The notes below the pieces were generated by a model. The model did not search any database and was not told the origin of the DNA. It saw nothing but the letters and a program-made list of their open reading frames with translations. A stretch of 64,000 nt of DNA from contig JALMLS010000332.1 of the NCBI GenBank assembly GCA_038496445.1, positions 186,001 through 250,000 of the forward strand, read 5' to 3'. Made by a program: the position numbers and the translations under genes. The stretch comes from Trichosphaerium sp. ATCC 40318 (taxonomy: Eukaryota; Protista; Tubulinea). Of this stretch, positions 1 to 64,000 are shown piece by piece (position 1 is the stretch's first letter; every line of letters starts with the position of its first letter).

Positions 1-1184
1 GTCGAAGGCAAAAAGTACGTATTATTGATGCCAAGGAAACGTAAAGTAAATTGGATTGGTGTACAAAGGCACTTAAAAGCAGAGAAACTAGATCCGTATA
101 AAAGTATGCTTTTAAATCAACAAAAAAATGACAAACAACCAACCCTTATCTAATTGTTTTTAAATAGCTGAACCTATTGAAAATCTATCTGATTACAACG
201 TACTTGTTGACGTTCATATACAAAAATCAGGTACATTTTGAAATAAGGTTTTGTCATCAGATCTTTCTTTATTCTCAACAAATTATGAGATTGGGCGTCG
301 ATTCTCGGTTTACCTGAAGAACAGTATGCAAATCTTGGAGAATCTAAAGCTGGTGAGAACCCAGAGAGTTGTGAAAAGAAAGATTGTATAGGCACACAAG
401 AAGTTAAAGGTGTAGAGGTAACGTGTAGTGAATCCTTTTTATTCGTTCATTGAATATAACTTGACTCAAATGTTTTGTTTTAAAAAGGTTGGTCACGTAT
501 TCTTATTGGGACAAAAGTATTCCAAAATTTTTGATTGTAGTTATTCAGACAAAGGAGAAAAACGTGCTGTAGAAATGGGGTACGTTGAACTGATTTATCA
601 CAAAGAGAAGAGGAAACTTCTTCTTATTTTTTTCTTATTTTGTTTTTTAGATGTTATGGACTTGGAGTGTCTAGATTGCTTGCTGCCCTAGTGGAAGTCA
701 ATTCAGAAGTAAAAAATAATAAAAGCATTACAAAGTGGCCACTTTCAGTAGCACCTTATGCTTTGGCTATCCTTACACTTCCAGAGACAGGTACATGTTT
801 TTTTATCACTAGTGATAGTAATTTATTCATTATTGTTCTCACTCACCCTGAAAATAAGAATCACGTGGCTCTGATATTGCGAATCTCTTGGATACAAAGT
901 ATCCTATACTCTCTCAACACGCATTCATAGATGATAGAGAGCTCAAAATTGGCCGTAAAATGAAGGAAGCACTTCAATTCGTCCCACATGTTGTACGACA
1001 AAATAGTTTGTTTTTCTTTTTAAATTTTACCTTGATGACAGCAGTATTAACCTGTGTTTAGATAATTATTGGTACTAAAGCAAAAGACGGTGAATATGAA
1101 ATGGAAGATCAAAATGGTAACAAAACAATACGATCCCAACAAGAATTCGAAGTATTTTGTAATGAACTTCAATCTCAATTGTAA
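1..1184 (+). CDS. proS: Prolyl-tRNA synthetase, bacterial/mitochondrial type; multi-exon, 5' end outside window
   Basis: Spliced translation gives GVEVGHVFLLGQKYS...VEMGCYGLGVSRLLAAL...KWPLSVAPY and an anticodon-binding DDRELKIGRKMK segment; stop TAA 1182-1184. Confidence 0.9.
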
Positions 1185-1372
1185 CAAATCAAACACGAAT
1201 TTGCAACTACAACTTTGTAATGCCACCTAACTTTCGCTCCAACAAAGACCATTCTTTAGTCATCACGAAACATGAGCAATTGTTTGCAAAGCGGTTCGTG
1301 CATAGATTCTACAGTGGTACAAAGCAAACCATTTTTTTTTTGGAATTGAAGATTTATTGGATATTAAAGAAA

Positions 1373-4015
1373 TTACTTGTATCCTCCTTGATTTCCGAAT
1401 TTTTTGATAATATCATCATTATGAGGATTAATAGGATTCATCAAATAAGGGTACTTTTGTACAGCAAGTTTCCATTGATACTCTGCAGTCAAGTAATTCG
1501 CAACCTGACTCCTAAATGGAGAAAAAAAAAGTCAAACAAAATCTTCCTTAGTCTGAGTTTTTAACGCACGGATGGAAGCCATCAACAGGTTCAATCAAGT
1601 CAATTAAATCTCCACCTTGTTCTTTATACTCGGCGAATATAGCTAAAGTAGGTTTTTTCGATAAGTAAACAGTATATAAACAGTTATAGTTGGTACCTTG
1701 TAGAGGGTTATCAAAGTATGTCATATCGAAATTCTTGAAAGTGTTGTTCGCCATTATTTTACTGTAAACAGCAGAAAGTTCTATAGCACGTTGTGTAGTC
1801 AATTCACGCCATGTTGCATTTGAATTCATCCATCCAAAGCAAGGAGATATTTCCTAAGAGAACAAACAATATTAGTTAACCAAAAAAAGTTTTTTAGGTT
1901 AACCATCCATTCGTACCAGGCAGTTAAAGTAGTCGTAGTAGTGCGAATACGTAACATCTTTCCTGTATGAACCAAGTGGATGTATCTTGTTCGCTAGAAG
2001 CTCGAATAATACAGAACCATTGGCAAGACCTTAAATGATTTAGATTTTTTCCAAAAAAACAAAAATTACTTCGTACCCATAAAGCTCACGTGAGACCCTT
2101 TAGGAAGAACACCATCGTCAAGAATCTTTAATGATTTTACTACTGAAGTGTAGAATTCATCTGGTGTAGTCATGTGTGATAAACCATAGTGTGGGTTGCA
2201 GACATCTACAAGAAGGTGAGCAAATTTGTTTTTTGTTGTCTTTGATGTGCGATACTAACCGTTTCCGATGAGAGCATAGGAGAGCATCACAGGATAATCA
2301 AATGATGCGTTTCTTGCGAAACTGTGAATGATATTATCAGCCATAGCTCCTTGAATGCGATATGAGTATATATATATAAGCTATGTCAATTAACGCATAC
2401 CAACTCTGGCGCCGTTTACAGCGATGTTTTGGAAATCTGGAAAAAAATCAGAAAAGAGTTATCGAAGAAAAGAATGTTTGGATTCTTACCTTTAAACATG
2501 CATCTGTTTCTTTCAAGCATCTTCAAGTAAGTACTTGATACGTTACCTTTTGGAGCACCGACCCAAGGAGTGTGTTCATAACCTTGAAGTAAAAATATTT
2601 TGAGAAAAAAAAACAAATACTGGGGAAACCTCAGCAACACTCACCTGTGGCTGCAGACATTTGAGGCCAGTCAAATTCACTAAACGCAATATTTAAGATA
2701 TCTTTGTATGTATCTTCATTAATCAAGCTTGAGGTGAGATAGCTTGGAGGTACATGGAAATGAGCACCTACTCAAGAAGATTAAAATCGTCAAAATTGTT
2801 TTAGATGAAATCGCTTGCCTGCTGAATCACCAAGAATGGCAACTCCATATCGTGGAGTATCTTTACACCACAAATCCTCATACGGTGTTCCAGACTCGTC
2901 TGTACCGTATATACCATTACAATCATGATCAGTGTCAGTGCCGTGTGTGCTAGACTTTCTACCAGCATATATCGTATCGTCGAGGTCATTACAATCCTTT
3001 CCGCGCCAGTTGTCGCCACGTAAGTACTCAAGTGCTGAGAATCATAAGCGGAAAACAGTACACGAGAGGATGTGTATACGTACTACTAAAATGATCACCA
3101 TCTAAGACGAAAGTAAGCACTCAAAGTGAAAAGCGGAAAAAAAATAGAAAACCAAAAACTCATCACGTGATTTCGTACCTAAATCAACAAGAGGCTCATG
3201 TGTGTTTATTACTTGGGTGATATACTTTATAATCCAATCAATTGGATTATCCTTTACTTTTGATTGCATATTTCGCGAAGCCTTACGTATTGTAGCGATC
3301 TATTAATAAACAAGGGGTTAGGTATCATCTGAACTCAACTCGTTGACAACACTTACCTTTTTTATCATCTTTTGTTCGTTTTCAGCACTACGTGGTGGTT
3401 TTGGGAATAAACTGCATTGAGGCATTGAACAAAGGTCTATACCATGACAAACTTCATCAGGGCTAGCTTCATCCTCGAGAAACTCAATGACACGCGCTGC
3501 GATGAAAAATAAGAAAAGGGCATAAAACACTATTCGCTTACCTCCATACTCCACAATGAGAGTTTTACAATAAGCCTAAATAAAGGAATAAGCGAAATAT
3601 GACAAGAAAGTTCGAAAAGCTGTAAAAAAAAAAAACAAGGCCAATCTCAGGTATTTGGCACGTGAGGATTCATATTTTCGCTATTGAAAGCGTGACGTAC
3701 CCCAAAATCGTCAGGTAGGTAAGAGCAAAGAGTCTCCATACTCTCGTCTACTGTTTTATTGTGTATATCACTCCATTGTTCCAGAAGGGCGATAACTGTT
3801 GGCAAACAAAAAAAATTAGGAAACAAGCAAAATTAGCTTCTATTATTACCTATTGTACATCCAACGCATTCTACGCCTCCACCGACGCCAGCAGCGTCAA
3901 TTGGGACACCAAACATTCCTTTCATTAAAATAGAGGCCAAAGAAGGAGTTGGGGTTGTAGTAGCCGCACTTACAACGCATAGTAAAGCAAGAAAACAAAG
4001 CAGAAGGTGCTGCAT
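1373..4015 (-). CDS. AOAH: Acyloxyacyl hydrolase (saposin domain + GDSL/SGNH lipase), multi-exon
   Basis: Signal peptide MQHLLLCFLALLCVVSA; GGVECVGCTI saposin; GDSAGAHF, ALIGNDVC, IEPVDGFHP motifs; C-terminal NPHNDDIIKKFGNQGGYK*. Confidence 0.92.
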
Positions 4016-5779
4016 GGTTTGTATTCAACTGTGAACTAGAAAAGGCAAAAAAAGTCAAATGCGCAGTGACGTCCAATCACGTGCTTTATTTATGTACAGG
4101 GCAGGTGAAAATTAGTTGGTGCTAGAAACAAGAGGCAGGCATACTGCCAAAAGAAGAAATCAGGTTGGCGATACTTTATTACCGAATAGCTCTGAATATG
4201 AGTTGCCAAAGCCATGACAAAACGGTACAGGTTTTAATGCTAGACATGTATGTGGCAGTTTAAGCAAATCAAGAGGTTGGGCTCGCCATACGTTCTTTAA
4301 ACAGTATTGGTGTTGGTTTCTTTCATTCCAATGCTAGGAATGCGTCATAACCACGTTAGGTGTAGTGACGAGTGCAGTTCCTTTAATACAACTCCAAACA
4401 CTTCTGGAAATACACCAACTTATGCGTATTAATGTCCATGACCACTATGAACCGTTTTAGCAAAAAAACGTGATCTTACCGTTTCGACTCTCTCATTAAA
4501 TCGCTCAAAACAGCTTAGATATTTTATTTTAGTGCGTTGTACAGCACAAGAGCCACTTTTAAACTTTAATGTTTGTTTCTGTGTAAAAGCCTTACCGTGA
4601 TCTTTTGTTTTGCGTTTTTACCTAATTACTCACTCAAATATCGCAGTTTCGCAATAAAGAGGTATGTTGTATTGCGTTTATGACGTTGGGCATGTTTGTT
4701 ATTGCCAGCCCATCGTAGTAAATCTTAGCTATCTATCCAGTGTTCCACATACGCACTTTGAAGGCAAACTAATTTAGCGAGTAGTTCAGAGCAAGTAAAC
4801 ACGAATTTTGGTCTCCTTATTTTACCCGCCAATTCAATTGCATATACACTAAAACTACCTCCAGACGCACATAAAATGGATAGAAGCTGCTTTCAAGCGT
4901 TTTTTCCTTTTTGAAAAAATAAGATGAAATACAAACGAAAATTCGAGTTTTTGTCAACGTATCCAAGCACCACAAAATAAAGTCTGAAATGTGTTTAATA
5001 TGCGAGGATATTTAAATTTGATGCGATTACTAGACGTAAATGTGTGGAGGACCGAGATGACCTCGATACTACCTAAACGCCAATTTCGATTCCCGAAAAA
5101 AAAAAGCAAAAAGCAAGGGTCCCCGGCTGATCATTGCCACAATATTATACACAAGAATTAACAACGTACCTGTGTGACTACACTATGGGGCCACCCTTGC
5201 TTTGTGTTATCTGGAATAGGAGTTAGTACTATTGATACCCAATGATACTGGTAGTAAGAATCCATTTCATACTTTTATACACTTCATTTTTTGTTATAAA
5301 ATAATTGTGGGATATAGTAAAAACTCCACAAAACGGCGCTTTAATGCGCACAACGTACTTGTACACGTATTGCGCGTATATTTGGGATCAATTAAGAGGT
5401 TTTTGGGTGAGTTGTTATCTTGTAAAGTATTGCAGTTTTTAGTTGCAACTCAATAAAAAAAAATTCTGAAAACCGATTATTAAAATTCTTAAATTTCTTT
5501 TTTTTCGCAAAGTAACGGTCCATAGCTCTTTTTATATCATTTGGTAGTGCGCATGTAATCTTAAGAATTATTTTGTGACTTCAGATTGCCGTATCGAAGC
5601 TTCTGCGAGTGTGAAATTTCAGAATTTTTACGTACACTTTTTCCCCGTTTTTCCGTTGAAAAATAAACGGACCGAGTATCCGCTTTACGGTTATGACGAC
5701 TCGAAAGAACTAAGAAAGCAGTTTGGAGGTTAAAAAGGACTTTATTAATAGAAACAAAGTGTTACAAAAAGTGTAGCGT

Positions 5780-8627
5780 CTACACTACGCCAACCACGTT
5801 TGAGTCGAATAACTTGGCTACAGGACAACCTTCCTTAGCCATACGCTTGTTACGGACTTCGTTGTAATATTGAGCGACGAAGGCCATACCTTTAGGTCCA
5901 GTAAGCGGAGATTTTTCAAAAAAAATAAAATGCAATTTAAAGACTACAATAAACAGTTGTGGTGTAATAAGCTACATGTGCGTACCTGTTGTGTGGCATT
6001 CATTTTCAAAAGGAACATTAGGACCAACATTAGCGCCAGGGAGAGGAGCCCAGTCAGATTCAGTAGTTCCGTCATTTGGAGATGAAAGAACAATGTTTAC
6101 CAACCCATTGCAGGCTTTGCTTCCACCTTGTGTGTAATAGTATGTGACGTTCTTACGAACATCTTCACGAATACCAGCGAGCCATTTGGCAGCACCCTTT
6201 CTGGTCAAATCATCAACAGAACCGCAACCGTTAGGCAACAACCATGTGTATGAAGCACCGTTGGTACCTTTAAATTCTGGTTAGCATCTTACGCGAAACA
6301 GCGTTGAAAACTGGTGTTACAGGCGTACCTTGGTATGGAGTACCAACAGATTGGATGAGTTTTGCTCCGTTCTTAACAAGATCCAAACCACTCCAGTAGT
6401 AGTTGTTCAAGTGTACGGCAGCCATACCACCCTACAAAGTCGTTTTAGACATTATTCAAAAAACGAGTAAAAGCCAGATCGCTACGCGGCCCATTACTTA
6501 CTTGACTGTGTCCTACAACTGTGTATGTGGTCAATCCCTTCTCCTTAGCAAAATTGTAGAGTCTCTCAGCAAACTTGTCGTTACTAATCAGAAAATGGTT
6601 ACAAGATGCACAATACGCAATAAAACAATACCTGATAGCAGCTTTAGAGTCAAGGAAAAACATGGTGTTGCATTCTGCCCAGAATTCCTTCTTTTCTTGC
6701 CAAGGGTTTGTGGTGGAGCAGTATCCGTGAGTCAACAAGATTCCAGTAGAAGCATCATCAAGTTGGAGGTTGTTTTCGAGTTTGTACTCATCTGGTCTTG
6801 GTCCAACACGCATCTCTTCAGTGATGGCTGTAACCTATTTAAGAGAATTAATGGAAGCTGTTCGCTCGTTATTGGGTAGCCGCACCTCATCCATAGCGTT
6901 AATGTGTTGCTCAAAGATCATAGCGTGAAGAGAAGCAACCTAGACGGAAAAATAAGCCAGAAACTCAGAAACTATTTAAACGTACAACAACTGGCATTGA
7001 GCCAACTTGAGCAACTGGTACATGAGCGTTAGGGTCTTCAACACGAATATTCTTCAAGGTGAAAGGTGCTTTGGCGGCAGCCAATTTTACCCAACGGAGA
7101 TCGACGTGAATATCAAGTGTAGTCTCACCAGACCTTTAACAACATAAGCAACAACGTCTTGGCTAATCTACGTACTCAGTTACTGGTGCAACCATACCAC
7201 CGACCCAAGCGATGCTGGTTTCTTGACCAGCTTCGTTGTGGCCAAATAATTCAGCGTATACATTTACTCTTGGTGTTGCGTTTGTTACGGTAGCAGGAAT
7301 TAGCAAAGAAGCAAAGAGAGGTGATGTGAGTTTGAGAAGTGCTTGGTTGCCAAGTTTAACACACTCGTTCACAACAGTATGAACATGGTCAGTTGAACGC
7401 ATAACAGCAACACCGTCAGCAGTAACACCTAACAAAAATATTTAGACACCATTGCTTGTTGTTTTAAACAAGTACCTGAGAGCTTTGTACGGAATCTGTA
7501 ACTGCCAGCTGTAGTTGGAGTAAATTCAACACCAAAGACGCCATCGTCTGCGAGTGCATCGTTGGTTTTGCCTTCGTCGCTCATTTTAAGAGTTTTTTCA
7601 GTACCATCTGGGAGATATACCTCGAGAACAGCGTTCTAATATGGGTATAAGTAAAATAGGACATGTCTTGAACGAAATCAAAGCATCCTTTTGTGAACTA
7701 AATCTGCAAAACTTCATGCTACAAAAAGGCGAGATCCATTGTTACGTACTTGTACGATGTTTGGAATAGGTACAGGCAAATGGCCATGGACAGCGGAGTA
7801 CGCTGGCTTGTCGGTGTGGAACACGTCAGCAATGATTGTAACGCTCTCGCCGACTTGTGTGTCGAATGATGCCATTGTGGAGTCAGCACTACACGTGAGG
7901 TTAGGTTAAAACGAATCACACAAGAAAAGTTTTGGATTAGAATGTTTTGTCAAACCAAGGCACGTACGCGATTGGAGAATCGTTATTCATAAGAATGAAA
8001 CCTTTTGTAGCATCTTCTGCTGTGATCTAAACTTGTCAGCGGAGAAAAAAAACTTTCCGCATGAAAAAGCGCCCATACAGTATTTTAGAACGCTAGAGGT
8101 AATTTGATAAAACGTACGTGGATTGTGTACATGCCAGGGGTTGGGTTTGTAATTACATAATATTGAATTGGGTCAGAGCTACCACTGTCTGAATATTGCC
8201 AGCGTCCCTACAAAGAATATTAATTAATATGATCAAAAAATATTTCCAACGACTCTTCACCTACTTTTTGAACTGTGAGCGCGATTTGTTTACCGCCTGT
8301 GCTCAAGGATACGCTAGTAGGTTCTCGTTGCGCTTTCTCATTAAAAAGTACGACAGCGAATGTAAAACGTGAGTTACTGTCTACAGGAACTGTTTCTTGC
8401 CAAGAACCCATTGCCGAAGCACTCAATTCAATTATTGCGGAAGATGTTTCATGGTGAATATCTTCTGGCTAAAACGCACTGTTATTAAAAGTATCAGCAT
8501 GTACATCACGTACGTTAGGAAATTTATGGTTAGAAAATTCAGAAGGTGGCCCAGCTAACTTTTTAGGCACCAAAGTGGCGCTAATGCATATAACTGCAAG
8601 AGCTAATAAAAGTGCTGCTTGTCTCAT
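5780..8627 (-). CDS. Conditioned-medium-factor (CMF)-like secreted protein with C-terminal alpha/beta-hydrolase domain, multi-exon
   Basis: Signal peptide then LVPKKLAGPPSEF; later ILLTHGYCS, VVGHSQGGMAAVHL..YYWSGLD, IQSVGTPYQG, NDG and ECHT, resembling Dictyostelium CmfA from recall. Confidence 0.8.
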
Positions 8628-8728
8628 GTGCAAACTATGTACTTGAAGACTTGGGTGGAACTCTTTTTTTTTAACGGAGCTTGATTAGTTTCTCGAATCA
8701 GATTTAATTGTACACAATACGCGCTATT

Positions 8729-9316
8729 ATGGTTGGGTGCACTAAAATACTATTACTAGCTCTATTGAGCATTTATTGTGTAAATGGGTCTAATACGTTT
8801 ACATCGAGTACGTTTTGCGTGTAATTTACTGTACTAACAGGGTTTAAGAACTTGCTGATTTTGAGCCAAAAAAGTGGAGTGTACGCCCGAATACTATTTG
8901 CAAAGCTAACTACTACAGCTTACACACAGGCGGTCACTACTACAAATACCAGTTGCACCAACAGCTCCAATAGCACCGATTGTACCTACTGCACCTACTA
9001 CAGCGCCAACAGCACCTGTAGCGCCTACTGACGCACCAACGAATGCTCCATTTGAAGCAAGCCGCTCTCCTTCACAGTCAGGCATAAGTGCGTTCAATGG
9101 AGTACCTTTTGTCACTTTGTTGACAATTATACAGCGCCTCAAGAAGAAGAAAGTGATTTGGGAACTTTCATCGTTATGGGCATATGTGCAGTTATTCTAG
9201 TGCTTACAGCGATTATAGTGCTAATTCTCACTTTTGCTTGTGGTCGTAAAGAAAAGCACCATCAACATAGTCGTGTTGAACAGGAATCTGATGTAGAGTT
9301 GATTGTAGGTGAATAG
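8729..9316 (+). CDS. Small type-I membrane protein with Pro/Thr/Ala-rich stalk; exon structure approximate
   Basis: Signal-like MVGCTKILLLALLSIYCVNG; PVAPTAPIAPIVPTAPTTAP repeats; TM segment FIVMGICAVILVLTAIIVLILTFAC; stop TAG 9314-9316. Confidence 0.6.
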
Positions 9317-9543
9317 ATTACCACAAAGAAGACATTGATACAGACAAACATAAGCTTTTTATGTTTTTTTGACATTTTTTTCTGAAAAAAATTATTTCTT
9401 GGATGTCGCACTACTTTTGCGCGCTACTTAGTAGCGGTTTATGTACTTCAATATTAAATGCATATTCCAAGGTAATCTAAAAAAATTTGGTCGGTTGTGT
9501 TTGTTGACACCTGTCAGAGACATTTTGTTGCAAATTTGTTTTT

Positions 9544-11302
9544 TTAGTAGTAATGTGTATTTCTTGCTGGTGCTGGTGAAGGTCCGAAAACCTTTGTTGC
9601 CCATGAGGTTAAGCCATATATAGTCAACAAAGAAAGTAAACTACCAGCTACTATTACACCAATTGTTCCAGGGTAGATTTTTGGTGGGTCCTTCTTAAGA
9701 ACAAGGCGGTACAACTAATAAGAAAAAAATAAGTTGAAAAAAAGTGGCAGTTAGTTTAGTTTTGTTGTTGTTACCTCTTCGCTTGTGTAATTTGGTATGG
9801 TGCCTTCTGATTCATGCTTTTTAATTAATTCAATTATACAGTCATTCACTGGTGTTTTGATATTATGTTCATGTGCCATCTCGACAATAACTCCATTTAG
9901 AGTATCAATTTCAGTTTTTCTCTTCTTGACTAAGTCAGTGTGCTACACCAAAATCTTAGATGTTTGCTTTTACTTTCTTTGTTATTAAGTACCATTGTTG
10001 ATATGTATTCTGTATTTACGCCCCTTGGTAGTATAATAGAGAGTAGTGGGTCTGGGAAGAAATTCAATAGAGCCAACAAATTCAAGTTTGGAACAGAGTA
10101 TTTTGAAAATGTAAGGCCATGAGCCTTTATGTTTGTGTTAACGCACTAACCGAAAGTGATACATTACCTTGGCAACTTTAAATGCTTCTTTAGTTATTTC
10201 CATTACTACAGCACGCATCAGGTGATCTTGAAAGTAGACCTATGTACTTTACATGAGCAACCTTTTTGAGAAAAATATTAAAGTTATAGAGTATTTGCCG
10301 TACAGCATAAGATGAACAAGATAGAGATGATACTGGATTGTGAAAAGAACTTATAACTAGCTTAGAGAACAACAGAGATCTAAAAAAAAGGAATAATTAG
10401 GACCTCACAACATCAACTCCAATTTTTGGATCAATTCAAAAACAACAATTTTTTTTAGATCACGTGAGAAATTTGTGCCTCATATCCATAATCGCATATG
10501 ACATTAGACCAGACTAGTAAACGTAAGACTAAGATCTTAAGGAGGTAAAAACCAACTTACCTTTGATAAGCTCTTAGCAAGGCGTGTTGCATGGTTTAGA
10601 GCATCCTAAAATGGCATATTACTCCGTCATTTTCTTTGTCAAAAGACGTACTCTACCAAGACATATCTTTGAAGGATGTGCTCTTGTAAACACGCAATTA
10701 TCTTCCCACGCTACTCCAAAATTTATGCTACCCTCAATGACATTATAGTCTAATAAAAAGGCAAAGTGAGACAAAACCAATAAAAAAAAAAACGTTCACC
10801 TGGTAAAACCTTGCGTAGAATAGCTCCATTTTGCATACCGTTCTGCAAGGACACTACGGTAGTTGGTTTTATTAAATCACAGTCTCTAATCTGTTCGGCA
10901 GCCACCTGTGTATCTTTGGAGTTTGTACAGACCAGAATGTAATCTTTGGCATGTGTCATTGTCATAAATCGTTTATAGCGTTATAATACCTGGTTGTGGT
11001 ACGTTTGAAAGGTCTGTATGTACGACAACGTTCTTTATCAGGAGTTCAAACCCAGTATAGTCTTTTAATGTGAAACCAAGCTTATCGGCGTCCTGTAGTG
11101 GCTTGTAAGACGTTTTACGAGTATAAGCAAGTTAACAAACTCACTGTTTTTAAATGTTGCCGCCCTTGCTGTGGTGTTAATTAATAAGCGGTTGAATGAC
11201 GTTCGCACCAATAAAAGTGACTTTATGTCCAACTGACTGTAAATGTCCTCCAATGTAGCATCCTATTGCTCCAGCGCCTAATACAACAATATTGAACGAC
11301 AT
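9544..11302 (-). CDS. Ketopantoate reductase (PanE/ApbA)-like protein with C-terminal hydrophobic anchor, multi-exon
   Basis: Rossmann motif IVVLGAGAIGCYIGGHL, VVSLQNG, SKL, KTEIDTLNG; C-terminal IGVIVAGSLLSLLTIYGL. Confidence 0.8.
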
Positions 11303-11643
11303 TGGCAACGAAGAAACGCGTTTTGAGGAGACTGTACTGTGCTAGTCAAAAGTTTTCGAAAAAGCCTTAAAACGTTCATGAACGAATAAGTGTAAACATT
11401 TTTGGCTAGTGGTGTTGAAGTGTGAGCCTTTTAAAGCTAAGGAACAGGAGATAGAGTGCAGGAATTTAACACGTGATTAGTGTACATAAAAACCTGAACT
11501 CTTCATAAATTTTATTAAAAAAACGATTACTATCACTGTCGACTGTCAAGCGTATTTTGCGATGTTCTGGGTTTGTTTTATTTACAAGGGTTTTTATACA
11601 GTTGAACAGCTCTTCAAGGAGTCGTGTTTTTTATGTTGCAAAG

Positions 11644-12657
11644 TTAGAAAGGAGACCTTCTTATTCTATTACTGTTTCTTTTGTTTTTCATATTTGTAAA
11701 TAACTTATGTTTGAGGCATTTAGAAGCCTTAGGTCTCTTTGTAAAGTCAACGGTTAATGCGGTTTGAATAAAATCACGCTGGACAGCTCCAAGGTCATTT
11801 ATATAACGCGTCATGTCAACTTGTCCTGCTTCCAAAAGCCGTTTCATTTTACGCTCTGTACCATTCTTTGTTCGCGAATGAATAAGGCAATGTGATGTTT
11901 GAACTAAGAGCTTGAAAGTGAGAATGCCAACAGACCAAATATCAAACGTTTCATTGTAAACTCTAGGTGCCACGAATGTTTCTGGAGGCATAAACTAATA
12001 TATCAATCATTTAGATAAAGCTGGACATTCAGGTAAAAATTAAACAACGTACATATCGAGTACCAGGTACTTGTGTTGCTCCTTTAACCGCTGCTTCAAT
12101 AGTTGTTGCGAAGCCAAAATCAGCTATCTTTATATTCCCGTAGTAATCAATGAGGATGTTATCTAAAGTTTTTCGATAAGTATCTTGTTTTGGTTGACTT
12201 TAAGTTAAGTCGTACCATTCTTAATATCCCTGTGAATGTATCCGGATCTGTGAATGACTACGAGGGCCCGGAGAATTTGACGTACTATCGTTTTATGCTG
12301 GGAAAGAAGAACAAAAGGCTTTAGACTGAATAACTCTGAAAGAGTACTTTTACACCTCTCAAACACAAATACAGGTACATCTAAAAAAAGCACATTAACA
12401 AATGTGTTTTCAAAAAAAAAAAAAACGAAAAAGCACGTGCCGTTATGTTTTGTTGTGTAAAGTAATGTTACAATATTCGGATGATCGTAGCTTTGTAGTA
12501 TGTTAGCTTCTTCTTCAATCCAATCTGTATGCTTCGTATAAAAGTCACGTTTGTAGAACTTAAGGGCAACTCTCTTTGAATAAGAACTTTTTGCAGCATA
12601 TACAAAAGCTGTAGTCCCTTCACCGAGCTTCCTCATAACCTTATATTTTGTTGTCAT
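11644..12657 (-). CDS. Ser/Thr protein kinase (catalytic domain; an N-terminal extension probably continues to ~13040)
   Basis: LGEGTTA, VALK, HRDIK, IKIADFG, MPPE, FDIWSVG motifs. Confidence 0.9.
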
Positions 12658-13550
12658 TGTAATTACATCATTTAATAGTTTAATAGTCTTAGGTGCAATA
12701 AAGCTATCCTTGCATTTCTTTGATTTCTTGGCTACTATAAACCGAACAATGTTAAAGACTGATCCATAAAAAACGAAATTTTTTACCTTGTTTATTCGTG
12801 AGACTAGTCTCAGGAGAATAAGACTGTAGTAATGCTACTGTATTTGATTGTAACATAATGTAAACGATTGTTTCGTTGCTGTGTTGTTTTGAAAGTGTAA
12901 CACTGTGCCTAAGAAGAAAGTCCGTAGCTGTCCGGACTCCAATAGTTTCGGGAATTTTTTGAAGCCGTAGGGGTACTATTACGACTTGATTGAGGATTGT
13001 ATTGAAAAGTCGTTTGTACACAAACTGTGTTTAGTTTCATGACGCAAACTGCATAACTCCGCGGAGAAGGCAATACCGGGGGTGAGTAAATGCTAATTCT
13101 ATTGGTAAACACGTGGAAATGTGAAAACCGCCTATATTAGTCACTAAAATACAACAGAAAACAAGCAATATGCCTTCTCTGATCAAAGCCGCTTCAACTC
13201 TAATAATCCCGAAATAGCTCTAAGATTGAAGTATTGCCTTAAATAGAATGAGAAGTAAGCGTTCAATACTTTTCTATAAAGTACTTTGCCAGCTAAATAG
13301 TTCTTTGGTACTACCTATTTTTCACTTTCATGCAGAACTAAACTTGTTCAATCAGTTTCTAGTAGATCGTAATAAACTACAGTTGCAAGGTAAAAGAAGA
13401 AATTTGTTCGCATAAAACCAAATGAAGTGGTTTTTACCACCTTTTAGCTAAGCTAGAGTCCCTTGCACAACGAATTTGAGTTTGACGAACGATTTTTATT
13501 CATTTTTTACAAGGGTGAATGAGTTCATTATATCAAGTGGTAGCTGTTTC

Positions 13551-13968
13551 TCAGCAAGTCTGACCACAAACAGCTTCGTTCCAGCAACACCATTTATCAC
13601 TTCTGATACGGAAACATAATGGAGATCCAGGGTAGCAGTATGCAGTTGAACCTTGAAAAAACGAAAAGTAAGTACAATCAACATTTGAATACTCTTTTTC
13701 TTTTTTTCACGTACATTGACCACGTTTTTCACGACCACGTCTTCTCCATCCAGGAGGACACCATCCGTTTTCATCACACGTTTCACCACAAAGTAATGGT
13801 CCTTGCTAAATGATAGAGTTAGTCGTATTTACATAAGGTGAATCTGCTACAGCGGTTTTGACTTACCTCAGTTGCTCTTTTGGCTCTTTCACTGATATCG
13901 TTAGATTGGACCGCCAAGGCGACAGTCAATGCCATGAGGACAAAGGCGAAAAGTATAGTTATTTTCAT
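13551..13968 (-). CDS. Secreted cysteine-rich peptide precursor, copy A (3 exons)
   Basis: Spliced: MKITILFAFVLMALTVALA-VQSNDISERAKR-ATEQGPLLCGETCDENGWCPPGWRRRGREKRGQCSTAYCYPGSPLCFRIRSDKWCCWNEAVCGQTC*; GT-AG introns. Confidence 0.85.
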
Positions 13969-14435
13969 TGTTATTTTAATTAGAGTTGTTGTTGTAGTTG
14001 GGATAGATTTGGTTTTATGATTTGTTTGAGAACACAGATTTTGTGAGTCCAACCAAACTTTATCGTAAATAATTTTTTCTGTTAATTTTCGTTCTAGGAT
14101 CCTGCGAAATATTCTTCATAGCTGTAAGGGCACTCTTACAACTGATACCGTATTTATTTACCAAACTATTATTCAGCGAAATGATAAGCTTTGAAACATT
14201 TTACTGTAAAAGTAGGGTATTGTAATGAGGATCCTGATCCCGATACTATTGGTAAAATAAGCGCTTGAAACGTATCGTAATTTCTGGCTAAAGGTGTATT
14301 TCTAGTTAACCTGTTATTGGCTGCCAGTTTTCTTTTTTTCAGTGCTTTTTGAAGTGGTTTTTCAGGGTTACGCTGGTACCCAGCCATAAAGAGCAGTGTA
14401 AAACATCTCATTCAATTGTTTTCAGTTCTACTTTG

Positions 14436-14565
14436 GCCGAACCTTCGGGAAGGCAATGTTAAAATTGGAACTATACTGAGAAGATTAGCATGGCCCCTTG
14501 TGAAAGGATGTTTTCGGTACTACTTTGGTGGAAGCTGTAAACAGCATCCTGACAAACTTTCTTTG
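14436..14565 (+). ncRNA. U6: U6 snRNA variant (ACUGAGA box, divergent 3' domain); 3' end uncertain
   Basis: 5' stem-loop with C-UUCG-G; AAAATTGGAACtATACtGAGAAGATTAGCATGGCCCCTtgtgaAAGGATG matches the U6 core (AGC triad 14487-14489, ISL). Confidence 0.85.
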
Positions 14566-14831
14566 TAAAGTAAAAACAATTCAATAGAACTTCAACACTT
14601 TATGTTTTTATTACAGCGAATATAGTACATTGTTTTACAATAACATCGTAAATTCAAGGTTGTAAATATTCTACGATTAATGGTATAATCAGCTTAAAGT
14701 GTAAATCCATGAAACGAAAATTAACAGAAAAAAATAGTTTACCGTAAACTGTTCTTGTTAAGTTTGTTTCTCAAACAAATCATAAAACCAAATCTATCCC
14801 AACTACAACAACAACTCTAATTAAAATAACA

Positions 14832-15245
14832 ATGAAAATAACTATACTTTTCGCCTTTGTCCTCATGGCATTGACTGTTGCCTTGGCGGTCCAATCTAAC
14901 GATATCAGTGAAAGAGCCAAAAGAGCAACTGAGGTAAGTCAACAGCGCTACTGCATAGTCCCTTCTACAAATGACTAACTCTATCATTTAGCAAGGACCA
15001 TTACTTTGTGGTGAATCATGTGATGAAAATGGATGGTGTCCTCCTGGATGGAGAAGACGTGGTCGTGAAAAACGTGGTCAATGTACGTGAACAAAAGAAA
15101 AGAGTATTCAAATGTTGATTGTACTTACTTTTCGTTTTTTAAAGGTTCAACTGCATACTGCTACCCTGGATCTCCATTATGTTTCCGTATCAGAAGTGAT
15201 AAATGGTGTTGCTGGAATGAAGCCGTTTGTGGTCAAACTTGCTGA
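14832..15245 (+). CDS. Secreted cysteine-rich peptide precursor, copy B (exons 14832-14933, 14992-15082, 15145-15245)
   Basis: Near-identical inverted copy of 13551-13968; differs by CGETC/CGESC plus synonymous changes. Confidence 0.85.
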
Positions 15246-15821
15246 GATGACCGTTTGAAACAACAATGTAGTGACATTGCTCACCTTTGTAAAAAACCTG
15301 TGTAATAAAAATTATTCACTCTAAGGCGCACTCAAGTGCTACTTGTCGTAAGTGGCGGTATCATTTTGATGATCTATAATATCTAAGCTTAGAGGCATAT
15401 AAAAAAAATCGTATAGCGTCAAGTAACTTCTATCAAAATCTCAGCGCTTTCACTAGGTAGTGGCACAAGTATGGCCGCTATACTTTGCTACTTTAACTTA
15501 ACGGAATGATTCGAAAAAAAGAGTCATATAAAGAACCTGACAGTATGCATACTATTTTCCAGAATGACATATACACGGTGGCTAAAGACAAGAAGAAAAA
15601 TATCTAAAACTAAAGTACAAATACTGTTACTTTAACTTCGGATTCAGGGATATTTGTAGGTACTATATTATTGAAGGTAGAAATACTAAATTAGCACTAT
15701 TACAGTACAGAAAATTGTACAGGCTACACAAAAAGAAGGGTGTAGTTTAACATCGAAATGAGGACTTCACTTTGCATTGTGACATGTCCAATAAATGCCT
15801 TTAAAGGTCATTGATACACCA

Positions 15822-16941
15822 TCATTTTAATTCTTCTTTTAGCTCCCCATTAATGAAATTACTATGGCCACACAATTCCCCATTGTCATGCCATATTTTG
15901 TATTCGCCTTCAAGTTTACCATTGATGTAATAACACTGCTCTTCCAATTGTCCATCGTCATACCTTTTCTTGTATTCTCCTTCTCTCTTGCCATTAATGT
16001 AATTACACTGCTCTTCCAATTGCCCATTGTCATACCATTTTTTGTATTCTCCTTCAAGCTTACCATCGATGTAATTACACTGCTCTTCCAATTGGCCATT
16101 GTCATGCCATCTCTTGCATTCTCCCTCAAGTTTATCATTGATGTAATTATACTGATCCCACATTTGGCCATTGTAATTCCAATTCTTGTATTCTCCGTTA
16201 AGTTCACCACCGATGTAATTACCATGGCTACATAATTGGCCATTGTCATGCCACCTCTTGTATTCTCCTTCTCTCTTATTGTTGATGTAATTACACTGAT
16301 CCCTCATTTGGCCATTGTAGTGCCAATTCTTGTATTCTCCTTCAAGTTCATCACTGATGTAATTACCATGGCTACGCAATTGGCCATTGTCATGCCATCT
16401 CTTGTATTCTCCTTCTTGTTTACCATTGATGTAATTGCTATTACTCTCTAATTGGCCATTGTAATTCCAATTCTTGTATTCTCCTTCAAGTTCATCACTG
16501 ATGTAATTACCATGGCTACGCAATTGGCCATTGTCATGCCATATTTTGTACTCGCCTTCAAGTTTACCATTGATGTAATTACACTGCTCTTCCAATCGGC
16601 CATTGCGATACCATTTAAGATATTCTCCATCTTGTACACCGTGCTTCCAGTAGGTTTGCTCTACAAGCTTGTTATTGATTTGTAGCTGCCATTTTCCATG
16701 CTTGTTCATCTCACTATCAAACCTTGTGGTTGTTGCCGCCTGTTTCGAAGTAAGCGGCCAAATTAAATACACGAATGAGTCCAAATCGATAATATCAAGT
16801 TGAATCTCAACTGGAAGGTCTAATAGACGACAATAGTCTGATTGCGCATTAAATCTCTACGTATTGGTTGTTAGGTAGTTCGTGTTGTTATTGTCAAGAT
16901 TATGATACCTTGTCTCCGTTAGTATTGCGATTAGTCAGCAT
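15822..16941 (-). CDS. F-box-like + MORN-variant (YwqK-type, 24-aa) repeat protein; short first exon 16909-16941
   Basis: Exon MLTNRNTNGDK splices in frame (gtatca...cgtag) to RFNAQSDYCRLLDLPVEIQLDIIDL, followed by ~11 repeats of GEYKxWHDNGQLEEQCNYINGKLE. Confidence 0.8.
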
Positions 16942-17331
16942 TGTGTACAAGAAAACAAAATAGTGAGTATCGCTTAGCGCAATACACGAGTCAACTTTGG
17001 TCTCTGGGGAAAAACACGTTCCAAAAACGCACGTTTTTAGCCTTATCTTACTTCAAACGAACAGTACGCGGTAGGCTGCATATTATGGAAGAAAGCAAAA
17101 GGATGTACTAAACAAGCGTTTAAAGCAGACGCTATGAACCAAAGGTAAACTATAGAACGGAATATCTAGATGCTCTAGTCATCCTAAGAACCATTAAAAA
17201 TGACAGAAAACATTCCAAACAAAATTAAGCTTAATGAGTTAACAAAATTCTCGCTTTACCTGTGGAGAACACAACCAAGGTTCACTACTTTTCATAACAA
17301 AACTTGGTGTCTGTTATGTAAAACAGTTCGA

Positions 17332-17388
17332 AGAAATCACGTGTTTTGGCGGGTTTTTTTGTCTTTGAACAAGAAATCACGTGTTTTA
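17332..17388. promoter_or_regulatory. Tandem E-box-like elements (AGAAATCACGTGTTTT x2) between the divergent F-box genes
   Basis: Exact 16-bp direct repeat with a CACGTG core, 40 bp apart, followed by degenerate copies up to ~17473. Confidence 0.45.
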
Positions 17389-17549
17389 TTTCTTCGAAAA
17401 GTGACATTTTTAGTCCATCACTTGTGCAAATCTTGGACGTGTTTTTCATACTCTTTATGTTCTCCACGTTTTTGAACTGCGAGATGTTACAAGCTTCAAA
17501 TTTGTAGTGCTTGTTGGTATCGTTCTAAAATACTGATAGTGCCAAAACG

Positions 17550-18791
17550 ATGTTATTGGATATACCTATTGAGATTCTAGCTAGAATTTTAGAAAATACG
17601 ACAAAAGATCGATTTGCAGCTTGTCAAACATGTCGTCTCTTTTCTTCTATTATTCACGACATCATTGGATACAGTAGTATACGCATAAGAACAGAAGAAC
17701 AAGCAAAACAAGTTGTCAAACATAAAGGGATCATGAAACACACAAAAATCGAGTTAGTGAGTGATAGAGAAACCAAGTTTCCTTCTGACAAACTTCTCGA
17801 ACAATTCAAAGGAGTGCATAACATTGCTCTTTGCAGTAGTTTTGTATCAGCTGAAGGTATTAAATGGCTTGCTGGAGTGCACACTATTGACCTTTTTGAT
17901 TCTGATGTTGATGATCAATGTGTCCAATTACTTGCTGGCGTTCATGAAATTTGTCTTGGAAAAGCCAAGTACCGACTGGCAGATAAAGTGGTTATTAAAA
18001 GTATAAAAGTAGTTACAGATGAAGGTGTTAAAGCACTTGCTGGAGTCCACACAATTGATCTTCAATACACTCAAGTTACAGACGAAGGTGTACAAGCCCT
18101 TGCTGGGGTTCATTCAATTAATCTTAGTGGTACGCAAGTGACAGACGAAGGAGTTAAAGCGCTTGCCAGAGTGCATACTATTCAATTGAGTGAATGTTAT
18201 AATGTCACAGATGAAGGTATAAAAGCGCTTGCTGGAGTTCATGAAATTGACCTTTCCGTATGTCCTAAAGTGACAGTTGAAGGTATTAGAGCACTCGCTG
18301 GCGTGCATACAATTGACCTCAGCTACACACATGTAACTGATGAAGTGCTTCAAAGTCTTGTTGGTGTACACACAATTAACCTCATTGGTAGTACAAATCG
18401 TATTACTATTGATGGAATCAAGGCGCTCAAAGATGTTCACAAGATTGAACTTTCTGATCCAAAGGATTTGTGGCTTAAACAACTTTGCAATGTGCACACA
18501 GTTTATATTTATGCACGTACCAATACAACCGATGATGGTATCAAAGCGTTGATAAATGTCAAATGCCTTCATCTGCTTAATTGCCCTAAGATATCAGACT
18601 TGGGTCTGAAGACATTAGTCAACCTTGAACATCTCTCGCTTGGGGGATGTTCGAAGATAACAAATGATTGTTTGAAACATCTTAAATCTCTGAAAAGTGT
18701 TACTATTACATTTATGATTTCTAAAGTAACAAAAGAGGCTGTTGAATCATTGGGTATTCAGTATATTAAGTTTTCTTTTGCAAGGAAGTGA
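17550..18791 (+). CDS. F-box/LRR protein (intronless)
   Basis: N-terminal LLDIPIEILARIL...AACQTCRLF; LRRs LAGVHTIDLxxTxVTDEGVKA. Confidence 0.88.
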   Translation: MLLDIPIEILARILENTTKDRFAACQTCRLFSSIIHDIIGYSSIRIRTEEQAKQVVKHKGIMKHTKIELVSDRETKFPSDKLLEQFKGVHNIALCSSFVSAEGIKWLAGVHTIDLFDSDVDDQCVQLLAGVHEICLGKAKYRLADKVVIKSIKVVTDEGVKALAGVHTIDLQYTQVTDEGVQALAGVHSINLSGTQVTDEGVKALARVHTIQLSECYNVTDEGIKALAGVHEIDLSVCPKVTVEGIRALAGVHTIDLSYTHVTDEVLQSLVGVHTINLIGSTNRITIDGIKALKDVHKIELSDPKDLWLKQLCNVHTVYIYARTNTTDDGIKALINVKCLHLLNCPKISDLGLKTLVNLEHLSLGGCSKITNDCLKHLKSLKSVTITFMISKVTKEAVESLGIQYIKFSFARK

Positions 18792-19172
18792 GCTTAATTG
18801 TTTTGTAATTCATGCAATAAATGTAGTCAACACTGGGTTTGCCCAGATCTTTCTAAGTGAGTACACTTCTTGTAAACATAGGGAGGATGTGTTGTATTTC
18901 CTCAAATGTTCCTTGAATGAGTTGATGAGAGATGTTACATCACGTGTTCAAGTGGTTTTCACAAGTCTGCCCGACCACAAACAACTTCATCCCTGCTACA
19001 CGATTTGCCAACGTTAGTTGTTTTCTAGCACGTCAGACCACAAGCAGACGTGGTTTTTTTGTGGTAAAAATTTGTTGCTTAGGCCCATCGTTAAGTGAGC
19101 ACATGTAGCTTGCTGACACTTCATTAAACAACATATTGGAGTACCCAACAGACGCTTGTTGCTAAAAACGGC

Positions 19173-22807
<3,635 letters not shown>

Positions 22808-23828
22808 GGAGCCCTAGTGGTGTAGCAAGCAGCTACTACGTTGTTGGTTGTTCATTGTATGTACATAATAAAAAGAATGCTTTACAAAAATCGTCCCACT
22901 TCACCAATAAAAAAAAAAGAACGAAATATTGTCCAATGGATACTACACAAATAAAGGGCTTCCAGAGCGAAAAATGACTGAAACGGATAATAGTTTATTT
23001 GCAATTTTTTATTGTCCTTATCATTCAAGTTTGCTAATCTTTGCAACTTTTTGCTGTTTGTGACTTTTGGTTTTCGTGTTTAGTCAGATCTGACAGATCT
23101 TGCAACTTCTGTTAGTTCTTACTGAACTGACAATTTTGCTAGAACTAGGTGGGCGGAAAAATCATGAATTTGCAGTGGACCACGTGATTTTCAAAACATA
23201 TTTATTTTATTTTACATTTTTAGTTCGTTTACATGGCGTACGTACCATAATCTCGCCTCCAGAGATACTTTAAGCGATTTTGGAATTAATATTTACGGTT
23301 AGAACGCGACCTTCGCTCACAAAATGTCATCCACATTAGTGGATTTTGCCTCAGAAACAGTAGAAAATCTCTTCTCTGCTATATTCCGTGTTACAATTAG
23401 TTGACATTGCGTACTTTGTACAAAACGACGCAAGCTGAACCGAAATAAGGACTAGAGCATACACGAAAGCGTCTTTCGGCTTCCTTAGGCAGAGTGACAT
23501 AGTGCTATTGCTGTCTTCTTAGGTGGCTATGTAAGAGTTAAAATGTAACACTTCTTCACCGAATGTTTTTCTTCTCTTTATCCGCTGTTCATGAACTCAC
23601 GGAAATAGCTTATACAACCGCACTTGCGTACGTGTAGTGAAACCTCTACAGAGAGATAACCAGTGGCAAGTTTGGTTCAACTCAACGGGACAAGAGCGCT
23701 GTTACATCTTTTAATCGAATTTGACGTGTCGAATACACAACGCAGTGTCAGACACATAGATATAATCGCATCTGTCAGATGAGGTGATACTTTCTTCCGA
23801 GATTAATGACATGTAGGCCGCAACATTT

Positions 23829-23907
23829 TAATCATTGAAACCTAAACAAAGCAGAATCACTTAACATTGTAATCATTGAAACCTAAATAAAGCAGAATCA
23901 TTTAACT
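23829..23907 (+). repeat. Tandem direct repeat, 2 copies with ~41-bp period, just upstream of an F-box/LRR gene
   Basis: TAATCATTGAAACCTAAA(C/T)AAAGCAGAATCA(C/T)TTAAC occurs twice. Confidence 0.85.
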
Positions 23908-23967
23908 GTCAACTCAGTCACAACAGCTCTTACACGCAAGGCCTTGCTTATCATATTTTGAACAACA

Positions 23968-25131
23968 ATGAACCGAAATAGTGCATTCTTTGATGAAATC
24001 CCAGTTGAAATCATTGTACACATTCTACGCTTCATTTCAGTGGAAGCTACACAGACGGTTGCGCTTACATCGAAACTATTATTAAATACCGCTATAAATC
24101 ACTTTGGATATGAATACAACACTGCTCGAACCATAAGCATCGGAACGCAGGAAGAGCTCAAAAAACTGTATCACCAAGCACCACTTCTCATTAAAAAACA
24201 TAATCTTTATGTTAGTTTCAAACTCAAACAAAAGCACTTAAAGTACCTTAAAGGAGCATTTCATCTTACAATATGTGACCTGGGTGCTGTTAATTTTAGT
24301 GGATTTAAGGCAAACAGCATTGATTTCAGCATGTGTTGTTATAATGTTGCTGATAAACATGTTAAGCACCTTGCTGGAACTCAAAAGATTGATCTTTCGC
24401 ACACATCAATAACAGATAAGGCGATCAAGGCGTTGGCTGGAGTTCATACAATCTGCTTGAAGGGTTGTAGTGTTATAACTGATAAGGGTATTAAAGCATT
24501 GGCTGGAGTTCATACAATCTGCTTAAAGGGTTGTAGTGGTATAACTGATAAGGGTATTAAGGCATTGGCTGGAGTTCATACAATTAACCTTTATAATACA
24601 AAAGTAACAGATGAAGGTGTTAAGGCATTGGCTGGTGTTCATAAAATCAATCTTGCTAGTACAAAAGTAACAGACAAAGGTGTTAAAGCATTAGCTGGGG
24701 TGCATACAATTGATCTGACCAATTTGGAGATTACGGATGAGGGTATTAAAGCGTTGGCTGGTGTACACACAATTGATCTTGGAAACACTACAGTATCAGA
24801 TGAAGGTGTTAAAGCATTAGCTGGAGTTCACAGTATCGGCTTGTATTTATGCGTAAATGTTACAGATGATGGTATTAAGGCATTGGCTGGAGTTCATACA
24901 ATCGACCTTCATTGTACAAAAGTTACAGATGACGGTGTTGAGGCATTGGCTGGCGTTCATACAATTGACCTTGCTCATACAAAAGTAACAGACAAAGGTA
25001 TTAAGGCAATCTATGGTGTTCATACAATTAACCTTGAAGGCAAAATTAGCAAAAATAGAACACGAAGCGAGATTAAAGCATTATCTGGTGCTCATAATAC
25101 TGTTTTTTGTTATTGTATAGATTTCGCATAA
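23968..25131 (+). CDS. F-box/LRR protein (intronless)
   Basis: FDEIPVEIIVHILRFI...VALTSK F-box-like; ~11 LAGVHTIxL LRRs. Confidence 0.88.
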   Translation: MNRNSAFFDEIPVEIIVHILRFISVEATQTVALTSKLLLNTAINHFGYEYNTARTISIGTQEELKKLYHQAPLLIKKHNLYVSFKLKQKHLKYLKGAFHLTICDLGAVNFSGFKANSIDFSMCCYNVADKHVKHLAGTQKIDLSHTSITDKAIKALAGVHTICLKGCSVITDKGIKALAGVHTICLKGCSGITDKGIKALAGVHTINLYNTKVTDEGVKALAGVHKINLASTKVTDKGVKALAGVHTIDLTNLEITDEGIKALAGVHTIDLGNTTVSDEGVKALAGVHSIGLYLCVNVTDDGIKALAGVHTIDLHCTKVTDDGVEALAGVHTIDLAHTKVTDKGIKAIYGVHTINLEGKISKNRTRSEIKALSGAHNTVFCYCIDFA

Positions 25132-25892
25132 CGTTGTAGAGCATTAGTTTTAGTTAGGTATAGAAGCGATTTCGTGGTGCTTTAGAATAGTGTTTGTAAA
25201 AACAACATCTAATAAATATCAAAACATGACAACATTGTTAGCCAGTACAATAAACTTACTCTTTTTGTTGTACAAAAAGAAGCATGATTCATCTTCGTGA
25301 CTGTATTCTGTCAAGCGAATCAATATTTATCCACATCTCAACAGTAATATAGCTATACCATTATGGAGTAATTAACGTGAGCATAAAAGCAGAAGGTCAC
25401 GTGCGTGCTACAAATCGCGAGCGGCCGTTGAAAAAGTACGCGTTACGTTAAAATAAAATAGCAATATTTCAGGTCAAATCCTGACACCTCAAGGCAAAGA
25501 CAAGATATGGGCAAGGTCACGCAGCGGCAAACCCGTGACTTATGTGCAAGCCGTTTAACGGCCTCTGGAGAATAGTACAAGACTTAACTTGAACTGTACT
25601 TTACCCAATAATACAATACACCATCGTGAAGTAAACTCGTTTTATTTGTTTGTATCTTGACTTCTGGCATTTCAACCAAATAAGGTTTTACCAGCAACTT
25701 AGTTTGTAATCAAACGTGATTTTAGACGAACGAGCACAAGTATCTCCGGGAATATTATGAAGTATGTATGATGCCATACTCACAAGTCGGGTAAAAACGC
25801 AAAACTAGACTTACAGTGATTGGGACAGTTAGTGAGGACAGGAAAAGAAAAGTAGAAAACTGTTTTACAATTTATTTTATTTAATTTATATT

Positions 25893-26883
25893 TTACAAAG
25901 AACAAGCCCATACTACTGCGTCTACATGTATTGCAAATTCCATAGAATCTAACCGTAATACCTCTGTTTTATCATTACTAGTCCATGTCCAATTTATATA
26001 AGGCTTTTGGTTTATAAATTTTCTTGTCTCTAACCAAACTTCTCTCCATCTTTTCTGCTCTTCTTTTAATGGTTTAAAACGCCATGTCCTACCTTTCTTA
26101 CGTGTATCAAGCATTTCAACCCACCTGAAATAAAAAAAATCCGTTAATCATAAACCGTCAACTAGTAAACAAGAAGCAGTCAAAGCACGAAGATAACTTC
26201 AAAACAAAAAAAAACGTGATAATTCTAAAAATGGGTAAAATCAGGTAATGAGTTTCTCCTTCAAAGTAGTTTTTTTGAGTCTACGAGCTATTACCTTGAT
26301 AAAGATCTGTATGTGCTGTATGAATTAACCGCACGTTTTGCCTTTTCCGAAGTGAAAATATTAAGACCGAGCATGAAAGCCCCGTGATCGCTATAAATGG
26401 GTAAGAAGTTGTAATAAGAACACAAAAGATTTCGAACGAAAGAAAAAAGATCTGATCGTACTATCGTACATTACGATATACCCATTACCAAAAGGGCATG
26501 GTGTTACGCCAATACAAAGGCTTATAACCATACATAGAGCATATAAAACGGGGCGAGTGTTACGACCAAATACCTTCTGAAATTCTTGCCTGTAAGTTAT
26601 TCGAAAGAGCTGAAAGGGGTCCTAAAATCAATGATTAGAGAAAGTCTCATGGTTTGGGTGTGAAGAGGTAGTTCTGTATCAACACATTTTTAAGTGAGCG
26701 ATAACATAAACCAGCAAAAAAAACTCTTTGTAGAGTTTTTAATTACGTACAAAGTCTTTTCGTGTCACGTTATTAAGAGATAGTTTTGGAGGATTTATAA
26801 CATCTTTAATTTCGTTAAAGCTTGGAAATATCATATCTTGTAGTTTTAGAACTGTGCAAAACTGCCCAACAGGGGCACTCATT
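25893..26883 (-). CDS. Hypothetical protein, ~4 exons
   Basis: MSAPVGQFCTVLKL... joined via GT-AG introns to a final exon ...RWREVWLETRKF...DAVVWACSL*; no recognised motif. Confidence 0.55.
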
Positions 26884-28141
26884 TTTGTCTTTAGGGTGAT
26901 GCGATGCGAGACGATTGAATTTTTTACACAAATAAAAAAAAGAGAACAAAAAAAAACAAAAAAAAATTCAAACATGTGCTTACGATCGAGCGTCTCTCGG
27001 TAGAGGGAGATGGGAAAGAAGTTCCTTTTGTAACGTGACGTCAACACTATATTCTCGAAAGATTTGGGCTCTTATTCAAACACCAAGACCCTAAAGAAAC
27101 GATGTAAAAAGGTAAGCCTAAAATATCTTCGAAACTACAAAACTGCTACAATTTTAATCTTGAAAAGGGAAAAAGTGTCACTATTTTGTTGTTAGTTGGT
27201 ATTTTCTTTTTTTGTGCTCGTTTAAACGCATGTACGAAAAAAATCACGTTTTAAACTTTTGGATATCGACATTAGCAAAAAAGTATGTCGACAACTTAAT
27301 GATTAAACGAACCTTGAGAATCCCTTTTTGATACCAAAAAATTTTATGTTCACTACTGACTTTTCTTTAGAACCTCGCCTCACGCCTTATCAGAATCGCT
27401 CTGCGCGAATGAAGTAGTTTTTTAGTGTGACCAAGGTAATAAAAAAGACATTTAGATACAGAAATTTAGAGGTAGCTCTCCGTAGCTATTTCTCTAATGA
27501 ACAATGTTTTCTGTTTTGATGACGCCAACTCTGAACTAGCGCACAAGTTAGTTTTAAATAATCTACTTGTCAGGCTTACTTCGTGTATATCACGTGCACC
27601 AAGGAATCTACTCATCACGTATAAATACCGGTAATACGTGCTATACGAACAAGTGGTTTAGGACGCATAAACAACTGAGGGTTTAGATTGAGCAAGCTTT
27701 GGGTGTAATTTCATGGGAGGTTAAGATTTTCGACTGAGCACGACTTTTCCTACCCTTATTTCATGCAAAACCCAATGTAGTACTGAGACGTTGGAACAAG
27801 TATGTGCACGCCACGGTATATCACCACAACCACGAACTATGTGATGACATGGGTTTGAGCCAGAAATCTCCGAAATTGTTCTGTAACCATATGGTAAACT
27901 GAGCATTAAGGGGCGCTCTATTTTATCAATCTTATATGATACCATTGGCAGCGGAACACTATGTGCTGAATAGAATGAGTTTGACACTTGCTATTCTGTT
28001 TACAGTAATTTGATATCGGAATAGCCACTGTGATCAGTGAACTTAAGCTCACCGGCTCAAAACATGTTATTTGTTGATGACATTGTTTGAGAAAGTACTT
28101 CTTAGCTTATGAGTAAAACCTTTGCTTGGTAGGACCCTAAT

Positions 28142-30244
28142 TTATTTAGATGCTGATGGGCCTGAGGTGAAAAATAATTGTCTCATACCGATGGATAGGG
28201 AAAAGAGTGAAAATAGGGGAAAGTGTAGGTTATTTCTTAGTTGGCATAAATTTTTTTTATTTACAATTTTTTTTTGGTCTCTGAGAGGAAAGTTCATTAG
28301 AATGATGCCTTTGCAACATTTGTATATCCTAATCCACGACAAGAGAGTAGAATGGTATGTCCAGTATCACTCTTAATATCAAACTCAACACCAAAAAACT
28401 GTTTCAAGTGTCGCAAAAATTCTATCCTAAGGCAGGTGTGAGAAACAACATCCACATACTCGTTAAGTGAGGTTTGAAAAAAATATATTATAAGCTCAGT
28501 GGGATTTTATAATCATAAAGTCATTGGAAACCTGTGTTATTCGATCATCGTTTGTGAACAAAGTGTTCAAAAAAAGTTCAAAAAGAAATTAAAAATCTAA
28601 AAAAATCAAAGCTCCTTGATTGCTTACGTATACTCAGACAAGCGCCCCATGCGAATCTCTGAAACATCCTCTGAACCAAGGGCCATAAATAGGAGCATTA
28701 AACTCTGATTAAAACTATCAATACATCCTCCCTACAAAGAAAATGAGAAAAAACAGCAATTGTTGTTTCAAAAAAAGATAAACTCACGGCTAGTATATTT
28801 TGCAAAAGCTCATTTGCACAATCAGTAGCAATATCCTCAGGTGTCATTTGAGCACTCGCCATACGTTCTGATGAAATCAGACAACCGTTTTGACTCTCAG
28901 CAACCAATACAATACCTTAATCAACAAATCAGGAAACGGGTGCCGGTAAAAATGTACTGATTAAATAAATAACAATTTGTTCACCCATCATTAATACCGT
29001 TTTAAAAGCTAAACTATAAACAAACGATGTACTGTAATTACAAATACAGTAAAAAACAGGAATTTTCTACCTGTGTCTATCTAACAAAACAAAGATACTG
29101 TGGAGAAAAAAAATAAAGACCGTACCATAACCTGGTGAGTTACCAGCATCTTTACCAACATATCTATCATTATAAATGTATACATCTTGTATATACTTCA
29201 AAAGAAGACCTTTACAAACACGAGATAATCTGCTTACCTACTTGCAAAGTCAAGAACGATCGAACAACTGAATACGAAGATAGGAAAAATCAAAGCCATA
29301 ATAAACTTAGCGAATTACTTACCAACTGTGGTGATACACGTGTTGCAAAAGCAATACCCCTTACACGCCTTATTTTTCCTTCTTCAATGAGAGATATTGG
29401 TTTGAGTTCCCTTTTTGTAAGCAGTCAGCACAAACATGATTTCAAAAAAAAAATTAAACTTGGCATTGCATTGAATCCACAACTACGTACCTAACAACCG
29501 GGCAACGGAATGAAACTTCACCACCACCATTTGGTGGCGCACCACGCTTTGTTACTGCAAATGCTAGACCTTCTTCAACGCCAAAAAAATGAAGATTTGG
29601 CAATGTGACAGTTCTGAAGAGGTCAACCTAAAAAAAAGAAAAAATTTGGTTAGTTGTTATGCGTCAAGTTTGATGAATCTCAAAATAAACGTTTAAATTG
29701 GTGACGCACTGATATGTCGAGATTATTTGGATGATTTGTAACGCCTGTTAGAGTAACGACTAGTGGTTCTTTACAAAAAGGAGCAACAGCTACTAGAGCT
29801 TCTAGATAGTAACCAAGGGCGCGTGAACTGAGAGTTAAATTGGTTTTATGTCCATAAATAAGAAAATATACGCGTACTTTGGACAATTATGCGATACTTC
29901 GCCACCAACAAGAATACCAGGACGAAAGAACATTTTTGTACCTTATTGAGAAAAATTAGTTGAGAAAACGCAAAAAACCAGCTACCTGTGTCATTAATTT
30001 CCACACGCACGCCATTCATTATTCTTTCAAGCAATTGTATCAAACTAGCCTCATAATCTTATTTATGCGTCAATAAGGCTTGAAAGCGCATCGACTTACC
30101 CTTGAGACCAGGTTGACGCTCATTCGCACGAATTTCTGAAATAAAAAGGCTTCTGCCTGACAAACATGACAGAATTAGCCTCTGACGTAACCACGCAGCG
30201 CCATGAAACTTTACAATCTTGTCATTACCATCAGGTGTCGCCAT
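28142..30244 (-). CDS. RCL1: RNA 3'-terminal phosphate cyclase-like protein Rcl1, multi-exon
   Basis: FHGAAWLRQRLILSCLSGR..I.EIR...PGLKDYEASLIQLLE, RALGYYLE, GVTN, RGAPPNGGGEV motifs. Confidence 0.9.
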
Positions 30245-30365
30245 TTTCTTTTCGTTGTGTTGACTTAGCCGTGAATGGCTTAGCATCGCTTTTACGTGAA
30301 TATCTGTACTACGGTTTAATTATTTCGCCTTTTGAACAAAATCATAACTTTAAATAAGCATAACC

Positions 30366-32222
30366 ATGAAGCTTGAACTCGTATTGGTACTCGCCCTCTT
30401 TGCCCTACAGGTGCAAGGTCAAGTAAGTAGTGCTATGGCGCAAAACACTGCCACAGACCTTACTGAGTTTTGGAATACTGCCACAAGGTACTTTATTGCC
30501 TCATGAAGTCACTAACCCTCACATACAAGGTTGAACGCTGTAGCGGACAACCAGATACGTGTTGAAGTCGCCAGCGCCGCAATTCAATCATTTAATGCAG
30601 CTACAACCCAAATTGTATGTCATTTGCCGCCAACGCACCAAAACACTTTTGAACGTCATATTTGTTAATGATTAATCATAATTAATACCGCACAGCCACA
30701 AGACGCCTTCAATCCACCAGTGGGTACAACAGATGTTGACGAAAACAACTACGGAGCGTATCCTTACAGGTACAAACATAGCTGTGTTTCTCAAAAAATT
30801 TTGAAAAACGCTAAAACCGTACAGCGCAATCGGAAAAGTACACTACACGAACGGCGGTACGTCTACACACAGTTTAAAAACTAGGACATTTTAAAATAGC
30901 GGAACGCTAATTTCTCCTCAAAGGATCAAACTTTACCTGTTCTGGCGCTATTGTCGGCACTAACCTTGTAATGACTGCTGGCCACTGTGTCTCTGCAGGA
31001 GACGGAACCTGGTAAGAATTAGGCTTCTAAACAATCAAAAGTTTACATCGGTTTTTCTTTTTGGTTTTTTTTTGGACTTGTTAGTTATGTCAACTCACAA
31101 CTATTATAAAGGCACCGCGATTGGATATTCTCACCACAATACTCTGAAGGTAGGTTATAGGTTTAAACCAATCGTGTTGATTGACTCCTTGTAAGGTGTT
31201 GGTGAAATATGGGAAGCTGAGCAATTTTTTACTTTTTCTGCTTGGTACGTACACCAAGACCTTAATTTCATCGCTTGTATGTCTAATTTGTGCTCTAGGT
31301 TGAACGATGCAAACTATGCTAAGGACGTAGCTTTCGTTCAAATCAGGGTAGACTCACTATTTTTTAAGTTTCGCGTGTTGACACGTTGTAGCCGATTGAT
31401 GGTGTTTACATTGGTTCAAAATACACTCCTCTTAAAGTTGAGATAAATCCTAACGTATCTGATACTAGCCGTAAGTTATACCTATATTTATCTATCACTC
31501 ACTTACACGTGCGTTCTAGGTCCTTTCTTTGCTTCTCTTGGGTAAACAAAATTCTAAAGTACGCGAATTCCTAATACTGTTAGATACTCTGGTAATACTC
31601 TTTCACAAACTTTCAACTTTACTGGTGCTCAACATGCTGCCAATTCCGCTATGGGATTAGCATCCAGCCAGGCTGAAGGTTCTGCGGGTACGAAAACGGT
31701 TAACTTTAAAAAGAAACTGACTTGTAATTTAAGGATCACCTTGGTTATATAAAGTATCAATTGGTAGTGAGTCTGCAGCACATAACTTCGTATCAGGTAC
31801 GCAATATAAAGCCTATTCGGCATTTTTACTTTGAAGCATGTTCTCACCTTTATGGTTTAGGACTAACGAGCTACATTGCAACTGATCAATCCGGAACAAG
31901 GTGCCATTTTTCTTGTTCTTTCTGTTGTACTCAAACTATTTACTAGTTTCGGTTATGTGTTCTCTCCTTTACTTGATGACAGCGTACAAGGCATGCTCGT
32001 TGAAGCGTTAGGAGGTAACCTTTTTTTATTAGTAAGATTCGTTGTTTGCCTTACTTTTCTTTAGACTTTTTTATTACTCCACCTGCCGATGAACCTTTCG
32101 TTGAATCAAAAGTATTTCTTATTATTATTATACTTGTTGGTGGCGTAATTCTAGCTTCTTTGGTGTGTGCTGTCCTAGTATGCATTTGTAAACCAAAAGA
32201 AGACGTACTAAGAGAATGGTGA
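30366..32222 (+). CDS. Signal peptide + trypsin-fold (V8/glutamyl-endopeptidase-like) domain + C-terminal TM; probably catalytically inactive
   Basis: YPYSAIGKV, CSGAIVGTNLVMTAGHCV, KDVAFV, EGSAGSPW; TM VFLIIIILVGGVILASLVCAVLVCIC. Confidence 0.75.
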
Positions 32223-32533
32223 TTTAAGAAAAAAATTCCAAAATAGGTGTTAATAAAACAAATAATAGACTTAAATTATTGTGCCGTAGAGCAAGTGCTC
32301 CAAATGTTGTTGGTGTCTCGCCCTAAAAACATATGAGCTATTTATTTTACTTGAGACTGAACAACCAGGTGCCAAATGGTCATGTGGGCGTCCAATTTGA
32401 CAAATCCTTTTCTGAATAATTGACTTTGCTTGACAACAAGTACTCTTTCCATTTGTCTTTGTTGAACAAATTAACCGTTACTAACACGTAATTGAACTGT
32501 AAGGTACCAAATTGGGTTCAAACAATAGCTACA

Positions 32534-34180
32534 ATGCGCAGAACAACAATGTCATCAGCGAGGCGCGTTCCTATCAATAAGAAAAAACAGCCTAGATCAA
32601 CGTCTATTCCAATGAGAAGTGGTACCTACATATCTCCCGCGAAAATTTTAAATATTTGTAAAGGCAGACAAATAAAAAAACCACAAGTAAGAAAACAACC
32701 TACTACCACAAGAGGTATCCCTACCTACGCCAGAGAAATGCAGTCAGAGATTTCTGATTTAAAAAATCAAGTAAACACTCTCGTCGAGGTAAAACCCGCT
32801 AAAACAAGTGCATATTTAATTATCTCACACGCGTCAGTTGCTAGGTAAAGCGGTTGAACGTATAGAATCTCTAGAAAAGAACAAATACTCAAAGCCAGTA
32901 CAAGCTACGCGCGTAGAGGAACCAAAACAAGTACCAAAACCAAAACCAACGCAGCCAGTAGCAAAACAAACAAAACAACCAACGGCAACAAAACCGACAA
33001 AAACGGTCGTTACAAAACGACTTATCAAGCCTTTTAAACCAACAACAACCGCATTATTAAACAAGAAACCAATCCCACAACCAACAACAATAAAACCAGT
33101 AGAATCGTCGCTACCTAAACCGAAACCACAAGCAACACCTCATAGTCGCCCAAGAAAGAGTACAATATCACCTAGGACACCTGAGCTAGGTAAGAATAAA
33201 AATAAAAGGAAAAACTTTGCAAATAGATTCACCTTAAAACTAACTTTATTAAAGCTGACTTCGGTATCACTGCCCAGACGCTAGAACGTATTGGCAGCTT
33301 TAATATATCACCAAGTAAAATGATGCAAGTGCCAAAGCCAGCAATGCGTACAGATAACCAACAACAAATTGAAAACAAACCTGCAACTATACAACGTAAT
33401 GAAACAGTACCCGTTGCACGTCAACCAGCACATACTCGTTCCCCTATTAAAATGCATACTGCCGCTGTAATTCCTCAACAACACCAAGCACCAGCCCATG
33501 CTGTACAGCAACAACCAAGACAACAATCAAGGCAGCAACCTAGACAACAACAAAGGCAACAACCTGCTCCAGTACGTCCTCTCTACTCAATCTTTTTGTC
33601 TAGTCGTTGCCATTGTTATTAACTTTTTGTTTCTGTTTAGCAACCTCCACAACCTTCATATAACTATTATGAAAACGCTAGACCTCTCGAAGATATAACC
33701 ATCCCAAACATTAATACAGCACTAAAACTGGAATTAGAAGAAGCCTCAGAAAATGATGCATTCACGCCTGTTTCTACGCCTAAAAGCAACTCTCATCCTG
33801 GACCACATATCCAACAAACTGAACCAGAACGATTGCCTCTCAGAGAACGGTCTATTAACCTCCCAGCGACGAAAATATCGTTACCAGTACCAAGCATGAG
33901 AAAAGAAGAACCAATGCAAGACAAGTCATCTTCTTTTATCCAACCAGTCGATTTGGAAGAATACAACTCGACAATGGCGTCTTGGCGCACTTCTGTATCC
34001 TTTGAGGTAATTAAACTTGGTGTTAAGACATCCCACCATAAAAACCACCACTCCAACATGCTTAACCCTCTATAGGAATTGAACTCTCTGGTGGAGCGTA
34101 TAAATGATTTTATGATCAAAAAAGATTACAATTATATCACTGAAGACGATATGATTGATGAAATAGATGCAGGCACGTGA
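32534..34180 (+). CDS. Hypothetical low-complexity (K/P/T/Q-rich) protein with short coiled coil, multi-exon
   Basis: Consecutive open exons with GT-AG boundaries; QQQPRQQSRQQPRQQQRQQ repeat; acidic C-terminus. Confidence 0.6.
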
Positions 34181-34438
34181 TATTTTTAAATGTATTAGTG
34201 TCATCACGTGTTTGATAGTTTTTTTAACGGTTGTTTTTTTGCTCACATCCTTTTTTCCTTAGGCTCTGTTACAAAGGCTGTACTTCTTATATTAGTTAAA
34301 TTGAAGCGTTGTAAACGTGCTAAACATCAAGGCATGACAATCTTTGAGTTCTTTTAACACGAGAAGGACTTTTATTGAAGAGAATCTTGCAGATTTTTTT
34401 ATTGCGCTTCTTTTTCATTCACACAAAAAACACAACAA

Positions 34439-35939
34439 ATGGCAACACGATCTACAGGCAGCTCAAAACCTGCTCGTAGCAAAAGCAAGAAGCGCAAGTC
34501 AAAGCATCCTTCAAATGGTATTTTTTGCCCTCCTTTTGTAAATAATTGTACAAAAACTACTAAAAAAACACTATACACGCTTTAAATTATAATATCGGAG
34601 GTTTACAGACGAACTGTCATTAATGCCCGAATTTGATTTTTCTAAATCCTAATTTCTAAGTCCCAAGCGTTCTTTTTTACTTTGTAATATTGCCATTAGA
34701 GTGGCATAGCTTATAGAACAGCTAGAGCAACAGATTTGCCTCCCGCGAGCATGTCTGACTCGATGAACACAGTAACGCAGCAATTGCCTCAAGCACTTGC
34801 TGAATTGCGTAAAACTCACCAAACGATGACTCAAATTGCAACACATTGCAGAGATGGTCGTAAAAAGGACGACTATGACGCGATCTACAAAAAGACGCAG
34901 GATTATACTAAAGATACCCTCATGAATGTGGCATACCACGTTCACACTGTGGGAACTCATTTGAACAATTTCTTGCAACTACAAGCAAGAGAACTAGAAA
35001 AATTAGAATTGGAGATGCAAACGTTTTCAGACGTACGTAAACAGTGTTATGTAGTGTTTACTGCAATTATTACAAATAACAGTGTTTTTTAACGATTTTT
35101 TTTGTAGCACCTTCGCGCTTTGCATGACTACTCTGGCGCAAAGGGATTTGAGCAAGTAGAGTACGTAAGAGGTTATGTTGAGGGTAGGAAGGTCATCCAA
35201 CTCGACGATCAACAAATGCCTGAGTCTTCTAAGCCAGGACAACCATTTATACGCCAACGCGTTTCATTACAGGCAAGATAACGTTGATCTTTTTTTTTGT
35301 TATTGTTAGCGCCGCTGCAGTGTACCTAGCGTTGTCGTAGGCGCGTGGGAACAATATATCATTTTTACAACTCATTTATACGTCAAAACTACAAGTATTC
35401 ACACTGACCTAGAATCTTGATACAATGAACTTGCATTACGCTTGGGACCCTGCTAAAGTAGCTCTTGCACCAATTCCATCAGGAACAAAGATACCAAGTA
35501 AGAGAGAACGTCGTAAGACTCATAAATCCAGCACTGGAAGCAGAGTACGATCATTTTTATTACTCGTATTTTATAGCATATAAAAAAAATTAACTTATGC
35601 ATTTAGACGCCAAGGAGAAAGTCAATATCTCAAAGCCAACGTACGTTGGGCTGCATAATACCATTTATTAAACATTTTACTTATACATATTTTTTAATAG
35701 CGCCTCCTCCAACAAGTTCAGCACCTGCTCCGCCACCAATTGCCACAAATAATCTACCACCTCCACCTGATGTGGATGTTTTACCACCGCCTCCAATGGA
35801 AGTAGCACCTCCACCTCCTATGGGTATGGCGCCTCCACCTCCTCCTGTTGGTGGAGACCTACCACCTCCTCCAGATAGTGATGCACCGCCTCCGCCTCCA
35901 CCTGTTGGTAGTGCACCTCCACCTCCACCTCCGTTGTAA
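34439..35939 (+). CDS. Abl-interactor (Abi; SCAR/WAVE complex subunit), polyproline tail, no SH3
   Basis: ALAELRKTHQTMTQIATHC...KTQDYTKDTLMNVAYHVHTVGTHLNNFLQLQ matches the Abi N-terminal region; PPPP-rich C-terminus. Confidence 0.8.
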
Positions 35940-36206
35940 ATTAAGTTACTATTGTTATTGGGATACAGAGATACAAGTCCTGTTTAAAAAAACCCACTTT
36001 GGCTACATAGGAGTGAGAATAAATCATTTAGCTCCAATTTATGACATGTTTCACTTGTAGTGAAATTACCTTGGGTTGACAAGGGTATTAGAAAAAACCT
36101 TGACACACGTGAAAGAAGAATGCGAAGCGAGCCAAATTGGGGAATTTAAGTGAAAACACTCACTGAACGAGCGGTTATTTTTTGAAGTATTTTGTTACTG
36201 TACGCA

Positions 36207-37433
36207 ATGGAACCAAATACCTTCACTCCTTTCTGTAAAGTACCGAAAACAACATCGAACTGGCTTACAACTCCACCAAAAGCTGCAAAGTGGATAGGTG
36301 AGTGCGTCACAGTCTGTAGTTGCTAAATAGAGCGTAGTAACCGAGAAAATTCATGGTGCTAATTTCTGCTTTATATCGGACGGTTCTATCATCACTTGCG
36401 CTAAAAGGACTGGATTGCTTGAACCTGGCGATAATTTCTTTGGCTATAAGGTATTTCCTTTACTTGATGACGCGTTAACATTCGCAGAGCGTTTTAAAGT
36501 CCCTTGAGACTAAAATAGGAGAATTACACGTTGTTGTGGCTAAAAAATACAACGCAACTCGTTTATTCGTTTACGGTACAGTGAAAACGCTTTAAAACGA
36601 CTGATTATAGCGTAGGAGAGTTGTTTGGTGGAGAATACCCTCATCCAAATGTGACACCTGACACTTCTGTGGAGGCCGTTCAAACTGGCATTTATTACTC
36701 TCCTAACATCGAATTTTGTGCTTTTGATATTGCAATTGAAGGCTCTGATGGTATTCACAAGTACCTTGATTTTGAGGTTTCTCTTGCTCTTTTTAAACAA
36801 GTTGGTATTCTCTACTCTGTACCACTATTCACTGGAACATATGAAGCAACTCTTAACTACAATATCAAATTCGAGTCTACAATTCCGAAACTATTGGATT
36901 TACCGCCTCTACCTTCGGGTAATTTGGCAGAAGGTGTTGTTATAAAACCAGCAAAGGAGGTTATAGTAAAAACAAAACGTGGCACAACAAGGGCAATAGT
37001 AAAAAGGAAAATTGATGAGTTTTCTGAAAAAAAATATAGTCAAGCTAAAAAGCCTTCATCGTCAATTGATGGACATGTCAAAATGTCTTGTTGTGATTTA
37101 CTAAAATTAGAAATATCATATTATATTACAGATGCGAGAGTACAGACTGCTATTTCAAAACTAGGTAAGTGTATTTATGATCAGGCTAGGAAGTAACAAA
37201 AGTTTTGATTTTTTTTTCTTCAAGGTAGGATTAAACGTGGAGATAGATCAAAGGTTAGGCAAGTTCTATTTCCTTATTATGTTGGTGATGTATTGGATTC
37301 ATTAAGAGAAGATAATGAGGGTGAGTGGGATAATCTAACATTAAAGGATAAGAGTGACTTAAAGGAAGAAACAGAAAAGCTTACAAAAGAGTTTTTAACT
37401 TCACATTTCAATAACTTATGGTCTCGAAAGTAG
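36207..37433 (+). CDS. RNA ligase 2 (T4 Rnl2/RNA-editing-ligase family), multi-exon
   Basis: Motif I TEKIHGANF, AKRTG, YGELFGG, YSPNIEFCAFDI, AEGVVIKP, IVKRK. Confidence 0.9.
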
Positions 37434-37738
37434 TAGCATACCAAAAAGCCATCTGTAATACATAGAGTGCCAATATTTATATGAAAGTATCTATCTTCTC
37501 AATGTTAGTATGTTAAGTCTCCACAAAACAGTGTCAACCTTGTTTCAGCTAACGGCTGAAAACTCGATAAATTTGACCGCTAAGTTCGTTTACCCATCAA
37601 ACTTCGTTCTTGCCTATTGGTTCTGCGCTTATAATGTTTCTCCACCAAAATACCCGCTTTTGTAGAATGTTCTGGAAGGTATCTTCTAGAAACATCTGTG
37701 CTCCACCATAATTTCATTACACTACAAGCGCTACAACT

Positions 37739-38673
37739 ATGCCTATAATAAAGAGACCATCTAAAGAAAGAGGACACGCAAACCACGGTTGGTTAGATGT
37801 ACGTTATTACTCTACTTGTACTAGATAGCTAATAAGCCCTTCAGACATACCACACGTTTGCGTTTGCGAGTTATTGGGACAACAAACACGACGGATTTCG
37901 CTCCTTACGCGTTTTAAACGAAGACAGAGTGGATCCAAGCAACGGATTCCCTACTCACCCTCATAGAAATTATGAGATATTTTCTTACGTTGTGGACGGC
38001 GCTCTACGCCATGAAGATAGTGTAGGAAGCTCTGAGGTAATTTCTAGAGGTATGTTCAGAAAGTTTTTCTCCGCGTGAGAGAAAATATACTTACGCTGGC
38101 CTCTTAGGAATGGTTCAGTTCACTAGTGCTGGGAGAGGAGTCACTCACTCTGAATTTAATGCCAGTGACGAAGATAAAGTTCATTTCATTCAAATTTGGG
38201 TGAAGCCAAGCAAACTCAATACCAAGCCATCATACAGTACAAAGGTGGCGTAATAATGCGCACAATGACATATTGACACTTTGTGTAGAGATTTCCTGAT
38301 TCTGCAAAGCAAGACAAGTTGTGCTTACTAGTTTCTCACGATGGCGCCAATAAGTCTATAAAGGTGAAGCAAGATATGAAGACATTCGCTTGCATACTAA
38401 GCGAGGGCAAAACTGTCTCTCATACGCTTGAAAAGGTGCGACAATCTTTTCTTATTTATTACTGTTTTTGAGGCATGTTTTTTTTTTGCTTACACTATGT
38501 CTTAGGGACGCCACGCATACATTCACGTTATTGATAGAGGTGAAAGCACCCTGATAATTAATGACGTTGAGTTAAAAAACGGTGATGGTGCTTACATTTC
38601 GGATGAAACGGCGTTCAGTATGAAATGCAAAAGCAAGGTTCCAGCAGAGTTCTTACTTTTTGATTTGGCGTAA
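37739..38673 (+). CDS. Pirin family protein (YhhW-like), multi-exon
   Basis: RGHANHGWLDTYHTFAFASY, LRVLNEDRV, FPTHPHRNYEIFSY, SAGRGVTHSEFN, FIQIW, EFLLFDL. Confidence 0.92.
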
Positions 38674-38884
38674 AAACACGTCACCAACAAACCACTTGTA
38701 CATTACACAATTAAATAAAAATTATTATGTCTTTACATGGTGTCTAAGGGTCCTTAATATTACTCAGGTAATTGATGACATTTACTGGACGTGTCAGCAT
38801 TGAATTTGCGTGAAAGTTGCAAGTAGAATTTTCGATTATTTTCTATACTTTCTGCAACGTGGGCTGTAGTGCGGTGAAGCGATA

Positions 38885-39394
38885 ATGCAATTTGTTAAGC
38901 GTTGTTTGACAGGGAGATTGCGGCAAAGGACGCGCCTGTACTTGGCAGCTGTAGCAATTCTGTTTTTATTGTTTGTAATGTTCACTACGCCCATCAGTAA
39001 GGCGCATGAAAAGTCTGAGACGATACTCCCATTAAAAGGCTGCCCAAACACTAAGTTCTCCATGGAAGACATTAAGAAGCACCAATGCGAAGTAAACGCA
39101 GAAGAATATGATTTGTGGCTTACTATTGATAATAAAGTGTATGATGTAACAAAATGGAGTACGTGAACCATAACTGCGCGTTATATAGCGTCCAGCTTGA
39201 TTTTAGGCTCATTTCATTTTATACTGACACCATTCACAGTACCACAACACCCTGGCGCTGAAATGATATGTATGGGTGGAGGTAAAGATGCTTCTGACGA
39301 GTTTAATTCACGACACTCCGAATACGCACGATCCTTGCTTATTAACTACTGTATTGGGCATTTAAAAAGTGACAGTGAAATAGGCATTAACTAG
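38885..39394 (+). CDS. Cytochrome b5-domain protein with N-terminal TM segment (one intron)
   Basis: LWLTIDNKVYDVTKW-(intron)-PQHPGAE..GGKDASDEFNSRHSEYA. Confidence 0.88.
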
Positions 39395-39560
39395 GCCTGT
39401 ATTTATATAGCTTGTGGCTTTAATTGAGTATCTCTTGTACAATAATAACAATTTTTATTTCCGAAACAAACCAGGGTATTATTTTCCGTCAGGGAAAATG
39501 TCAACCGTTTGTCAATAACGTTACGTAGAACAACGTAAAACGGAAGTTACGCCATGTGCA

Positions 39561-42500
39561 ATGTCTAGCGACCCGCCAGAACCTACCTCGTATGCTGGAA
39601 GACGAAAGTACGATTTTTAGCGTTTGGCATACATGTTATGTAAAGTAACACCTCCAATATACGTTTAAGCGCTTATAAGAGACTAGAGCAAGGCTAGCGC
39701 GTCAAGCACAAGCGAGAACACCATGGAACTCTACAAGAGCTGATGTAGCGCACTTTGAAGGTGTTTTCTTACGTTAATTAGGCAAAATCTTCAATTCAAA
39801 CCACCCCAAAAAAAGAACTTGATCCATCGTCAAATAAACTAGGTACTACCATAGCAGAAAGACGTCGTCTACGGGAACAAAGACGACTTGAAGCAGAAAA
39901 ACGTAATCAAGAATGGGAGGAAAAACGTGCTGTACGCTATAAGCGCTTTTGGCGCGCGTTGGAGAGCCTAAAAAAGCACTGTGTAAAAAAATAGTAACAT
40001 TTAAAATAGGAACGTATTGCTGCGCGTAAGCGTGAGAGGGAGGAGCGTAGAAAGGAGCTAGAAGCTCAACTGGAAAAAGAAAAAGAGGAGAGGAGATTAA
40101 AGCGCGAAGAAAGACGCCGAAAACTTGCTTTGGAGCAACAAAAACTAGACAAAGAAATGGCTGAGAGAAGAAGTAGGCGTCTTAGAAGACGTGAACAGCG
40201 TAGATCCGTGCTTGGTTCACGTACTCATGTTCAAGAGCTTGAATTTAGCTCTGTTGATGATCTCCCTTCAAGCCTTTCAAGCCTTGACGGTTCAATGTCA
40301 AACAGAGAGATGTCTTTACAGCAAGATTTAGATACTATAGAGAGATCACAGCCAAAGAGTAGCTCTGCTAGAGAGAGTAGCTTAGTCATAAGAAGGAAAA
40401 GACGTGACGTACGAATTTTTGAATCTATCTCTTTAGCTTTTACTTCTACGCGAAATAATTCGTTTACGCGCAGTAATCTAAGTAACTATGCGCGTAGCTG
40501 TAGAAAAAACCCTTAGCTTCTTCAACTGACATATTTTGTTAGCCCGATTTTGAGTATTTTCGGGCAATGGATAGACCTTTGGCATACGTTAAAACACCAT
40601 GTCGTGTTAGACTATCAACAGAGAATTGCTATAGAGGTTCTAGACCGAATATAAGAGTATTGAAGGCGCATATGAAGGTAGAAGGAAAATTATCAAAGAA
40701 ACTGGCTTTAAAACTCCTTGAGTATGTTTAAACGGCTTGAATTCAAGAATTCTTGATTTATAATGTGTTGTAGAGATGCTCGTGGTGTATTTACTACTGA
40801 AAAGAACTGTATATCGGTTTCTGCTCCTGTAAACATTGTTGGGGATGTACATGGTCAGTTTTATGATTTACTGGCACTTATGGATAACGGTGGGCCGCCA
40901 CGTTCTACGAACTATTTGTTCCTTGGTAAGGACACTCTTAGAGATTGACAGATACGTTTGACACTCTCTTTAGGTGACTATGTCGATCGTGGTGCTTTTG
41001 GAACAGAAGTATTGTTCTATTTGCTTGCAAATAAAATAAACTTTCCAAATAAGTTTTTAATGATTCGTGGTAATCACGAATCAAGGGCTATGACAGGTTG
41101 GACTACTTTTTTTTTTTTTTTGATTTTAAACCTTTTTCTTGCTGTTTGATTTCTCCTGTATTTTGAACGATAATGGGGTATCTGTCTGTTGTTTGTGTTC
41201 TAATTGGTTTTCTAGAATGGCATAATTTTCAAGCGGAATGTATGGTAAAGTATGACCAAGGTATTTATAAATCAAGCAATTATACTATCAAGTGTTTTGT
41301 TTTTCTTTTCTGATTAATTTTTTGATTTTAGAGGTTTATGATGCTGCTCTTGAGACTTTTAATGCTATGCCAATAGCAGCTGTTGTTGAGACAATAGGTG
41401 TTGGTATGTAACTGTAAAATTACTACAACGGCCGTTGTAGGATTAATTATTTTTTTTGTTCTTTAGGTAATTTCTTTTGTTGTCATGGTGGATTATCTCC
41501 ACAATTTAAGACTCTGAGAGATGTCAATGCTATTGATAGATTCAAAGAACCTCCTTCAAAAGGTAATTATTAATAATGATTATTTTATTGGTTTAACAAA
41601 TATGTGTAGGTCCTCTATGCGATATTTTGTGGTCTGATCCACTTGATGATCGTAATGGTTATAATCAAAAATTTACAAGAAATTTTGATCGTGATTGTAG
41701 TTACTTTTATGGATTTGAAGCTATGCTTCAGTTCCTAGATAAGAATAATTTTACTTCTATTATTAGAGCACATCAGGTTAAAGAGGTATGTACATACAAC
41801 CATATTGTTTTTTTTCTTTTTCTTCTCGTATTTTAATTAGTTTCAACATTTATCTTATTTCCTTCAGCAAGGATATGAAGAGTATAGGCATCCAGAACAA
41901 CCAAGTTCTCGTACTTATCCTCTGTGTATTACAGTATTTAGTGCGCCTAATTATTGTGATACTTTTGAGAATGCAGGAGCGTTTCTGCGTCTTGATAATA
42001 GAGGTTAGTTTTTTTTTTATTGTTTGGATCAAAAAACGGCGTGCAAATGCACGTTGTCTTTGCTTTTTTGTTCAAATATTTCGCTGGTAATTTATTTGAT
42101 TGCGTTGTATTCATTCATTTGCTAGGATTTACAAGACAGCAGTTTACATGGACAGAGCACCCATACTGTCTTCCTAACTTTCAAAACGCTTTCTCATTTT
42201 CTATGCCATACTTAGCAGAGACAATGTTACGTTTAGTTAACGCTGTCGTTGCACAGGATGACGATGAAGAAGAAGAGGATAAAAGTGATGCTAAAGATAG
42301 TGAAGAAAGTAAGGAAGAGGATAAAAAGCTTAAGGAGAGGCTGAAATTCATGATTGATGGATTCGCAAAAGAACGCGAAGAAAATGAAAAAATGATACAA
42401 CCATTGGAAGATAAACTAAAGGATTTACTCGATCCAGAGTCACGTGTCAGAAGTATGTTTTTTTTCATCAAATGTTGCACTACTGTTGTTTTAAATCAAG

Positions 42501-42707
42501 CTAACGCACTTTTCTCTAGAGCTTCGTAGGGCTGTCAGTGATGTGTCAATTCAATTTAATAGAAAAAAGACAAGGTTCTCCTGGGCTATGGAGATAAGCA
42601 GTGGGAATGATAAATGGCATAAAGCTTCTAGAGCGCGTACTTTCACGCGTTCAAAGTCTTATCACCCAGGTCTATCAGTTGGCCCTGCTAAGGTGTTCAA
42701 GAAATGA
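39561..42707 (+). CDS. Calcineurin A-like PPP phosphatase with long charged N-terminal extension, multi-exon
   Basis: GDVHGQ, GDYVDRG, RGNHES, HGGLSP, DILWSDP, IIRAHQ, SAPNYCD, and CnB-binding-like [21 protein letters not shown]. Confidence 0.88.
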
Positions 42708-42841
42708 ATGAGACTAAAACGATTGTAAAAAAAACCCCCAGAATTAAATTACTTATTTGATTTGAGGTGTTAAGTTTTGTTTTAGTCAAACTGCTTTGTT
42801 TGGCATTGTAATTACGTACATGGTTATGTGTATTTCCAATA

Positions 42842-44842
42842 ATGAAGGTTTTGGTTAACGGGCGCTTACTTGTTAGCCGTTATAGCTCAATTGGCGCTCA
42901 TAGGCGTAAACGTGCGGGTTACCGCATTATAACACAACGCATAACTAGATTTTACTCCAATCAACGCATTCTGTAAGTTATCATCTCCAATATGTTATTA
43001 ATAGTGTTAGAAACGCTCAAAGGTCCCAGGTGAACGTACTAAGCGAAAAATTGCGTGTCACACACCTTGATGGGTTTTATAAGCATTGTATGCACGATCT
43101 TCGACTAGCAGGTAATCCGTTATTCGTACAACAAGGGTACAGGCACTTTTACGTTTGCTCAAAGCTAAAATTGAACAGCGTTTACAACACACTTTATAAC
43201 TGTCTAGTCACGTTATTTCCAGCTCATAAATGGCTCGCATGGAATTTCAAGTACAGAAAACGGCTTTGTCATGCATGAAAGGATCTAACTTTTTTGTAAA
43301 AAAAAAAGGACTATGCACGCTGGTGGTTGGGACGATATTGAAATGCAACGTAATTTTCTTGATTATATTGGGATGTACCTTGATATTCAAGATATGAGTG
43401 ATTGGTATCATTGTAATCATGAAGACATAATAGCTTTAGGAGGAGAGCATCTTTTAAAGAAAAGGTAAACTGATTTTTTGTTTGATTTTTCTTGTAATTT
43501 AGGCCGGTTTGCAATGGTTATTTATTACCCTTAGCTACGATGGATCATTTACAAAGATGCTTGAAAGAGTATATCCTGATTTTAAATGGTTAACTACAAA
43601 GTTCACGTGCGTCATAAACACGAAAAAAATAAGAAAAGTATTTTTTATTATTGGCTTGTAACTTTTTGGATAGACATGCACCAAGGAGGTATTGGCATGA
43701 TATTAATAACCAAAGGGCTCAATTCAATAATATTGCAAAAAAATTAAATATAAAGCACTTAGATGACTGGTATAATGTACATAGAAGTAAAATTGGATAC
43801 AAGTTAGACTATGTGATAAGGTAACAATCCCAACTTGGAAATAGAAAAACTTTAACATTCTTTCTTCGTAGGAGATCTTCTAATCTCTATGAGTCTCTTT
43901 CTGGGTTATATCCAGAACATAATTGGGATCCTCTATCGTTTAGGTATGTACACATACTCTAGAAATATTTGTCTGACAATTCGTAGGTATGTAAGCGGAG
44001 TCAGCTGGCGAGATCGCAAAAGTGTAATATCATACTTAAAAAGTGAGTTGTATTTTTTTTTATCAGTTTGTTTATCAACATTTTTTTATAGAGCTGGCCG
44101 CAAGTCATGATATTTCCAACCCAGTTGAATGGTATAGGCTTAAATTAAGTATGCATAAACGTGGTTTATGGGCACTTAAAGTGATGTATCCAAACCACAA
44201 TTGGCAGTTTTCACACTTCAAAGCAAAAGGAAAGAAGTTCAAACAAATGTACAGCACAACTTAAAAAAGGTTTTTTCTTACAATTTTCTAGGCTTCTTTT
44301 AAGGCGTGTATGTGCTATATTTCCAAATGATATTGTTCAAGAAGAGCACGTACTTGGTCAACCACTTGCCAACCCAGAAATCTCGACAAGTGTCGCAACA
44401 CTTGATATTTATGTTCCGAGGCTTAGACTAGCTTTTGAATACCAAGGTTTTTTTAACTTTCTTATTCGTGAAAGTATAACTCACGCTTTTATCATCTAGG
44501 AGAGCAACATTACAGAGATATAAGATATTTTGGATCTGTTCAGGAACAGGAGCAAAGAGATAGAATAAAAGCTTCACTCTGTGCTTCCAACGGTTAGTTT
44601 TCTTTTTTTTTTTTTGAGGAATCGTTTTTTGGCTTATGTTTTTTTGAGGTATTATCCTTATTGCTGTACCTTATTGGTGGGATGGAAAAAAGTCTTCATT
44701 ACGTGCTACAATACAAATACATGCACCTCATATACGATTTCAAAAGAACGAGGAAATAGGAGTACCAGTGCGTGGTTTACGGCCAAAGAATAAGCGATAT
44801 TTTGTTGGTTTGCAAAGCATGGAAAGTCAAGCACTGTCATAG
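42842..44842 (+). CDS. Trp-rich tandem-repeat protein with C-terminal PD-(D/E)XK/RAP-like nuclease domain (paralog 1), multi-exon
   Basis: Arg-rich N-terminus; repeats such as YWHDINNQRAQFNNIAKKLNIKHLDDWYNV...YPEHNW; LDIYVPRLRLAFEYQGEQHY...RDRIKASLCASNGIILIAVPYWWDG. Confidence 0.75.
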
Positions 44843-44947
44843 ATAAGAAAGTGTCAAGATAAATTGTAAATAACTCAAAGAACTACCAATATGTATTATA
44901 AGCCCTATCACTGATTCTAGTCCAGTAGTCCAAACCAAGAAAAAGTC

Positions 44948-46525
44948 ATGACCAGTTTGAATAAAATTGACGTAATTTTTTTTTTATGTTTTCTTCGGAT
45001 TCTGTTGCTCTAGATGGATCAATCGATCTCAGAACTCGCTGTTGATATTCTAAAGACAACTGATGCTGCTGAAAAGGCATTAAATATTTATTTCGTTTCA
45101 TCTACAAGCTTATTAACGCTAATAGGCTTCAAAAACGCTTGAAGTAGCTAAAAAATGGCAAGAAGGAGTTATTACCAAACTAGGGGAATGTATGCCTCCA
45201 GATCTTCCAGGACGTACGCGCAATGAGCTCTTTAACCATTATAACGCATAACCTAACAGTGGAATTAGGTCCAAGTTACGTTAAAATTCTGACACCTGGT
45301 ACGCGACTGTAAAGCCCCAAAAATGACGTAATACGCAGGAGAAATGCCAAAACGAGGCAAAGGAGGAACATTGGTACGTTTTAAAGACATTGTAGTGTCA
45401 CAATTCTCAAACGCGCCTAAAACACTCAAGGAAAATAGAGCAGCAATGCTACACGCTCTAGTACACATTGGTAATGTTTTCTGGTATTTGGACTGAACAA
45501 TAGCTGACTTTTTTGTTCGTTCAGAGTCTATTGCTGTAGACCTGGCCTGGGACATTATAGCAAGGTTCGGTTCTTCAAATAATATGCCTAAAGAATTCTA
45601 TGATGATTTCGTTAAAGTTGCACAAGATGAAGCACGTGTACGTCGGTTGAAAACACGTTTTCGACAACAATTTTTTGTGCTCTTTTTTTTTTGATGTCTT
45701 TTGGCTATGAGAGCGCTTGACGCGCCTTTTCTTGTTCCCGAAGACGCGTAACGGTAGCTTGCATACTAGATTGGTTATTTTTCTCATAAGTCAACTTATT
45801 TTTGTTGATAGCACCACACAATGCTTCATTCTAGATTAAAGGAACTGGGATATAAGTACGGCGATTTACCTGGACATGATGGATTATGGGAAAGCGCATT
45901 AAAGACATCAAAGAGTTTATTAGCAAGACTTGCTATAGAACATATGGTACACGAAGCAAGTAAGTTCACAAAGGAGAAAGGAACAAAAACATCCAGCTGA
46001 TATAAATTTTTTTCAAAGGAGGTTTGGATGTAACACCAAAGACCATAGAAAGGTACTACGTCCTCATATTTTTGTCTTGACACCCTTGCATTACACTACT
46101 TTATTGTTAATAGCACAAAAGGCAAAAACTACAGGCAGCACTCTAAGTTTTGAGATTTTTTTTGCCTTTTTTGGATATCTTTGTTTTTTCATTCTCTCTT
46201 GTAGGTTTAAATCAGCGGGTGATAAAAAGAGCGCTCTATTACTTGTTGATATATTAGAGGTATTATACATTTTAGCAAAAGGTAGATGTTAACGTTTTAC
46301 CGTGAATAGGAAGAAATCACACATGTTACAGTTGGTCAGAAATGGTTTAGTTACCAATGTAAACTAAATAACGAGGATCCTGTATCTACTTTTATAGATA
46401 TAGTACCTAAATACTTTCGTGGTGTTTTAAAACCACCCTTTAACAAACAAGCCCGTTTACAAGCCGGTATGACAGAAGAGTGGTACTTGCCTTTAACAAT
46501 AAAACCAAAAAAAAGTAGTAAATAA
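44948..46525 (+). CDS. Ferritin-like DUF455 family protein, multi-exon
   Basis: LHALVHIESIAVDLAWD, DEARH, YGDLPGHDGLWE, MVHEARGLDVTP, EEITHV..G.KWF, PPFNKQARLQAGM. Confidence 0.88.
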
Positions 46526-46689
46526 AACCTAAGTTTTGATAGCAACGTGAGAACCAACACAGCGATCGCTTTGTTTATGCGATGGGACCTTATTGAAGAA
46601 TAGGGTTTTGAGTTATTGGTTTTCAAAGTATTTGTTGAAGGTCTTTTTACATTTGTTGATTTTTTGCACCTACAGCGCCTCTTCTCTAT

Positions 46690-47542
46690 TTAGCGATGTT
46701 GTGGTATGTAGTTCGAGTTTTCTTCGTTCGTACGTCCGCACTTGTTTTGCAAAATAATCACGTGCAACTTAAATGTTAGGCACTTTTCGACGTTAGGCTT
46801 GCCAAGGCTGTTCCTATTGTAGGTTACAGTGCTATTCAGAATATTAATGCTACATTTTTACTAGTGGTTTTAAAAGTCTTGAGCCAAAAACTAATCCAGA
46901 GGTAACGGCATGTCTTTTTTTTTTTTCATTTTTTTGTACATTAGTTACAGCCGTTGTCCTCCTCATCCAAAACAAGGACGTAATTACATTATTTACATTA
47001 TATCCCATAAGATCCAGGTCCATTAAATAAAAAGAAATCGTCATCAAGGCGTTGGTTTTCTCCAGTTTTCGCTACAAATCGCGTACAAGAATTACATAAG
47101 GTACTTTAGAGACAGGAAAAAAAAGTTGTCTGTTATCGCTATTATTCTCTATTGAAAACACTAGTTGTAGCTTATCACCTTTATGTATAAGCGTATCATG
47201 TATAGGCGCTTCTATTTCTAATGTATATAGGTGCATAGGATCATCTAGTTCTATGATTATTGATTCATCTATTATTGAAGATAAAGAGCTATCAGGAGAA
47301 GTAATCTTACAGACATCAATGACCATTTTCATAGACTCCTCTGATGCTGCAACGCATACATATATTGTTATTGATGTATGCAGTTCACCTACTGTTTCAA
47401 ATAATGGAGTTTCAACTCTAAATACTTGAGCAACATAGCAGTCTAATGCAATATCTTCTTCATCTGTATCAGACGAAGATAGTTTTTTTTTGATACTTTT
47501 TATATTACTGCTACTACCGTCCTTGTTGTTTTTTGGTTCCAT
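46690..47542 (-). CDS. Hypothetical protein; 3' exons approximate
   Basis: Long first exon MEPKNNKDG... (~145 aa) ending at a GT donor, followed by an open second exon. Confidence 0.55.
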
Positions 47543-48285
47543 AAACTTTTTCTGTTTCTTGTAATATATCTTTATACGAGATGCAGCGCATAAGATTGTA
47601 TCGAAAAAAAAATGTTGTGTGACGCAAAATTGTTGCGCGGATTTTTGTGTCACACAATCAAGATATCAAAACAACGCTTAAACGCTCTATACACGATCAA
47701 AAGATAGTTTTAAAGCATATATAAGCATTTTAAACGACTTCTCGTCCTTTCAGAGTACAATCTTTCAGAAAACGCGAAAATCGGTTTTCAACGCCGAAGT
47801 ACAGATGTACGCTTTATTTTTGATTCTTTTCCGAGAACGCTTTTCAGAACAGCCGAAAATTTTTCAGTCTGGTTACGTTAATCAGAAATTTCCCAGTTTT
47901 CTTTGAAAACTTTTTTGGATTCGGTTTTCTGACTTTTCAATTGAAATCTTTATTATTCTGTCTCTTGTAAAGTTGTTACTATTGGTTTTCATTATGAGTT
48001 CAGTAATTTCTGTCAACCACAGGTTTTTTTGAACGTCAGATTTTCGTCATCAAATTTGTTTTTTTGTTGAATCTTGTTCAAGAAATTTAAGGCTTCAGCG
48101 AGCTCATAAACGCTGATTTACCATGCCCTTGTACTGAATCATGTTTCTCGTACTACAGGCGATGTTATTCTGATACTCTTCTTTCTTTTCGACCTTGGAA
48201 AAATCATTGCACTAGGAAGCAGTCGCTTCTCTTGCATAGTCAGCGCTGACTCATCATTCTTTGTACGGTTGATTCTAAATGTTGT

Positions 48286-50580
48286 TTACGTTGTTACTTT
48301 ATAATCGAAAGGAGACATTGTGTTGAAGCCACCTATACATAGAATTTAGCGTAATGGCTTGCTAATAATTGGTTTCGGTATTGAAAAAAAAAACTCTGAC
48401 AAAACAATACCTTGCTGTGAGATACAAGACCCAAGAGGCTCCACATGAGGCGGTGAGCGTAAAGGTATTGAAGGTACATAATGCTTGATAGTCGCTATTA
48501 TACTTTCCACGTCACCTCTCCACCAGTACGGTATCAGAACTAGCTCGACACCTTTTTTAAAAATCATATTAGTGATTTTGTTGGTCTATTTTTTCTTTTC
48601 GAACGGACCTGACTCCTTGCATTGTATAATCTTTTCATTATCTCTAGCATGCTGTACATTAACAGGAAATCTTCCAAACAGATTATCATGATAATGTTGT
48701 TCACCTATTTAAGCAACGGTGTCAATAAGCAAAAGGTAAAAAAAAGGTGTCTTACCTTCATATTCAATAGCGATATTAAAATCTGGAAGATAAATATCAA
48801 CTGTCATCCAAATATCAGTAGATCCTTTCAATCCAATAAAATGTTCTTCTACTATATGTGCAGAGGGGAATATATCCTTAATACAATGAACCAATCGCCT
48901 AGAAGAACGTTTAAGTACTGAGAAAGCGCAATATGTGCTAAGAAAAAAAGGGTCCCAAAATCTGAGAGAGCACGCACAGTTGCTTTGTTCGTTTCCCCAT
49001 CCATGGAAATTTCAACCAATGCCACTCATAGTTATTTGATAAAAGGTTAAGAGCTTGAGGGTAGTGCTTTAAGAATCCATTGCCTCCCAGTTTGCTTATT
49101 TGTGATTTTGAAATCCGATACCTTATATGCCTATCAGAAAAAAAAAGTATCAAGCAGTCATGTACCAAGAATCCAAAGTTGTTAGTCCTAGCTCTCGTCC
49201 AACCATTTCAAGGAATCCTCTTTGGTTTCTTGAATCTTCCCAGTATTCAGTAGATCTCATAGGTGCTCGAGAATCGTCCTTAAATAATGTAGAGATCAAG
49301 CGTTCCACAGAGTGATACCTTTCATCAAATTACATTACTTGGTTAAATATGCTTTCCTACGTACTTTGTCATTAGCGCTTTTCCGCCATGCGCTACGATT
49401 TGTTCTAAGTGATTGGAATTCCAATCAGATACAATTTTTATATCTAACTGACAAGCTATTGAGTTGACTATATCTCTATGTCTTTGTTCTGCTTCTCTTT
49501 TCTCTGATTCCCTAAAATAAACTTTAGAGATGTTAGTCGTCCAATGACGTACATGAGTTCCCATCCTCTCCATAGCTTAAAAGGGTAAACTGCTTGTAAT
49601 GTCGTCAATAGAGAGCCATTATATCTTGTAGGCAAGATGAGGTAACAGCTAGCATTCATGTGTACTTACCTTGATAAAATCTGAGAACCTCCAAAACTGA
49701 TAACTTTATCACGTGTTGTGCTATGCCAGTCATCAAGTATACGTATTCCCAAGCTCCTTGCTATATCATTAAGTTTATTAACTTGATATTTTGGATCGCT
49801 GGCAAGCTCCATTTTGGCCATACTTGACAACAAGGGTAAGAAGAAGGAGTTTCCACTACAATACTTAATTAAGAAGTATGCGCACTTAAACTTCCAAGAT
49901 TGCCACCTGTGACTCGGGAAATGTGCATTTAGCATACGCATAATACTCCCTCCATGCCTATTAATATCATGCTGTTAGTACAAATAAAAAATAGCATGTT
50001 GTAATTACTTGGTGAGGAGTTGAGAATAGCCAAGATTTTGTAAATCTGTTTCTGTTAGAGAATGAAAGTCATCCATGATTTTGAACTTGAGGTGCTCGGC
50101 AATAGCATTATACTTCTCTGGAGTGCTTTTAGATATGCCTGGAACATATTCATCGCTATTAGACTTGCGACGTTTAACCCTGGCAGAAGTTTAGATGAGA
50201 ATTGTGACTTTTGATGTCATGGCTTACTTGAAGTGCCTTGTATCCCATTGAAATGCTGGAAATATGCGTTGAAGCGCAGCAGCAGTAGATCCACCGTATC
50301 TGATGAGATTGTTGGCGATTGTAAGTGTCAAAAAAATACGCACTTGTGTATTACGATGCTACCACCTCCAGCACGGCTAATATCATTCTTTCTGACTTTG
50401 TACCATGCGTCAAATGTTTTAACGTTTAGTTTAGGCGCAATTACAGAGTCAAAAAACTCTTTTTGATTGCTAACGCTGTTCCAGTGGCCTTTTTGCGTGT
50501 TGGCTAATATTACGAGTGTTAGCTGTTACTTTTATGGTATTTACTGCCTCAAACGCACCTACGGCTACACGTAATGCCAT
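48286..50580 (-). CDS. Trp-rich tandem-repeat protein with C-terminal PD-(D/E)XK/RAP-like nuclease domain (paralog 2), multi-exon
   Basis: GHWNSVSNQKEFFDSVIAPKLNVKTFDAWYKV..GGGSIVIHKYGGS..LQRIFPAFQW repeats; VDIYLPDFNIAIEYEGEQHY...RDNEKIIQC..GVELVLIPYWW. Confidence 0.78.
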
Positions 50581-50703
50581 TGGTACATTCCGTTGGTATT
50601 TTTATGCGACTTACATAATAATTAAGTCCAGTTTCCGTTACACTTTCGTTTTACGCCTAATCGCAACAAGTGGGGAGCCCAGGTTGTATTGTGGCTATAT
50701 TAT

Positions 50704-53202
50704 ATGGCAACAGTACGTAGAACGATTAGAAAATCACAATTGGCCTCAAGAAAAGTACATGCGTCGTTAGAATACAAAAAACGTGTCGTTGACGCCAAAA
50801 TTGCTCCAAACATACCAGTATTTACACGTTGCGATTGGTTAGATGTCACACGCGAACAATTCGCCTCTGTTGGAGGTAGAAAGCTGTTGCGGTACAAATA
50901 ATATCGGTTTTATGTCACAATAATACTAAAAGTGTAACAGGGGCTCTAAATCTCTCATGAGACTGTTAAAAACGATATATCCGAGCGAGGAATGGCTACC
51001 TTGGAAGTTTACGTACGTTTGTGAGTAATCAAATGTGGCCCAACTGACACTTTACTAAAAACAGTTCTCGTCCCAACTTTTTGGACGATATAAAGCATCA
51101 AAGAGTTCTAGTCGATCACATCGGAATGTCATTAGAAATAAATGATCTGAGTGGTTGGTACGACATCTCTTGGAAGGATGTATACGCACATGGGGGTACA
51201 CGTGTCTTACAAAGGTAAATAAACAAGAAATTTGTTGGGTTCTTTTTTTTTTTGAGCTCTTTCAAAAAATGTTGACGTCATTGTTCGGTAGGTACAACAA
51301 TTCTTTGCATACCATGCTACAGACGTTGTATCCGTGGTTTGACTGGATTCCTTGGCAATTTCAGTACGTGTTTAATTGTCTTGTGATACAACTTTAAATT
51401 GAGATGAATACTAATTAATTCCCGTCAGGAAAGCTCCATTGAACTGCTGGAAGAATGTTCAAAACCAGAGGAATAAATTTGAAGAGATTGCGAGTTTATT
51501 AGATGTTAAGTGTCTTAGTGATTGCTATAATATTACAGCAGTGCTTATAACAAATAATGGAGGAGGAGGGATTATGGAATGGTACGTCAAAAAAAAAACT
51601 ATGTGCAAGTTTTCTTGTTTGCTTCCTTTAGATTTTTCCCTCTATTTTTCATCAAGATGAAGTGCAATGTTAATGTTAATTATTAAGGCACAACAGTAAC
51701 ATGTTATCATGTCTGCAAACTATATATCCTCAATACCCATGGGACCCTGAAAAATTACCGTAAGGAACTTCTATTTCTTTTTTTCCCTTTTGAAAAAAAA
51801 GTAGTTGTTTCTAATCTCTATCGCTTTTAGTCGTATGCCTATGAAATTTTGGGATAATGTAGATAATATCAGGGATAAATTAAACTACAGAGCGAAATTA
51901 CTAAATATTAAAACACAAGAGTGTTGGAAGGCCGTAACTATCAAGTAATCTCTTTTCTTTTTAAAATACATTGTTTTGTGATTTCTTTTGTTCGTAAGCT
52001 TGCATCTAGTTAATCACGCTTTTTAGAGATTTTGGAGATAGTTGTAAAAGTTTATTGTACAAGCACGTGGAGATTATTTCAAATGCGAAACTAAGCTATT
52101 TTTAGATTCAACAACTCAATGTCTAATATCCTCCTTGCTGCTTACGGTATGGACACCAGCATGAGAGCGAATGGGTTTTGGAAGGAAGAAAGTAATCAAA
52201 TAGAGTTTTTGCGTAGTGCAGCAAACTTGCTTTCGATTGAAACCGCTGAGGAATGGTAGGTTTTAAATGGCCTTTTTTATTTGTTGTATTTCTTTTTCAC
52301 ATTTTTTGTGGTGTAGGTACCACGTTTCTGGCTCTCAACTGTTGGCGTTAAACGGAGGAGGTATTCTAAAATATTACCCACATGTTCTTCGGGTATGGGA
52401 TCCTTCTATAGTGTGGGACTGGAAGCGTTTCACTCATGGTATTAAAAAAGCACAACAAAGAACGCTAACAACGCAAATTAATGACTTGTTTACAACACTT
52501 CAATGCGTACCACTACGGCTAGAAGGTTTACTGAAGTAACCGCATTAATGTCGCATACATACGCGAAAAAATCAGCTGTGACACATTGTTGACTTGAACC
52601 ACGAGTTGTACGTTTTGACTAGCAAGGTACAAACGATTTTTTTAAATGTAACGAATCCAGATTTTTTTGCTTTTTGTTTGATTTTGGTTTAGATCGCGTT
52701 CTGGTGGCCTTGTTTTCTTCACTGAAGAAATTTATGGCTTTAGAGTTTGTAACGAAGTGTATATACCGAGCGCGGCGGTTCGTAGTATTGACTATACACG
52801 AGGTTTCAATGCCGGAGAAAGAATTGTGCCGCAACTCAATGGTTTGTGAAATGGCATCAACGCACGTTTTCTCCGTTAATAGTTACGCTTACAGATGCTA
52901 GACTCAATAAAACCCAAGCGCATACCTCCGGTGAAGCCGTTATTTCACTCCGCAAAGAAACTAAAAATGCGCTAGTTGCGGTAAAGTAATTGTTAACATC
53001 AACATGTTGAGTCACTTTAAACAACACAACTTGTTTTAAAGAGTTTTGCGCGTAGTATTATGACACACTGCATATACATCAAGAAAGCACGATGTATAGA
53101 TCTCTTGGTGTCAGTGAGACTGAGCAGTATAGCCATTTGTATACTGCAGTTCGTTCAACCAGGCAAAAATACAAAAAAAAACTACTGTTAGCAAATAAAT
53201 AG
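50704..53202 (+). CDS. Trp-rich tandem-repeat protein (paralog 3) with degenerate nuclease-like C-terminus, multi-exon; 3' exons approximate
   Basis: MATVRRTIRKSQLASRKVHAS presequence-like; repeats FWTDIKHQRVLVDHIGMSLEINDLSGWY...YNNSLHTMLQTLYPWFDWIPWQF; C-terminal EVYIPSAAVRSIDY. Confidence 0.7.
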
Positions 53203-53431
53203 ATCTGAACTGAAAATTCACTTGTTTTCCCATCATCCCTTCTGAAATTCTTGTTTGCTACAAGTTTGTTGTTTTAGTAATATGTGACTACAATGTAAAT
53301 TATATCACGTGCGTGAAAGGTTATGATAACAACGTGTAGGGACGTTTTGTTTAAGTCTTATACTTGCTTAAAACAAAAATAAAAGAGAAAAAAGAAACTT
53401 CGCCTTGCGCGCAAGCCCCGGCACAGATGCT

Positions 53432-55245
53432 ATGTTAACAAAGAGTAGTAGCAAGAGTTCCTCGCTACTGACATTGCCTACGTTTGAAATGCTGAAGAGC
53501 AAACAGAGCAAGGCGGAAGTCAAAAAAAAGAAATTTAAAATGCCTTATAAGAAGGGACGATGCCTTGGGAAGGGTAAAACAGCAATTGTATTCGCCGGAA
53601 AACACCGCAAAACTAAAGAAAGGGTGGCGCTTAAATATTTCATATTTAATGATTTTAATGATAAACATCCTGGATATGTGGAGAGAGAATTAGGGATACA
53701 GAAAAAATTTGATCACCCAAATATACTGAAAGTATATGATATTATAGATTATAAAGGTTAGTGCATTTTTATGTATTATTGGATAAGAAAAAAATATGAT
53801 ATTACGGAAACGACGTAAAAAAGTAATAGTGGCGAAAGCTCTTTTTTTTTTTTTTGTTTTGATTTTTTTTTTTTCTTTCTTTCCTTACCTTCGCAAGTAC
53901 TTTATTAACTCAATACCAGAAATCGGTTTTTTTCAATTATCACGTAAACTACACACGTGATTTCGCATGAGTTTTTTTTTTTTTTTTCAAAACCTCCAAA
54001 GGTCACGTTTTCCCTCGTACTTTTTTTACTCCTTTTTTTTGGTGAAATAGAGTGACATCGACGTGGTATAAATCACGTGATGAAGCGTAACAACACGTTA
54101 CTTTTAAAACTCCGCAAAAAATTTCAGACCTATTTTAATACTTACTGCTGTTTGTTTCAGGAAACCCACTCTTGGTTATGGAGCGTGCAGAAGGGAATTT
54201 ACTTGATTTTATGCAGAATAGAGCATACATGTATTTTGACAACATGGTTCGAAGCATTATTCGACAAGTCCTCTCAGCACTTGTTCATATACATCAACTT
54301 GGGTTTGTCCATAGAGATATTAAACCAGGTAAGGTTTTAAACCATTTATAGTGTTCCTTGACACGCGACAAACTAAAAATGTTTTCTGAAAAAACTAACA
54401 AAAGTCCGATTTTAGGAAACATTCTGGTAGGCGCCAAGGGTGTCATTAAAGTTGCAGACTTTGGTTTTACGAGATCTATTAGATACACTCTTGCAGGATC
54501 AAAAGCCGTTAGTGGAACTCCAGATGTAAGTACAGCGCTCTAAATCGAACAAAAAACCCAATCGAGTATTCTTCTTTTTTTTTTGGTGAATGTTTTCGTA
54601 CTTTCCAAAAATTGAATATCCTTCTCACTTTATTTTTTGCTTTAGTTTATGCCACCTGAATGCTATGTTGGCGATAGGGTATACAACGAGAAATTTGATA
54701 TTTGGTCTACAGGAGTAACGTAAGAATTAAACAAATCAGATTTTTCTTTTTTTTTTTTGTAATTTCTGCCACGTGATTTATTTTTGTGACCGCTTTTTTG
54801 TTGTTTTGACAATTGGTGGGGCCATGGCGAACAAATTACCTAAAATACAGCTTTTGTACTGTTTATTGCAAGTTGCATCTTTCACGTGTTTTTTTTTTCT
54901 TTGACTTTTTTTATTGTTCTTCTTTGGTCGGCTTTGATTTGACTTCTTTATTAAAGATTGTGTTATCTACTTCTCCGACGACGTCCAGTTGATCTTAAAC
55001 CAAAAAACAAAGAAGGAAGAGAGGAAATTATGCGTCGTTTAATCAAGATTGGTAAAGTAGACACGCTTCACTATGAAAAAGAATTAGGAGAAAATAGACG
55101 ATTTGTGTCTGCTCTATTGACTGTTGATTATACAAAAAGACCAAGCGCTTCGGAGTGTTTGAAAATGCCTTGGTTTAGTGATTTTGATGAAAAGCAAAAT
55201 AATGATTATAGTAAGCGGCTAGCAGCTCTCAGTACAATAATGTAA
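53432..55245 (+). CDS. Ser/Thr protein kinase, paralog of 11644-12657, multi-exon
   Basis: LGKGKTA, VALK, HRDIKP, KVADFG, FMPPE..RVYNEKFDIWS, LTVDYTKRPSASECL. Confidence 0.9.
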
Positions 55246-56414
55246 ATAGGAAAAAAGGACTACTGAGAAAAATAAAAAAAACCAAATTTATGTACTTCCT
55301 GTCTTTCGTTTTGAGCGATATTTTGAGACGTTCCTGTTAGTGGATTATAGCGTATTTCACATTGAAAGTGCATGTAACAAGGGGTTCCGGACTTGACGAA
55401 CATGACGACAAAATACGAGCTATTTACAGCAAATATCTTTCACCTTGCTGTATCCTTATCAAGCAATCAGCCTCCTTGAGATATCAGGCTGTAAATGGCA
55501 CAACACAAACTTTGCTGTTTAATTGCCAATGTACAACAACTCAAAAGGATGCGGATAAACTTACAAGCGGTAAGAACGAAAAAATCACGGACTAAATAAA
55601 GTGTGCACTTGTTTTTTTTTTATTTATTGAATATTCACAGACTATAATTCTTGCTTGTGATGATTCTATCCTCGTAGTCAACCCTATATCATTGTCTATA
55701 GCTATCATGCACTTCATTATTTTCGTGAAGCATTATCCAGCGAGATTACCAATGTATGTGCTAGTATAATGAGATACGAGACAGTAGACTAATTGTTTTC
55801 TAACCTCGGTTCTGTATTTTCAGGAATCTTTATTTTTATCTTTCTACCGAATAACGCATTTTACATTTGCTTTACTTAACCAATAAAGGGTTTCACTGGT
55901 ATGCTTAAGCTCTTTCTAGGACAATCAGCAACAGCAGACACGTTGAAAATTGTTAACACAGAAAAGAAATTTAAAACTATCCAAACTAAGCTCGGACGTT
56001 ATGGATTCTGAAGACGTTACGTCCTGCATGGATAATAAGGCTATCACATTCAAACGTGTGTCAGTTGCAATTAATGGTTTGTGTATGCTTCCTGTGAACT
56101 CCAGTAGTGGTGTATACTACAAACGTACCAGCATGCTCTTGTAATGTAAGAAAAGAATCAGGCAACATTGAATTGTGAAACGTTACAGAACACGTGCAAG
56201 AGACGTAGCTTGTTTGTGTGGCAATAGTGTCTTTTAAACCACCACAGAATAGTAACGTATGCTATTGCACGTTAAAACAACAACAACGCAAAAATAGCAG
56301 ATGAGAGAAGTCAAACGACTTCTCCTATTACGTTAACGCCCTTACAAAAAGTCATTAGTTTTCTTCAGTCCTTTAAATCACAATTTAGCAATCCCAAACT
56401 GTGTTCCGCGGAGT

Positions 56415-57992
56415 ATGGAACATGAACTTAGCAATACAAGTATACAACAAACGAAATACAGTCCCGATGGTTACTTATTAGACCTCCTTGCGCTACCAGT
56501 CGAGATTATAGTACAAATTCTTAAATACGGGAGGTTTAGGCACCGTTCAGCCCAAACATGCCATTTCATGCTCGAGATAGTTCAAAACCACGTCGGCTAT
56601 GATAAAATTGAAATCTCAAGCGAAAACGAGTTGAAAAAGCTCTCTGGTAGCGCTTTGCTTCAGAATACTCCTATTTATTTAGATGTTCTTAGAAAAACGC
56701 TTACTGATAGTCACTTGAGCCTTCTTGCAGGTGTACACACTATCTACTTGAATAAATTCAAATTGATAACAGATGATGGCATCAAAGCTTTGGCTGGTGT
56801 ACACACAATTATCTTAGATGAAACAAATGTTACTGATGAAGGTCTGAAAGCGCTATCAGGTGTACATACTATTGGTTTGTTATTCTGCAAGTTAATTACA
56901 GATGAAGGTATAAAGGCATTGTCAGGTGTACATGAAATAGATCTAGAAGAGACATCTGTGACTGATGAAGGTTTAAAGTCACTAGCAGGAGTACATGCTA
57001 TCAACTTGGATTATTGTTCATCAATAACCGATGAAGGTGTCACTGAACTGGCAGGTGTACACACAATAAGTTTAAAAGAAACCAATATAACATATAAAGG
57101 TTTTAAGGCTTTAGCAGGAGTTCACTCTATCTCCTTGGAGAATTCATTGATAACTGATGAAGGCATCAAGGCTTTATATGGTGTACACACAATCGCTTTA
57201 GAAGGAACTAAAGTGACTGATGATAGTTTAAAGTTATTGGCAGACAGCGTACATGTTATTTGCTTGAACAGTTGTGACTTGATAACAAATGAGGGTATCA
57301 AGTTATTGGCTGGTGTTCATACGGTTAATTTGAGCAATACCGCGGTAACTGATGAGGGTATCAAGGCGTTGGCTGGAGTACATACAATAGCTTTAAAATA
57401 TACTAAGGTAACTGATGAGGGAATCAAGGCGCTTTCGGGGGTTCACACAATTGACCTGGCATTTTGTGAAACAATTACAGATGAGGGTATCAAGTCATTG
57501 GCGGGTGCATATTGTGTTGATATAGCTTGTACAAATGTAACAGATGAAGGTGTAAAGGCATTGGCTGGTGTTTATCACATTGATTTATCAAGTACAAATG
57601 TCACTGATGAAGGCTTGAAGGCATTGGCTGGAGTACACACTATTTATTTAGAAAGGTGTATGTCAATAACAAGTGATGGTATTGCAGCATTGGTGGGTGT
57701 ACATGAGATAGATTTATCAAATACAAATGTAACAGATGAAGGTTTAAAGGCATTGGTAGGAGTAAACAACATCCATTTACGCTTTTGTAAATCAATAACA
57801 GATGAGGGTATCAAGTCATTGGCGGGTGCATATCGTGTTGATATAGCTTGTACAAATGTAACAGATGAAGGTTTAAAGGCATTGGTAGGAGTAAAACACA
57901 TCCATTTAGAATATTGTATCCACAAAAAAACTGAGATTGCACTACCGCAACTCTTTAATGCTGTAAAGTCACTATCTGGTGTACTTGTTTAG
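56415..57992 (+). CDS. F-box/LRR protein (intronless, ~18 LRRs)
   Basis: LLALPVEIIVQILKY..SAQTCHFM; LAGVHTIxLxxTxVTDEGxKA repeats. Confidence 0.88.
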   Translation: MEHELSNTSIQQTKYSPDGYLLDLLALPVEIIVQILKYGRFRHRSAQTCHFMLEIVQNHVGYDKIEISSENELKKLSGSALLQNTPIYLDVLRKTLTDSHLSLLAGVHTIYLNKFKLITDDGIKALAGVHTIILDETNVTDEGLKALSGVHTIGLLFCKLITDEGIKALSGVHEIDLEETSVTDEGLKSLAGVHAINLDYCSSITDEGVTELAGVHTISLKETNITYKGFKALAGVHSISLENSLITDEGIKALYGVHTIALEGTKVTDDSLKLLADSVHVICLNSCDLITNEGIKLLAGVHTVNLSNTAVTDEGIKALAGVHTIALKYTKVTDEGIKALSGVHTIDLAFCETITDEGIKSLAGAYCVDIACTNVTDEGVKALAGVYHIDLSSTNVTDEGLKALAGVHTIYLERCMSITSDGIAALVGVHEIDLSNTNVTDEGLKALVGVNNIHLRFCKSITDEGIKSLAGAYRVDIACTNVTDEGLKALVGVKHIHLEYCIHKKTEIALPQLFNAVKSLSGVLV

Positions 57993-58843
57993 CTTTGATG
58001 TATTTTACAACTTAAAATACTTTTGCAATGCCTACTGCCGTTGCTCCAGCTTGGTGGACTTTTGAAACTAATGTAATAAACTACTTATCAGAAAAACAAT
58101 TTTTATAAAAGTCTCTTTGATATCTCTTAACCAATAAAGCCATTTGAGAAAGACTATAAAAGCCATCACTTAATGGCGAGCTCGGTTGTAGAGTTTCCAA
58201 CACCATTTAATAAGAATGCCCAGAACCACAAGGTTCCTTTCAGTAAGCACAATGGCGTTGTGTAGAGTGAGAGCTATAAGAAAAAGTATAGCCAAGGGAG
58301 TGTTTAGTGATGTGTATAACATCGGCCGCAGGCGACCGAAAAAAGAATGTATGAGATTCAGTCTTGTGTCGCATCATATGCACAAGGAAGAAATCTCAAA
58401 ATAGATTTGAGTAGGTAGTCCCTAACCAGAGGAGCACATTTGAGTTTAGGATGCTTAAAAATGTGAGGGAAAGTTTTGTATGGGTAGAAGCATACGCGAA
58501 ATTGTAGGAGTTGTGTCCACTTTACGGACAAAATTAAAATGGTAGAGGTCAGAAAAGGTGCGTGGTAACTTAATTTTGTGCTCACCAAAAAGACAGGTCA
58601 ATTCTGAGAGTGTTTTACCTCTGAAACGTTTGTTAATTTTGATCCATGCTTTTTTGCATATGGTGAAATGATAGGAGGCTGCTAGTCCCTACCAAGAATG
58701 ACTAAATAACTCTTATTTAATTAAGATGTTTGTTTGATTGCTTCACTTGACATCTTAGCTGGTTTATTCCTCCATACTGGGTACAGTTTATAGTAACTGA
58801 AAAGGAAACTAGTCACAAACACAAAAAAAAATGCCTTGAATGT

Positions 58844-61800
58844 TTAATCAAGACCGTAGATTTCGCCTGTTTCAAAATCAATATCCATATCGAAAAACTT
58901 TGGACGTGTAGGAAGACCTAATAAGAACAAGTATTAGAAAAATACAGAGGGAAAAAGAGTTGAGTAAAAAGAAACATACCTGGCATTGTTGATATGTTAC
59001 CGAGAAGAGGGTACACAAAACCAGCACCTACAGATGCTCTAATATCTCTAATTGGTACTGTAAATCCTGTTGGTGCTCCTTTTAATGATGCATCATGAGA
59101 AAGGGACAAGTGAGTTTTTGCCATGCAAATAGGAAGATTTCCGAATCCCTGTAAAAAAACTCATTAAAAACCGTCCAAGAAAAAAAAAAAAGAGAATCAA
59201 AAACAACCACGAAAATATGCTGAACTGCTCAGTGTTGCTGAACTAAAACAACAAGGCAGACAAAAAAAAACCATTAATCATCTTTATCAACAAATTTCGT
59301 ATCACGTGATTTTTGTTGTTGTGCAAAATAAACCTAAGCGAATCCATGTTCACCATAACTAGTTATGGTACTGGGATCTATTTCGCTATGATTTATTCTA
59401 CTCTATTAATTCTCACGTGATTTTTTATGAAAACACGTGTGGTGAAACAAAAAAAATAAAATAAAAACGTGTTAAGTACCTGAGCTTCAAATTCTTTAAT
59501 TTTTTCTTCAGCTAGTGGTTCGTAGGAAACACCATCAGCGCCATAGATTTCTTTGCAAATAGTTTCAATCTTTTCTTTGATTGTTTTTTCAAGAGGATAC
59601 AAAAACTTGAATGTATTGCCTGCTTTCTTGTTCGCTTCACATGCTTCATGTACAGACTTGGCTAGGTCAATGGCACCAGCGCCACCTATTAGAACCTTGA
59701 GGAAACAAGATACTTGAAGTTTCTACGCAGTTTCATCCACAAAGATATTTCTTACCTTTCGCCCAGTGTTCAGCTACTACAGCGTCTTCTGCTCCTGCTT
59801 CTTTTGCTAAGCGTTTGACAAGCTCAATTTCTTCATCAGAATCAGTAAGGAACCTATAAAAAAGATATCAATATTGAGCGATCCTTGGTCAGTCATTATA
59901 AACAACGTACTTGTTGATTGCTACAATTACAGCAACACCAAACTTTTTACAGTTTTGGATATGTTTAATTAGATTAGCACAGCCAGCCTCTACAAGTTCT
60001 ACATGTGGTTCAACATATTCCTTTGCAAGTGTGCGTCCAGGTGTAACCTTAGGACCACCACCTATAGCGACGATTAGCTGTAAAGTCGAAAAATAACTTG
60101 ACAAGAAAATTAAAACGTACCATGCATCTTCAAAGCTCTTACAGTAGCAACAATAACAGCACAGTTAGGTACTAATCCACTGTATCTGCATTTAATATTG
60201 AAGAACTTTTCGGCACCAATATCAGCACCAAAACCAGCTTCTGTTACTACAACACCATCTTCACCAACAAGTTTCAAAGCGACCTAAAACAAATAACCAT
60301 CAGCACTTTTTTCTTTTTCTGAAGTTCATCCAAACAGTTTTCGTTTCGCCCTTACCTTATCAGCTACTATGGAGCTGTTTCCGTGTGCGATATTAGCGAA
60401 TGGACCAGCATGAACAAATACAGGTGTTCCCTAAATGGTTAGATTGAGCATAAAGCAAATGGTAGAGAACTAAACATACCTCCAAAGTTTGCATAAGGTT
60501 AGGATCAACAGTGTCTACAAAAAAAATAGGGTGAGAAAAACATTCTTTTTTTGTTCAGCTATTTACCCTTCATAAGAATTGTTAATGCTCCGGCTACACC
60601 TAAATCTTCAGCTGTTATAGGCTCGCCTTCACTATAACCAATATCAGTATAAAACAAAGGCAGGCGACTGAAAAAAGCAGACAGACAAAGAAGAAGAGAA
60701 AGTGTGACACTTTTTTTTAAAGGCTTGTTTTTGTTGCTCTTGAAGTACGTACGTGCTGAAAGCTACCACCATTTCGCCAAGACGTTTTCTCATATCTTTT
60801 AGACTTGTGGTCAATGCTAATATAGCCATAATCTCAGAAGCAACAGAGATGTCAAAATTTGTTTCGCGAGTACGACCCTTTTCAGTCTTGCTTTGTCCTA
60901 CTGTGATTTTACGTAAATATCTGTCGTTACAGTCAACGACGCGGTTCCAAAGGATCTTGTCTTTATCAATATTCAAGCGAGCAAACCTATTACATAATTA
61001 ACAGACAGTACTACGACAAACGAGACAAGTCAATCTGCTTTTAAAAAATGCTCAAAAAAAAAAAGTACTTTTTGACTTCTTCGTCAGTGAGATCCTCAGG
61101 TACGGTCTTTTCAATACCAAGCTTTTTAAGACGTGTCAACATAATCCTTGAAAAGCTTCTCTTTTGTGTCTTAGAATTTTTTGGGCACAACCTAAATAAT
61201 TAATGTCAAAATGTGTTTACAGCTTTTTTTTTTTTGGTTTTATCTTAGAAACCAAACAAACAGATAACGTACCTGTTGAATAAAGCTCTATCGGATTTTG
61301 TAATTGACTCGTGCATGTATCTAACAACGTAAGAAACAGAACAGGTAGCAAGAAGCAGTACAAGACGACTGAGAACGGAAAAAAATGCTCGGTGAAAATA
61401 TCTTACCTTGCGTCTAAAGCAGCCGCCAATAGGTTATTAGCTGCAGAAATAGCATGAATATCGCCTGTAAGGTGCAAGTTGAAATCTAGATGGTAAGTCA
61501 GGTTTTTGACACTCAAACCTGAAAAAAATATGTTTCCTCACCTTCCATTGGGATAACTTGAGCGTAACCACCGCCAGCAGCACCGCCTGTAGCGTTTATG
61601 TTAATTGTTTATTTAAAATTAAGAGTTTATTGCCTTTAATGCCGAAAGTTGGGCCCTGGCTAGGCTGGCGTATGCATGCGAACGACTTCTTGCCGAAATG
61701 AGCGCCTGAATGAAGTGAGAAGCGATGAGAATAGATAAATGTACCTAGAGCCTGTACTAAGCCTACAACAGTAGTAGATTTGCCTTCTCCGAGCGGTGTA

Positions 61801-62117
61801 GGTGTGATTCCAGTGACTACAACGTAATGGCCATTCTTGACGTCTTTTAAGCGATCCAATACGCTCAGTGACACTTTAGCCTTCAGTTTACCATACTGTT
61901 CAACTTCGTCATCAAGTAAACCAAGAGCACTTGTAATGTCTGTAATAGGCAAAGGTTTTACGCTATGACTAATAACCAAGTCGTGAGGAGGTGGAGAGAC
62001 AATGTTGGTGAGTTTATTGGCTGTTGCGTAACTCATCTTCGCTTTTGTGGAACGAGACTTCAAAGTAATTCTTGTTCGTGTGGAATATTGGCGTTGTGTG
62101 AAAATTTTTCGGATCAT
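58844..62117 (-). CDS. Formate-tetrahydrofolate ligase (monofunctional), multi-exon; second in-frame ATG at 62036
   Basis: [83 protein letters not shown]. Confidence 0.95.
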
Positions 62118-62490
62118 AACTGATATTTCGTAATTACGTGGTTTTATCCTCTGTGTAGTTCTGTCTATGGAAGATTTGGCAGGCAGTTCCAGAATAGTTA
62201 CGAAAAAGCTGTAGGTTTGTTAACGCGTATCAATATAATGCGTTCCTTGCACGTGATTTTAGATGATGACGGCTGCTTTGGTCGTGTTTGTTGGACGTTA
62301 TGTGGAAGCTTGGCGGTTAATAAAAAAGTTCACTTCACAACTTAATGTCAGCTTATCTGTGCGGGTGCTTGAAAATGGTGAATGAGTATAGAGCGTTTTA
62401 ACTGGGACTGTAGTATTGTTTTGCATTGCACGTGCTCGGATACGCGGATTGACCAAAATAGAAATTCAAGCGATTGTCAATTGCATAATA

Positions 62491-63193
62491 ATGGCTGATT
62501 CTCGCTTACTGTCAAGATTCTTTCTTGTTATCCTGTTTGCACAAGTAGTCTTGTCTATTGTGAACTCCTTGTTCAATTTAATAGACCTAAACCTCCCGTT
62601 AGCTTTGTTTGGTTTTTATGGCGTAATTAAAGGTATGAGGAGCTATTTTAGCGTAACTAACATTATTAGGACATAAACAAGCTCTAATAGGCGTATCCTC
62701 CCTCAATATATTTCTTATATACCTTTATAACCTTAACAGTGTAGTATATAACATTTTGTACAGTATTCTCAACAATAGCGGATGTACTACGTTTACTACT
62801 GTGGTCTGAGTATATTATATCCAATACGATTGGTTTTGTTAGTACACTAGGGTACGTTTTACAACGAACTTTCTGTATGCTCATCAATTACGCTCAACGC
62901 GTTGACTACAGCGTAAACAACACGTTAAGCACTGACATTTGCCAACAAGGACATACTATGTAATGCTTACATGTTGCGGCGGTATATTAAAGCTCATTGG
63001 AGGATTATTCGCGTTTTTCTTGTACAGACGCATAAGACGCGAACAAAAAAAGGCCTCGAACAGCATGCCAAGTACGCTTTGGTTCCTTCTCATATATGAG
63101 CATGTACTAACCCGACTTACAGTTGGTGATGAGGAAGAATTCGTGCAATCAAATTTTTCGTTTTCAATGCCACACGAATCAATGATAAATTAA
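62491..63193 (+). CDS. Small multi-pass membrane protein (AGTRAP-like topology), multi-exon
   Basis: Several hydrophobic segments (FFLVILFAQVVLSIV, NLPLALFGFYGV, GILKLIGGLFAFFLY) and a basic tail. Confidence 0.55.
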
Positions 63194-63550
63194 CTACACT
63201 GTAAAAATAGTACTGTACACGCGCAATTACAAGGGATAAAATAGCTCCCTTTGATTACAATGACACTGCGTTTGACTTTCAAATAATTTGTAACTGATCT
63301 TGTAAATGGCGCTATTCATACGCTCTGTAGAAGAATTGTCCGGTCTGAAGCAAATAAACGGTGTTTCAGTTCAAGAAATTGAAAGAAGAGCTAGGTATCT
63401 ATAACTCAATAAAAGGGTAAGCTTACGCGTAATTAGGCCTTGTGAAGACAGGTAAAGACGGTTTGTTTTCAATAAATAAATAAAAAACTAGGGATGACCC
63501 TCTGTGGCGTTGCCGTTCTCATTGCGGGTTTCTAGACGCTGAACAAACGC

Positions 63551-64000
63551 TTATACAGGTATAGTAGCATAATTTGAACACTTTAACCTAATAACACATG
63601 TAGAACCTAACAAAAGATTGGAACAGGTGCTGAGGCGTAATATATATTCACGGTTGCCGCTAACCAGTGGTAGAATTCGCGAATTAAAGTTGACACATGT
63701 CATAATTGCAATGTGTTTGAAAACAATAATACTAAAAGCTGAAGAACTACGTAAGGCTAACAATTGGGGTCCAGATAGGTACGACATACAACAATAGGGA
63801 TATGTGACTTATTTGTTCAATAGGCCAGTAAGTGTTATGATTGATCTAGGTGAAGAAATAAACGACTTAAACCAATTTTGCAACAATGGACCTCAAACAT
63901 TCACTGTAGTACATAGAAGTACGTTGTGTACTATAATATAGGTAGTGCTTATACTTTTTAGGCTATACTGGTTATCAGTGGTCATTGTTTTATAATCCTA
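63551..64000 (+). CDS. Partial hypothetical gene running off the window end (start uncertain, perhaps ~63307)
   Basis: Open frame ...VEPNKRLEQVLRRNIYSRL...NNWGPDR spliced (gtacga..tag) to PVSVMIDLGEEIND..., then a GTACGT donor. Confidence 0.4.

Follow-up and report, generated by a model that had tools for sequence, protein, structure and literature searches.

Several described systems join a repeat array to a nuclease-like domain. FASTK, HPR-RAP and OPR-RAP proteins are nuclear multigene families built from a presequence, a helical array and a C-terminal Vsr-like domain. FASTKD5 and FASTKD4 reportedly act on RNA in mitochondria; RNA binding is frequent among related RAP/FASTK domains, and PMC12687428 still describes it as uncertain which ones are catalysts. 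The idea of a modular array delivering a nuclease also underlies PPR-SMR and PPR-NYN (PRORP) proteins and engineered TALE nucleases. Among nucleases, structures of the VSR/DUF559/DUF2726 group are listed in PMC3424549, and among repeats, the DUF4046 proteins (PF13255) of Bacillus cereus-group plasmids (e.g. WP_061139957.1, AFU17019.1) are tandem arrays of no known function.

Here we describe three genes for Trp-rich repeat proteins, two of which end in a predicted Vsr-type nuclease domain, a design shared with the FASTK, HPR-RAP and OPR-RAP proteins. They lie in a 64-kb window (the whole stretch of DNA that was analysed), which is eukaryotic nuclear DNA: it holds a U6 snRNA and short GT-AG introns. 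Their family has no Pfam or NCBIfam entry of its own and no name, and the absence of a functional description, remarked on in the initial annotation, was borne out in Pfam, NCBIfam, source names and the literature searched.

Results

Three paralogs had been proposed within about 10 kb, and all three were recovered as spliced genes, g1 (+), g2 (-) and g3 (+), between 42842 and 52539 (Table 1) after GT-AG introns were removed by hand. The g1 introns are all GT-AG and 32-70 nt long, leaving the reading frame open, and those of g2 are GT-AG and 35-79 nt long. The sole non-GT intron in the three genes, in g3 (GCACGT...TAG), was accepted because it is needed for the register of the unit reading ...SLLYK/FNNS... 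across the splice; this may be a genuine GC-AG intron, or the gene may be decaying. The genes are free-standing, with 9-12 spliceosomal introns each and symmetric phase-2 exons, and are flanked by a DUF455 gene and a protein kinase gene. They are old paralogues, with pairwise identity of 25-34%. Genes g2 and g3 diverge from a short spacer that is a candidate promoter shared by the two. The last part of the interval first annotated, downstream of g3 (52540-53202), is left unassigned: in six-frame translation neither the two nuclease profiles nor the unit profile gave a family domain there (nothing at E<1).

Table 1. Features of the g1-g3 locus in window coordinates (a slash within a motif marks an intron).
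Feature	Position	Strand	Description
Gene g1	42842-44842	+	11 exons, 492 aa; leader, 4 Trp-rich units, predicted Vsr-type nuclease domain
g1 exons 1-6	42842-42972, 43005-43250, 43309-43464, 43535-43606, 43674-43820, 43872-43943	+	Hand-curated
g1 exons 7-11	43987-44042, 44092-44248, 44292-44446, 44500-44592, 44649-44842	+	Hand-curated
g1 leader	42842-42955	+	aa 1-38; no Asp/Glu, 9 Arg/Lys, Ser-rich
g1 repeat array	43012-44243	+	4 units: aa 47-128, 130-202, 201-276, 282-344
g1 nuclease domain	44241-44749	+	aa 344-462; 117.7 bits, E 3.5e-36
g1 nuclease motifs	44401-44418, 44434-44510, 44553-44570, 44669-44680	+	LDIYVP, FEYQG/EQH, QRDRIK, PYWW
Gene g2	48346-50580	-	13 exons, 539 aa; 5 Trp-rich units, predicted Vsr-type nuclease domain
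g2 exons 1-7	50559-50580, 50344-50503, 50228-50299, 50009-50179, 49886-49957, 49670-49822, 49553-49624	-	Hand-curated
g2 exons 8-13	49365-49511, 49166-49318, 48978-49130, 48756-48898, 48609-48704, 48346-48551	-	Hand-curated
g2 repeat array	48989-50565	-	5 units: aa 6-93, 109-169, 174-248, 249-304, 312-388
g2 nuclease domain	48466-48985	-	aa 390-500; 95.0 bits, E 3.8e-29
g2 nuclease motifs	48784-48801, 48694-48768, 48631-48648, 48520-48531	-	VDIYLP, IEYEG/EQH, ARDNEK, PYWW
g2/g3 spacer	50581-50703	.	123 bp between divergent start codons
Gene g3	50704-52539	+	10 exons, at least 409 aa; short basic leader, 5 Trp-rich units, no nuclease
g3 exons 1-5	50704-50891, 50941-51012, 51065-51214, 51292-51363, 51429-51581	+	Hand-curated
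g3 exons 6-10	51688-51759, 51831-51944, 52027-52062, 52106-52255, 52317-52539	+	Hand-curated
g3 GC-donor intron	52063-52105	+	43 nt

In a six-frame translation of the window, the repeat profile, built almost wholly from proteins of other organisms, matched exons of g1-g3 with E-values down to 4e-16, and the rest of the 64 kb gave no match better than E=0.05. The arrays hold four (g1), five (g2) and five (g3) units, rather than the 5-6 repeats per protein first proposed, with hmmsearch scores of 19.5, 81.9, 71.2 and 14.1 bits in g1, 83.5, 56.1, 58.6, 34.6 and 51.6 bits in g2, and 46.8, 79.5, 71.1, 42.2 and 44.2 bits in g3; in g1 the first and last units (g1R1, g1R4) are degenerate. The proteins contain 2.8-4.4% Trp and are basic (net charge +15 to +34). 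The proposed repeat consensus agrees with the family consensus drawn from 929 units; the unit length of ~65-70 aa given with it fits the 69-aa conserved core, and the true period is 75 aa (mode of about 1,000 spacings). Identity between units is 11-40%. Since units at the same rank in different paralogues resemble each other more than neighbouring units do (g1R2-g3R2 40%, g1R3-g3R3 33%, g2R5-g3R5 33%), the alignments suggest that each array position has its own role.

Each unit has five helices, as against two in PPR/TPR/OPR/HPR units, and its two halves are unrelated to each other (hhalign E 0.17-0.56). A PPR/TPR/OPR/HPR hairpin was rejected on these grounds, on unit length and for want of any such fold match, and the corresponding Pfam families are absent from the hits of 59 segments. 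A TALE repeat, near-identical at 33-35 aa with a two-residue variable site, was rejected against units of 75 aa whose variability is spread across many positions. The repeat is a separate, longer class than PPR, OPR, HPR and TALE, as had been anticipated. The array has no counterpart among solved (PDB) or predicted viral (BFVD) structures (best E about 1-2, TM at most 0.25) and no profile match among PDB sequences.

Profile comparison makes the unit a remote homologue of the DUF4046 repeats, a lead raised in the initial annotation. Both have a 75-aa period and units that open with P-x-x-F/Y-W and close with S-P...Y-P-x-x-x-x-x-W-x-F. A three-unit profile aligns to WP_061139957.1 in register over 170 columns (hhalign probability 96.6%, E 5e-10), tblastn of a bacterial family member finds DUF4046 proteins with E down to 2e-13 over 45-82% of length, and each Bacillus protein contains 6-8 units that the unit profile matches from end to end. 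The Bacillus proteins differ in having repeats only, with no nuclease, G-G turn or N-Q-R motif. Run against the protist proteins, the Pfam DUF4046 model reaches at best 12.5 bits (P0202, profile positions 13-87 of 90; cut-off 22.8); one of 59 segments reaches E 1.2e-4, and PF13255 appears in the precomputed annotations of about 15 of 120 homologues among the matches listed.

A nuclease cap had been assigned to all three paralogs. It stands for g1 and g2, which match a profile built from 32 homologues and carry the motif order D..P / EYQGxQH / RD..K / PYWW; the phase-1 introns of the g2 domain lie at the same two sites as in g1. It does not stand for g3, in which neither the type-A nor the type-B profile (see below) found a match at E<1 beyond 52539, even when every HMMER filter was disabled, and the last unit is followed only by a short tail (KKAQQRTLTTQINDLF...) resembling the first helix of the nuclease domain. 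An AlphaFold2 model of a homologue (P0020:405-544, 40% identical to g1 and 34% to g2) has pLDDT 88 and the order H-E-E-E-H-E-H, which contains the core of helix, three strands, helix and strand typical of PD-(D/E)XK enzymes. Its best Foldseek matches are Vsr (1vsr/1cw0; probability 0.97-1.0, TM 0.51-0.55), with a top set (1vsr, 4oq2, 3hrl, 3r3p, 1cw0) at probability 0.96-1.0, TM 0.39-0.55 and E 0.009-0.08; the E-values are weak overall (0.009-0.1). The matches also include PvuRts1I/AbaSI, DUF559 (3hrl), I-Bth0305I (3r3p, probability 0.97), the nucleases R2 and TnsA, and mitoribosomal RAP proteins of Toxoplasma; the VSR/DUF559/DUF2726 structures of PMC3424549 are among them. Residues D42, E53, G56 and H59 are invariant across the 32 members and D76 and K79 occur in at least 90%, and all six have equivalents in g1 and g2; the catalytic order is that of the Vsr/DUF559/DUF2726 group, Asp on strand 2, Glu on strand 3 and a His further on (D...E-x-x-G-x-x-H). 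A working active site is argued because Asp, Glu and His are invariant in members only 29-51% identical. The proposed restriction-endonuclease fold thus holds on the homologue model, which predicts a Vsr-type PD-(D/E)XK domain in g1 and g2.

The domain with the PYWW signature forms its own clade (SH-aLRT 89). Pfam DUF2726 (PF10881, cut-off 24.7 bits) gives P0033 29.6 bits and P0020, P0019 and six other homologues 12-20 bits, most members scoring under the cut-off; in g1 and g2 the domain is interrupted by introns, so that the separate exon pieces score nothing. By tblastn the domain also finds phage proteins whose annotations read EDxHD homing endonuclease, group I intron protein, homing nuclease or intron-encoded nuclease (E 1e-6 to 3e-4; phage homing endonucleases at 1e-6 to 6e-5). 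A RAP domain, put forward earlier for comparison, is not recognised by Pfam: RAP (PF08373), FAST_1 and FAST_2 matched neither the C-terminal domains of the g1/g2 type (E up to 1) nor whole homologues (E up to 0.01), except a variant type-B tail of P0175 (RAP, 19.7 bits against a cut-off of 24.2).

The Arg/Ser-rich, acid-poor starts noted for g1 and g3 are present, that of g3 being short and basic, and the g1 leader looks like a mitochondrial presequence in composition; g2 has only 8 residues ahead of its first unit. Scored on composition only (positions 2-21 with no acidic residue and 3 or more basic ones), leaders of the presequence type are over-represented in the family, at 34% of leaders of at least 21 aa vs 3-4% in two control sets, and in more than half of the members examined the leader is short or absent.

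The family comprises 4,648 clusters at 50% identity from Amoebozoa, Heterolobosea, marine protist transcriptomes and two bacterial MAGs. The same nuclease domain follows 3-25 units in 162 of 239 homologues and is missing, as in g3, from about 30%. Six members carry a second, WHG-type Vsr nuclease (type B), whose profile aligns weakly but in register with type A on the catalytic motifs (hhalign E 0.002, probability 12%), and in at least six an ATP-dependent DNA ligase is fused as well (e.g. P0195 of Physarum, which scores 151 bits against NCBIfam PRK09125). The nuclease domain is also widespread in prokaryotes and viruses behind other N-terminal modules, e.g. five treble-clef zinc fingers; Trp-rich repeats were found in 0 of 80 viral loci examined. 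The operon of the bacterial member P0160 also encodes a UvrD-type helicase and a Cas4-like nuclease, and bacterial members also adjoin Schlafen AlbA_2 genes. The family thus extends beyond cells with organelles, to these genuine bacterial members and, as the repeat alone, to Bacillus plasmids, where it adjoins IS elements. No PADLOC family matched.

Discussion

Because a helical array is joined to a nuclease with its catalytic residues kept, g1 and g2 are probably guided nucleases. The reading we hold, at slightly better than even confidence, makes them modular guided endonucleases and g3 a nuclease-less paralogue. The array of 75-aa, five-helix, Trp-cored units would select the target, most likely by binding nucleic acid along its length, and the Vsr-type domain would cut it through Asp (D-I-Y-x-P), Glu (E-Y-Q/E-G), His (x-Q-H) and Asp/Lys (R-D-x-x-K); many members, g1 included, would possibly work in the mitochondrion, and the substrate would lean to DNA rather than RNA. 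Binding by the array is putative; its bacterial DUF4046 kin lack a nuclease, and its fold lacks a PDB or BFVD counterpart. Judged by sequence, the enzymes joined to the array are interchangeable and all act on nucleic acid (nucleases of two types, and a ligase), and the ligase fusions, phage homing-endonuclease kin and UvrD-type helicase/Cas4-like operon point to DNA at least as much as to RNA.

The proteins may instead be organellar RNA-processing or -stabilising factors like FASTK, HPR-RAP and OPR-RAP, the array reading a mitochondrial transcript and the Vsr-like domain cleaving RNA or capping an RNA end. This is possible but doubtful: helical repeats with a Vsr-like domain are the same architecture in concept, the genes form a nuclear multigene family (at least 20 members in Cavostelium) with presequence-like leaders, Toxoplasma mitoribosomal RAP proteins are among the top fold matches, one type-B tail weakly matches RAP, and mitochondrial RNA is the reported target of FASTKD5 and FASTKD4, but g1/g2-type proteins match none of RAP, FAST_1 and FAST_2, the nearest sequence kin of the nuclease are DNA homing endonucleases, the ligase fusions and helicase/Cas4 operon point to DNA, and the bacterial members have no organelle.

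That phage homing-endonuclease kinship, with the helicase/Cas4-like and AlbA_2 neighbours, the plasmid relatives near IS elements and the abundance of the family in amoebae, hosts of giant viruses, could also indicate selfish or defence-type nucleases (domesticated homing or restriction-like genes) that would work outside organelles, with nuclear, viral or foreign DNA as the target. We consider this quite unlikely given ordinary intron-rich nuclear genes with symmetric phase-2 exons, the age of the paralogues, the enrichment of presequence-like leaders, and the lack of repeats in the viral loci and of PADLOC matches. Very unlikely, in our estimate, is a non-catalytic structural or adaptor role in which the array binds protein or scaffolds, for instance, the mitoribosome or nucleoid and the nuclease fold is a relic. 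The absence of a nuclease from g3, from about 30% of homologues and from every Bacillus DUF4046 protein would suit it, as would Toxoplasma RAP proteins that are ribosome constituents and an array with no known nucleic-acid-binding counterpart, but catalytic residues invariant at such low identity and repeated fusions only to nucleic-acid enzymes speak for catalysis.

Organelles, like genome engineers, direct enzymes to chosen sequences by joining helical arrays to nucleases, and guided endonucleases of the g1/g2 type would add another solution, from a large family whose unit has no solved structural relative or matching Pfam/NCBIfam family and is fused naturally to a DNA ligase and to nucleases of two types. 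Should the units prove to be modular readers of nucleic acid, a new recognition code becomes testable, part of the machinery of mitochondrial genome maintenance or expression in amoebae and heteroloboseans would be explained, and the bacterial DUF4046 proteins gain a first functional hypothesis. A bolder and unlikely extension is that the unit is a new modular reader, each copy contacting a set number of nucleotides by way of a small group of variable surface positions, in mitochondrion-targeted "cut" (array and Vsr nuclease) and "cut-and-seal" (plus DNA ligase) enzymes of protists; if true, the family would parallel PPR and TALE proteins independently and have a decipherable, re-engineerable code.

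Compared with known systems, the nuclease domain shares its predicted fold and order of catalytic residues with the Vsr/DUF559/DUF2726 group, including the EDxHD enzyme I-Bth0305I, but is joined to a targeting module unlike that of the group; homing endonucleases are borne by introns, inteins or mobile elements, whereas g1-g3 are free-standing nuclear genes. The unit of 75 aa and five helices differs from that of 37-38 aa and two helices in FASTK/HPR/OPR proteins, and the ligase fusions and bacterial members are features of this family not seen in the FASTK, HPR-RAP and OPR-RAP families. PPR-SMR, PPR-NYN and TALE nucleases have repeat and nuclease folds both unrelated to those described here, where a recognition code is hypothetical, and share with g1 and g2 the concept of a modular array that would bring a nuclease to its target.

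Gene models and genomic setting

The three paralogous repeat genes (g1, g2 and g3) that the initial annotation placed within 42842-53202 were confirmed by hand-curated gene models and by matches to a profile of their Trp-rich unit. A bacterial-style ORF listing yielded fragments alone across this interval because numerous short introns, bounded by GT-AG and carrying CTAAC-like branch sites, interrupt the genes. Automatic longest-ORF splicing was replaced by hand curation, guided by keeping the repeat register, since it picked wrong acceptor sites. Pfam returned no match on single exons of g1-g3, as introns divide every domain. The structural and family-level tests used homologues from databases, and their results were transferred to the three genes by alignment. 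g2 and g3 are divergent, with 123 bp between their start codons.

The window has a G+C content of about 36-37%, and its sole Rfam match, a U6 spliceosomal snRNA gene at 14442-14542 (+) (RF00026, 50.4 bits), confirms that it is eukaryotic nuclear DNA; no tRNA genes were found within the 64 kb. Four intron-less ORFs stand amid the intron-rich genes (17550-18791, 23968-25131 and 56415-57992 on the + strand, 15822-16784 on the - strand). Three encode LRR_6 proteins and the fourth a MORN_2 repeat protein; one LRR_6 protein also has an F-box, and its best relatives are MMETSP transcripts (43% identity). Two exon-sized ORFs match Pfam RNA_ligase (PF09414; 36621-37196, +, E 5e-8) and formate-tetrahydrofolate ligase (61596-62117, -, E 3e-33), and no connection between them and the repeat genes was seen.

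Features of the repeat genes, their neighbours and selected relatives (window positions unless a locus carrying a relative, L, is named)
Feature	Position	Strand	Description
g1	42842-44842	+	11 exons, 492 aa
g2	48346-50580	-	13 exons, 539 aa
g3	50704-52539	+	10 exons, at least 409 aa
72-nt exons of g1	43535-43606, 43872-43943	+	
72-nt exons of g2	50228-50299, 49886-49957, 49553-49624	-	
72-nt exons of g3	50941-51012, 51292-51363, 51688-51759	+	
Intron of g3	52063-52105	+	donor GC (GCACGT); only GC-AG intron in g1-g3
DUF455 gene	about 45300-46520	+	between g1 and g2
ORF without assignment	47075-47665	-	between g1 and g2
Protein kinase gene	3' of g3		next gene after g3
DUF4046 array	L164 4716-6608		B. 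thuringiensis MC28 plasmid pMC95
DUF4046 array	L165 4773-6251		B. thuringiensis c25 plasmid
P0160 (MBI2757063.1)	L002 8001-10178		Chloroflexi MAG; 8 units + nuclease
577-aa bacterial member	L006 1792-3525		Deltaproteobacteria MAG CSMAG_2928; 6 units + nuclease
Ligase-fused members			P0195 (Physarum), P0161, P0080 (Cavostelium), P0057, P0127, P0145

The repeat unit and its array

A unit profile built almost wholly from proteins of other organisms matches exons of g1-g3 in six-frame translation (E down to 4e-16) and nothing else in the 64 kb better than E=0.05. It counts four units in g1 (two degenerate) and five each in g2 and g3, in place of the 5-6 per gene first described. The 69-residue string reported earlier is contained in the family consensus (vPkGYWkDieNQReFLDwLAkkLGIkslEDWYkVtkkDIikNGGsGLLkkYnnSLskALksIYPEHpWkpWKF), but the period, taken as the most frequent value among about 1,000 spacings across the family, is 75 aa and not ~65-70.

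The paralogues are just 25-34% identical and their arrays are collinear, position-matched units being most alike between genes (second units of g1 and g3, 40%; third units of g1 and g3, 33%; fifth units of g2 and g3, 33%), and the terminal units share a 4-residue deletion and a shifted intron. All repeat-region introns of g1-g3 are in phase 2, and in eight cases the second exon of a unit, flanked by phase-2 introns on both sides and encoding the second unit half (Y..S....L..iYP...W..wkF), is exactly 72 nt long. The nuclease domain has two introns, in phase 1 and at identical sites in g1 and g2. Intron phases and 72-nt exons together indicate that a symmetric two-exon unit was duplicated to build the array, and that the genes were duplicated afterwards; gene structure makes this a clear example of array growth from a duplicated module.

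An AlphaFold2 model of three units, computed from a 59-sequence alignment, is all-helical with five helices per unit (pLDDT 93, pTM 0.70). It has no counterpart in PDB or BFVD (best E 1-2, TM at most 0.25), and a single-unit profile found no match among PDB sequences. The unit was also considered as an internal duplication of 2 x 37 aa, forming PPR-, HPR- or OPR-like hairpins, and this was rejected as its halves are unrelated. Scattered sub-threshold Pfam matches of segments to SAM_TNK (10 of 59), Myb_Rap1 (8 of 59) and TagF_N (12 of 59) were seen; a SAM, Myb or helix-hairpin-helix assignment, for which these and low-probability Foldseek matches to SAM domains would be the basis, was not adopted. 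A giant-virus origin of the repeats was likewise set aside, with no BFVD fold match and repeats in none of 80 viral loci.

The comparison with DUF4046 made in the initial annotation holds as remote homology. A tblastn search of plasmids with the bacterial homologue P0160 recovered DUF4046 proteins of Bacillus thuringiensis, B. cereus and B. mycoides (E down to 2e-13), with matches confined to the repeat region, and hhalign of the three-unit profile against WP_061139957.1 gave a probability of 96.6% (E 5e-10, 170 columns in register); the Pfam DUF4046 model itself scores the protist proteins below its cut-off. The Bacillus proteins share the 75-aa period and the start and end landmarks of the protist unit, whereas they consist of six to eight near-identical units without a nuclease. 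Apart from these plasmid proteins the protist repeat has no annotated relative; the pMC95 gene lies amid IS elements and annotated pesticidal crystal (cry) protein genes.

The C-terminal nuclease

A profile of 32 homologous C-terminal domains matches g1 (aa 344-462, 118 bits) and g2 (aa 390-500, 95 bits). Nine positions are invariant in this alignment (D42, P46, E53, Y54, G56, H59, P94, W96, W97) and D76, K79 and C83 are conserved in at least 90% of the domains; g1 and g2 retain them all. The domain was modelled on the Cavostelium homologue P0020:405-544, 40% identical to g1 and 34% to g2, and folds as helix, three strands, helix, strand, helix (pLDDT 88). Its best PDB matches are Vsr (1vsr, 1cw0), PvuRts1I, AbaSI, the DUF559 protein 3hrl, the homing endonuclease I-Bth0305I (3r3p), R2 and TnsA nucleases, and several RAP-type proteins of the Toxoplasma mitoribosome (probability 0.9-1.0, TM-score 0.4-0.55, with weak E-values of 0.009-0.1). 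Three of these structures (1cw0, 3hrl, 3r3p) are given for the VSR/DUF559/DUF2726 group in a survey of PD-(D/E)XK proteins (PMC3424549), and the modelled fold places the domain in this known group. Against PDB sequences the domain profile matched AbaSI alone (E 0.26), aligned on the catalytic motif; Pfam DUF2726 scored one homologue above its cut-off (29.6 bits) and others below, and Pfam RAP did not match the g1/g2-type domain.

The proposed PD-(D/E)XK cap thus stands for g1 and g2, through the modelled restriction-endonuclease fold of their homologue, but not for g3. With all HMMER filters off, profile searches to 53400 detected neither a g1/g2-type nor a WHG-motif nuclease downstream of its last unit, which rules out a hidden domain of either type; only a short stretch resembling the first helix of the nuclease follows. 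Like about 30% of homologues, g3 may be a nuclease-less paralogue, or else a decaying copy, and its GC-donor intron could be either truly of the GC-AG kind or an early sign of that decay.

The nuclease domain by itself is common (277 loci in prokaryotic species-representative genomes, at least 355 in IMG/VR), and these prokaryotic and viral copies follow other N-terminal modules. A tblastn search of GenBank phages with the domain recovered proteins (E 1e-6 to 3e-4) whose annotation reads EDxHD homing endonuclease, group I intron protein, homing nuclease or intron-encoded nuclease. In a Poseidoniaceae archaeon MAG (L004 4885-6342) the same domain, of PYWW type, comes after five treble-clef zinc fingers of the DUF4379 family; in nature, then, at least two repeat arrays that are unrelated to each other are joined to it. 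In the domain tree all 47 repeat-bearing copies of protist type group together (SH-aLRT 89), nested in a set (support 97) that includes both repeat-bearing bacterial proteins, and g1 and g2 are mutual nearest neighbours.

Family distribution and associated domains

Searching 1.84 billion 50%-identity representatives with a profile of the unit's first exon found 4,648 proteins at E<=0.001, 318 of them below 1e-30. Amoebozoan sources are Cavostelium (at least 20 distinct members), Nematostelium, Physarum and Pyxidicula; others are Heterolobosea sp. BB2, MMETSP transcripts and many soil and water metagenome contigs. A 2.66-Mb contig with two members has eukaryotic gene content. The largest member seen (P0001, 2124 aa, on a 1.37-Mb ENA contig) has 25 consecutive units and then a single nuclease domain.

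About 70% of 243 homologues carry the g1/g2-type nuclease. Six (P0158, P0163, P0175, P0177, P0196, P0214) have instead a second Vsr-type domain in their C-terminal 120-140 aa, with the WHG signature ADGY...IYEFhGDyWHGnP...GY.lv.iWEsdW; its catalytic motifs align weakly, in register, with the g1/g2-type profile (hhalign E 0.002, probability 12%), and one such tail has weak sub-threshold Pfam matches to RAP and MTES_1575. In at least six members an ATP-dependent DNA ligase follows the repeats and the nuclease, among them the Physarum protein, which scores 151 bits against NCBIfam PRK09125 and has a presequence-like N-terminus.

The acid-poor, presequence-like N-terminus noted earlier for g1 is seen in its leader, whose 38 residues include nine Arg/Lys and no acidic residue. 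By composition, among 101 homologues with leaders of at least 21 aa, 34% are acid-free with at least three basic residues in positions 2-21, compared with 4% of an unrelated LRR set and 3% of internal 20-mers of the family. Many family leaders resemble classical presequences; more than half of the fetched homologues have a short leader or none, in part through incomplete gene calls on metagenome contigs.

Two members are truly bacterial. P0160 lies in a four-gene operon (L002 5920-13241), the first three genes overlapping end to start, with a 694-aa helicase-like protein (weakly GajB/UvrD-like), a UvrD-type helicase and a Cas4-like PD-(D/E)XK nuclease. The operon resembles a DNA-repair or defence module, although PADLOC matched no system to P0160. 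The deltaproteobacterial member adjoins a Schlafen AlbA_2/HATPase_c_4 gene, a sigma-54 response regulator and a histidine kinase.

Proposed function

The best-supported reading of the family is a guided endonuclease, in which the variable array of 75-aa units would bind and select a target and the Vsr-type domain, with its intact active site, would cut it. Any per-unit recognition code is something we infer and not a result. Leader composition makes import into mitochondria probable, at least for g1.

For the substrate we lean towards DNA, at about an even chance, because homing endonucleases are the nuclease's closest relatives in sequence, a DNA ligase is fused to some members, and the operon of the bacterial P0160 also encodes a helicase and a Cas4-like nuclease. 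RNA is the less probable candidate, yet a serious one: the architecture parallels that of FASTK, HPR-RAP and OPR-RAP proteins, RAP proteins are among the fold matches of the nuclease domain, and the members form a multigene family, as is usual for RNA-binding proteins of organelles.

All family members are named 'hypothetical protein' and nothing else. Neither Pfam nor NCBIfam holds a family matching the repeat proteins, and literature searches on DUF4046, on RAP and Vsr with helical repeats, on ligases of amoebozoans and on helical repeat proteins of Amoebozoa and Heterolobosea turned up no mention of the family. In agreement with the initial annotation, no functional description was found there, and the repeat family, taken together, seems not to have been described in any source searched. 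The unit is without structural counterpart and its sole Pfam relative, DUF4046, is uncharacterised; the joining of helical repeats to a PD-(D/E)XK nuclease is a known design principle.
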